Assembly: GCF_963921235.1 (NCBI RefSeq) | Contig: NC_086097.1 | Span: forward strand, 32,366,001-32,430,000 | DNA from: Mobula hypostoma | Lineage: Eukaryota | DNA length: 64,000 nucleotides | Reading direction: 5' to 3' | In this document: piece after piece, positions 1 to 64,000 of the stretch | Position numbering within the stretch: the first letter of the stretch is position 1 | Layout: every line of letters starts with the position of its first letter | Program-made: the position numbers and the translations under genes | The notes under the pieces: model-generated | Told to the model about the DNA's origin: nothing | The model's input: the letters and a program-made list of their open reading frames with translations, nothing else | The model's database searches: none

Positions 1-1720
1 GTAATCTGCCTTCCTGTTCTTGCCACCATAGTGGATAACCTCACATTTATCCACATTAAACTGCATCTGCCATGCATTTGCCCACTCACCCAACCTGTCC
101 AAGTCATCCTGCATTATCTCAACATCCTCCGCACATTTTACACTGCCACCTAGCTTTGTGTCATCTGCAAATTTGCTAATGTTACTTTTAATCCCTTCAT
201 GTAAATCATTAATGTACATTGTAAATAGCTGTGGTCCCAGCACCGAGCCTTGCGGTACCCCACTAGTCACCGCCTGCCATTCTGAAAGGGACCCGTTAAT
301 CCCTACTCTTTGTTTCCTGTCTGCCAACCAATTTACGATCCATGTCAGTACCTTGCCCCCAATACCATGTGCTCTACTTTTGCCCACTAACCTTATCAAA
401 CCTTATCAAAGGCTTTCTGAAAGTCCAGGTACACTACATCCACTGGCTTTCCCTTGTCCATTTTCATAGTTACATCCTCAAAAAATTCCAGAAGATTAGT
501 CAAGCATGATTTCCCCTTCATAAATCCATGCTGACTTGGACCGATCCTGTTACTCCTATCCAAATGTGCCTCTATTTCATCCTTTATAATTGACTCCAGC
601 ATCTTCCCCACCACTGATGTCAGGCTAACTGGTCTACAATTCCCTGTTTTCTCTCTCCCTCCTTTCTTAAAAAGTGGGATAACATTAGCTACCCTCCAAT
701 CCGCAGGAACTGATCCTGAATCTATAGAACATTGGAAAATAATTACCAATGCGTCCACGATTTCCAGAGCCACCTCGTTAAGTACCCCAGGGTGCAGACC
801 ATCAGGCCCTGGGGATTTATCAGCCTTCAGTCCCATCAGTCTATCCAACACCATTTTCTGCCTAATGTGAATCTCCTTCAGTTCTTCTGTTACCCTAGAT
901 CCTCCGGCCACTATTATATCTGGGAGATTGTTTGTGTCTTCCCTAGTGAAGTCAGATCCAAAGTACCTGTTCAACACGTCTGCCATTTCCTTCTTCAGCA
1001 TAATAAATTCACCCGTTTTTGTCTTCAAGGGCCCTACTTTGGTCTTAACTAATTTTTTCCTCTTCACATACCTAAAGAAGCTTTTACTATCCTCCTTTAT
1101 ATTCTCTATCTCCTTGGCTTTGCTTCAGCACCAATTTTTGACTCGCAGACCTGTCCGCCTCTCAGACTGGCAGTGTCTTCTGTCCCGACAGCTTCCAAGA
1201 GGGTGAACCTGTTTTCAAGAGGTACATCCCCCAGGGTTTCCTGTACTCCAAGCATCCATCCCTTCCTCATCGTTGCTCCCCTTCTCTCTTCTGTTGTCTT
1301 CGGTGTAATGATTTTGCTGTAGGTTCTGTCCAGAAAACTCTCGTTTTCCCAGATAAATCTGAGGTCATCCAGTTGCTTCTTCGGTGCCCCAACATGTCCT
1401 TCAGGAGCTGAACCTGGACACACTTTTCACAGTTGTAGCAGCCAGAGGCACCATCTGTGTCCCTGACCTCCCACATCATGCAAGCATCACACTAAATCAG
1501 TTTACCTGTCATTTCTTCACCACCTCTCACCCTCTCCAAATGTGGCGTAGTCTCCTCCCTCAGCCTCCTCGCCAAAGACTCTCGAGCAAAAGACTGGCAC
1601 TTTTCTCACAAGGCACTTCCCTCGATAAGGCCGCTCCCCTAGAGCAAACCTTGATTATATCGGATGATAAATTGACTAATTCACTGCACCTTTGCCAACC
1701 TTGAAGGTATGTGTTGCAGG
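1..1720 (-). mobile_element. CR1-clade LINE, internally deleted (RT fragment 1-1100 joined to an ORF1 N-terminal fragment ~1105-1480 and 5'UTR)
   Basis: [48 protein letters not shown] motifs; CxxC..L..QLDDLR and VPLENRF in the ORF1-like part. Confidence 0.85.
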
Positions 1721-1914
1721 CTGGTCCCGACCAGTTTTTAAATCACCCGCTCCTGAAAACAACAGAAAAAAGACTCCCAAGAGCTTGACTTCTCGGCCAA
1801 TCCCTGCACTCACTCCTTCACTTGCCACATCTTTGCCGACCTTGAAGGTCTCACTTTGGATCTGTCTTCACTAGGGAAGACACAAACAATCTCCCAGTTA
1901 CCTTGAAACTGAGA

Positions 1915-3876
1915 TGCAGTTGGTAAGGACTCAAATGTTGGAATCAGAGTTGCCAGACGAAATATTAACGACCTCAGAAATGCAGATGATACTACTCTAA
2001 TGGCTGAAAGTGAGGAGGATCTGAGGAAACTTCTAATCAAAGTGAAAGAAGCAAATGCAAAAGCTGGTTTGTTGCTCAATATTAAGAAAACCAAGATTAT
2101 GTCGCCCAGCCCTATTAACTCTGGTAATAAATAGAAAGGAAGTGGAAGTAGTGACAGATTTTGTCTTCCTTGGTTCAATGATTTCTATAGATGGTAACTG
2201 CAGCCACAAAATTAAACAGCGCTTACTTCTGGGGAGAGCAGCAATGACAGATTTAGATAAAATACTGAAGAGCAGAGACATAACATTGGCTACGAAGATC
2301 CGTATAGTCAAGTCCATGGTATTTCTAGTTGTGTTGTATCACTGTGAGAGCTGGACTATTAGATTAGATTAGATTGAACTTTATTGTCATTGTGCCAAGT
2401 ACAGATACAAAGCCAATGAAATGCAGTTAGCATCTGACCAGAAATGCAAAGAATAGTGTTATTTACAAAATAACTGTGAATAAAAAGTAAGTGCTACAGC
2501 ATACAAAAATAAAAGTACTGAGACAGTACAATATGGGTGCAATATTGCTTAGCGCTGTGATGTGAGGTTCAGCAGGGTCACAGACTCGGGAAGAAGCTCT
2601 TCCTGTGCCTGCTGGTGTGGGAGCGGAGGCTACCAGATGGGAGGAGAGTAAAAAGTCCATGGTTAGGGTGAGATGCAACCTTGATAATGCTTTTCGCCCT
2701 GCCCAGGCACCGTTTATGGTAGATGTTCTCAATGGTGGGCAATTGGGTGCCGATAATCCACTGGACAGTTTTCACCACACGCTGGAGTGCTTTGCAGTCC
2801 AATACAGGACAATCACCATACCACACTGAGATGCAGTTGGTGAGTATGCTCTCAATGGTACAGCGGTAAAAGTCCGTCAGTATCCTGGGACAGAGGTGAG
2901 CTTTCTTGATGCTCCACAGGAAATAAGGGTGCAGTTGCGCCTTTTTGATCAGGATGGAGGAGTTCAGGGACCAGGTGAGATCCTCAGAATTGTGGACACC
3001 AAGGAATTTGAAGCTTGATACAGGCTCCATTACAGCTCCGTTGATGTAGATGAGGACGTGAGTGTGGCTCCTAGCATGCCTGAAGTTCACAATGATCTCC
3101 TTGGTCTTCTGGGTGTTAAGGGTCAGGTTGTTGTCGGCACACCACATGGCCAGGTGCTGGACCTCATCCCTGTAGGTCGTCTCATCATCCCCTCTGATCA
3201 GGCCAACCACCATGGTGTCATCTGCGAACTTGATTATGGAGTTAGAGCCATGTACAGTAATGCAGTCATAGGTGAAAAGGGAGTACAGAAGAGGGCTCAG
3301 CACACAGCTTTGACGCACGCCGGTGTTCGGGGTGAGAGTGGAGGAGGAGAGGTTGTCTAACTTAACTGATTGGGGTCTGTTAGTCAGAAAGTCCAAGGTC
3401 CAATTGCAGAGGGATAAGCTGATACCAAGCTGGCGAAGTTTGGCAATCAGCCAAAGAAATTACATTTCTTTTGAATACAAAAGAATCGACGCCTTTGAAC
3501 TTGGATGCTGGAGGAAAATGTTAAGAGTTCCTTAGACAGCAGGAAGATCCAGCAAGTCAATACTTAAGAAATACAGCCAGACTCCTTACAAGGAGGCTTG
3601 ATTATGAGAGAAAAGCTCAGATATTTTGGCCATATCATAAAAAGACCAGATTCTTTGGAGAAGATTCTCATGTTAGGTAAAACAGAAGGTAAAAGAAGGA
3701 GAGGGTAAAAGAAAGAGAGGATGACAGAGGCTATGATGGATAAATAATATTACTCAGACAATACTTATGACCTTGGGGGATCTGAGAGAGGCAGTTTCCA
3801 ACAAGAAGACTTAGTGTGCAGGAGTCCATGAGGTCACAAAGAGTCGTATTCGACTTAACAACTGAACAACAACAAC
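1915..3876 (+). mobile_element. RTE-BovB-like LINE 3' fragment (1915-2360 and ~3475-3876), split by a Rex1/L2-like insertion
   Basis: RNINDLRNADDTTLMAESEEDL..L.KVKE...KAGLLLNIKKTKIM and RIDAFELGCWRKMLRVP; 3' end gtccatgaggtcacaaagagtcg...actgaacaacaacaac. Confidence 0.8.
2358..3445 (-). mobile_element. Rex1/Babar (L2-group)-like LINE RT fragment with (TCTAA)n tail
   Basis: ORF 2578-3396: [27 protein letters not shown]; tail repeats at 2358-2375. Confidence 0.8.
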
Positions 3877-4499
3877 CTCCTTCCTGATGGTAATGACAAA
3901 AGACCATGTCCTGGATAGATGGATACTGCCGCCTTAGGTATTGCCCATTGAAGATGGCCTCAACGGTGGAGAGGCTAGGGGCCATGGTAGAGCTGGCTGA
4001 GTCAAACTCCTAAAGAAATAAAGCTGCTGGCATACCTTCTTCATAATTGCATTGATATGTTGTGCACAGGAGAGATCCTCTGAGATTTAGCCACCCAGAA
4101 CTTGAAGCTGCTGAAGTTCCTGGGTACACTTGAAGTGTACCACAAGGCAGCTCTTACTGCTTTCAGTGTGTGGAAATGAACCCCTCAAACAGGAAGGATG
4201 GTGGTGGAGAGCTTAATTTTCTTTAATTAGAATGTCTACACTAGGAGAGGTTGGTTAATGTTTGGTTTGTATTGAAGGGACATGTGGCAGTGGGTTAAAG
4301 GAATCTAGCTCTTGGATCTTCTGGTGAGGAAAACTGGAAACTGTGAAGAGCCATGATTGTATGGCGAGACTGCAGTCTGAAATAGTGAAGGATGGGGTAT
4401 GTAGTCACTTGAGCTAGTCAGGCACTAGGCTTGGGAAGAAGTGAGGGTCCAGGCCTTCACTATTGTGTCCACAGACAATTTTTGGTTTTAGAGAAGGCG

Positions 4500-5219
4500 G
4501 GAGGAGAAGATGGCGGCGCGACACAGCACGCGCAGCTCTCTGGTGAAATGATATCGTATTTGTAAGTAGGATGCCGTGCACAATACTGATTTGATGGAGA
4601 CAGACGTGAGAAGCACAGAGGAACATCTGGAGAAAACTTCTGAAATGCCCGGTTCGCTGCCGCTGCTATACTGTGTGAACGAGAATCTCCAGAGGGAAGG
4701 CCCCAAAATCCCCGGCTTTGCCTGCTGCTGGCGACCGAGGCTGGGGTCAAAGCGTTTGGCAGAGATGGTGCTCGGTACTCAGTGTCGGAGGGCTGATCGG
4801 AGGCTCGAAGTTTTCAGATGACTCAGAGTCAGACTGTGGTCGGGCATGGCAGGGAGAGTTTTCTTCCTTCTCCCGTCTGTGAGAGATGTGGGACTTTCAA
4901 GAGACTTTGAACTGTTTTACTGTGCCCATGGCCTGTTCTTCATCAAGTTATGGTATTGTTGCATTGTTGTAACTATATGTTATAATTACGTGGTTTTTGT
5001 TGGTTTTTCAGTCTTGGTCTGTCCTGTGTTTCTGTGATATCACACAGGAGGAATATTAGATTATGAGGACATGCAGTCCTCTTTTATTGTCATTTAGTAA
5101 TGCATGCATTAAGAAATGATACAATATTCCTCCGTTGTGATATCACAGAAACATAGGACAGACCAAATGACAATAAAAGAGGACTGCGTGTCCTCATAAC
5201 CTAATCTAATCTAATCTAA
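4500..5219 (+). repeat. Interspersed non-autonomous retroelement with (CTAAT)n tail and rearranged 3' end
   Basis: GC-rich head agaagatggcggcgcg, AATAAA plus (CTAAT)n tail, internal inverted duplication. Confidence 0.55.
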
Positions 5220-5390
5220 ACCTTTCTCAGTCCCCAGCAAGTTGCTGAATGTAGTGCTGAAGACCTGCTGTTTGTTAGAGTGGTCATTTGTTCCACTGTG
5301 CAGCTCAAAAACCTGAAAACACATGCAATCAGTCTCAAGGACAGCTTCTAACCTGCTGTTAGAACGATTGAATGGTTCCCTAATACTATG

Positions 5391-5583
5391 CAACACACAT
5401 AAAAGTTGCTGGTGAACGCAGCAGGCCAGGCAGCATCTCTAGGAAGAGGTACAGTCGACTCTCAGCCCGGAACATCAACTGTACCTCTTCCTAGAGATGC
5501 TGCCTGGCGTGCTGCGTTCACCAGTAACTTTTATGTACGTTGCTTGAAATTCCAGCATCTGCAGATTTCCTTGTGTTTGCATG
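5391..5583. mobile_element. Short palindromic Penelope-derived non-autonomous element, 13-bp TSD
   Basis: Inverted arms ~5391-5459 and ~5473-5541; CCCTAATACTATG at 5378-5390 and 5584-5596. Confidence 0.75.
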
Positions 5584-7779
5584 CCCTAATACTATGATAA
5601 GGTGGTCTCTTGACCTCAGAATCTATCTTGATGTGATCTTGCACTTTATTATTTACCTGCACTGCACTTTCTCTCTAACTGTAACATTTTACTCTGTATT
5701 CTGTTACTGTATTACCTTGTACTACGTCAATGCACAGTAGTAATGAATTGATCTGTATGGATAGTATGGAAGAAAATTTTTTTCACATGAACACTACTTC
5801 CTTTTCCTCTTTTTGCACTGAGGAAAGGTCGAGCAAGCTGGAGCTTTTCTGTTTGGAGTGAAGGAGGGTGAGAGGTGATTTGATAGAGGTATACAAGATA
5901 AGGGGCATAGATGGAGTGGACAGCCAGACACTTTTCCCCAGGGTGATTGGAGGAAAGTATGGAGGAGGGGATGAGGATATTGGAGGTCACTTTTTTTTTA
6001 CACAGAGTGGAGGATAAATGGAACATGGTGCTCGGGTGGTGATAGAGGCAGATATGTTAGGGGCATTTAGGAGAATCTTAGGAAATGGATGACAGAAAAA
6101 TGGAGGACTATGTGGAAGGGAAGGGTTAGCCTGATCTCAGTGTTAGTTAAAAGGTTGACACAACGTTGTGGGCTGAAAGGCCTGTACTGTGCTGCAGTGT
6201 TCTATGTGATAATGTGAAGATAGCCCATCTGCTGGGATCCCCAAGTAGTGCCATGTGACATCAGTCTCCAGAATGGTACCAACAGGCTTCTGACTCTACT
6301 GAATGGCTTTATAGTACAATAAGGTGGATTCCTGACCTCACAATGCATCTTGTTATGGCCTTGCTGTTGACCTGCACTGCACTTTCTCTGTAACTGTCAC
6401 ACTTTATTCTGTATTTTATTGTTTTCCCATGTATTACCTCAACACATTGTGAATTGAAATTATCTATATGAACAGTATGTAAGACAAGTTTTACACTGTA
6501 CCTCAGTACATATAACAGTAATAAATCAATTTATCAGTTTTATCCTCCTGAACCTTTCCTATCAATGTACCTGTCAAAAAACCTTTTAAATGTTGTAAAT
6601 GAACCTACTTCAACCACTTCCTCTGGCAGCTCATTCCATATATTCACCATCCTCTGGGTGAAAAAGTTGCCCTCAGGTTCCTATTAATCTCTCCCCTCTC
6701 AACCTAAACATGTGCTCTCTAGTGATTCCCCAGCCCTGGGGGAAAAATACACTCCATTTCAAAGATACATTTAATGTCAGAGAAACGTACACAATATACA
6801 TCCTGAAATTCTTTTTCTTTGTGACCATCCATGAAAACAGAGGAGTGCCCCCAAAGAATGAATGACAGTTGAATGTTAGAACCCCACCCTATTTATTCCC
6901 CTTGTGATTTTAAACACTTTTATATGTTCATCCCTTATTCTCCTACACTCCAGTGAAAAACCGTCCCAACCTGTTCAACCTTTCTTCATAACTCAGTTCC
7001 TCAAGTCCCAGCAATATTCATTTAAATCTCCTCTGCACTCTCTACAGCTTAATGGCATCTTTCCTGTAGCAGGTGATCAAAACTGGACTTAGTGTTCCAA
7101 ATGCAGCCTCAATAATGTCTTGTACAACTATAGTGTAAAATACCAACTTCTATTCTCAATGCCCTGACTGATATTCTCAAGGCCAGCCTGGCAAGAGCCG
7201 CCTACACCACTCTGTCTACCTGTGACTCCACTTTCAGGGAACCAGGCCCTTGTGCTTTACAACATTCCCCATAGCTCTGCTGTTAACTGGTGAATGCCCT
7301 ACCCTCACATGCCTTCCTGAGGATGCAGCTGCAGATCATTTCATCACATCAGTGCACCTAGAGAGTACAAAGGGAAACGAGCGGTGCAGAATAACATGTT
7401 ATAGTTACAAAGAAAATTCAGGTAGACAATAAGGTGCAAGCTCATAACTAGGTAGATTGTGAGATTGAGAGTCCATTTTATGTACTAGGGAACCGTTCAG
7501 TAGGCTTATAACAGCAGGGTAGAAGCTGTTTTGGAGCCTGGTGGTATGTGCTTTTGGGCTTGACAGGTAATGGCCCAAAATGTCGAGTCTCTATTCTCCA
7601 TAGATGCTGCCTGACCTACAGAGTTCCTCTAGCATTTTGTGTGTGTTACTCTGGATTTCTTGTATCTACATTATCTCTTGTGTTTTGTATTTTCTGTATC
7701 TCCTCTGCATGGAGCACATAATTTCTTCTGCTCTCTGATTTACATCATTTCCATTTAATCTACCAGAGTAAATGAAATC

Positions 7780-7923
7780 TGGCCAATAGCAGAATAAACT
7801 TTAACCTCTGGACTGAGCTGTGATGGTTAGTGATTGGTGTTTTTTGTGTCCACCCATATTTTAATTCTGTTTGCACGTCTGACGTGGGAGCAGAGACTAC
7901 AACGGGACAAAGCGCAACAGGAC
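7780..7923 (+). promoter_or_regulatory. Candidate proximal promoter/5'UTR of GSTZ1
   Basis: CCAAT at 7783-7787, inverted CCAAT (ATTGG) at 7833-7837 and a TGACGT CRE-like site at 7880-7885, in unique sequence just upstream of the ATG. Confidence 0.3.
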
Positions 7924-7941
7924 ATGGCATCGAGGGGTAAA
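7924..7941 (+). CDS. GSTZ1: GSTZ1 probable first coding exon (MASRGK)
   Basis: gacATGG Kozak-like context. ATG GCA TCG AGG GGT AAA is followed by the donor GTAGGT; phase 0 joins the next exon. Resembles human MQAGK. Confidence 0.7.
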
Positions 7942-10900
7942 GTAGGTATCTACATGAATCAGCAATAACCTTCATCAGGGCAAGTGCAGGCCCTGGAACG
8001 TGTCTGAGTCTACACAGAACTAATGCAATCAGTTAGTGGATTGGAATCTAATAGTTACTGTGTGCTGCTTCTTTCCAGCCCGTGTTGTACTCATACTTCA
8101 GGAGTTCCTGCTCATGGAGGGTGCGAATTGGTGAGGCTCCAGCAACTGGCTGCAATTTGAAGAGTGTGTGTGTATGTGTGTGTGTGTGTATACCTCTCTG
8201 TGGGTGTAAATGTGTAAGATGGAGGCACCCAGATGGCTTTTAAAAGAAATTCAGCTCTATGTCTTGTCAATTGCAACAACCCATTAAACTTTGGACTCTG
8301 TTTTTTTTAAAAAAAAAAAGTTTCAGCTGGGTGAGAGGTTGCCTTGAATTGCACCCAGCTCAGTGAGGGAAGCTGGGCAGGTGTGAAACATTGAGTTTTG
8401 TTTAGACATACAACACGGTAACAGGCCCTCCCAGCCCAGTGAGCCTGTGGAGTGTAGGAGGAAACTGTAGCACCTGGAGGAATCCCACACAGTCACGGAG
8501 AAGATACAAACTCCTTGCGGATAGTGGCGGGAATTGAACCGGTGTCACTTGTGCTATGAAGTGTTATGCCACTGTGCCACCTTAAGTTTGTAAAGAGTTG
8601 TTTCTCTGCATCACTCAGCTCTTGCCTTCAAAGGAATCGCGTACGAACAGGTCGCTGTCAACTTGGTGAAAGATGGAGGACAGCAGGTACGTGCCCACCC
8701 CGTTACCCTCTGTTCAAACCATCTTCAAACTAAACTAGGCAAGATGTTGTGATTGCAATACTTGCATTCTTCAGCCATATTACAATTTGAAAATGTTTTC
8801 AATTATAAACCTTGAGCAGATTTGAAGAGTTATAGAACCATAGAAACTATAGCACAGAAACAGGCCTTTTGGCCCTTCTTGGCTGTGCCAAACCATTTTC
8901 TGCCTAGTCCCACTGACCTGCACACAGACCATATCCCTCCATACACCTCCCATCCATGTATCTGTCCAATTTATTCTTAAACGTTAAAAAAGAACCTGCA
9001 TTTACCACCTCGTCTGGCAGCTCATTCCATACTCCCACCACTCTATGTGTGAAGAAGCCCCGCCCTAATGTTCCCTTTAAACTTTTCCCCCCTCACCCTT
9101 AACCCATGTCCTCTGGTTTTTTTTCTCCCCTTCCCTCAGTGGAAAAAACCTGCTTGCATTCACTCTATCTATACCCGTCATAATTTTATATACTATCAAA
9201 TCTCCCCTCATTCTTCTACGCTCCAGGGAATAAAGTCCTAACCTATTCAACCTTTCTCTGTAACTGAGTTTCTCAAGTCCCAGCAACATCCTTGTAAACC
9301 TTCTCTGCACTCTTTCAACCTTATTTATATCCTTCCTGTAATTTGGTGACCAAAACTGAACACAATACTCTAGATTCGGCCTCACCAATGCCTTATACAA
9401 CCTCATCATAACATTCCAGCTCTTATACTCAATACTTCGATTAATAAAGGCCAATGTACCAAAAGCTCTCTTTACAACCCTATCTACCTGTGACGACACT
9501 TTTAGGGAATTTTGTATCTGTATTCCCAGATCCCTCTGTTCTACTGCACTCCTCAGTGCCTTACCATTAACCCTGTATGTTCTACCTTGGTTTGTCCTTC
9601 CAACGTGCAATACCTCACACTTGTCTGCATTAAACTCCATCTGCCATTTTTCAGCCCATTTTTCCAGCTGGTCCAAGTCCCTCTGCAGGCTCTGAAAACC
9701 TTCCTCGCTGTCTACTACACCACCAATCTTTGTATCATCAGCAAATTTGCTGATCCAATTTACCACATTATCATCCAGATCATTGATATAGATGACAAAT
9801 AACAATGGACCCAGCACTGATCCCTGTGGCACACCACTAGTCGCAGGCCTCCACTCTGAGAAGCAATTCTCTACTACCACTCTTTGGCTTCTTCCATTGA
9901 GCCAATGTCTAATCCAATTTACCACCTCTCCATGTATACCTAGCAACTGAATTTTCCTAACTAACCTCCCATGCGGGACCTTGTCAAAGGCCTTACTGAA
10001 GTCCATGTAGACAATATCCACTGCCTTCCCTTCATCCACTTTCCTGGTAACCTCCTCGAAAAACTCCAATAGATTGGTCAAACATGACCTGCCACGCACA
10101 AAGCCATGTTGACTCTCCCTAATAAGTCCCTGTCTATCCAAATGCTTGTAGATTCTGTCTCTTAGTACTCCCTCCAATAACTTACCTACTACCGACATTA
10201 AACTTATACTGGTCCTGTTTATTAAATGCCCTTTATATACAATGAATCCACTATCCAGGACAACAAATTTGATGACAAAGGTAAGTGATAATAAACCTGA
10301 TTCTGATTCCGAATTGCCCTTTGTATTGTTACTTCTGTGAGGGAGGTAGCCATTTTACATACCGCAAGCTCCTACTAAGTCCCCTCCTTTACTCCCTGTG
10401 TACCCATGACTGTGTCACCACCCACAGCTCTAGTCTGCTAATTAAATTTGCCGACTACACTGCATTGATTGGCCTTATTTCAAACAATAATGATGTAGCC
10501 TACAGGGAAGAAGTCATCTCTCGGACACAGTGGTGTCAAGAAAACAACGTCTCCCTCAATGTCGCAAAAACAAAGGAGCTGGTTGTGGATTACAGGAGGA
10601 ATGGAGACGGGCTAACCCCTATTGACATCAATGGATCTGGGGTTAAGAGAGTAAACAGCTTTAAGTTCCTCAGAATCCACATCATCGAAGACCTCACGTG
10701 TACACACCAGCTGTATGGTGTAAAAAGCACAACAGCGCCTCTTTCACCTCAGACCGTTGAGGAAGTTTGGTATGGGCCCCCAAATCCTAAGAACTTTCTA
10801 CAGGGGCACAATTGAGAGCATCCTGACTGGCTGGTATGGGAACTGTACTTGCCTTAATTGCAAGATTCTGCAGAGAGTAGTGTGGACAGCCCAGCGCAGC

Positions 10901-13900
10901 TGTAGTTGTGAACTTCCCATGATTCAGGAAATTTACAAAGACAGTTGTGAAAAAAGGATCATTGGGGACCTGAGTCACCCCAACCACAATCGACTCCAGC
11001 TGCTACCATCCAGGAAATGGTTCTGCAGCATAAAAGCCAGGACCAACAGGCTCCGGGACAGCTTCTTCCACAAGGCCATCAGACTGATTAACTCACGCTG
11101 ATCTGAGTGTATTTCTATGTGACTGTTTATTATAAATTATTATGATTGCACATTTAGAGACGTAATGTAAAGATTGTTACTCATGTATGTGAAGGATATA
11201 AGAAATAAAGTCAATTCAGTTCAATACTACAGCCACATGATCATATGCAGGATGTTAATTGAGTGATAGATATTGCTCAGGACGGGACAGAATCCCTTCT
11301 TTGGGATTGTTGAGTTTCATTTATCCAAACATGCAGAAAGTCATTTGGATTAATAACCAGCACAACCTTAGGAAGTGTTTGGTGACAGGATAGCATGTCC
11401 AAAGTGTTTAGCAGAACAACAGAAGCAGCAGCCACAACAGCTTCAAAATAAACTCTTTTCCTCTCTCCCATCCACCCACTTACCCAGACCCAAGACCAGC
11501 ACTTTACTCCTGATGGACAGATGGGGTGAGGTGCATATTGGTCCTGTTAGGAGCACCATTTTAATCAGTAACTTCCCTTTACAGTACGCTGATTCGTTCA
11601 AGAAGCTTAATCCCATGAAGCAGGTGCCAGCGCTCTCCATCGATGGGATTGTCCTCTCCCAGTCGGTAAGGATGGCTCGTTTCTATTGAGTGGTTTTGTT
11701 ACTCTGTGATCTTGGAATTTGCCCAAGAGAAGGGTTCAAGGCCTGTTTTTGCCCAGATATGTAAATTTTTACTTTATTACTCAGACCTGCCTTGTTATCT
11801 CAAATGGTGAACATAGAGATTATGCGGATGCTGGAAATCTTGAGAAATGCACAAAATGCTGGAGGAACTCAGCAAGTTACGCAGCATTCATGGAAGGGAG
11901 CAAACAGTTGACAATTTAAGCCAAGATCCTTCATCATACAGAATCTAGAATAATAAGCTGGGGGGGTTGTGGAGGGGAAGCGTACAAGCTGGCAGGTGAG
12001 AGGCTAGTAGCTTCTCACGTCAACCCACCCACCTTCAGGTTCAGATTCATTTATTACATGTACATTAAAACATACAAAGAAATATCATTTGCATCAACAA
12101 CCAGCACAGTCCCAAGGATGTGCTGGGGCAAGCTGCAAGTATTGCTATGCTGCCAGCACCAACATAGCCTGCAGCATATGTCTTCCAAAGACCTAACCGA
12201 TATGTCTTTGGAAGGTGGGAGGAAACCCACGTGGTCATGAGGAGGATGTACGAACTCCTTACAGTGGTGGGAATTGAAACCTGATTATTGGCACTACCAT
12301 ACCATGCAAATTGTTTTGTAAATTTTAGGTTTTTCTGTGTGAACGAATCCAGTCTTTAACACACAATTCTGGTTGTTTGTTACTTTCTCTGCTGATGGTA
12401 GATGGCCATAATTCATTACCTGGAAGAGACTAGACCCAATCCACGGCTGTTGCCCGCTGATCCCAAGAAACGTGCCCAAGTCCGCATGATCTCTGATCTC
12501 ATTACCTCTGGGATCCAGCCCCTACAGGTATGGCTTTGGTTCCAGTGCATACCCCACCAGTCTGGTTCCACCTTCGCTTGCCCTGCGAATTCTTTGTGCT
12601 TTCAGTTGTTTGACAGAGAGCAGCAGTTCCTCTCTCTGCCCCTCGCAAGTTTGGTCTGTTACACACATCTGGCTGCACATGTGGAGTATTATTTTACTAT
12701 TTTCACATACCAAGTGTGTTGGATCTAGTGATATTGATCCAGGGGTTCCTCAGAAGTCAAGAATGAGGCATTAAACTTGGTGGTTTCCCATGGTTTAAGT
12801 GTAACAAGAGCAAAGAAAAAAGAAAAATAAGTTAGTCATTTCATACTCTGATTTGAGATAAAACACATTCCATTGATAGAATGAAATCTGTGAAATAGCC
12901 AGATTTAAAGGGGCATGACACCTGCTACAGAAAAACTGAGAAGCTTCTAGAAAATACAGCATCAGCCATATTAGAATCACTGGAAAATTCATTGAACACT
13001 TACCTGCATATAGGTGATTACACAAAAACTATAAGCAAGCATAGGAAAGTTAGTCCACAAGAAAAATAATAATTCAACACCCTAATCTAACTACAGTGAA
13101 AGTTTCGATAGTGTGTTATTCAGACAGATGATTCCATACATCAGTATATCAAGGTGGTAGAAAGTTACTGAAAAAGTGCACAGTAGGTAAACAAAGTTCA
13201 AGGGCCATGATGAGATAGATTGGGTGTTTATCATACAAGTCTGATACGTTTGTCAGAAGCAGTCTTTGAGCCTGATGGCATGTGATTTCTGGCTTCTGTA
13301 TCTTCTGCCTGATTGGAGGGGGAAGAAGAGAAAATAATCAAGGTGGGTGAAGTTGTTGATCATGCTGGCTGCTTTTCTGAGGCAGTGAAAAGTGTGGACG
13401 AAGTTGATTGACAGAGGGCTGGATTGTGTCTGAAGTTCTGAATAACCATGGGAGGGGTTAGTTGGGCTGAGTTGTTTTACTGTCTCTAGAATGAGCATAT
13501 TGTCACAGTGCTCTCTGATCTTTCAGAACCTGGGTGTGCTGCAAAGGGTAGGAGAAGAGAAGAAGCTAGACTGGGCCCGACACTTCATCATCAACGGGCT
13601 GCAGGGTGAGATCAGGCGATCATGTCGTGTTGGATGGCTGCTGTTTAATGTTCTTGTTCAGTTTACCTCACACCTCAGTACCTCCTCACTCCTCCTGATC
13701 AAACCCTTTAGATTCTATTGTTCAACAAGTCCTCAACAGCCTTCTAAACTTACCTGTAGTCCAGTTGCCCCTGTGCTAACTTAGATTTGTATAGTTATAC
13801 AGAATGGCCCAGTAAAAGTCCTTTGGCCCAACTTGTTCAAGCTGATCAAAGTGCAGTCAAATGGAATTCATGGAGATGGATGTTTGACTCCCATTCCTCT

Positions 13901-16900
13901 AAATCTTCCCTCTCTGAACTTTCCAATGTTGTTATTAATACTGCAATTGTATCTATCTCAATCACCTCTTCCAGCTGCTTCTTCCATATACCCATCACCC
14001 TCTGTGTGAAAGTTCCCCTCAGGTCCCCTTTAAATCTTTTCCCCTTTCTCCTTAACCTCTGCCTTGTATTTCCTGTACCCTGAAGAAAAAACTGACCATC
14101 TACCTCACTTATGCCCCTCGTGACTTATAAACCTCTCAGATCACCACCCAGCCTCCTATGCTCTAGGGAGAGCAGTGCCAACCTATCTAGTCTTTCCTTA
14201 TAATTTGAGCGCCCCCCCCCCCCCAAAGTCCTGGCAATATCCTTGTGAAACTTGACAGGTGGCATGGTAGCATAGTGGTCAGTACATTCACTTTGCATAC
14301 GAACGATCAGCGAGCGATTCCCTGCCACTATCTGTAACGAGCTTGTACATTCATCCTGTGACCACCTGGGTTTCCCCTCACATTCCAAAGACATACAGGT
14401 TAGGGTTAGGAAGTTGTGGGAATGCTTTGTGGACGCTGGAAGCACTTGTTGACTTTCTCCAGCACATCCTTGGCCTGTGTTGGTCATTGACACAAATTAA
14501 GTATTTCGCCATATGTTTCGATATACGTGTGAATATTACGCTATTCTTTAAACTCTCCTGTACTCTCCCTTGCTTACCATTACCCTGGTACTCACTGGCT
14601 CCTGTCTGAGTGGCTTAATATTAAAACCCTTATTTACAAAAGGTCTCATCCTCCCAACTCCACCCCACCTCCTTCAGATCTTTTGCACTCTGTACTTTGA
14701 CCTCCTACCTGTCTTGTCTTATTTCTCCATGCTGGTAAACACATTTTTCTAAACCTGGAATTATTTTTAAAGCTCCACTTTCTCTCCTTCAAGCAGCTTG
14801 GTAAAATCTGTCACCAAGTTCAGCGAAGTTTCTTTGACCAAAATTTTGGCCATTTGGCCTTAAATCCCTTTGTTGCTTAGTGCTGCAGCTTGGCCTGAGT
14901 TTACAAGGGATGTTTTACTAATGGCCCCATGTAACTAAGTTGTTTGGCTCATCTCGCTCTGATCCCATCTTTCTGCACTAATTTCTTTTGTCTTTTTTTT
15001 TTCCAGCTCTAGAGTGTCTCCTGCAACAGGTGTCAGGACGATATTGTGTCGGTGATGAGGTACGTACTGGCAAGCTTCCAAGTGGATATCGTGTTTAGAA
15101 TGAAAATGAAGGAGTTGGAATCAGTTTGTTTCATCAGATCATGTGCACAAGTACAGTGAGGTACAGGTAGAGTGAAACGCTTGCCTGCAACAGCATCACA
15201 GGCACATGGGTACAGAACATAAATTATTCGGACAGAGAAGAGAAAAAGACTGTGGAAGTCAAGATGGCACATTATCTCATTGAAACCTATTGAATATTGA
15301 AAGGACTAGATAGAGTGGACATGGAGAGGATGTTTCCTGTAGGTGGTGGGGCGGGGGGGGGGGGTGGGTGGTGATAGTGTAGGACCAGAGGGCACAATCT
15401 CAGAATGGAAGGTTGTCCCTTTATAACAGAGACAAGGAGAAATTTCTTTAGCCAGAGGGTGGTGAATCTGTGGAATTCATTGCCTCAGATGGCTGTTGAG
15501 GCCAAGTCATTGAGTATATTTAAGGCAAAGGTTGTAGGTTTTTGATTAGTAAGGGTGTCAAAAGTTATGGGAAGAAGGCAGGAGAATGGGGTTGAAGGGT
15601 ATAAATGATTCAGTTATGATAGAAGAGCAGAGCAGAGCAGATTCATTGGGCCAAATAGCCTAATTCTATGTCTGTCCTATGGTTTTAACGTAGTGTAGTG
15701 GTTATTGTAATGCTATTACAGCACCATCAACCTAGGTTCAATTCTGCTGTCCATAAGGAGTTTGTATTCTTTCCTCATGACTGCATGAATTTTCTCCAGG
15801 TGCTCTCAGGTTCTAAAGATGTACAGGTTAGATTATTATTTGGCCAGTTGGATGTAATTGGGCGCTGCAGGTTTGTACGGTCAGAAAAGCCTGTGACTGT
15901 GCTATACCTCTAAATAAATAAATAAACATAAATAAAAGATATTATTGCAACAAGAAGACACGTCTATGGTAGAGTGAGAGATGGTCTGTAGTGTTCTCTT
16001 GCTGTGGTTGGTTAGGCTTGTGTTAGTTCATTCCAGAGCCAGATGGTTGAAGGGAAGTAGCTGCCCCTGAACCTGATGGTATGGGACTTCAGACTTCATT
16101 AACTCCTGCCATTTGTAGCAGGAGCAGGGATCCTTTATGTTGCCTTCCTGAGGTAAGCTGGATGATTATTAAATGGTAACTTGGGTTATTAAATGGTAAA
16201 TTAGTTTATATAGATTCTTGTTTCATTATTGTTGCATGTACTGAGGTGCAGTTTTGCAAGCCATCCAGACAGATCTTTTCTTTACATCAATGATTGAGTT
16301 AATACAATGGAAAACAATAACAAAATGCAGAATAAAGTAACACATGTAAAACTTTTAGTGCATTGACCTTCATAAGTCAAAGTATTGAGTACAGGAGCTG
16401 GGATGTTATGTTGAAATCCTGTAAGGTGTAGGACCGGCAAAATGTGGAGCATTGTAAGCAGCTCTGGGAAACAACCTACAGGAAAGATGTCAATTAGGTT
16501 GAAGAGTGCGGAGAAGATTTACAAGGATGTTGCCAGGACATGAAGACCAGAGTTATAGGGAAAGATTGAATTGATTAGGACTTTATTCACTGGAGTGTAG
16601 GAGAATGAGGGGAGATTTAATAGAAGTATAAAAAATTATTAGAGATGTAGATAGGGTAAATGTGAACAGGCTTTTTCCACTGAGGTTGGGAGAGATATGA
16701 ACTAGAGGTTATGGGTTAAGGGTGGAAGGTGAAATATTTAAGGAAACACTGAGAGGGAACTTGTTCACTCACAGTATAGTGCGAGTGTGAAATGAACTGC
16801 CGGTAGAGGTGGGTTTGATGTTAATGTTTAAGAGGTTTAGATTACTAAATTGATGGGAGAGGTATGGAGGGCTGTGATCCAGATGCAGGTCGATGGGACT

Positions 16901-19550
16901 AGGCAGAAGAGCAATTCAGCATGTACTACATGGCCTAAAGGGTGCGTTTATGTGCTGCAATACTCTATTACTCTGAGCTTTACTTGCTCCCTCACCACGT
17001 GCTGGGTGCCGAGGTCCCTGTGGGACATTAATCAGGAGCTATGGTACGACTGATCTAGTAATATGATTTTGTGCTTTCCAGGTGACGATGGCAGACCTGT
17101 GTCTGGTCCCACAGGTGTACAATGCGGTGAGGTACAGTTCTAGTCATCCTTTTGGCAATTATCTCAGTAAATAAATAAATACAAATCAAATCCATACATA
17201 ATGACTTCAGGGTAACAGTTTCCAAACTTCACTCTGTCTGTGGCTCCCCCAGCCCCACTCTCAGCCCTCAGGCTGTTGCTGGAGTAGACAAGATATAACT
17301 TTTCAACCCTCCCAAAACACATTCCTTGCAAATTGTTTTAAAACTCATACCCTAGCTTTCAAGCCATTCAGTGTCTCTACTTCCCAATTTCTGCAGACTC
17401 CTGTGTGTGTGTTTTTTTTAAATCTGAGATATCTATATCCAAATGTTGGCCGTTGATCACCCCAATTTTAAATGCTCTACCTTCCTAAGCACTGTCTCTC
17501 CATTTATGATGCTTCCCTACGTTTACATCTTTGAACAATGATATAGTCAGCTTTGTGTCAGTGTCAGATTTTGTAAACTTCAAGGACTGGAGGGCCGAAA
17601 CTGGCCTGTCCTGGGTGTGATTATGTATGGGGAGGTGCAAGAGGCCTGTTTTGGGATTTTTTTGCTGCTCCTTATGTTTTGCCAAGCATTGTGGGCATGC
17701 TGTTTGGTTTTGGAATGTCTAATGGCACTTGCAGGCTGCCCCCAGCACACCCTTAGGGTTGTGCTGGATGTTAGTGCAAATGACACAATACAGTGGCATG
17801 CAAACGTTTGGGTACCCCGGTCAAAATTTCTGTTACTGTGCATTGCTAAGTAAAAGATGAACTGATTTCCAAAAGGCATGAAGTTAAAGATGACACATTT
17901 TTTTAATATTTTAAGCAAGAAAACTTTATTTCCATCTTTTACAGTTTCAAAATAATAAAAGGAAAAGGGCCCCAAGCAAAAGTTTGGGCACCCTGCATAG
18001 CAGTACTTAATAACACCCCCTCTGGCAAGTATCACAGCTTGTAAGCGCTTTCTGTAGCCAGCTAAGAGTCTTTCAGTTCTTGTTTGGGGGATTTTTGCCC
18101 ATTCTTCCTTGCAAAGGACTTCTAGTGTTGTGAGATTCTTGGACCGTCTTGCATGCACTGCTCTTTTGAGGTCTATCCACAGATTCTCGATGATGTTTAG
18201 GTCGGGGGACTGTGAGGGCCATGGCAAAACCTTCAGCTTGCGCCTCTTGAGGTAGTCCATTGTGGATTTTGAGGTGTGTTTAGATTCATTATCCTGTTGT
18301 AGAAGCCATCCTCTTTTCATCTTTGGCTTTTTTTTTAAACAGATGACATGATGTTTGCTTCCAGAATTTGCTGGTATTTAATCTAATTAATTCTTCTCTC
18401 TACCAGTAAATGTTCCCCGTGCCATTGGCTGCAACACAAGCCCAAAGCATGATCAATCCACCCCTGTGCTTAACAGTTGGAGAGGTGTTCTTTTCATGAA
18501 ATTCTGCACCCTTTTTTCTCCAAACATTCCTTTGCCCATTGCGGCCAAAAAGTTCTATTCAAAAGGTTCAAAGGAACATCTAAACAAGCCTGATGCATTT
18601 TGGAAACAAGTCCTGTGGAATGATGAAGTTAAAATAGAACTTTTTGGCCAAAAGGGTGCAGAATTTCATGAAGAGAACACCTCTCCAACTGTTAAGGACA
18701 GGGGTGGATCGATCATGCTTTGGGCTTGTGTTGTTGCCAGGGGCATGGGGAACATTTACTGGTAGAGGGAAGAATGAATTCAATTAGATACCAGCAAATT
18801 CTGGAAGCAAACATCACACCGTCTGTAAAAAAGCTGAAGATGAAAAGAGGATGGCTTCTACAACAGGATAATGATCCTAAACACACCTCAAAATCCACAA
18901 TGGTCTACCTCAAGAGAAAAAGGTGAAGGTTTTGCCATGGCCTTCACAGTCCCCTGCCCTAAACATTATCAAGAATCTATGGATAGACCTCAAAAGAGCA
19001 GTGCATGCAAGACAGCCCCAGAATCTCACAGAACTTAGAAGCCTTTTGCAAGGAAGAATGGGCGAAAATCCCCCAAACAAGAACTAAAAGACTCTTAGCT
19101 GGCTACAGAAAGCATTTACAAGCTGTGATTCTTGCCAAAGGGGGTGTTAAGTACTGCCATGCAGGGTGCCCAAACTTTTGCTTCAGGCTCTTTTCCTTTT
19201 TTGTTATTTTGTAAAAGGTGAAAATAAAAGTTTTCTTGCTTTAAATATTAAAGAAATGTGTCATCTTTAACTTTATGCCTTTTGGAAATCAGTCCACCTT
19301 TTACTCGCTTAGCTATTCACAGTAACAGAAATTTTGACCGGGGCACCCAAACTTTTGCGTGCCACTGTATGTAACAAATCTGAATCATCTCCCCTATTAT
19401 ACACAAGTACACCTTGTTCTCTCCTACAGGTATAAGGTGGATATGGCTCCATTTCCTACCATTTCAAAGATCAACAAATCCCTCCTGGAACTAGAGCCAT
19501 TCAAAGTCAGTCACCCCTCCTGCCAACCTGACTCTCCTCCAGGACCATGA
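7924..19550 (+). CDS. GSTZ1: Glutathione S-transferase zeta 1 / maleylacetoacetate isomerase, spliced CDS: join(7924-7941,8079-8130,8619-8686,11585-11665,12402-12527,13527-13605,15007-15059,17082-17131,19430-19550), 648 nt, 215 aa
   Basis: Joined exons translate without stops to [30 protein letters not shown]...NPMKQVPAL...IQPLQNL...[36 protein letters not shown]...[12 protein letters not shown]. The zeta-class SSC active-site motif is present. All introns are GT-AG with compatible phases. Confidence 0.97.
8079..8130 (+). CDS. GSTZ1: GSTZ1 exon ([17 protein letters not shown])
   Basis: ttctttccag acceptor, GTGAGG donor, 52 nt, catalytic SSC motif. Confidence 0.97.
8619..8686 (+). CDS. GSTZ1: GSTZ1 exon ([23 protein letters not shown])
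   Basis: cactcag acceptor, GTACGT donor, 68 nt. Confidence 0.97.
8830..10205 (-). mobile_element. CR1 LINE, 5'-truncated, in GSTZ1 intron 3
   Basis: 373-aa RT ORF ([17 protein letters not shown]); CR1-type 3' tail repeats. Confidence 0.92.
10375..11225 (+). mobile_element. Rex1/L2-like LINE 3' fragment
   Basis: [25 protein letters not shown] motifs; aataaa and (ttca)-type tail. Confidence 0.8.
11585..11665 (+). CDS. GSTZ1: GSTZ1 exon ([27 protein letters not shown])
   Basis: ccctttacag acceptor, GTAAGG donor, 81 nt; GST cis-Pro loop NPMKQVP. Confidence 0.97.
12402..12527 (+). CDS. GSTZ1: GSTZ1 exon ([42 protein letters not shown])
   Basis: AG acceptor at 12400-12401, GTATGG donor, 126 nt. 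Confidence 0.97.
13527..13605 (+). CDS. GSTZ1: GSTZ1 exon ([26 protein letters not shown])
   Basis: tctttcag acceptor, GTGAGA donor, 79 nt. Confidence 0.96.
15007..15059 (+). CDS. GSTZ1: GSTZ1 exon ([18 protein letters not shown])
   Basis: poly-T ccag acceptor, GTACGT donor, 53 nt. Confidence 0.96.
17082..17131 (+). CDS. GSTZ1: GSTZ1 exon ([17 protein letters not shown])
   Basis: gctttccag acceptor, GTACAG donor, 50 nt; GST N-capping T-x-A-D motif. Confidence 0.96.
17791..19367. mobile_element. Palindromic (fold-back) Tc1/mariner DD34E-derived element with TA TSD
   Basis: TA|CAGTGGCA...TGCCACTG|TA ends. Both arms encode the transposase C-terminus (QQDN...[12 protein letters not shown]) in opposite orientations. 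Confidence 0.92.
19430..19550 (+). CDS. GSTZ1: GSTZ1 last coding exon ([39 protein letters not shown])
   Basis: ttctctcctacag acceptor, TGA at 19548-19550; HPxxQPD motif of GSTZ. Confidence 0.96.
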
Positions 19551-19829
19551 ATCAAGCAGCAAGGTGAGGGACTGCAAAGTAATTTGTAGCTCTATCAAAC
19601 ACTGCTTAGGGCTTGGAATATTGTGTTCAGTTCTGGTTGCCTTATTATGGGAAGGAGCTGGAAGCTTCAGAGAGGGAGCAGAGGAGATTTACCAGGAAGC
19701 TGCCTGGATTAGAGAGCATGTTTTGGGAGGATAGGTTGAGCAAGCTCGGGCTTTTCTCTTTGCACTGAAGGAAGATGAGAGGTGACTTGATGGAGGTGTA
19801 TAAGATGATAAGATGGATAGACCAAGTCT

Positions 19830-20250
19830 ACACACAAACTGTTGGAAGAACTCAGCAGGTCAGGCAGAATCTATGGAAATAGTTGATGTTTCAGGCCGAG
19901 ACCCCTCTTCAGGACTAGGGGTGGGGTGGGGGAGATGCTAGAATAAAAAAGGTGGGGGCAGGGGAAAGAGGGTAGCTGGAAGGTGATGGGTGAAACCAGG
20001 TGTGGGGAAAAGTCAAAGGCTGGAGAAGAAGGAATCTAATAGGGGAGGAGAAAGGGAAGGATGGGACCCAGTGGGAAGTAATAGGCAGGTAAGAAAAGGT
20101 CAGAGGGGTAATGGGGGAGAATTAGTTTTCCAGAAGCAATCAATATTCATGCCATCAGGTTGCAGGCTACCCAGACAGAATATAAGGTGTTGTTTCTCTA
20201 TCCTGAGGGCAGCTTCGTCTTGGACCGACACGTTGGAATGGGAATTAAAA
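19830..20250 (-). mobile_element. Penelope-like element remnant (GIY-YIG C-terminus plus terminal repeat)
   Basis: LRIEKQHLIFCLGSLQPDGMNID; hammerhead-like motif at 19881-19917. Confidence 0.75.
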
Positions 20251-20344
20251 TATTTGCTTAAAAAGCACAACATTGTGGCTGAAGGGCCTGTACTGTGCAA
20301 ATAGATTTTATGTTAACATTCTCACCTTTTGTCTTTTTCCTTAG

Positions 20345-20490
20345 GGTTTTGGTCACACTTTGAACCATATTGACACCTACAGCTGACAAATTAAGAACTG
20401 CAAATTATACCAATCAGTGGACTATCAACTTCTCTCCATTTTCACTTTTTTTTAATTAAAAGATGAATAAATTTAAAGATTGAAATTACC
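20345..20490 (+). other. GSTZ1: Putative non-coding terminal 3'-UTR exon of GSTZ1 with AATAAA at 20466-20471
   Basis: Donor AAG|GTGAGG at 19563/19564. Strong acceptor ctcaccttttgtctttttccttag ending at 20344. AATAAA about 120 nt further on. The intervening sequence is TE-derived. Confidence 0.55.
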
Positions 20491-21499
20491 TCTGTTTAAT
20501 TCTGTCAAGAAAATGCAACATTGAGCAGCCTGTAGGCAGGGCAGGCAGCAACACAAGGGTACGCTGCTTTGCTGTTTGGACGTCGGGACCTGCTGAAAGG
20601 GGATGGAAAGAGCATGTGAACAAAAGCAGCTGCTTAAGGAGCAGGTGTGGGACTGCATTACTGGGTAAAGAAACAGCAGAGTTGATTGGGAAACAGAGGA
20701 TAGAGGAGATGTGGCATTGCCTGTGGTTGGTTAATAAACTCATACTGAACTAGAAGATGATTAGCAGGGAGACAGAGCAAGAGAAAGACATCAAAACATG
20801 TGTCAATGACCAATACAGTCCAAGGATATGCTGAGGGCAGCCCACAGGTGTCACCAAACTTCCATGCAACAAAGCATGCCCACAAGTTACTAACCCAAAC
20901 TCATACGTACATGTTTGAATATGGTAGGAAACTGAAGCATCAGGAGGTCATGGAGTGAATGTACAAACTCCTTACAGGCAGTAGTAGGAATTTAACCCAG
21001 GCTGCTGGTACTGTGAAGAGTTACACTAGCTGGTAGACTAACCGGTGGCCCTGCTTGAGTCCAGGAGGTGGAGAAAGGCAGCCTCAGGTGCAGAGGATTG
21101 GCTGCTGTTCATCACAATTGGTTCAACCACTTCTCGCCCCAGTGGGACACAGCCATGCTTAAGTGCAAGCAGGCTTTCCCACCGAGGTTGGGTGAGACGA
21201 GAACTAGAAGTCATGGGTTCATGGTGGTACTAATGTGGACTGAGCTGCTAGAGGGGGTGGATGCATGTTTGACTGCAACATTTGGACAAGTACATAGATG
21301 GGAGGGCTATGACTGCTACCTCAGTATTTTGGTCTCTCTGCACATTTTTTTATATTGTAACTTAATGTTTATGTACTGCAGTGTACTGCTTACCACAAAA
21401 CAACAAATTTCATGTGTCAGTGATGCCATATTTCTGATTCTGGATGCCATCTCTCTGCCCACCTGTCTTGACAATGTGGAAAAATTTTTCTAGATCTTG

Positions 21500-21862
21500 G
21501 TGAGTGTGTGTGTGTGTGTGTGTGTATGTATGTGTATATATATATATGTATGTATATGTGTGTGTATGTATGTATATGTGTGTGTATGTATGTATATGTG
21601 TGTGTATGTATGTATATGTGTGTGTATATATATGTGTGTATGTATGTATATGTGTGTATGTATGTATATGTGTGTATGTATGTATGTGTGTATGTATGTG
21701 TATGTATATATGTGTATGTATATATATATATATGTATATATGTGTATGTATGTATATATATATGTGTATGTATGTATGTATATGTATGTATGTATATATA
21801 TGTATGTATGTATATATATGTATGTATGTATATATGTATGTATATATATGTATGTATGTATG

Positions 21863-21895
<33 letters not shown>

Positions 21896-22021
21896 GTGTA
21901 TATATATGTATGTATGTATATGTATGTATGTATATGTATATACATGTATGTATGTATACGTGTATGTATATGTATGTATGTATATGTATGTATGTATGTG
22001 TATGTATATATATATATATAT
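21500..22021. repeat. Compound (TG)/(TA)/(TATG) microsatellite, about 520 bp
   Basis: Alternating purine-pyrimidine repeats; source of the spurious YIHT/VCMY ORFs. Confidence 0.98.
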
Positions 22022-22898
22022 CCATATAACAATTACAGCACGGAAACAGGCCATCTCAGCTCTTCTAATCTGTGCCGAACTCTTACTCTCACCTAGTCCC
22101 ACCAACCTGCACTCAGCCCATAACCCTCCATTCCTTTCCTGTCCATATAGTTTTCCAATTTAACTTTAAAAGACAACATCGAACCTGCCTCAACCACTTC
22201 TGCTGGAAGCTCGTTCCACACAGCTACCACTCTGAGTAAAGAAGTTACCCCTAAACTTTTGCCCTTTAACTCTCAATTCATGTCCTCTTGTTTGAATCTC
22301 CCCCACTCTCAATGGAAAAAGCCTGTCCACATTAAATCTATCTACCCCCCTCATAATTTTAAATACCTCTATCAAGTCCCCCCTCAACCTTCTACACTCC
22401 AAAGAATAAAGACCCAATTTGTTCAACCTTTCTCTGTAACTTAGGTGATGAAACCCAGGTAACATTCTAGTAAATCTTCTCTGTACTCTCTCTATTTTGT
22501 TGACATCTTTACTATAATTCAGTGACCAAAACTGTACACAATACTCCAAATTTGGCCTCACCAATGCCTTGTACAATTTCAACATTACATCCCAACTCCT
22601 ATACTCAATGCTCTGATTTATACAGGCCAGCATACCAAAAGCTTTCTTCACCACCCTATCCACATGAGATTCCACCTTCAGGGAACTATGCACCATTATT
22701 CCTAGATCCCTCTGTTCTACTGCATTCTTCAATGCCCTACCATTTATCATGTATGTCCTATTTTGATTAGTCCTACCAAAATGTAGCACCTCACATTTAT
22801 CAGCATTAAACATCTTTCAGCCCACTCTTCTAACTGCCTGAATCTCTCTGCAAGCTTTGAAAACCTACTTCATTATCCACAACTCCACCTATCTTAGT
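22022..22898 (-). mobile_element. CR1 LINE 3' fragment
   Basis: ORF 22190-22813 ([24 protein letters not shown]); near-identical to the copy at 27641-28627. Confidence 0.9.
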
Positions 22899-22929
22899 TA
22901 TATTACACACTCTTACTTTCACTCACACA

Positions 22930-23565
22930 CTCAGAGATCTAGAAAAACTTGTACATGCATGCATTTTTAGTAGGCTTGACTACTGTAATAGCGTTTTCAC
23001 AGGTCTCTGTAAAAAATCCCTCAGACAGCTGCAGCTTATTCAGAACACTGCTGCTAGAATCCTCACTAAGACCAAGAAAGTAGAATATATCACTGCAGTT
23101 CTCAGATTGCTACACTGGCTTCCTGTCCATCAGAGGACTGATTTTAAAATATTACTACTGGTTTATTAAGCACTCGGTCTAGGGCCAAAATACATCTGAT
23201 CTCTTGCTGCATCATGAACCTTCCTGAGCTCTCAGGTTGTCTGGGGCAGGTCTGCTTACTGTCCCCAGGGTCAAAACTAAACACTGTGAAGCAGCTTTTA
23301 GTTACCATGCGCCACATATCTGGAATAACCTTCCAGAAGATCTGAAGTCTGCCAAAACTTTAAGCTCTTTTAAATCAAAGCTTAAAACTTTTTGCTATAG
23401 CTTTTGATTAGAATCTCCTGCACTGTAACTTCTATTTATCATGACTATTTTTTGTGATTTTATTTTCTTATATTGCCTGAAATTTGATATTTGATTTTAT
23501 ATATCTTGTTCTATCTAAAGCACTTTGAACTGGCTTGTGTTTGAAAAGTGCTATACAAATAAAAC
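22930..23565 (+). mobile_element. L2-clade LINE 3' fragment
   Basis: SRLDYCNS..LQLIQN.AAR..LHWLPV-like translation; 3' end aaagtgctatacaaataaa. Confidence 0.75.
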
Positions 23566-25727
23566 TGCTGCATTCTTTTGCCTTCTCCCTGTAACACCCT
23601 TACCAGTTAAGAACCTATCAACCTGCACTTTAAATAAACCCAATGACTTGGCCTGCACAACCGTCGATGGTAACGAATTCCACAGATTCACCACCCTCTA
23701 GCAAAATAAATTCCTCATCTCCGTTCTAAAGGGACATCCTTCTATTCTGAGGCTGTGCCCCCTGCTCCTAGACTCCCCCACAATAGGAAACATCTTCTCC
23801 ATCTTGGCCTTCAATTAGGTAGATTTTGATGAGGTCTCTCTTCATTCTTCAAAGTCAGAGCAGTCAGATGCCTTACAGTCCCTTCAGATGACAACAGTAA
23901 ATACATCACACAAACCCACCACTGCCCAAATAAGTCAACTACAACACCAGAACCCAGAGTGAAAATGCCACCCATACAGTTTTGATTAGTTGTTCAGACA
24001 TAGAACAGTACAGCATAGCAGAGGGCTTTCTTAACCTATTCCAAGATTAATCTTGTCCTTCCCTCTCACACAGCCCTCCATTTATATTTCATACATGTGC
24101 CAATGAGTTTCTTAAATATCCCTGATGTATCTGCCTCTACCACCACACCTGGCAGCACGCTCCGTGCACCCACTACTTTCTGAAAACTACCACTGACATC
24201 ACCCCTATACCTTCCTAAAATGAGTTCTGGTTGCCTCAAGGATATGGAAGCTTTAGAGAGGGTGTAGAGAATTACCAGGATGGTGCTTAGTTTATTGAAT
24301 ATGTCTTACGGAGATAGGGAGCATTGTTTTAAGATAAAATAAGGGAAAGTATAGAGAGGATGTCAGAGCTACTGTAGGTTTTTTTTCTATTTTTTTGCGG
24401 AATGATGGGTGCGTGAAACACCCTGCCAGGGTGGTGGGAGAGGCAGCTACATTAGGACATTTAAGAGACTATTAGAATGGCACATGGATGAAAGAAAACG
24501 GAGGGGTATGTGTGGAGTAGGTTAAAAGTTCAATAAATCACCTTAAAATTATAGCCGTTTGTTAGCCATTTCCACCACAGTCTATAGTTGTCCACTCTAT
24601 GCATCTTATCATTTTGTACACCTCCACCAAGTCATCATTCTCCTCCTCTCCAAAGAGAAAAACCCTAACTTACTCAACCTATCTTCTTAATACATGCACT
24701 CTAATCCAAACAGCATCCTGGTAAATCTCTACAGCCTTTCTAAAGCTTCCACAGCCTTCGTCTAATGAGGAATCCTAGAACTCTTTCTCTAAAAGTCATT
24801 CTGTTAGTTTTCTTACAATTCACTTCAAAAGAGAACTCTAAACCATGAACAAGTTTCACAAACCCTACACTGTCAAAATAGAGTCATAGAGCACAGAACT
24901 AGGCACTCTGGACCAGTTGGTCCATGCCAGACTGTTATTCTGTCAGGTCTCATTGACCCACACCCAGAATACAGCCCTCCATGTACTTCTCCCAACTGTT
25001 TAATATCTAACCCACGGCAGCTTGTTCTACATTCTCACCAGCGAATGAAGTTCCCCTTAAACATTTCACCTTTCACTCTCAATCCATGACCTCTTGTTCT
25101 AGTCTCACCCAAAATCAGTGGAAAAGGCCTGCTTGCATTTACCCTATCTAAACCCCTCATAATTTCATATTCTTCTATTAAATCTTCCCTCATTCTCCAA
25201 AGTTCCAGGGAATAAAGTACTAACCTGTTCATCTTTTCCCTGCAACTCAAATCCTCAAGTCAAGGCAACATGCTTGTAAATTTTCTCTGCACTTTCATCA
25301 CGTTGGTATTTTTCCTGTAGGTAGGTGACCTGAACTGCATGATACTCCAAATTCGGCCTCAGAAACGTTTTATACAGCTTCACCGTAACATCCCAACTCC
25401 CATACCCAATACTCTTATCTTTCTATCTTTTTACTGAAATGCAGTGCAGAATAGGCTCTTCCAGCCCAGCAACTGATTTGACCCTAGTCTAATCACAGGA
25501 CAGTTTACAATGGCTAATTAACCATATACATTTATCACATCTCCCTTCATTCTCCTACACCCCAGAGAATACGCCAGAACCCAGAGGGTAAAAGGCTGTG
25601 ACCACACAGTCCTGATTAGTTATTCAGATTGTTTACCTCTGTCATTAACACAAGGAGACAAGGTCCCAGCGATACAGTTTAATTATTTACTGGTCAGGCC
25701 ACCTTCACCTGGCACACGTGGATAATC

Positions 25728-25945
25728 TCATGTATGGGGCTTTTCTGAGCGGTCCTCACCCAGCTCCACAGTGACCTGAAGGGTGTCATTGTAGAACTGT
25801 CCAGCGCTGTCGGAACCTCCAAAGACCAGGAGTTTGAGGCAGGTCCCTGTGCTGCCCTGGCTTGAGCTCAGGTACACTAGGCTATGACCTGCTCTTGGCA
25901 CAGAGGACAGAGGATGGTGATTCAGACTGCTCCAGTTGTAGGTGT
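25728..25945 (-). CDS. Kelch-protein gene last exon, repeat 6 (DTYNWSSL...PRAGHSLVY...[17 protein letters not shown]...KPHT*)
   Basis: tgcacccccag acceptor, TGA at 25730-25728; candidate ATTAAA on the minus strand at 25683-25678. Confidence 0.93.
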
Positions 25946-28900
25946 CTGGGGGTGCAGAGAGTATGGAAAGGAAGGAGTTAGTGCTGGGTGATGTCCACTT
26001 GATAGAAAGTTGCCCAGCATTTGTAGTTGCATACTCCATTACTACAACACTCTCAGTTTCACAAGCGTAATGATCGCTAAAGGTCACCACTATTCATAAA
26101 GTGATCTCTCAACTTCAACCAGGCTCCCTCTCAGTTGCCCTGTCTGTTAATTAAATTAAAGGCATCCATTAGTCTTGTGGGACCACGAATCTGCGCCTGG
26201 AAAGTCTTCACTCTCCAGGGCGCAGGCCTGGGCAAGGTTGTATGGAAGACTGGCAGTTGCCCATGCTGCAAGTCTCCCCTCTCCACAACACCGATGTTGT
26301 CCAAGGGAAGGGCATACAGCTTGGCACCAGTGTCGTCGCAGAGCAATGTGTACAACACGTTGCCTCGGCTGGGGCTCGAACTCACGACCTTCAGGTTGCT
26401 AGTCCAATGCCTTAACCACTTGGCCACGTGCCCACTCTGTTAATAATAGAGGTCATATTACCCATAATCCTCTGCACTGAAGAAATCAGTCTATCCCCTG
26501 TACATCGTTAATGGAGTACAAGTATGTCCAGCAAAGGTGGTGTTTGCTGATTATAAACACAAGAGATTCGCCAGCTGTTGGAAATCGTGAGCAACACACA
26601 CAAAATGTTGGAGGAACTCAGCAAGTCAGGTTGCATCCATGGAGAGGAATAAATGGTTGACATTCCAGCCCAAGACCATTCATCAGGACTCCTGATTCAA
26701 GTGTTTTCTAATCGGTTTTGCAGTGAGGTGCATGGTGAGAGATTGCAGAGACCAGGTGTACAGAGGGACAAGGGCGTCAGAGTGCATGATTCATAAAAGG
26801 CTGATGTGTAGAGACAGCAATGAGTGAAGAAAACTAACAGCAGATAGCTGATTGGTAGGATTGAATGTTAGATGTCTTACTGGTGAGACCACACCAACAG
26901 CACCATCACAGCTTTGCAGCATAAGAACATAAGAAACAGGAGCAGGAGTAGGCTATCCGGCCCATCAAGCCTGCCCCGCCATTCAATAAGATCATGGCTG
27001 ATCTGTCCATAAGCTCAGCTCCATCTACCTTCCTTTTCCCCATAACCCTTAATTCCCCTATGTAAAAATCTATCTAACTGTATCTTAAATATATTTAGTG
27101 AAGAAGCCTCAACTGCTTCCCTGGGCAGAGAATTCCACAGATTCACAGCTCTCTGGGAGAAAGAGTTTCTCCTCATCTCCGTCCTAAATCTTCTCCCCTG
27201 AATCTTGAGGCAGTGTCCCCTAGTTTTAGTCTCAAATATGGAGTCATATGTAGTGCCTTGAAAAAGTATTCACTCACCATACCTTTGTTCACATTGAAGA
27301 GCATTACAACCAGAGATTTTGATTCATTTAACTGAAGTTTTAGATTTGTGCATCACATGGTCCTTTTTTCACAGTAGGGCCCAAAATACGGGGGAAAATT
27401 GTAAAGAATGAAAAACTAAAAATTCAAAACTCACCACACGACCACCAAAAAAGCATACAAGACAAGGGAACACATACCAATCATTGTAGAGGGATCAGAA
27501 GTGAAAAGAGAGAGATATTGACACACAAGAACTTGAAATTGCTCAGAGGACCCAACCTGGACACAACATACTGATGCAGCTGTAAAGAATGCAAGGCAGT
27601 AGCTATACTTCATTAGGAGTTTGAGGAGATTTGGTTTAACCATATAACAATTACAGCACAGAAACAGGCCATCTCGGTCCTTCTAGTCCATGCCAAACTC
27701 TTACTCTCACCTAGTCCCACCAACCTGCACTCAGCCCATAACCCTCCATTCCTTTCCTGTCCATATAGCTGTCCAATTTAACTTTAAACAGCAAAATCTA
27801 ACCTGCCTCACCCACTTCTGCTGGAAGCTCGTTCCACACAGCTACCACTCTCTGAGTAAAGAAGTTCCCCCTCATGTTACCCCTAAACTTTTGCCCTTTA
27901 ACTCTCAACTCATGTCCTCTTGTTTGAATCTCCCCCACTCTCAACAGAAAAAGCCTATTCACGTCAACTCTTTCTATCCCCCTCAAATTTAAATACCTCT
28001 ATCAAGTCCCCCCTCAACCTTCTACGCTCCAAAAAATAAAGACCTAACTTGTTCAACCTTTCTCTGTAACTCAGGTGATGAAACCCAGGTATCATTCTGG
28101 TAAATCCTCTCTGTACTCTCTCTATTTTGTTGACATCTTTCCTATAATTCGGTGACCAAAACTGTACACAATACTCCAAATTTGGCCTCACCAATGCCTT
28201 GTACAATTTCAACATTACATCCCAACTCCTATACTCAATACTCTGATTTATACAGGCCAGCATACCGAAAGCTTTCTTCACTACCTTATCCACATGAGAT
28301 TCCACCTTCAGGGAACTATGCACCATTATTCCTAGATTCCTCTGTTCTACTGCATTCTTCAATGCCCTACCACTTACCATGTATGTCCTATTTTGACTAG
28401 TCCTACCAAAATGTAGCACCTCACATTTATCAGCATTAAACTCCATCTGCCATCTTTCAGCCCACTCTTCTAACCAGCCTAAATCTCTCTGCAAGCTTTG
28501 AAAACCTACTTTATTATCCACAACGCCACCTATCTTAGTATCATCTGCATACTTACTCATCCAATTTACCACCCCATCATCCAGATCATTAATGTATATG
28601 ACAAATAACACTGGACCCAGTACAGATGGTTTGTCAACTAAGACACTCGAAATCTTCAGCAGATGAACTGTGGAGAGCATTCTGCATCACCATCTGGTAT
28701 GGTATGGGGGGGGGGCTACTGCACAAGAATGAAGTAATTTACAAAGACTTGTAAACTCCATCATGGGTACCAGCCTCTGTAGTATTCAACGCATCTTCAA
28801 GGAGCGGTGCCTTAGGAAGGCAGCGTCCATCAAGAATCCCATCTCCCAGGGCATGCCCTCTTCTCATAGTAACCATCAGGTAGGAGGTACAGAGGCCTGA

Positions 28901-31900
28901 AGGCACACACTCAGTGACTCAGGAACAGCTTCTTCCCCTCTGCCATCCAATTTCTAAATGGACATTGAACCCAAGAACACTACCTCACGACATTTTTTGG
29001 GTTTTTTTGCACTACTTATTTTAACAACTATTTAATAGACATACATATACTTTCAGTTTTTATCCCTCTATATTTATCATGTATTTCATTGTACTTCTGC
29101 TGTAAAGTTAACAAATTTCACGACGCATGCTGGTGATATTAAACCTGATTCTGATCCTTGCCATAAAACTTTGCCAAGCATCACACAGAAGATACTGCAA
29201 AGATGAGGAAGATGGTCTTGTGGTCGGATGAGACAAGCATTGATCTTTTTGGCCTCAACACTAAGTGGTACATGTGGCATAAATCTAATACTACACATCA
29301 GCCAGATAACACCATCCCTACTGTAAAGGAAGGTGGAGGAACATCATGCTGTGGCGATGCTTTTCAGTGGCAGGGACTGGAAATCTAACCAGGACTGAGG
29401 GGAAGATGAACACTATTAAATACAGAAAGATCCTGGATAACAACCTGCTAGTGTTTACCAGAAAACTTAAAACTGGGCGAGAAGTTCATCTTTCAGCAGG
29501 ACAGCAACCAAAAGCACACTGCCAGAGCAACCATGGAGTGGCTTCAAATGAAGAAAATTGATGTTGAAGTGGCCCAGTCAGAATCCTGACCTTAACCCAA
29601 TCGAACACCACTGACAAGACCTCAAGGTTGCTGTCCGCCGCCGCTCCCAAACTAACCTGGCACAACTTGAGAAATTCTGCAAGGAGGAATGGCCAAATCT
29701 TGCTCCGTCATGTTGTGCAAAGCTAATAGAGATTTATCCAAAAAGACTACTCTGGTTGTAGTAGCTGTGAGAGGTGATTCAGCTGAGGAAAGGGGGATGA
29801 ATACTTTTGAACTGCTGACATTTCATTTTCTGAATTTTTAGTTTTTCCATGTTTTACAATTTTTTGGGGCTCAACTGTGAAAAAAGAAGCATGTGATTCA
29901 CAAATAAAAATTTTAGTTATATTAATCAAAATCCCTTGTTGTAATACTCCTGGATGGGGGCTAAATATTTTTTCAAGGCACTGTGCTACACAGTGCAGAT
30001 AATGACAGCTATTTAGATGACAAGAGATTTTTTTTTGATGGATAGGGGCCAAGTGCTAGAAGAAGAAAGACATTTGTGACATGTACATAGAGACATACAG
30101 TGAAATACGCCGTTTGCATCAACTGTCTGGGACAGCCTGCAAGTGTCGCTATGATTCTGGTGCCAACATACCATGCCCACAACTTACTAATTCTAACTCA
30201 TGTCTTAGGAATGTGGGAGGAAACCGGAGCACCCAGAGGAAACCCACACAGTCACAGGGAGAACACACAAACAGCAGAAATCAAACCAATGTTGTAGAGT
30301 ACTACACTAACCTCGATACTACATCTTGGTTTGCATGACACTTATGGGCCAAAGGGGTTTTTGATGCTGTACAATTCTATAACAAGGAGCAGGCGTAGCT
30401 CCTCGGTCCCTCAAACCTGCTACACCCTTTGATAAGATCATGGCTGATCTGACCTCTCAAGTGTACATAGTGAAAAAAGCACGGAAATCAGTTCAGTGAA
30501 GGTTTCTGAGACTTATACCAGGAGTTGGTGGGTTGTCTGCCTGAGGAACGTTTGGAGAGGCCAGATTAGTGCTTATTGGAGTTTAGGTGATCAACAGAAA
30601 TCATAGCATTATGAAGCACAACAGCACAGAAACAGACCCTTTGGCCCATCTAATCCTGTCTAGTCCCATCTACAAGCATCTGAACCATGGGTCTCCATAC
30701 CTCTCCCATCAGTGTATTTATCCAAACTTCTCTCAATGCAAACACAAGAAATTCTGCAGATGCTGGAACTCCAAAGCAACACACAAAATGTTGGAGGAAC
30801 TCAGCAAGTCAGGCAGCATCTAAGGAAATGAAGAAACAGTCGATGTTTCAGGCCGAGACCCTTTTTCAGGACTGAAAAGGAAGGGAGAAGACGTCAGAAT
30901 AAAAAGGTGGGGTGAGGGGGAGAAAGGATAGCTGGGTGGGTAGGAAAGATAAAGGGCTGGAGAGGAAGGGATCTGATAGGAGAGGAGAGTGGACTACAGG
31001 AGAAAGGGAAGGATGAGGGGCATCAGAGGGAGGTGATAGTCAGATGAGAAGAGGTAAAAAATCAGTGGGGGACAGATGCAGAGGGGACAGGGAGGGAAAT
31101 ATTTTTTTTTAAACCAGAAGGAGAAATCCACATTCATGCTATCAGGTTGGAGGCTACCTAGATGGAATACAAGGTGATGCTCCTCCACCCCCAGGGTGGT
31201 CTCATCGTGATACAAGAGGAGGCCATGGACCAGCATGTTGGAATGGGAATCAGAATTAAAATATTTGGCCACTTTAGGCAGATGGAGAGGAGGTTAGCAA
31301 CGAAGCAGTCCTCCAATTCATGATAGCCCTTACCAAATGTAGAGGATGCCGCATTGGGAGTGTCAGACACAACAGACGGCCCCAGCAGATTCACAGGTGG
31401 AGTGTTGCCTCACCTGGAAGGACTGTTCGGGGCCATTGAACGGAGTTGTGGGAGGAGGTGAATGGGCAGGTGTAGCACATTGGCTGCTTGCAGGGACAAG
31501 TGCCAGGAGGGACAAATGTCGAATGTTTGTCAACGCTCTTAAATGTTGCATCCAACATTTCCACTGACAGCTCGTTCCACACTCGCACCACCCACTGAAT
31601 GAGGAAGCTCACCCTCGGGTTGCCCTTAAAATTTCACCTTTCACCCTTAACCTGTGACTTCCAGTCTTGGTGTCACCCATCCTCAGTGGAAAAAGCCTGC
31701 TTGCATTTACCCTGTCTGTACCCTTCCTCATTTTATATACAGTACCTCTATTGATTGAAATACTGAGGGGTCAACAGACTGGATGTACTGGATAGAAGGG
31801 GTTTCCTCCTTGCAGAGAACCCAGAACTAGGTGTCACTGTATAAACAGAAGGCAAGGCCAGATAAGACAAAGCAAGGTGACATTTTCTGAGGATTTTGAC

Positions 31901-34900
31901 CTCAAAGGGCAACAGAACTTGTCTTTAAATAAGGCAGAGGAAGATAGGCTTTTGACGGATGAGGGGGTGATTAATTACCGGGGGAAGACAGGAATGTGAA
32001 TTTGAGGTTACAGTCAGATTAGTCACAATGTTGCTGAACAGTGGGACTGGCTCCAGACGACCAGTAGCTTCCTCCTGCTCCTCATTCCTATGTTTGCACG
32101 GTATCAGAGCCTGGTGGGCACTTGGGGCTCGTTGTAAGATCAGCTGACTATGCAGTAATAAGTCCTGCCATGGTGCCGCTGAATAAGAACAAACAAGAGG
32201 GGCTGAATGGTCTCCTTGTTCTTCCACTGGGGCAGCAGATTATAGGATCTGCCCCACTAACATGGTAACTGTGGAAGGAATGGAAGTGGAGTTTTCCCAG
32301 CATGTATTTAGTGAAAGAAAGGGCCCGATAAGGGATAAGGAATCATTACCATGGAAACTAGATGGGGGACAAGGGGAGGAAGAGGAGGGCAAGAGTAATA
32401 GAGTCAGAGAGCTACAGCTTAGAAACAGCCCCTTCAGCCCGACTTGTCCATGTCCAGCAAACTAGTCCACCCTACCCACAACTGGCCCATAGTCCTCCAA
32501 ATCTCTCCTATCCATGTACTTATCTAAATGGTTTTTAAATGTTGCTAATTAATATAATAAATATTCCAAGTATGCACACCCTTTGTGTGAAGAAATTGCC
32601 CCTAATGTACCCATTGAATCTCTTAGCTCACATCTTAAATCTATGCCCTGTTGCTTTCAGCATTCACTCCCTGGGAAAAGACTATGTGCGTTCACCTGTT
32701 TATGCCCATCATGATCTTATATATGTCTATCAGGTCACCCTCAATCTTCTGCACTCCAATGAATAAAGTCCTGCTCTACGCAACCTCTCCTTGTAACTCA
32801 GATCCTCAAGGCCATGCAACGACCTAGTGAATCTTTCCTGCATTCTTTCCAGTTTAATTACATCTTTCTTCACCAAATCTGTACACAGTATTTCAAGCTT
32901 TTACTTGGATTTTCAGAAGGCATTTGATAAGGTGCCACACTAGGTTGCTTAACAAGATAAAATCCTATGGCGTTACAGGAAAGATACTGGTAGGGACAGA
33001 GGAATGGTTGACAGTCAGGAGGTGGCGAGTAGGAATAAAGGGGGCCTTCTCTGTTTGGCTGCCAGTGACTAATGGTGTTCCTCAGGGGTCAGTATTGGGG
33101 CCGCTACTTTTCACATTTTTTGTCAATGATTTGGATAATGAATTCGTAGCAAAGTGTGCCGGTGATATGAAGATAGGTGGAGGGGTAGGTGGTGCTGAGG
33201 AAACAATACGATTGCAGCAGGACTTAGACAAATTGGAAGAATGGGCAAAAAAGTGGCAGATGGAAGTGTTGGGAAATGTACGATAATGCATTTTAGTAAA
33301 AGGAACAATAGTACGGACTGTTATCTAAATAGGGAGAAGGTTCAAACATCAGAGGTGCAGAGGGACTTTGGAGTCCTTGTGCAAGATCCCTAGAAGGTTA
33401 ATTTACAGGTTGAGTCTGTGGTAAAGAAGGCAAATGCAATGTTAGCATTTATTTCAAGGGAAATAGAATATAAAACCAAGGAGATAATGCTGATGCTTTA
33501 TAAGACACTGGTCAGGCCACACTTGGAGTATTGGCAACAGTTTTGGGCCTCATATCTCAGAAAGGATGTGTTGTCATTGAAGAGGGTCCAGAGGAGGTTC
33601 ACAAGGATGATTCTAGGAACGAAGGGGTTAACATATGAGAAGAATTTGGCAGCTTTGGGCCTGTACCCAATGGAATTTAGAAGAATGTAGGGAGTTCTCA
33701 TTGAGACCTACCGAATGTTGAAAGGACTAGATAAGGAGGATGTGGAGAGGATGCTTGCTATGGTGGGGGTATCCAGAACTAGAGGGCACAGCCTCAAAAT
33801 TGAGGGGGGACCTTTTAGAGGTAAGGAGGGATTTTTTTTTTTAAACCAGAGATTAGTGAGTCTGTGGAATGCTTTGCCACAGACTGAACTGGAGGCCAAG
33901 TCCATGTGTATATTTCAAGTGAAAATTGAGCTTCCTGAAAGGTCAGGGCATCAAAGGATATGGCGAGAAGGCAGGTGTATGGGGTTTGAGTGTGTTCTGG
34001 GATCAGCCAAGATGGAATGGTGGAACAGACTCAATGGGCTGAATGGCCTAATTCTGCTCCCATGTCTTATGGTCTAGGTATGGCCTCAGTTAATAAAATA
34101 ATTGAACCATTGGTTCCTTAGCTCTTATTAGAGATTATAACCCTGTGTTATACCGAAATCATGCAAGGGAAATGGCCAAGGGACAATGGACTGTAATTCT
34201 GAGTCTCGAGCAACACCAGGATGCCAGGGAAATCAGCTGAGGGAAAGAGGGCCAGAATGACTCCTATCCAGTGCCTTCCCCTCAAGGCAGGATGAGAAAT
34301 AACTGCTTCATAGTTACACAGACAAGATTCCACCTACCTAGGTTGAAGATAAACGCGTCGTGCAGGGCCCCAGTCAGATTGTATCCACCGCTTATCAGAA
34401 TCTTGTTCTCATTCACAGGCACAGCAGCGTGGCGACTAAAACAAGACAAAATTCCATTTATATTACACTTTTTTTGGAAGTTATGTTGAATTTCTGAAGG
34501 AACCAAAGAGAAATTACTGAAGGCTTTACCAGCAGCTTCCATAGAGTTTAATCTCCATTGTAATACGTACCTATTTGGTTTTCTAATGACTTTGGTTTTG
34601 TCCTAGTCAACCATCTCTCCCACCACATTACATAATCCTAGACACAGACCTTAGCTCCATATGCACTGTCGTAGAACAGCACAGTACCCTTTTGCCCATG
34701 AAGTTGCACGGATCTTTTAACCTACTCCAAGATCAATCCAACCCTTCCCTTCTACATCGCCTTTTTAAAAATTATTTTAAATACCCCTAATGTATCTGCC
34801 TCTGCCCACCACCCTGTCAGGTGTTCGATGCATTCACCACTCTCTCTAAAAATATCTACCTCTGACATAAACCCCTCTCCCCATACTCTCCTCCAGTCAC

Positions 34901-37900
34901 CTTAAAAGTATGCCCCCTCATATTAGCTATTTCCACTCTGAGGAAAAAGTCTTTAGCTGTCCACTCTATCTATGCCTCTTATCATCTTGTTACACCACTA
35001 TCAAGTCACCTCTCATCCTCCTTTGTTCTAAAGAGAAAAACTCTAGCTTACTCGACCTATCCTCATATGACAAGTTTTCTTATCCTGGTAAATCTCATTT
35101 GCATTCTCTCTAAAGCCTCCACACCCTGCCAAGAATGAGCAAGCAGAACTGGACACAATATTCCAAGTGTGGTCTGTGACATTAACCTCCCAGCTCTTAA
35201 ACTCAATCCTGCAACTAGTGAAATGCTAAAACACCACGTGTCTTCTTAACCACCTGATCAACTTGAGCTGCAACATTTAGTGATCTATGATGTCACAAAA
35301 AACTGTGGGTCAATTGTTTAAGAAAAATAACCAGATGGCTTGAGTTGCAAAAATAAATTGAGTGCTTTTATTAACCTCAAAACAAGACAAAAATTGGGGA
35401 AAAAAAATATATATAGCCACCCTCAGACTAAACACCAAAGAAAACTAACCCCAAAGCCTTGGTAACCTGAGGCTTACAACTGCTAAGCCCCTCCCCCTAG
35501 ACCAACTAAAAGCTAATCAACTCAATTATCCAATTAAAGATGGTATCCTCCACCATCAGCACACCTGCGCAGGTTGTTGCTGCCTCTATTTGAGACATCT
35601 CCATGCAGCAGCTCTGTTTCAGACCCAGTCACCATTACTGCTGGGGATGAGTGTTTTATCGAGTGCGCCATGTGCCGTCTGTAGTTAGTGACGGGCCTTC
35701 GTCACAATGAACTGTGTGGTATGCTTAGCCTGAAGGAGGTTAAATCTCCTCTTTGACAGTTCAGTGAGACCCTCTCTCACTGCTCCGCCTGTGGTTTCTC
35801 CTGCTGTCCAACTCTTTGACCAAGTGCTTATCCAGGCTTGTCAGCCTGTACTCCTTTCCCCTCACCTTATCCTTATTTTGTTGTTGGCCCCCTTTCCAGT
35901 CCTGAGGAAGGGTCTTGGCCCAAAACTTTGACTGTTTAGAGGGCTTTAGTTTATGGTGCGAGGGGAAGTTTAAGGGGGATTTGCAAGGCAAGCTTTCATT
36001 TTTCTTTTGTACTGAGTTGTGGGAGTCTGAAACACTCTGCAGGGGAGATGGTGAAAGCAGATACAATAGAATTATTTAGGAGGAATTTAGACAGACAGAT
36101 GAACCCAAGCACATGGCATTAGTTTAAACTGGCATCATGGTTAGCACAGATATGGTGAGCCAAAGATCCTACTCTTGTGCTGTACTATGTAAAATTCTCT
36201 TTACACTGTCCTACCACACACACGAGCTCCAAGACGACCACAAGTTTTGGAGGCTTGCAAGCCTCAATGACCTGGAGAGCTATATCGGCTGGAGTCAGGG
36301 CTTTATGTTTTGGCTCTTTCTTGGGTCACCCATGCCAAACAGGTCAAAGGGTAGAGGCCAGACTAAGAGTGGGCCACTGGTCCTCCAGGTTCGAGGTTCA
36401 GCTCAGGGCTAACAACCCTGACTGGTAAAACAAAACTGTTACGGAAACAGCAATGAAGAATCCTTCTACATCTGAGAGCGATGGTATTCCTTAGTGTGCT
36501 CTGGGACTTGCATGACCGACAGTAGTGGAAATCGAGCTACTGACATGATGAAGGAAGCCCTGGACACCGCCAGAGATAGAGGACCTTCATTGCTGCCCTA
36601 AATGCCAGCAGTGTAACTGGCAATAGAGGCCACACACATCCAGTGCCTTCTCCTGGGTTGCTGGAGTCAGTACTTCCTCACTCCACAGTAACCGGCTAGC
36701 CACTGCTTCACCTGGACGAGGAGATCAAGCTCCCTGACCAGCACCATTCCTCTCCATTTGTTGAACCCTGTGGTTTACACAGACCCTCGTTCCCCGAGGG
36801 GAAGACCTACCATCGTGGAGGAGGAGGACCTGGGATTTGTACGTTCACATACTCCATGAAACCTAGGGGAAATGGACAGGAGTTAGAATCAGCAGACTGC
36901 GAGGCTATTCTGACATCAATCTACATCAGTTCCTTTCTGGAACATTCCAGTGTCTTCCCCACCCTGACAATGTTTAGTTAATGAACTACACATATTCAGA
37001 ACAATACAACACAGTACGGGTCCTTCACCCACAATGTTTTGCCGACCTTTTAGCGTGCTCTAAGATCACTCTAGGATATGGTTTAAGATGACGCTAGTGA
37101 GATGCAGCGATGCCTTACCGGCAGCAAACAAAACTACAAACTGCTGTACTAATCACACTTTTCCTGGATAACGATCACTACAATCGATAGCTTGTAACTT
37201 CCTTTTCAGCGCTGTGCTTTTGAACTGCCTGTATGACCTGGCATTTTTGTGGTGTGAACTGGAGTCGCGAGGTGCAGTAAGGTCGCAGCGTGGCAGGTAT
37301 GGGCCAAGTCAAAGGGGCAGGGCCCGGGAGCGAGGATCGAGCTGATGTTTGGTCGATATAAGTACCAGGCCAGATTGGAGTGTCGGGGCCGGAGTCGAGG
37401 GAGGGGCAGACGTTCAGCTCACTGCTCCAGGAGGTTCAGCTCACTGCTCCGGGAGTGTCGGGGCCGGAGTCGAGGAGGGGCAGACATTCAGCTCACTGCT
37501 CCAGGAGGTTCAGCTCACTGCTCCGGGGGTGTTGGGGCCGGAATCGAGGGAGGGGCAGAGGTTCAGCTCACTGCTCCGGGTGTGTTGGGGCCGGAGTCAA
37601 GGAGGGGCAGATATTCAGCTCACTGCTCCAGGGAGATTTGCTTATCTCTGCACAGAATTGAGGCCGCGGCTGCAATTAATGGACTCTTGACCGGCTGCAG
37701 CAATGAACTGGCTTCGTGGTTGTGGATTCACTTTTGTAAATTTTAGTTCTGAGTGTTATTTTGTTTTATTGTTTGCACAATTTGTTTCTTTTCTATGCAT
37801 ATTGGGTGCTTGATGGTCTTTTTCCAATGAGTTCTATTGGGTTTCTTCATTTATGCAGCTGCCTGCAAGGAGATGAATCTTAAAGTTGTATATAGTATAG

Positions 37901-40900
37901 TATACACAAACACGAGGAATTCTGCAGATGCTGGAAATTCAAGCAACACACATCAAAGTTGCTGATGAACGCAGCAGGCCAGGCAGCATCTCTAGGAAGA
38001 GGTACAATCGACGTTTCGGGCCAAGACCCTTCGTCAGGACTAACGGACGAAGGGTCTGTATAGTATACATACTTTGATGATAAATGTACTTTGAACCCTT
38101 CCCTCCCACATAGTGGTTGATTTTTCTTTCATCCATCTGCTTATTTAAGAATTTCTTAACTACCTCTAATGTACCTGCCTTTACCACAGCTGCTGGCAGT
38201 ATGTTCCATACTCTATGTAAAACAAAAAACTTACCTTCAACACCCCCCGTATACTTTCCTCTAATCACCTCAAAATTATGCTCCCTGGTACTAGCCATTT
38301 CCACCCTGGAGAAAAGCTCTGCACAAGACCTGAGACATCGAGGCGAATGCAGAAGGTCAGCGAGAGCTTCAGTGCCTTTTGATCACTGCTGGAGGAGTCT
38401 GAGAGCGGCCGATCGTTGTGTGGTTCACTGTGGCAGGGGGGTAGGCCGCTCTGCCTCGTGTGGTGTCCCTCTCTTTCCATGAATGCCTGTGATATCATAG
38501 GATGGTACCATAGTTCTGCGTTTATGGACTGTGGACTATTTCAGACTTAAGGTTTTTATATTCCGGGTTTTTTTTTAAAAAGTCACCATTCCTTTTCCAT
38601 TTTGCTTTGCGAGGGAAATGTGTCCAGGGTTGATTTTCTGTTAGAGTTCTGTTAGTTTTTTGTGCGGGGATGAGGCTTTTTTTTGGGGGGGGGGTCGATC
38701 TTCCTGTTCTTTTGTGTGTGGGGGGAGTAAGGAGTTATGGGGGGTTGATTATTGGGATGCCATTCTTTTCTGTACAGTTGGGGGGGGGTTCCTCTCTGAA
38801 TGAGTTTCATGTTCCTTCTTTGTTTCCTGGCTATCTGGAGAAGACAATTTTCAGAGTTGTCTTTGATACACGCTTTGATAATAGCTGTATCTTTGAAGAA
38901 AAACCCCTTTCTTCAGGTCTCATCATCCTTTGTTAATTATTTTAACTTTGATGCTTTTTCAAAAAAAAAAATGGCCACAGAAAGCTCACTTCTGATGCAC
39001 ATATTCTTCTGCTCCTGCTCCAAAGCATTCTGCACCCCCCTCCCCCCCACTCTTCCAGTAACAGGGTGAACTGAGTGCTGGGCAATTTCTATCACTGGTC
39101 ACAGGCACCCCTCATACTGACCCCACACCATCTCTTCACCCAGATCCAGTACGTGCAGATCATTCACAGTCAACAGCCCCTATACTGACCCCACACCATC
39201 TCTTCACCCAGATCCAGTACATGCAGGTCGTTCACACTCAGCCCCCATACTGACCCCACACTGTCTCCTCACTCAGATCCAGTACGTGCAGATCATTCAC
39301 ACTCAACAGCCCCCATACTGACCCCACACTGTCTCCTCACCCAGATCCAGTATGTGCAGGTTGTTCACACTCAACAGCCCCCATACTGACCCCACACTGT
39401 CTCCTCACCCAGATCCAGTACGTGCAGGTCGTTCAGGAACACGCAGCTCCGGTTTCCACCGAAAATGATCAGTTTATCTCTCAGGAGCGTGGCAGAGTGA
39501 CTGCGGGTGGAGAGATAGAGAGTCAGAGAGTTGTGGTGTTGAGGGGCTGACGGGCTAAAGCTACAGTGCCAAGACGGGAGGAGCAGAGGCCAGCTGTTTG
39601 ACAGGGGGTACTCAGTGAGGCTGTGGTGAATGCCCAGGCAGCTCACCTTCCTTCACCTCTTCTCTCTCCCTCTCCTGCTTGTGGATGATACAAATATAGG
39701 TGAAGGGGCAGGTGGTGTTGAGAAAGCAGGGAGTCTGCAGAAGGATAATAGGTGCAGGAGTAGGCCATTCAGCCCTACAAGCCAGCACCGCCATTCACTG
39801 TGATCATGGCTGATCATCCACAATCAGTACCCCGTTCCTGCCTTCTCCCCATATCCCTTCACTCCGCTATCATTAAGAGCTCTAACTCTTTCTTGAAAGC
39901 ATCCAGAGAATTGGCCTCCACTGCCTTCTGAGGCAGAGCATTCCACAGATGGACTTGGACAGATTAGGAGAATGAGTAAAGAAGATGCAGTACAGTGTAG
40001 GAAAGTGTATGGTCATGCACTTTGGTAGAAGGAATAAAAATGTAGACTAGTTTCTAAACAGGGAGTAAATTGAGAAATCAGAGGTGCAAAAGCACTTGGA
40101 AGCCCTAGTACAGGACTCCCTAAAGGTTAACTTGCAGTGGCAAGGAAGGCAAATGCAATGTTAGCATTCATTTCAAGAGGATTAGAATATAAAAACAAGG
40201 ATGTAATGCTGAGGCTTTATGAAGCATTGGTCAGAGTATTAGAGTATTGTGAACAATTCTGTTTGAAAGGATGTGCTGGCATTGCAGAGTCTAATCATCT
40301 TGAGAATGAAATGTGGTCTCCATCTCCATCAGTTTTCTGCTGTACATCAGTACATGTGACAATAATAAACCCATTGGCCAGCTGTCCTCCTCTGGTCAGT
40401 TCCAACAGCTCCATGAGCCACTTACCCACAGCGAGGAAGTGGCCTCTCCCCCACCACGATGGGCTGGTACCAGATCTCATGCTCAGGATTGAAGATGTAG
40501 AGGGTGTTGCTGTAGACCTGTCCCCCCTGGGGGGACCGGAAGAGGAGGCCACCAAAGATGAAGAGCTCCCGCTGGAAGACAACGGCACTGTGATAGGCCA
40601 GGGATGGCACCTTCCCCTTTCCCTGCAGCGGGGAGGCAGAGGGAGAGAAAGAGAAATGAGCTTTATGTACATCAAAACAGTAAAACTTGTTTGTGTCAGT
40701 GACCAGTGCAGTTTGAGGATGTGCTTAGGCAGCTCGCGAGTATCACCATGCCTCTGGCACTGACATAGCTTGCCTGTACTTATTAACTCTAACCGTATGT
40801 CTTTGGAAGAACCCATACAGTCACGAGGAGAACATTCAAACTCCTTACAGACAGCGGCAGGAATTGAACCTGGGCCGATGATTGCTGGAACTGTAAAGTG

Positions 40901-43900
40901 TAACTCTATACTACCAAGCCACCCTGACACTCCCATCCCCAAATCCATCAGGCTGGTGGGAGGGGTGAACAGGTCAGTCGAAAATTACGCAACCGAGATG
41001 GATGAGTCTTTAATTAATCACCCGCTCTTTAATCATTCAGTCACCATTCTATCAGACACTTCCTTTCATTCCATCCACCTCTCCCCATCCTTTACAATAT
41101 TATACACGTTCATACTACAGCACACTTCAGGCCCTTCAGCCCACAATGTTGTGCTGAACTTTTAACCTGCTCTAGGATCAGTTTAACCCTTGCCTCCCAC
41201 ATAGCCTATCTAAGCGTCTCTTAAATGCCCCTATTGTATCTGTCTGTACCAGCATCCCTGGCAGCACATTCTGAGCACTTACCACTCTCTGTGTAAATAA
41301 ACTTACATTCAGTTTCTAATGGACTGTGGGCTACAAAACCAGGCAGGTGGAGTTGAGACACAGAACAGGCATGCCACACTGAACAGGGAAACAGCCTCAT
41401 GAGGCAGTGGGCTCCAGTTCCTGGGCATGCAGAAAGGATCTGACTGGGAATGTCCCTCTCACCACCAGGCAATGTCTTGATGCCTGTCGGTGAGGTCTGG
41501 CAGAGAAGTATTTTGCAGATTTCCTGAGTTCGCTCAGGAAACCACCCCGCTGTGTCCATCGAGTCCATCTCCTGCAGTGTCTGCAGAATATCCTGTGTCG
41601 ACCACTCCCACCCAGATGGGTGTGGTAAAAGGTGTTAGTCCAGAAGAACTTTTCCATGGAGTGTGGCAACATCCAGCTGACTGGGACATTGCGAGTCAAA
41701 AGGGCCAGAACGCGCTTTGCAGCATGGGGGACAGACAGAACCCTAGCACATGCACATCGTGATACTTGGTGCGTGCATATTTAGGTTCCTCAGACAGCAT
41801 GATGTAGCTACACACGAAGGTGGTCATGATGAGGGCTACATTGGGCATTATTGCTCCCATTGTCCAGGGACTTGTACATTGTGACCTATCTGACTCGCTT
41901 GATCTTGGATCCACAGGTGAACCTGAAGACAGCTCGAGTAATTCCCAAGCTGGAGGTGTGGGGAATGAGGCACACCTGTGGCAAGAAGGCAGCCTTGAGG
42001 GCACCTCACACCTGACTGATCAATATCACTGGCATAGGTCATGAAATTTGTCGTTTTGCAGCAGCAGAATATTGCAATACACATCAATAAAAACTATAAA
42101 TTACAATAAGTAATATACAAAATTAAATTAAATCCCAGTTACCAATAAGGTGCATCCTCCACACAGTCTCAATTTCTGTTTTTACCTTCCCAGTCCACTC
42201 CAGCAAATTCTTGTTACATGCCTTGGCCTCTCCAAACCAGATCTCCAGCCCTGTCAGACAATCAAACCTGATGGTGAAGGGGACACTGGATTGGTTGGGC
42301 CAGTTGCCGAAGAGAATGGCCTCGCCGTTGCCAGGCTACAGGCCCCAGTGATAAGCAGCCTCCCACTCCAGGTCCCAAATTTCAACAGCTGTCCTTACTC
42401 ACAACCATGAAGGACCATTTCCAGGTCAAGGTGTCCAGGATGTAGACATTGTTGAAACATTTAGCATCATTCTTCCCTCCAAATATGTAAATACGGTTGG
42501 CATCAGGGTCATAGGTGGCTGAGTGCCCACACACACTTTGTGGGACGGGGATGGTTAGTGTTGAGGTTGTTTCCAGGGGAAACCAGAAGATGTCACCATT
42601 ATCTGCCCAGAAGGTCGAAAATTACGGGTCATTTACACTCATAAAATCCATGGAAAACAATAGCCCGATTTTCTTTGGAGTAAATTAAACAGTCGATGTT
42701 TCGGGCACTTCCCTTCATTTCCCCACCTCCTCCACCATATCTCTCCTCTGCATTCCTCCAATTCCAATGTGAATGGTTTATTAATGATATTCAAAGTGGT
42801 GCAGTGGTGAACAGGTTCTCTGGAACTGTGTGCCTCATTCATTTCTCAGAGGCTGGTATTGATGGAAAAGACCAGCATCTGGTCTTGGTGAATTAAGGTA
42901 TGGGGTGGAGGAGCAGCAAGGTTTTGAAGAGATAAGTTGATATTTTCTCAGGGATCTGTGAGGCAACCACCCAGGTGTTCAGTACACACACCTGAAAGCA
43001 GTGACAGCCTCGTGAAGGATGACAGGAAACTTCATTCAGATGGCAAATAAGGGGCCTTTCAGCCCTCTGCTCAGCTTAGTCCCACTTGCCAGTTCTTGGC
43101 CCACATGCTTGGAGATGTCACCAAGGCTGAAGGCTGCCCAGGTTGTAAATAGTCCTTTGGAACAAGGGAGACGGAGGGGAGATTCCACTAGGATATGGTC
43201 TGGGAGAAGTGTGCAGATGCAGTAGCTCACGCGAGGCTGCAGAGAAGGTTCCAGGATAAAAGGGAGACACTGCCTAGTGGAGCGGTCGATGGAGTAGTGC
43301 GAGGCAGAGTAGCTGACTAGCATCTCCTTAGAGCGAGGGGTTTGGATAGAGTGGAGTTTGTTAGGTATATTCAGGAAGGTTTCCTGACCCAATATGTAGA
43401 TAAGCCAACCAGAGAGGCTGTACTTGATGTGGTATTGGTAAGTGAACCTGGTCAGGTGTCAGGTCTCTCAGTGGGAGAGCATTTTGGAGGTAGTGATCAC
43501 AACTCTACCTCCTTTACTATAGCACCAGAGAGGGGTAGGAGCAGACAAGTTGGAAAAACATTTAATTGGGGTAGGGGGAAATATGATGCTATTAGGTAGG
43601 AACTTGGGAGCATAAATTGGGAGCAGATGTTCTCAGGGAAATACACGGCAGACATGTGGCAAATGTTCAGGAAATATTTGCATGGCATTCTGCATAGGTA
43701 TGTTCCATTGAGGCAGGGAAAGGATGGCAGGGTAAAAGAACCATGGTGTACAAAGGATGTAGAAAATCTAGTTAAGAAGAAAAGCTTAAGAAAGGTTTAA
43801 GAAACTGGGTACTGTTAGAGCTCTAGAAAATTACAAAGTTGCTAGGAAGGAGCTTAAGAATGAAATTGGGAGAGTCAGAAGGGGCCATGAAAACGCTTTG

Positions 43901-46900
43901 GCGAGCAGGATTAAGGAATACTCCAAGGCATTCTACAAGTATGTGAAGAGCAAGAGGATGAGCCGTGTGAGAATAAGGTGCAATAGTGGAAACGTGTGTA
44001 CCGAGTTGGAGGAGGTTGCGGAGATACTTAATAAATACTTTGCTTCAGTATTCACCAGGAAAAAGGACCTTGGTAATTGTGGGGATGACTTAGTGGTCTG
44101 AAACACTTGAGCATATAGACATTAAGAAAGAGGATGTGCTGGAGCTTTTGAAAAGCATTAAGTTAGATAAGTCACCGGGACCAGAAGAGGTATACCCCAG
44201 GCCACTGTGGGAAGCAAGGGAGGAGATTGCTGAGCCTCTGGTGATGATCTTTGCATCATCAATAGGGACGGGAGAAGCACTAGAGTGGAGGATTGCAAAT
44301 GTTGTTCCCTTGTTCAAAAAAGGGAGTAGAAATAACCCAGGAAATTATAGACCAGTGAGTTTTACTTCAGTGGTCGGCAAGTTGTTGGAGAAGATCCTGA
44401 GAGGCAGGATTTATGAGTATTTGGAGAGACATAATCTGATTTGGGATAGTCAGCATGGCATTGTCAAAGGCAGTTCGTGTCTTACGAACCTGATTGAATA
44501 CTTTGAAGATGTAACAAAACACATTGATGAAGGTAGAGCAGTGGATGTAGTGTATATGGATTTCAGTAAGGCATTTGATGAGGTTCCCCATGCTCATTCA
44601 GAAAGTAAGGAGGCATGGGATCCAAGGAGGATCCAAGGTGGATTAAGAATAGGCTTGCCACAGAAGGCAAAGAGTGGTTGTAGATGGTTCATATTCTGCC
44701 TGGAAGTCGGTGAGCAGTGGTGTTCTGCAGGGATCTGTTCTGGGACCCTCCTCTTTGTGATTTTAATAAATGATCTGAATGAAGGAGTAGAAGGGTGGGT
44801 TAGTAAATTTTCTGATGACACAAAGGTTGAGGATGTTGTGGATAGTCTGGAGGGGTGTCAGAGTTTACAGCAGGATATCGATAGGATGCAGAACTGGGCT
44901 GAGAAGTAGCACATGGAGTTCAACCCAGTCAAGTGTGAAGTGGTTCATTTTGGAAGGTCAAATTTGAAGGCAGGATACAATATTAATGGCAAGAGTCTTG
45001 GCAGTGTGAAGGATCTGAGAGATCTTGGAGTCCATGTCCATAGAGCACTCAAAAAGTTGCTGCACAGGTTGACAGTGTTGTTAAGAATGAGTATGGTGTG
45101 TTGGCCTTCATCAATTGTGGGATTGAGTTCAAGAGTTGTGCGGTAATGTCAGAGCTATACAAGACCTTGGTCAGATCCCACTTGGAGCACTGTGTTCAGT
45201 TCTGGTCACCTCACTACAGGAAGGATATGGATAGTACAGAAAGAGTGCAGATGAGATTTACACAGACGTTGCCTGGTTTGGGGAGCATGCTTTATGAAAA
45301 TAGGTTAAGTGAATGTGGCCTTTTCTTCTTGGAGTGACGGAGGATGAGAGGTGACTTGATAGAGGGCATATAAGATGATGAGAGGCATTGATCACGTGGA
45401 TAGCCAAAGACTTTTTCCCCAGGGCTGAAATGGCTCACACGAGGGGACATGGTTGTAAGATGCTTAGAAGTAAGTACAGAGTGGATGTCAGGGGTAGGTT
45501 TTTCCATACAGAGAGTGGTGGGTGCACTGGTGGTGGTTACGATAAGGCCTTTTCAGAGCTTAGAAAAATAGAGGGCTATGCGGCAGGGAAATTCTAGGTA
45601 GTTTCTAGAGTAGGTTACATGGTCAGCACAACATTGTGGGCCGAAGGGCCTGTAATGTGTTGTAGATGTCTATGTTCTATGTAAAACTGCGGCCCGGACA
45701 GGGTAGAGAGGACAGTGATGAGGGCTTCAGTTCTGTGCAAATCTGTGGAAGCTGTAGAAATGGTTTCTCTCAAAAAACAGCCAGGATTTTGAACTCAGGG
45801 AGGCAAAGACAGAAGCCAAGGCCACATTTAGAATGTACCAGGGATGCCCCTAACACAGGAAGGTGAAAAAGATGTTTAGCACATTAGCCTTCATCAGTCA
45901 GGGAACAAGTACAGGAGTTAGGATACCATGTTGCAGTTATCCAAGCTGTTGATGAGGCCACACAGAGTACTGTGTACAGTTTTAGTCACCCTGTTATAGG
46001 AATAAAAAGTGATTAAACTGGAGACTGGACAGGCTGAGTTATAGGGAGAGTTTGGCCAGGTTGGGTTTTTATTCCTTGGAACATAGAACAATGGGCGACC
46101 TTATAGAAATGTTTAGAATTATGAGAGGCGAGGTGAATGATAATGGTCATTTCTCCAGGACAGAGGAGTCCAAACCTAGGGGGACATAGATTTAGGAGGG
46201 AAAGACTTGAAGGGCACCAGGGGGACAATATTTTTATGCAGAGACTGGTGAGTCTATGGAATGAGCTTCCAGAGGAAGTCGTTGAGACAGGTACAATAGT
46301 ATCATTTATGGAGCACTTGGAGAGATATGGACAGAATGCAGGAAGTTGGGCTTAGCTGGGTGGGCACCATGGTTGGCATGGGCTGGGTGGGCTGATGGGC
46401 CTGTATCTGTGCTGTACTGCTCTATGATTCCATGACTTTGAAGAGCCATGACATACAGGACTTTGGGACTGTGAGCTGGGAGGTAGAATTAACCTGACCC
46501 ATTTTTGCCTGATGGGCTGAATATCTTCGACAGAATAACTTTCTCTGATTCTAATCTAACATTCTTTGCCAGGGTGACCACACCTACCAATCTCTAGTCT
46601 CCACAGGCCATCCTTACTGCAGCGATTCTGAGGTCCCTCTCCACCAATGAGAATGGCTGTGTTTGGGTCACTGAGGCACAAGGCGTGATCCCAGCGAGGG
46701 CTGGGGCAAGCTGCAGGCCACCGAGAGAGAGAGAGATGTTAGCACTCAGATCAGCAGGAGAGCAGTACCGTGGTGGGGTTGGGGAGGGGCTGCTGAGCAA
46801 GGATCAGTGAGATGGCCCTTCACTGTAAACCTCCTCTAAATAGTGCAACACAATTCCACTTATCTCTGTGGTGACAGAACCACAATGCTTGGAGTGAGGA

Positions 46901-46997
46901 GTGTGTCCTGCACGCCCCCACCATCCCTTCACACAGCTACACGCTCAACAAACCTCTAACATCATGAAACTTCACGGACACAAAACTAGTCAAAAAA

Positions 46998-47042
<45 letters not shown>

Positions 47043-50000
47043 TATATACACATATATATATATATACGCACACATACATAAACACACACACACACAACAC
47101 TACCTTGCTATTTTTGCTATGTTCAAAAATTGTTTGCAAGGTAGTGGCTAGCTGTTAAATATTGACCAGTTTTGTGTCCCTGCAAAGTTTCAGGGACATT
47201 TCAGACTCTTGGATAGGCACATGGATGATAGAAACATGGACGGCTATGTAGCGGGGGGGGGGGGAGGGTGATCTCAGAGTAGGTTAAAAGGTGGGCCAAA
47301 GGTGTTGTACTGTGCAGTACAGTACTGTTCTATGTTGCAGTAAACAGTTGTAAACAATCAACAGAAGTAAATTATTTTGCTGAGTTTTTCTGTGTTGCTG
47401 CAGGTTCCCAGCAGCTGCAGAATTTCCTGCGTTTATGCTGTGGTTACGCTACATTGGCACCGGAAGCATGGCGACATCTGTGGGCTGCCCACAGTACCAT
47501 CCTCAGCTGTGTTGGTCATTGCATTTCACTATATGTTTTGATGTACATGTGACAAATAAAGCTAACTATTTAAAATCTTTGAATAGAATCATATTTCAAC
47601 TGGGCCTCCCCTCAGTCACCCTGCACAACATCCACCCCAGGGCCTCTCGCTTTGCAGTTTCTAGCACTGAGGGCTGAGATAGTTATTAGGACCAGGGGCC
47701 AGTCGATTGCTTATTAACCACCCGCCTCCCACCACTGAGGGACATTGAAGGTTCACAAGCACGTTTACTCACTCTGTAGCCTCTTCACATCTGATTCACA
47801 CCCTGGAGTTAGAAAAACAAATATCAGTTACCAGTACTGGACATTCCTTCACCCCCCCATCACCTTTGCAAGGTCATATAATAATAAGTTGGAATACAGG
47901 AAGGAGAGAGAGAGCTTAGTGACATGATGTCATGACTACAACTTTTCCCTCATATGCAGCAAAACAGAAGAGCTGGTCATTGACTTCAGAAAGGGGAGGT
48001 GGGGCACATGCTTCTCTCTACGTCAACAGTGTTAAGGTTGAGTCGGTTCCCAGGTGTGGACATCAACAATAGCGTGTCCTGGTCCAACCAAGGAGACACC
48101 CATGGTCAAGAAAGCTGACCTGTGCCTCTCCTTCCTCAGGAGGCTAAACAAAAAGTTTGGCATATCCCTGCCAACCCTCACCAATTTTTACTCTGTCTAT
48201 AGAAAGCATTAAGTGTGTTGAATAACCACACTGTATGTTACCAGAGAAAAAGTGTTGTGGACACAGTTCAGCACATCACAGGAACTAACTTAAACAGATG
48301 CCTGCTGGTATTGGAAGTATTGTTTTGGGGGAAGCAGGTCCTAGATTCACACTTCACTGTGCAACGTCACAAGCATCAGAGTGTCAGCTGAAGGTGATTG
48401 GCTCTGTCCTTCAATTGAAAATGAGACATTTCTGTTCCCATCATTCAATCACATCAAGCTCCAAGGTTTTGCTGTCCCTCCAAACTCCCAATCTTTAGAT
48501 TTTCCTCTGCAGCTTTGCATTGGAACAAGAGTGATCTCACAGTAAGGGGTGTGAAAATGGACACATTGTTAACCCCACCTGTCTCCTCTTCTTCCTCCTC
48601 CTCCTCCTGATGGCGTATGCTGCTGTTAGAAGAACCCACAGCCCTCGTTGGAGTGCAGAAAGGCCCTGCAGGGCACCAAGCCTTCCCATTGGTCTTTGGT
48701 ACCTCCCGATCCAGGCTCTTGCCCTGCCTGGCAGTGGCCACACCAGCCTGTGAAAGGGAGAGTATTGTCAGCTCAGATCCAACCAATGAGATCTGATCAT
48801 CTTCAAAAGATGATGCCCCAAGAAGGCAGCATCCATCATAAAGGACACTCAACATCCATGACGTGCTCTCTTCTCATTACTATCATTAGAGAGGAGTTAC
48901 AGGAGCCTGAAGACCCAAACTTACTGTGCTAGGAACTGTTTCTTTCCTTCTGCCATCAGATTTCTGAATAGTCCAGGAACCCATGAATATAACCTACTTT
49001 GCTCTTTTTCCCACACACTAATACAAATCTTCCAAAGGTAGACTGCTTCATACTGACCAAAGTACCTATCTAATCCAGTCCCTTTTGCCCATATCCCTCT
49101 GAGCCAACATTTCCCAGCCTTTCCTGCCTCAGTCCCTTAAGTGCTGTTATTATACCTGCCTCAACCATTTCCTCTGACAGCTACTTAATATACTTATCAC
49201 CTTCTGCGTAAAAAAAAGCTGCTCAAGTTCCTAAGACATCTTTCAGTAAATTCCAATAATGCAGGAACCTCTCGCGTTTAGTGAAAGGGTGGTGGGTACA
49301 TGGAACGAGCTGCTAGAGGAAGTGGTAGAGGCTGGTTACTCCTCCCTCCCTTCTCTCTCTTTCCATTTTCCATTCTGGTTTCCCTGTCACCACATTTTTT
49401 TGCTCACCTGTCCATCATTTCCCTTTGGATCCCCTCCTCCTTCCATTTCTCCTATGGTCCATTGTCCTCTCCTAACAGATTCCTTCTACTTCAGCCCTTT
49501 ACCTCTTCCACTTATCATCTCCCAGCTTACTTCATCCTTCCTCTCCCCACCCACTTGGTCTCACCTATCACCTTCCAGCCTGTACTACTCCCCCTCCCCC
49601 CACTTTCTTATTCTAGCTTCTGCTCCCTTACTTTCCAGTCCTGATGAAGTCTCAGTCCAAACTGTAGGCTGTTTATTCCTCTCAATTGATACCATCTGCT
49701 CCGCCGAGTTCCTCCAGGATTTTGCATGCACTGAGTTTGTTTCTGTGCTGCTTTTCCTTTTGACTAGAAATAGAGCACAGCAGCACAGAAACAGGCCCTT
49801 CAGCCCATCTAGTCCATGCCAAACCGTTGCCTGGTCCCATTGACAGGCACCTGGACCATAGCTATCCTATCCATGTACTTATCCAAACTTCTCTTAAATG
49901 TTGAATAACACACAAAATGTCCTGAAAAAGGGTCACAGCCCAAAATGTTAACTTTTTATTCCTCTCCATAGATGCTGCTTGACCTGCTGAATTCCACCAG

Positions 50001-53000
50001 CATCTTGTGGGTGTTGCTCTGGATTTCCAGCATTTGCAGAATCTCGTGTTTATTCTTAAACGTTTGAAATTGAACCCACATCCACCATTTGCACAAGCAG
50101 CTTGTTCCACAATCACGCTCCCTGCCTTTGGAAGATATATGCAAGTGTGGATCAGGGCTGAAAGTTTTGGAGAACGAGCATAACTGGTCCCATCCTTCTG
50201 CCCTAGGGAAATCTTACTTACGATAGGAAGGAAGCCTGGGGAAAGCAAAGAGACATCACCCATCAGGTCAGCCGGGACGGTATCCAGAACCTGGTGAGAC
50301 TGGGCACGGCACACTGGAGTGCTGCTCAAGAAGTGGGTCCTCGACATCTGCTGGGAACAGGACACATTTTCAGCCACTTTCCCACCCTCTCCCTCTTCAC
50401 AACCCAGCACAAGGAAAGGTCACATGGGGTTAAACAGTGCACTGGCCTCCAGCCAAATGAGGAGAGACCGGAGGCTGACCACAGGAAACTGCAGCCAGGA
50501 CATCAGGAATTAGGAACCAGCAGCAGTTACATCCGAATTTGCCGAAGAAGTAGAATTGAAGAGGAAAGGTAGATGAACAGGTAGACAAAGTCAAAGTAAA
50601 TTTATAATCCAAGTACATACATGTCACCATATACTACCTTGAGATTCATTTTCTTGCATTTACAAAACAAAGAAAAGCAATAACATCCTCAAAAGCTATA
50701 CACAAAGACAGACTGACAAATAACAAATTTGCAAAAGACAAACTGTGCAAATCAGAAGATATATAATAAATAGTACTGAGAACAAAGTATAGAGTCCTTG
50801 AAAGTGATTTTGTAGATTGTGGAATCAGTTCAGAGGAAGGCATTAAGCATCACACATCAAAGTAGCTGGTGAACGCAGCAGGCCAGGCAGCATCTCTAGG
50901 AAGAGGTACAGTGTTGCTTGAATTTCCAGCATCTGCAGAATTCCTGTTGAAGGCATTAAGCATGTTTGCTTTCTTCAGTCAGGTTATTGAGTACAAGATA
51001 TTGGTGAGACTGCGTGCATTTCTAGTCACCCAGTTATAGGAAGGTTGCCATTTAGTTGGAGAAGGTGCAGAGAAGATTCAGGAAGACAATACCGGGCCTG
51101 GAGGATTTGAGTTGTAAGGAGAGGTTGGGACTATTTCCCTTTGAACTTGAGTGCAAGGAGCTGAAGGGTGATCTTATAGAGGTCATGAAGGGCACTGGTG
51201 ATATGAATGATCATTTCCATCCCCCCCCCCAGGAAGGGAGTTTAAAACTCAATAGCACAGGCTTAAGGCAAGAGTAGAAAAAAATTAAAATGAGCCCAAG
51301 ACAACTTTTCCACTCAGATGGTAGTGGGTAAATGGAATGAGCTGCCAGAGCAATTGGCAGGTGCAGGTACAATAACAACATTTAGAGATTTTAGACGGGT
51401 CCATGGATACTAAAAGTTTAGACATATAGGCCAAATGCTAATAAATGGGACTGGATCAGGTAGGCATTTCTGCATAAGTTTATGACTCAGGGATCTGAAG
51501 AGGAGTGAGAGGTTAATTGAATCATCCTGTCGTCACAAATGGATCTGCTCCATGCTGAATCCCTCTATGAACCTAACTTATTCTCGCCTCCTCACAACAC
51601 TTCAGGGTGTGGCAAAGAGTGGGAATAAAAAGGGCTTTTTCTTGTTGGCTGCTGGTGTTCCACAGGAGTCAGAGTTGAGTCAGCTACTTTTCAGATTATA
51701 TGTCAATCATGACAGAATTGATAGCTTTGCAGCCTAACTTGCGGCTGCCACAGATAGGTGAAAGGGCAGGTAGTGTTGAGGAAGCAAGGAGTCTGCAGAA
51801 GGACTTGGACAGATCAAGAGAACGGGCAAAGAACTGGCAGATGGAATACAGTGTAGGGAATTGTATGATCATGTATTTTGGTCGAAGGAATACCTTCCGG
51901 AAGACTTTTTTAAATAGTGAGTATATTCAAAAATAAGAGGTGCAGAGAGACTTGGGAGTACTCATGCAGAATTCCTTAAGGGTTAACATGCAAGTTGAGT
52001 CAGCTGTAAGGAAGTGAACTGCAATGTTACCATTCATTCCAAGAGGACTAGAATGAAAAAGCAAAGATAAAGCCTCTGCATTGGGACCACATTTGGAGTA
52101 TGGTGGGCAGTTTCGGGCCTCGTATCTAAGAAAGGATGTGCTTGCATTGGAGAGAGCCCAGAGGAGGTTTACAAGAATGATGTCAGGAATGAAAGAGTTT
52201 ACGTACAAAGACTGTTTGATAGCTCGGGCCTGTACTCATTGGAGTTTAGAAGAATATGGGGGGGATCTCAATGAAATCTACCAAACGTTTAAAGGCTTTG
52301 GATAGAGTGGGCGTGCAGAGGATTGTTTTCAACAATGGGAGAGTATAGGACTAGAGGAATAGAGCCTCAGAATACAAGGACAAACAACCTTTAGAACAAA
52401 GATGAGGAGGAATTTCTTCAGCTCCAGTGTGGGTGAATCTGTGGAATTCATTGCCACAGATGGCCGTGGAGGCCAAGTCATTGGGTATATTTGAAGCAAA
52501 GATTGACAGGCCCTTAATTAGTAAGGGTGTCAAATGTTATGGGGAGAAGGGAGGAGAATGGAGTGAGAGGGAAAATAAATCAGTCATGATCAAATGGCAG
52601 AGCAAACTCAATGGGTCAAATGGCCTAATTCTGCTCCCATGTCATATGGTCTCAGGAGAACCAATGCAGAATTATGTAACAACTTACAACCAAACAGCAA
52701 ACATTCAACCTCTGGTTCTAATAGCAGCCATAAGTTTGTTCCCAGCTTCAGTGGGAACCCACATTACACATAGCTGAATGGGTTTCACCAATATGTGAGC
52801 ACAAAGCAAGTCCACAGTGTGATCAGCTCCAGAGTGAAAGGTCAGGATTGAAACTCCAAACAGGAACGGAGACACAAGTCTAGATGAGCCCTCTGCTACA
52901 GTCCCAGGGCATCCCAGAGTGCCACCCAGTCCAGGGGAAACCCCAGCACCTGCCTGTCGGAGAGCCCTTACTCGGGGCATCTCAGGGGAACTGTGCCCAC

Positions 53001-56000
53001 GAAATCCCTCTCCATCAACATTTAAGGGTCTAGACTTACAGAGTGCAGGGGAGACTGTGCCCCAGAGATCCCTCTGCTCTGTGTGAGAGGGCCCAGACTG
53101 AGAGAGAGAACCCATCCCCATCTCTGGGGGATTCCTCTGACCACCAGAAGAGGGTCAGGACTCAGGGGGTGTAGAAAGGACTCTGCCTCTCTTCCCCAGT
53201 GTGAATATGTCTGGACTCAGAGGAGAGCACCCATCTCCATATTGCAGGGACTATGTCTACAAAATCCCCAGCATGAGAGTGTCCAGACTCAGAGTAAAGG
53301 ATGGACAGTGCCTCAGAGATCTCTGTCTCTCCGCCGACAGCAAGCCTGTGCCCAGGGAATGCATGTGAAAAAGGCCAACAGCATGCTCTGAGCAGTTCCT
53401 ACCTGTGCACCGAGGACCACACACAGTGCAGGCCATCCCGATCGCTCCCCCTGCGCACGGGCCACGTCTGTTAGCTCACTCGGCCAGTCACCCTGCCACA
53501 CTAGGCACCTGATCAGGAACAACCGACCACAGGGGTGAGGAGAGGGGGCAGCGCAGACACACACATGAAGCCCAGCACTTACCCTCAGCATTCCTAACTC
53601 TTCTACTGCCTGTGAATACATCCAGCAAAAACATTTCACTCCGTGCCCTAACTTGTACCCAAGACCATACAGACATTTACCCCCGTGTTCACCGGTTGAC
53701 TCCAGCTTCCAGTCCTGCTGTAATATCCTCTGCAGCCTTACCCCACTGCTTCCAGATTGCCTGTGGGGGGAATTCACCCACTTCTTATCCCATTCCCAGA
53801 TCAGTTTCAGATTCAAATTCAACGTTCAATGTAAGTTTTTTTATCAAAGTACAAACATATTACCATATTCATTTTCTTGCAGGAAGCTCAATAAATCCAT
53901 AATAGAATAATGACCATAATAGTATCAACGAAAGTAACACCAGCTTGGGTGTGAAAGACATAAGCTGTGCAAATACAAAAAGAAATAATAATAATAAACA
54001 AACAATAAATAGAGAACATGAGATGAAGTGTCCTCGAAAGTCCATAAGCTGTGGGAACATTTTAATGATGAAGTGAAGTTATCTCCTTTGGTTCAAGGGC
54101 CTGATGTTTGAGGGGTAATAACTAATCCTGACCTGGTGGTGAGAGTCCTGAGGCTCCTGTGCCTTCTTACAGATGACAGCAGCAAGAGGAGAGCATGGCC
54201 AGAGTGTCAGGGGTCCCTGATGCTGCTTCCCTGCAATGTTTAGTGTCTATGTGCTCAATGGTGGGGAGGGCTTTTATTTATCTATCATTTGATTCATTTA
54301 TTTATCCCATGCACATCAAACCACACACTAAAATGCATTGTTTACTTTTACAACAAACATGACCCAAGGATGTGCTGGAAGCAGCCTGCAAGTGTTGCCA
54401 CACATTCAAGCACCAATGTGGCATGCTCACCAGAACAACACGAGCAACAAGAACAGAAAGAAAACAAGAGCAAAACAAACTCCTTTCCACCCTCCCTCCC
54501 TCCCTCCCACCCACACAAACAGACCTCCAACCCCAGTGGCCTCCGACTTAAGGGTTCACCAACTTCAGTCTTCCACTTTCAATATCGACCCCACGACCCA
54601 ACAGTTTTGAGCTCCAAGGTTTCCATCATCCCCTCTTCCAGCTTTGGCTCTCCCCTCTCCCAGTACCACACCAACTTTCATTATGAAACACACGGGTGGC
54701 CCAACAGTTAGCGCTACTGCCTCTCAGCACCCAGACCCGAGTTCAGTCCTGACCCCAGTACTGTCTGTGTGGAGTCTGCACGTTCTCCTTGTAACCACAT
54801 GGGCTTCCCAAGGGTGCTCAGCTTTCTACCCACAGCCCAAAGTGGATCAGTTTATGACTGCCCGTACACATACTGATGGACAGTGAAAAGCTTGTCTTGA
54901 ACAACTGTTCATACAGATCATTACATCGTGCATTGAGGTAGTGCAAGGTTACAGAATGTCAGAGTAGTATATGGTGCCATACAAGGAGTACTGCCACAAG
55001 GAAGCAACTTGCAGAATAAAACGTTAGTTACAGAAAAAGTGCAGTGCAGGCAGGCAAAGCAGAAGATCATATCGAGGGAAACTGTGAGGTTAAAAGTCCA
55101 TCATAACAAACTAAGGAACTATATAATAGTCTTATAACAGTGGGGTAGAAGCTGTCGTTATGCCTAGTGCTATGTGCTTTCAGGCTGTTGTAAATGGTGG
55201 TGGGGGGTCGAGAGAGAATGTCTGGGGTGGGTGGGGTCTCCAATTATGCTGCTGCTTTACCAAGACAATGAAAAGTGCATGCAGAGTCCGTGGAAGGGAT
55301 TCTATCATCTTCTATGCCCCTGTTTCGTAGATGAGGGGTGGAATTGGTGGGGGGGGCGGGGGCGGCTGCACAGTTGATGGGAATGTGAGGAGAATAAAAA
55401 GTAGGATTCGCGTCAATGTGTGATATCCAGCATGAGCTCAGTGGGCTGAAGGGCCACTTCATGCCATTGGTCTGCATGAACACTCAGCCCCAACGTGAGC
55501 CAGAGAGCTGAAGTTGTCTGTTGCCAGCAAGCCAAGTTCAAATTATCTTTTTAAATGAAAGTACATATATGGCACCATTTACTACTGACGTTCATTTTCC
55601 TGCAGGCATTCACAGAACAAAGAAATATGGTAGAATCAATGAAAAAAACCTACAAAGACTGACAAACTACTGCGTGAAAGACAACAATCTGTGCAAATGC
55701 AAATAATAATAAACAAATAAAAACAATACTGAAATCATGAGCTGTAGAGTCCTTAAATGAATTCATAGATTATGTAATCAGTTCAGAGTGGAGGTGAGTG
55801 AAGTTATCCACACTGGTTTAGGAGCCTGATGGCTGAAGGGTAATAACTGTTCCTGAACCTGCTGATGTAGGACCTAATGCCCTTGTACCTCCTCCCCATG
55901 GTAATAGTGAGAAGACAGCATGGTGGGGAACTTGATGATGGGTGTTGCTTCCTTGTGGCAGCGCTCCTCGTAGCTGTGCTCATTGGTGGGGAGGGATTTT

Positions 56001-59000
56001 CTTGTAACCCACTTTTTGCAGGCAATTGCTCCAGACCGTCAAAGAATCCATGGTAGCTGAGGGATTGCAGGGCTTTTGCTCCATCACCAAAGGGCCCAGT
56101 GTTGATTCTGCGTCACAATCTTACAGCAATTACAGATTGATGTAGGAGTGGAGACTGGCCCTGCTCCTCTCCCTCATCCACCTCCCTCCCCTACCCCAGA
56201 CTTCCCCAGCATCCAAAACCTTAGGATCCTGCTGATATTCTCAGCAACATCTCCTTCCAGGGCTCCTGAGGGAGAGAAGAGCAGAGGATCACAGTCCTCT
56301 CTGATACTGAATTGAGTTGAATTGACTATTTCTTACATACTTCACACGAGTAAAAATCTTTACGTTACGTCTCTGTCTAAATGAGCAATGTGCAATTTAT
56401 AGTAATTTGTAGTAAATAGTGTATACAACAGAACAGTCAATACAAGATAGAAATACAATTGTATCAGCATGAATTAATCAGTCTGATGGCCTGGTGGAAG
56501 AAACTGTCCCGGAGCCTGTTGATTCTGGCTTAAATGCTGTGGTACTGTTTCCTGGATGGTAGCAGCTGGAACAATTTGTGGTTGGGGTGACTCAGGTCCC
56601 CAATGATCATTTGGGACCTTTTTACACAGCTGTCTTTGTAAATGTCCTGAAACATTGGAAGTTCACAACAACAGATGCGCTGGGCTGTCTGTACCACTCT
56701 GCAGAATCCTGCAGTTAAGGGAGGTACAGTTCCCATACCAGGCAGGATGCAGCCAGTCAGGATGCTCTCAACTGTGCCCCTGTAGAAAGTTCTTAGGATT
56801 TGGGGGCCCATACCAAACTTCCTCAACCGCCTGAGGTGAAAGAGGCACTGTTCTGCTTTTTTCACCACACAGCTGGTATGTACAGACCACGTGAAGTCCT
56901 TGGTAATGTGGATGCTGAGGAACTTGAAGCTGTTTACCCTCTCAACCCCAGATCCATTGGTGTCAATAGGGGTTAGTCTGTCTCCATTCCTCCTGTAGTC
57001 CACAACCAGCTCCTTTGTTTTTGCGACATTGAGGGAGGGGTTATTTTCTCAACACCACTGTGTCAGGGTGATGACTTCTCTGAAGGCTGCCTCATTATTA
57101 TTTGAGACAAGGCCAATCAATCTAGTATTGTCAGCAAATTTAATTAGCAGATTGGAGTAGATAGCGACACGGTCTTGAGTAGAGAGTAAAGGAGAGGGTT
57201 TAGGACACAGCCCTGAGGGGCACCTGTGTTGAGGGTCAGAGGGGCAGAGACAAGGGAGCCCACTCTTACCACTTGCTGGCGAACTGACAGGAAGTTCAGG
57301 ATCCAGCTGTACAAGGCAGGGTGAAGGCAGAGATCTCTGAAATGCTTGCCAAGCCTGGAGGGAATTATGGTGCTGATTGCTGAACTGTAGTCAAAGAACA
57401 GCATTCTTACATAAGCATCCTTCTTCTCCAGATGCGTAAGGATGGTGTGTTGAGCTGTGGCTATTGCATCACCTGTTGATTGGTTGTGTCGGTAGGCAAA
57501 TGGTAGGCGGTCCAGTTTGGGTGGTAGCATGCTGCAGATTTAGTCCTTGACCAGCGTCTCAAAGCATTTGCTTATTATTGCGGTGACTGTGACAGGACGC
57601 CAGTCATTCAGACATGTTACCTTGGTCTTTTTAGGTACAGGACAATGATGGATGTTTTGAAGCAGACTATAAGCTATAGGAGCAAAAGTGGGCCATTCAG
57701 CCCATCAAGTCTGCTCTGCCGTTCTATCATGGGCTGATTCAATTCTTCCAGTCATCCCCACTCCCTTGCTTTCTCCCCATACCCTTTGATGCCCTGGCTA
57801 ATCAAGAACCTATCTATCTCTGCCTTAAATGCACCCAATGACTTGGCCTCCACAGCCGCTCGTGGCAACAAATTCCACAGATTTACCACCCCCTGACTAA
57901 AGTAATTTTTCTGCATCTCAGTTCTAAATGGACGTCCTTCAATCTTGAAGTCGTGCCGTCTTGTCCTAGACTCCCCTACTATGAGAAATAACTTTACCAT
58001 GTCTAATCTGTTCAGGCCTTTTAACTTTTGGAATGTTTTAATGAGATCCCCCCTCATTCTCCTGAACTCCAGGGAATACAGCCCAAGAGCTGCCAGACAC
58101 TCCTCAGAAGGCAGGAGGGCATTCTACACTGGGAGAGGGAGAGATTAAAAATGTCTGTAAACTCACCTGCTAGTTGTGTCACACACATCCTGAGTACCCA
58201 GTCCAGCAGCCTTGTCACTGCCCACTCGTTGGAAACACCTACATACTTCAGCCTCAGAGATGACCAAGGTGCCAGTTGCTTTGGTGGGATCCTCGGGCGG
58301 GGCTTAGCGTTGGCGACATCAAACCAAGCGTAAAAAAGACTTAGCTCATCTGGGGGAGAGGCAGCGGTCGGCAGCACCACTGCACTTAGCTTCGGTCTGC
58401 GATGGTGTGCAGACCTTGCCATAAGCTGTGTGTGTTGTTGGTGGAGAGTTGTCTGAACCTTGTCCCTGTATTGTTGTTTGCATGTTACCTCAGTGCCAAA
58501 AGCTAATGTGCTGTCTCAGAATCTAAACATCTCACATAATCAAACAAGTGGAGGAACAGAGCAATCTTGGAGTCCACTTCTATTGATACCTCAAAGTTTC
58601 CGTGCAAGTTGATAGGGTGGTTAAAGTGGTGTATGGTGCATTGCCCTTCATCAGTCAGGGGAATGAGTTCAGGAGCCACGTGGTAACGTTGCAGTTCTAT
58701 AAAACTCTGGATTGACCACACTTGGAATATTGTATCCAGTTCTGGTCACCAGATTAAAAGAATGTGGAAGCTTTAGAGGGTACAGAGGAGATTTACTCAG
58801 GTGTAGCTTGGATTCCACAACATGTCTTGTGAGGAAAGGTTGAGCAAGTGAGGACTTTTGTTTTTGGAGCAAAGGAGGATGAGAGGCGGCTCAAGAGAGG
58901 TGTACAAGATGATAAGAAGCATAGAGTGGAAGCCAACACCTTTTTCCCAGGGTGGAAATTACTTATATGAAGGGGGTGACTGGAGCAAAGTGTAGGGGGT

Positions 59001-62000
59001 ATGTCAGAGGTAGGTTTTTTTTTTAAATACAAAGAGTGGTGGCTGTGTGGAATGCGCTGCCAGGGGTGATGGTGGAGGGAGCTGCATTAGGGACTTTGAA
59101 GAGACTCTTAGATGGGCGCAGGGATAATAGAAAGTGGAGGGCTATGTGAGAGGAAAGGGTTAAATTAATCTTACTGGCAAAGGTCGACACAACATCACAG
59201 TCCGAAGGACCTGTACTTTGCTGTAATGTTCTGCGTTAACCTCAATATTGCTGTAAACTGTCCCTCAGAATCTTGTAGTTCTTGATTAGGTCACCTGCTA
59301 TTAAACTAATGCAGGCAAATACAGACCCATAATTAACCTCCCTTCACAAGAGAAATCACTCAAGGCTCCATCCACAAGGCACTTATTTCAAGAAAAGTAC
59401 AGTGGACTCCAGTTAATTGGGCCTTTGGTTAATCAGGACAGCCGATTATTCAGAACAACTCTTAAAGAACAGAAACTAATGAGGAAATAGCCAGGATTCC
59501 CTTTGTTTACTTGGGACACTGACACTTAATTGGGACAGGAGACTGTTGCTGAAGTTTCAAACCAGCATCAGCTGCATGCACTTGTGCAGCCGTTAGACAT
59601 GGCACCATGCTTAGGGTGACTACATTTGAAACAGTGTTCAAAAAGCAGTGATTTTTGTCACATAGCTGATGAGGAATAAGCAGTAAGACAATTTCGAACT
59701 GTTTTGCTCACTGTAGTTTCAAGCATACAGACTTGAAGCTGCCAGAAACAGCTGAGAGTGAGAATGAAACAATTTCACTGCTTCAAAAAATTAGGAATTA
59801 CAAATAATTTTAAAGGTATCAAAATCATTTTGAGTATTATAATGAAAAATAAAGAATTGGAGGATGGAATTGTCAAAAGCATTGTAACAAGACAGTCCAT
59901 TATCTGCATTAGGTATCTGCAGTGATTTTGTTGATTTACAGTCAATCAAAAGGACATGGCAGTGTACACTGGAAGAACTCCTCCATCATTGTCACATGGA
60001 GTGAGCAGAATTATCGGCAGCTTAATGTGAAAAAGACTAAGGAGCTGGTGGTGGACCTGAGGAGGACAAAGGTACCGGTGACCCCTGTTTCCATCCAGGG
60101 GGTCAGTGTGGACATGGTGGAGGATTACAAATACCTGGGGATATAAAGTGACAATAAACTGGACTGGTCAAAGAACACTGAGGCTGTCTACAAGAAGGGT
60201 CAGAGCCGTCTCTATTTCCTGAGGAGATTGAGGTCCTTTAACATCTGTCGGATGATGCTGAGGATGTTCTACAAGTCTGTGGTGGCCAGTGTGATCATGT
60301 TTGCAGTTGTGTGCTGGGACAGCAGGCTGAAGGTAGCAGACACCAACAGAATCAACAAACTCATTCGTAAGGCCAGTGATGTTGTGGGGATGGAACTGGA
60401 CTCTCTCACGGTGGTGTCTGAAAAGAGGATGCTGTCCAAGTTGCATGCCATCTTGGACAATGTCTCCCATCCACTACATAATGTACTGGGTGGGCACAGG
60501 AGTACAATCAGCCAGAGACTCATTCCACCGAGATGCAACACAGAGTGTCATAGGAAGTCATTCCTGTCTGTGGCCATCAAACTTTACAACTCCTCCCTTG
60601 GAGGGTCAGACACCCTGAGCCAATAGGCTGGTCCTGGACTTATTTCATAATTTACTGGCATAATTTACATATTACTATTTAAGTATTTATGGTTTTATTA
60701 CTATTTAATTATTTATGGTGCAACTGTAACGAAAACTAATTTCCCTCAGGATCGATAAAGTATGACTATGACTATGACTAAACTGGAAAACATCACAACT
60801 CAGGTCATACTTGGGCCTTGTAAGCTACTACCACCAGTTTCTCCCAAACATGAACACTGACAGAGTCCAGATGGGATGAACGGTTTGGCCTCGTGCAGGA
60901 TGTTGACTGCAGTTCCCAGGGACAGCAGCTATCGTGATTTAAACTCAGTCCCATCAACATTGATGCTTAACCCAGCTCGAGGCTGCAGAGGGCTGTAGAC
61001 ACGGCCAGTTCCATCACAAGGCACAAGGCTCCCCATCACCAAGGGCATCTTCAAGACACGGTGCCTCAAGAAGGCATCATTAAGGACCCTTACCACCCAG
61101 GGCATGCCCTTTTCCTGTTACTGCCATCAAGGTGGGCCGGAAATTCCCCACTCAGTTATTCAAAACAGCTTTCTCCCCTCCACCTTCAGATTTTGAACAA
61201 CCCATGAACACCACCTTGTTATTCTTCCTTTGCACTGTTCAGTTTTGTAACATAATTTTTTGTTAACCAAAATATTCCTGCACATTCATGTGCCTATCTA
61301 GCAGCCTCTTAAATGCCACTATTGTATCCACTTCCATGACCACCCCTGTCAGTCCACTGCAGGTATCCACCATTCCATGTGTAGCCTGCTTAATCCCTTT
61401 AAACTCCCCCCACCCCCACCATAAAATAAGTTCAAACCATGAACATAAGCCATTTTGAGCAGAAAATCCTACAAAAGGTCCAGTACATCACCGGTAAAGC
61501 CCTCTCAACCATGAAATGTTGCTGTAGAAAAGCCGCATCCATCAAAGATCCTCACCACCCAGGCCATCCTCTTTTCTAGCTACTGCCATCAGGAAGGCGG
61601 TACAGGAGCCTCAGGACTCGCACCACCAGGTTCAAGAACAATTACTACTACTACGTTGACTCAGGCCTAGAAGGCTGGCATCTCCACTTCTCACTCTCCA
61701 TCAGTGTGTTCAGTTCATCTACATTAGCCGCGCCGCTGTCTTCTAGGAGTGTGTTAACCATAGTCTTGGGAGGGCGCCCAGGGTTCATCCTCCCGTGCTT
61801 GGGCTCCCATATGACGACTAGGCTGGCAGGTAGCTTGAGGTGGCGTAGACAGTGCCCCGCTAGTTTCAGTCTTCTCGCCTCGATTTTAGTGGTGAGCATC
61901 TGTAGGTCGTTATAGAGCTCGACGTGTAATATGCTGTTGCCAATTCACGTCAAGAGCCATCCGGAGCATTCGTGTATAGCAACCATCTGGAGACTTTCGC

Positions 62001-63639
62001 ATAGTCTTGGTGAGTGTCCACGTCTCGCATCCGTACGTGATAATGGACTCTATGACTGCCATGAAAATCCTCTTTTTAAGCCCTCTGGTCAGGTTCGACT
62101 TCCAGATTTCCTCCATGTCGTTCATAGCCCTCCACGCCAGCGCCTTCCGCATCAAGAACAGTTACTACCCCTCAACCATCAGGCTCTCGATTGAAGGGGG
62201 ACATTCTATTTCTGGTCCCACAACAGATGGTCCAGTTTAAGGGCTCTTTATAGTGTTACTTCATATTATTTATTCATTGCTATTTATTTATATTTGCACA
62301 GTTTGTTGTTCGTTGATCCTGTTTGTAGTTACTGTTCCATAGGTTAGCTAAGTATGCCCACAGGAAAAAGGATTTTAGGGTTGTACGTGGTGACATGTCC
62401 GTACTCTGATAATAAATTTTACTTTGAACTTTACTGCCTGGCTTGGTGCAGCATCCTCTCACTATGCCAGAACTTACAGCGAACTGCCAGATCAGCTGCA
62501 GTCAACCATCGCTGCAGGACAAAGAAGCAGACAGTTAATCATGAACACTACCCACTCAGCTAACTGCCTTTTCTAAAAACTCCCTTCTGGGAGGCGCGGT
62601 AGGGCTTTTAAAACAAACACTTCATGCCAGCTCAAGCAGTTAATCTGATCAACCATTCTAGTTAGTTCTCCACCCCCATCTATTTATTACCTCAGTCACT
62701 GAGCTGTAAACACATTCGACCTTTTTTATAATGTTGCATTCATCATAAATACAGACAGGTATTTATGAATATTTTATTGTATATTCATACTTTAAGTTCT
62801 AACTTTATTTTTACTCCTTATTCTCTATAATTGTTAAATGTTGTTTTTGCTGCGGTATCCTATACTGACCAACACAACAAATTCCTAATACAACACTTCA
62901 GAACAACCAGATTTAATACACTAGCATGTGTCGTGAAATTTAGCTTTACGGAAGCAGTACGATGAAATACATGATAAATAAATATAGAAAATAAAATTAG
63001 TTACATTACAAATATATGTTTATTAAACAGTGAAAATAAGTAGTGCAAAATAACAGAAATTTAAAAAAGTATGAGGAAGAGTTCATGGGTTCAATATCCA
63101 TTTAGAATCGGATGGCAGAGGGGAAAAAGCGGTTCCGCTGTGTGCCTTCAGGTTTCTGCACCTCCTTCTCAACGCGAACAACGAGACGAGGGCATGTCCC
63201 GCGTGGTGGGGGTCCTTCATCTTGGATGCCGCCTTTCTGAGGCACCGCTCCTAGAAGATGTCTTGGATACTATAGAGGTTGGTAAATGTATATAGCGAAC
63301 AAAGTTCATCTTCGACAGTTATTCGTCGTGCGCTATTTATTATTTTTGTAACATACAATAATCTGTATGTCTTGCACTGTACTGCTGCCGCAAAAACACA
63401 AATTTCACGCGATAAACCTGACTCAGGACTCTCACAGATGCGGGTACAAACCCCTCCCTCACCTGACAGCTGATGAAAGCACTCCAATCCTCCGGGGTTT
63501 GAGTTCAGGACCCACTGACACCTCGACTGAGAAGGAAGTATCCTCGGTGTACGTGTCCCAGTTCCCAAGGCCAAAAACAACCAAGTACTTGGGCAGAGGG
63601 AGCTCCAGGCGGCAGCGAAAGACGGAGCCGCCGGGTTCC
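25728..63639 (-). CDS. Kelch-repeat (six-bladed beta-propeller) protein, zgc:163014-like / RABEPK-KLHDC-like, 5'-partial: complement(join(25728-25945,34338-34435,36811-36862,39409-39500,40426-40622,42403-42602,46588-46710,47773-47802,48579-48747,50222-50290,53403-53508,63463-63639)), about 510 aa seen
   Basis: Twelve GT-AG exons join in frame. Six Kelch motifs: [70 protein letters not shown]. The zgc:163014 resemblance is from recall and was not searched. Confidence 0.9.
26152..26435 (-). mobile_element. tRNA-derived SINE with candidate 9-bp TSD
   Basis: A box TGGCCAAGTGG and B box GAGTTCGAGCC on the minus strand; TCTGTTAAT at 26143-26151 and 26436-26444. Confidence 0.8.
27251..29983 (+). 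mobile_element. Degenerate Tc1/mariner element interrupted by nested LINEs
   Basis: Long TIRs (agtgccttgaaaaa ... tttttcaaggcact); transposase remnants [26 protein letters not shown] at 29200-29610. Confidence 0.8.
27641..28627 (-). mobile_element. CR1 LINE 3' fragment nested in a Rex1/L2-like remnant
   Basis: ORF 27964-28680 (KYADDTK); tail at 27638-27650. Confidence 0.9.
30740..31510 (-). mobile_element. Penelope-like element remnant
   Basis: [21 protein letters not shown] (GIY-YIG C-terminus); degenerate hammerhead motif at 30837-30874. Confidence 0.75.
32895..34075 (+). mobile_element. CR1 LINE 3' fragment
   Basis: [13 protein letters not shown] and LVRPHLEY motifs, frameshifted. Confidence 0.88.
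34338..34435 (-). CDS. Kelch-protein gene exon, repeat 5 ([32 protein letters not shown])
   Basis: ttgtcttgttttag acceptor, G|GTAGGT donor. Confidence 0.94.
36205..36620 (+). mobile_element. Non-autonomous RTE-type element remnant
   Basis: gggctaacaaccctgactggtaaaac 5' motif joined to a gaccttcattgctgccctaaatgcc RTE-like 3' end. Confidence 0.45.
36811..36862 (-). CDS. Kelch-protein gene exon ([18 protein letters not shown])
   Basis: tttcccctag acceptor, TG|GTAGGT donor; phase 1 to 2 fits both neighbours. Confidence 0.9.
37376..37632. repeat. GC-rich tandem repeat (ggggccggagtcgagg...ttcagctcactgctcc units) inside an interspersed repeat
   Basis: Four ggggccgga units and six ttcagctcactgctcc units. 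Confidence 0.85.
37907..38057 (-). mobile_element. Short Penelope-derived insert with minimal hammerhead motif, 12-bp TSD
   Basis: GTATAGTATACA at 37895-37906 and 38058-38069; minus strand reads tagtcCTGACGAagggtcttggcccGAAACGTCgattg. Confidence 0.75.
38005..38042 (-). ncRNA. Putative minimal type I hammerhead ribozyme motif
   Basis: Stem I UAGUC/GAUUG, core CUGACGA, stem II GGG/CCC, GAAA, palindromic ACGU stem III, GUC cleavage triplet. Confidence 0.55.
39113..39435. repeat. 68-bp minisatellite (about 5 copies) containing a Kelch exon 3' end and its donor site
   Basis: cagatccagta recurs at 39141, 39209, 39274, 39342 and 39410. Confidence 0.95.
39409..39500 (-). CDS. Kelch-protein gene exon, repeat 4 ([30 protein letters not shown])
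   Basis: tctccacccgcag acceptor, G|GTGAGG donor. Confidence 0.95.
40426..40622 (-). CDS. Kelch-protein gene exon, repeat 3 ([25 protein letters not shown]...[16 protein letters not shown])
   Basis: ccccgctgcag acceptor, GG|GTAAGT donor. Confidence 0.95.
41390..42010 (-). mobile_element. Degenerate L1/Tx1-clade LINE ORF2 C-terminal fragment
   Basis: Frameshifted PNVALI..F.C, NVPVSW.LP...[20 protein letters not shown] segments resembling Tx1 ORF2. Confidence 0.5.
42403..42602 (-). CDS. Kelch-protein gene exon, repeat 2 ([10 protein letters not shown]...[44 protein letters not shown])
   Basis: AG acceptor, GTGAGT donor, 200 nt; canonical Kelch motif. Confidence 0.95.
43345..45680 (+). mobile_element. 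CR1 LINE, 2.3-kb fragment (endonuclease end to 3' tail)
   Basis: [42 protein letters not shown]; tail gttctatg. Confidence 0.92.
46588..46710 (-). CDS. Kelch-protein gene exon, repeat 1 ([40 protein letters not shown])
   Basis: ctctcggtggcctgcag acceptor, G|GTAGGT donor; Kelch GG motif. Confidence 0.93.
47000..47096. repeat. (TA)n/(CA)n microsatellite
   Basis: Direct observation. Confidence 0.95.
47773..47802 (-). CDS. Kelch-protein gene 30-nt micro-exon ([11 protein letters not shown])
   Basis: ttgtttttctaactccag acceptor, GTGAGT donor, symmetric phase 1, no stop. Confidence 0.6.
48579..48747 (-). CDS. Kelch-protein gene linker exon (AGVATARQ...[12 protein letters not shown])
   Basis: ctccctttcacag acceptor, CAG|GTGGGG donor, open frame, phase 0 to 1. 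Confidence 0.75.
50222..50290 (-). CDS. Kelch-protein gene linker exon ([23 protein letters not shown]); 5' boundary uncertain
   Basis: Perfect GTAAGT donor at 50221, phase 0. In-frame acceptors are possible at 50290 or at 50350/50347. Confidence 0.5.
50851..50948. mobile_element. Short Penelope-derived insert, 15-bp TSD
   Basis: GAAGGCATTAAGCAT at 50836-50850 and 50949-50963; same family as the inserts at 5391 and 37907. Confidence 0.8.
51610..52650 (+). mobile_element. Degenerate CR1 LINE 3' fragment
   Basis: LQKDLDR..WQMEY, HLEY..QF, QRRFTRM motifs. Confidence 0.8.
53403..53508 (-). CDS. Kelch-protein gene exon ([36 protein letters not shown])
   Basis: ttcctgatcag acceptor, CAG|GTAGGA donor, phase 2 to 0. 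Confidence 0.8.
56310..58480 (-). mobile_element. Rex1/L2-like LINE interrupted by a CR1 3' fragment (~57665-58105)
   Basis: [29 protein letters not shown] motifs; same family as 10375-11225. Confidence 0.82.
59990..60780 (+). mobile_element. Rex1/L2-like LINE 3' fragment with (ACTATG)n tail
   Basis: [17 protein letters not shown] and FYKSVVAS motifs; tail at 60763-60780. Confidence 0.8.
61651..62150 (-). mobile_element. RTE-clade LINE 3' fragment
   Basis: [29 protein letters not shown] motifs. Confidence 0.78.
63463..63639 (-). CDS. Kelch-protein gene N-terminal exon ([59 protein letters not shown])
   Basis: ccttgcag acceptor, AG|GTGAGG donor; phase 2 matches the next exon; unique non-TE coding-like sequence. 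Confidence 0.8.
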
Positions 63640-63644
63640 CTGCA

Positions 63645-64000
63645 AGGCAATGGAGAGGAGAGGGGTGAGAGCTGGTGGGCAGGCAATGGAGAGGAGAGGG
63701 GTGGTGGACAGGCAATGGAGAGGAGAGGAGAGGGGTGGTGGACAGGCAATGGAGAGGAGAGGAGAGGGGTGGTGGACAGGCAATGGAGAGGAGAGGAGAG
63801 GAGAGGGGTGGTGGACAGGCAATGGAGAGGAGAGGAGAGGAGAGGAGAGGGGTGGTGGACAGGCAATGGAGAGGAGAGGGGTGAGAGCTGGTGGGCAGGC
63901 AATGGAGAGGAGAGGGGTGGTGGACAGGCAATGGAGAGGAGAGGAGAGGGGTGGTGGACAGGCAATGGAGAGGAGAGGAGAGGGGTGGTGGACAGGCAAT
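63645..64000. repeat. Purine-rich minisatellite (ggcaatgga(gagga)n ggggtggtggaca), runs off the window
   Basis: About 10 variable-length units; source of the spurious PLLSS ORFs. Confidence 0.95.

Follow-up and report, generated by a model that had tools for sequence, protein, structure and literature searches.

A fold-back Tc1 derivative, no longer active, next to the last coding exon of GSTZ1 in a ray

A stretch of about 1.5 kb in an intron of GSTZ1 is a near-palindrome, and it lies 62 nt ahead of a splice acceptor. What is this structure, how did it arise, and does it act on its host gene or on the transposons to which it is related? Within the window (the whole stretch of 64,000 nucleotides that was analysed), it takes the form of a 1577-bp element at 17791-19367 with a TA dinucleotide on either side, and CAGTGGCA opens both of its ends. 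We read it as a dead fold-back Tc1 derivative that probably comes from a small non-autonomous subfamily, and we put the probability of this reading at roughly two in three. The features to which the text refers are the following.

17082..17131, plus strand: coding exon of GSTZ1 that precedes the host intron (AG/GT borders; translation; contig 24 of run X5 links it to 19430).
17132..19429, plus strand: host intron, next-to-last, 2298 nt long, of which 719 nt remain once the element and one TA are taken off (contig 24 of run X5).
17789..17790, no strand: left TA target-site duplication (sequence).
17791..17998 (inner limit approximate), minus strand: left end, an inverted 3' long terminal repeat of IR/DR type, about 210 nt (outer repeat about 17799-17818, inner about 17976-17997).
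18003..18559, minus strand: inverted transposase residues 157-340 with D244 and E279 (spacing 34), without D153, with two frameshifts (tblastn with the transposase P0008, 78-90% identity, three pieces; Pfam DDE_3, E 1.6e-11).
18559..18560, no strand: fold-back junction, from the antisense arm to sense transposase at about codon 132 (tblastn; loose ends of normal copies at 18559 and 18569; contig 10 of run X11, with contig 9 borderline).
18560..18632, plus strand: hairpin loop, 73 nt, codons about 132-156 including D153 (self-BLAST, tblastn).
18633..19154, plus strand: transposase residues 157-340 of the right arm, interrupted by several frameshifts and lacking 27 nt at 18649/18650 (tblastn; Pfam DDE_3, E 3.2e-06, which does not reach the curated cut-off).
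19160..19367 (inner limit approximate), plus strand: right 3' long terminal repeat, IR/DR (joints from 19336-19339 to 19162-19164 reflect two direct repeats).
19368..19369, no strand: right TA target-site duplication (contig 8 of run X1 covers 19329-19600 with zero differences).
19430..19563, plus strand: final GSTZ1 coding exon, with its stop codon at 19548-19550 (protein match; contig 24 of run X5).
19564..20344, plus strand: 3' UTR intron, 781 nt, GT-AG, the true last intron seen (3' loose end of contig 24 of run X5 at 20346).

The original prediction described a fold-back with arms at 17791-18559 and 18633-19367 bounded by TA, and these coordinates proved right. When the left arm is aligned with the reverse complement of the right arm, 665 columns are identical and 62 are mismatched (665/727 = 91.5%), with nine gap events, the largest being the 27-nt deletion in the right arm; self-BLAST gives the pair an E value of 0.0. 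The arms account for about 95% of the element length. About 210 nt per arm would be symmetric in any normal element, and the remaining 560 nt constitute the fold-back. Among the 30 longest of 174 minus-strand self-hits in the window, this is the only long inverted pair with adjacent arms, the low-complexity tract 21709-22028 aside. The predicted fold of 17900-19290 is a single hairpin of -1001.7 kcal/mol, a value given without a shuffle control at that length, and the long stem foreseen in GSTZ1 pre-mRNA follows from the sequence. A weak match to an Rfam microRNA precursor (45 bits against a cut-off of 100) was read as a generic hairpin.

Between the arms, a spacer of about 70 nt had been described. 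Its length holds (73 nt), but it is not a mere spacer, as it consists of transposase codons about 132-156 and holds D153, the first catalytic D. When P0008 was used as a tblastn query, residues 157-340 were placed in the left arm (minus strand) and residues 132-337 in the right part (plus strand); D153 is thus present only in the latter. Residues 1-131 are absent from the element, in agreement with the earlier statement that the N-terminal half is missing. With frameshifts in both transposase arms, and with neither an intact frame nor the N-terminal DNA-binding domain, the element is not autonomous. Microhomology at the junction amounts to 1-3 nt depending on the alignment, and is hence uninformative. 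Each end carries two direct repeats, one outer and one inner, separated by about 180 nt, and this layout of paired direct repeats in long ends is the one called IR/DR.

The family to which the arms belong can be stated more closely. Among the 120 matches listed, out of 128, to a 107-residue open piece of the left arm, nearly all have a Tc1-type DDE domain. The closest among the matches listed is P0008, an intact 340-residue transposase that is 91% identical. Its catalytic residues are D153, D244 and E279, with a D-E spacing of 34 (DD34E), and its residues 114-340 align with SB100X, the Sleeping Beauty transposase (PDB 5CR4), at E 3e-80. The TA duplication with terminal inverted repeats, the DDE domain with a spacing of 34, and the inner and outer direct repeats are together those of a DD34E Tc1 element of the IR/DR type. 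The element resembles Sleeping Beauty in being DD34E with long ends that contain two direct repeats; however, it belongs to a different Tc1 family, and no transposase could be made from the present copy. Summed read depth over the element relative to a unique exon was about 32,000x in organism A, 23,000x in organism B and 145,000x in organism C (medians over 22 of 30 bins, which are not copy numbers). The family is plainly very abundant. Tc1/mariner content is also given as high, 3.28% and 2.30%, for skates and rays in the accessible text of a survey (PMC12361510).

The same Tc1 lineage is found in bony fishes and a frog (P0008, P0009 and P0011, with 80-82% identity to the left arm), and cluster members are named from Monopterus, Cirrhinus, Cyprinus and Staurois. 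Set against a ray host, this distribution hints at a possible horizontal transfer. A second Tc1 remnant, from another family, lies at about 29170-29985; it is 5'-truncated, in a single orientation, and 31-45% identical to P0008.

A palindrome within so abundant a family raises the possibility that collapsed high-copy Tc1 reads were joined into a false palindrome during assembly. Four runs, all in the form of contigs, were aligned to 18440-19600, which takes in the central junction, a complete arm and the exon. Among the 32 pieces listed (there are 65,805 more), one firm and one borderline piece cross the junction, both from organism C (run X11). The firm one, contig 10, covers 18470-18637 at 88% identity (20 differences, 2 gaps), with 90 nt to the left and 78 nt to the right of the junction. 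Contig 9 covers 18440-18594 at 91% (13 differences, 10 gaps) and is borderline by the 31-letter rule. A linear Tc1 copy was rejected as the source of contig 10, since the loop is unlike its own reverse complement (identical at 18/73 positions ungapped and 42/85 gapped) and thus not self-complementary. Linear copies diverge from the window sequence at 18559 and 18569, where they would be expected to. None of the pieces listed for organism A crosses the central junction; in X1, its best DNA run and possibly the source sample, the contig over the right end and the exon has no differences, and the depth at 18651, beside the 27-nt deletion of the right arm, is 14, with 13.6 for the unique flank. 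The contig of run X6 among those listed ends at 19383.

Misassembly is unlikely because the junction is crossed by a contig of another species and because the X1 contig and depth fit the assembly. The depth of the Tc1 family, four to five orders of magnitude above the flank, would allow reads to be collapsed, and none of the pieces listed spans the whole stretch, the aligned part of which began inside the left arm. However, 62 mismatches and nine gaps between the arms are unlike a chimeric read, X1 has the right end in identical form, single-copy depth is found at the 27-nt deletion, and the junction is present in another species at 88% identity. We regard an assembly artefact as hardly credible. 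That a normal Tc1 might have been misassembled had been named as the way in which the original prediction could fail; as far as the short-read contigs show, this is not borne out. The same central junction in another species suggests, though it does not prove, a small non-autonomous subfamily.

Other joints in these reads were also considered. In organism C, an arm-to-loop joint from 18471 to 18561, with 18 letters between, has a depth of 506 against 4-11 on the exon, although its short side has only 30 letters and false joints are possible at that length. This joint may stem from another fold-back variant of organism C, one of greater abundance. The last of its 18 letters are a mirror image of the bases that immediately precede the break, a pattern like that of templated end-joining. 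Run X11 also contains a joint 18562/19298, on the opposite strand and at a depth of 126.5, that links a piece of the terminal repeat to the start of the loop and may represent an internally deleted subfamily. The opposite-strand joints 18447/18763, 18497/18701 and 18512/18688 were discounted: they are probably deletions in linear copies that had been divided between the two arms. Joint 18559/18632 is a linear copy.

How the two arms came into being can be approached from the changes that they share. Of the 40 difference rows displayed (32 further rows exist), 29 were compared, 7 being left out because they lie beyond the right arm and 4 because they are of low depth beside gaps. At 25 of these 29 right-arm sites, the left arm has the letter of the reads, so that the changes are private to the right arm (with the family split at four of the 25). 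The two arms agree with one another against the reads at four sites: 19084, 19345, the CpG site 18700 and 19108. At 19084 and 19345 the other letter makes up 95-97% of the family depth, while at 19108 the family itself is split, and this site was left out of the shared changes. Moreover, two single-base deletions are common to both arms: one near codon 207, when compared with the loose-end consensuses of the family and the frame of P0008, and the other in the stop codon, when compared with the same consensuses and P0008. A C-to-T change near 19149 was rejected as a shared change, as the triplet is missing from the right arm.

The two identical 1-base deletions would be best explained if one already broken template was copied onto itself. 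To judge by their sequences, which have diverged by a K2P distance of 0.091, the arms decayed separately after the duplication. The duplication is placed early because the shared changes are few beside the 62 differences between the arms, and transposase was probably still being supplied at that time. Alternatively, the arms may owe these common changes to a defective subfamily. Another route, proposed for Rpmar49 and Rpmar17 of Rhodnius prolixus (PMC4678618), starts from two sibling copies, nearby and in opposite orientation, from which one deletion took both 5' halves. It leads to the same final layout in the available description of those elements, and the present family is dense enough for neighbouring copies, but it requires that both parents had the same pair of 1-base deletions and the same pair of uncommon substitutions. 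We consider this route very unlikely here. The defects common to both arms favour self-copying of a single broken element over two-copy deletion, and this offers a clue to a process for which the cited studies give either an elusive origin or a two-copy deletion.

In the history that we propose, the starting point would be one Tc1 copy that already carried a frameshift. Its 5' half would have given way to its own 3' half, copied in reverse orientation, possibly through fold-back or template-switch repair such as gap repair after excision, to give a product with two 3'-type ends. The family transposase, while the family was active, might then have moved this product as one unit into a TA in the GSTZ1 intron, where the arms would have decayed independently. 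The intron would be removed normally, and the hairpin in the pre-mRNA would be a by-product, perhaps edited, rather than a maintained function. Elements with two like ends are able to transpose, because constructs with two right ends were active for both transposons described in the part of PMC4505599 that is available: such a Mos1 was 26 times more active than the natural pair, and such a Mboumar-9 was 3 times less active. The element had been described as having two intact ends and as mobilisable in trans. The terminal 8 nt are indeed intact, but between the two ends the outer binding repeats disagree at three positions. The element probably did move in trans formerly, given that another species has this junction. 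Inverted Alu pairs with a 52-bp spacer are described as not often stalling eukaryotic forks (PMC7999016, in part), and the 73-nt loop may have helped the element to persist.

From the TA ends, transposition of the whole unit cannot be told apart from a rearrangement in place, in which a normal Tc1 that had entered this intron in an ancestor would have broken in its 5' half, copied its own 3' half to the left end and never moved again, the organism C junction being an orthologue and the locus neutral since. Such a one-off event would account for the shared defects and the shared change 19345/17813 with both TA ends kept, and the 88% identity of contig 10 would fit an old orthologue. Spread as a subfamily is likely yet unproven because contig 10 could be an orthologous copy in organism C. 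However, two distinct contigs of organism C lie over the junction region and their gaps differ, a related joint occurs at about 100 times single-copy depth, and the few shared as compared with private changes point to an early duplication, when transposase was probably present. We therefore think a rearrangement in place unlikely, though it deserves serious consideration, and prefer an element that moved as a member of a small fold-back subfamily.

This architecture is already known from insects. Rpmar17 and Rpmar49 are described, in the available text, as rearranged mariner lineages with a 3' part in place of the 5' part (PMC4678618). Our element is like them in that an inverted 3' part with transposase homology replaces the 5' part, which gives very long inverted repeats and a non-autonomous element. 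Secondary deletions around the centre are also common to them, and the longest Rpmar17 copy exceeds 1700 bp. The insect elements differ in being DD34D mariners, most of them shorter than 1 kb, of which 13 and 227 copies were counted, whereas ours is a vertebrate DD34E Tc1 with IR/DR ends and a length of 1577 bp. Dromar7, 11, 28 and 36 are among the rearranged mariner MITEs of Drosophila, of which seven sublineages are of mirror type with an origin called elusive in the part of PMC4161770 consulted. There, too, one end region is swapped for the inverted other, so that long terminal repeats result, and spread occurred in trans; in contrast to our element, it is the 5' part that replaces the 3' part, and those elements are under 1 kb. 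At 1577 bp as against under 1000 bp in that Drosophila study, ours is too long for a MITE in the strict sense. The examined parts of the Bari paper (PMC4877112) contain no fold-back case, and none of the titles listed in the literature searches reports a fold-back Tc1 in a vertebrate. Our findings extend a known decay route of mariners to a vertebrate IR/DR Tc1.

The original prediction located the element 62 nt ahead of the acceptor at 19430, next to the last coding exon of GSTZ1, and this was confirmed: the 39 residues encoded by that exon match the C-terminus of glutathione transferase zeta (E 1e-10). The intron had been called the last one, which it is not, as the 781-nt intron in the 3' UTR follows it, starting 13 nt past the stop codon. 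By the usual 50-nt rule, a UTR intron this near the stop codon should escape nonsense-mediated decay. Run X5 comes from organism A and another study, and is presumed (a guess) to be RNA. Its contig 24 (585 nt, depth 1399.5) matches 19428-19564 exactly, and its 5' loose end is the upstream exon, so that the exons are joined exactly across the element. It is the one contig listed at that exon, and contigs lose rare forms. X5 gives no cover at 19376-19414, which alone proves nothing. In the main GSTZ1 form, and with X5 presumed to be RNA, the host intron is removed exactly, and the suggested effect on splicing is not seen. A near-palindrome of 1.5 kb is thus tolerated 62 nt from a splice acceptor.

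It had also been suggested that the locus resembles Mu killer of maize. As a natural killer locus, it would yield a long hairpin when GSTZ1 is transcribed, and the hairpin would be cut into small RNAs that repress the Tc1 family now or did so in the past. Mu killer itself carries a duplication of about 1.3 kb from the mudrA end, and crosses showed that it silences MuDR, according to the available text of PMC3440606. The layout proposed there, with read-through from a flanking gene over an inverted partial transposase duplication bearing two copies of the same end, is also found here inside a host transcription unit (PMC3440606). In our element, known here from sequence, it is the 3' half that is doubled, the position is a spliced intron, and the arms have diverged by 9%. 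Plants, moreover, have RNA-directed DNA methylation. Twelve perfectly paired runs of at least 21 nt, the longest of 38, could feed such a process, and the host exon is well covered in X5. Against it, the element sits in an intron that is spliced out, and the arms show neither a pairing bias nor homogenisation. If the RNA stem had been selected, a bias towards changes that retain pairing would be expected; the arm-to-arm transitions, read as sense RNA, comprise 22 G-U and 21 A-C (p = 1.0), and thus give no sign of preservation. As the arms decayed independently and this bias is absent, the idea of a maintained silencer is not supported. Nor are A>G differences in excess, with 11 A>G and 8 T>C in X5 as against 10 and 8 in the DNA run X1, a weak test in which family contigs are pooled. 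We find a killer role highly doubtful, and a Mu-killer-like function is unsupported.

Some ADAR editing of a long RNA stem is likely on general grounds. Editing of the hairpin, as an ordinary by-product, is plausible by analogy, and base-paired Tc1 ends are edited in worms according to the accessible part of one study (PMC12779559). A more far-reaching scenario, which we consider improbable, is that a fold-back subfamily, formed early in the Tc1 burst of these fishes, invaded transcribed introns in trans, and that dsRNA from many such hairpins helped to shut the parent family down. If true, this would be a mobile, self-spreading animal counterpart of Mu killer. The locus would gain much greater importance only on proof that such hairpins give rise to small RNAs which silence the Tc1 family.

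Two other repeats of the window may be recorded. A long TA/CA-rich simple repeat at about 21500-22030 is partly self-complementary. A pair of LINE-like remnants, at 10375-11225 and 56311-57203, lies in opposite orientation 45 kb apart, and its members are 80% identical over about 900 nt.
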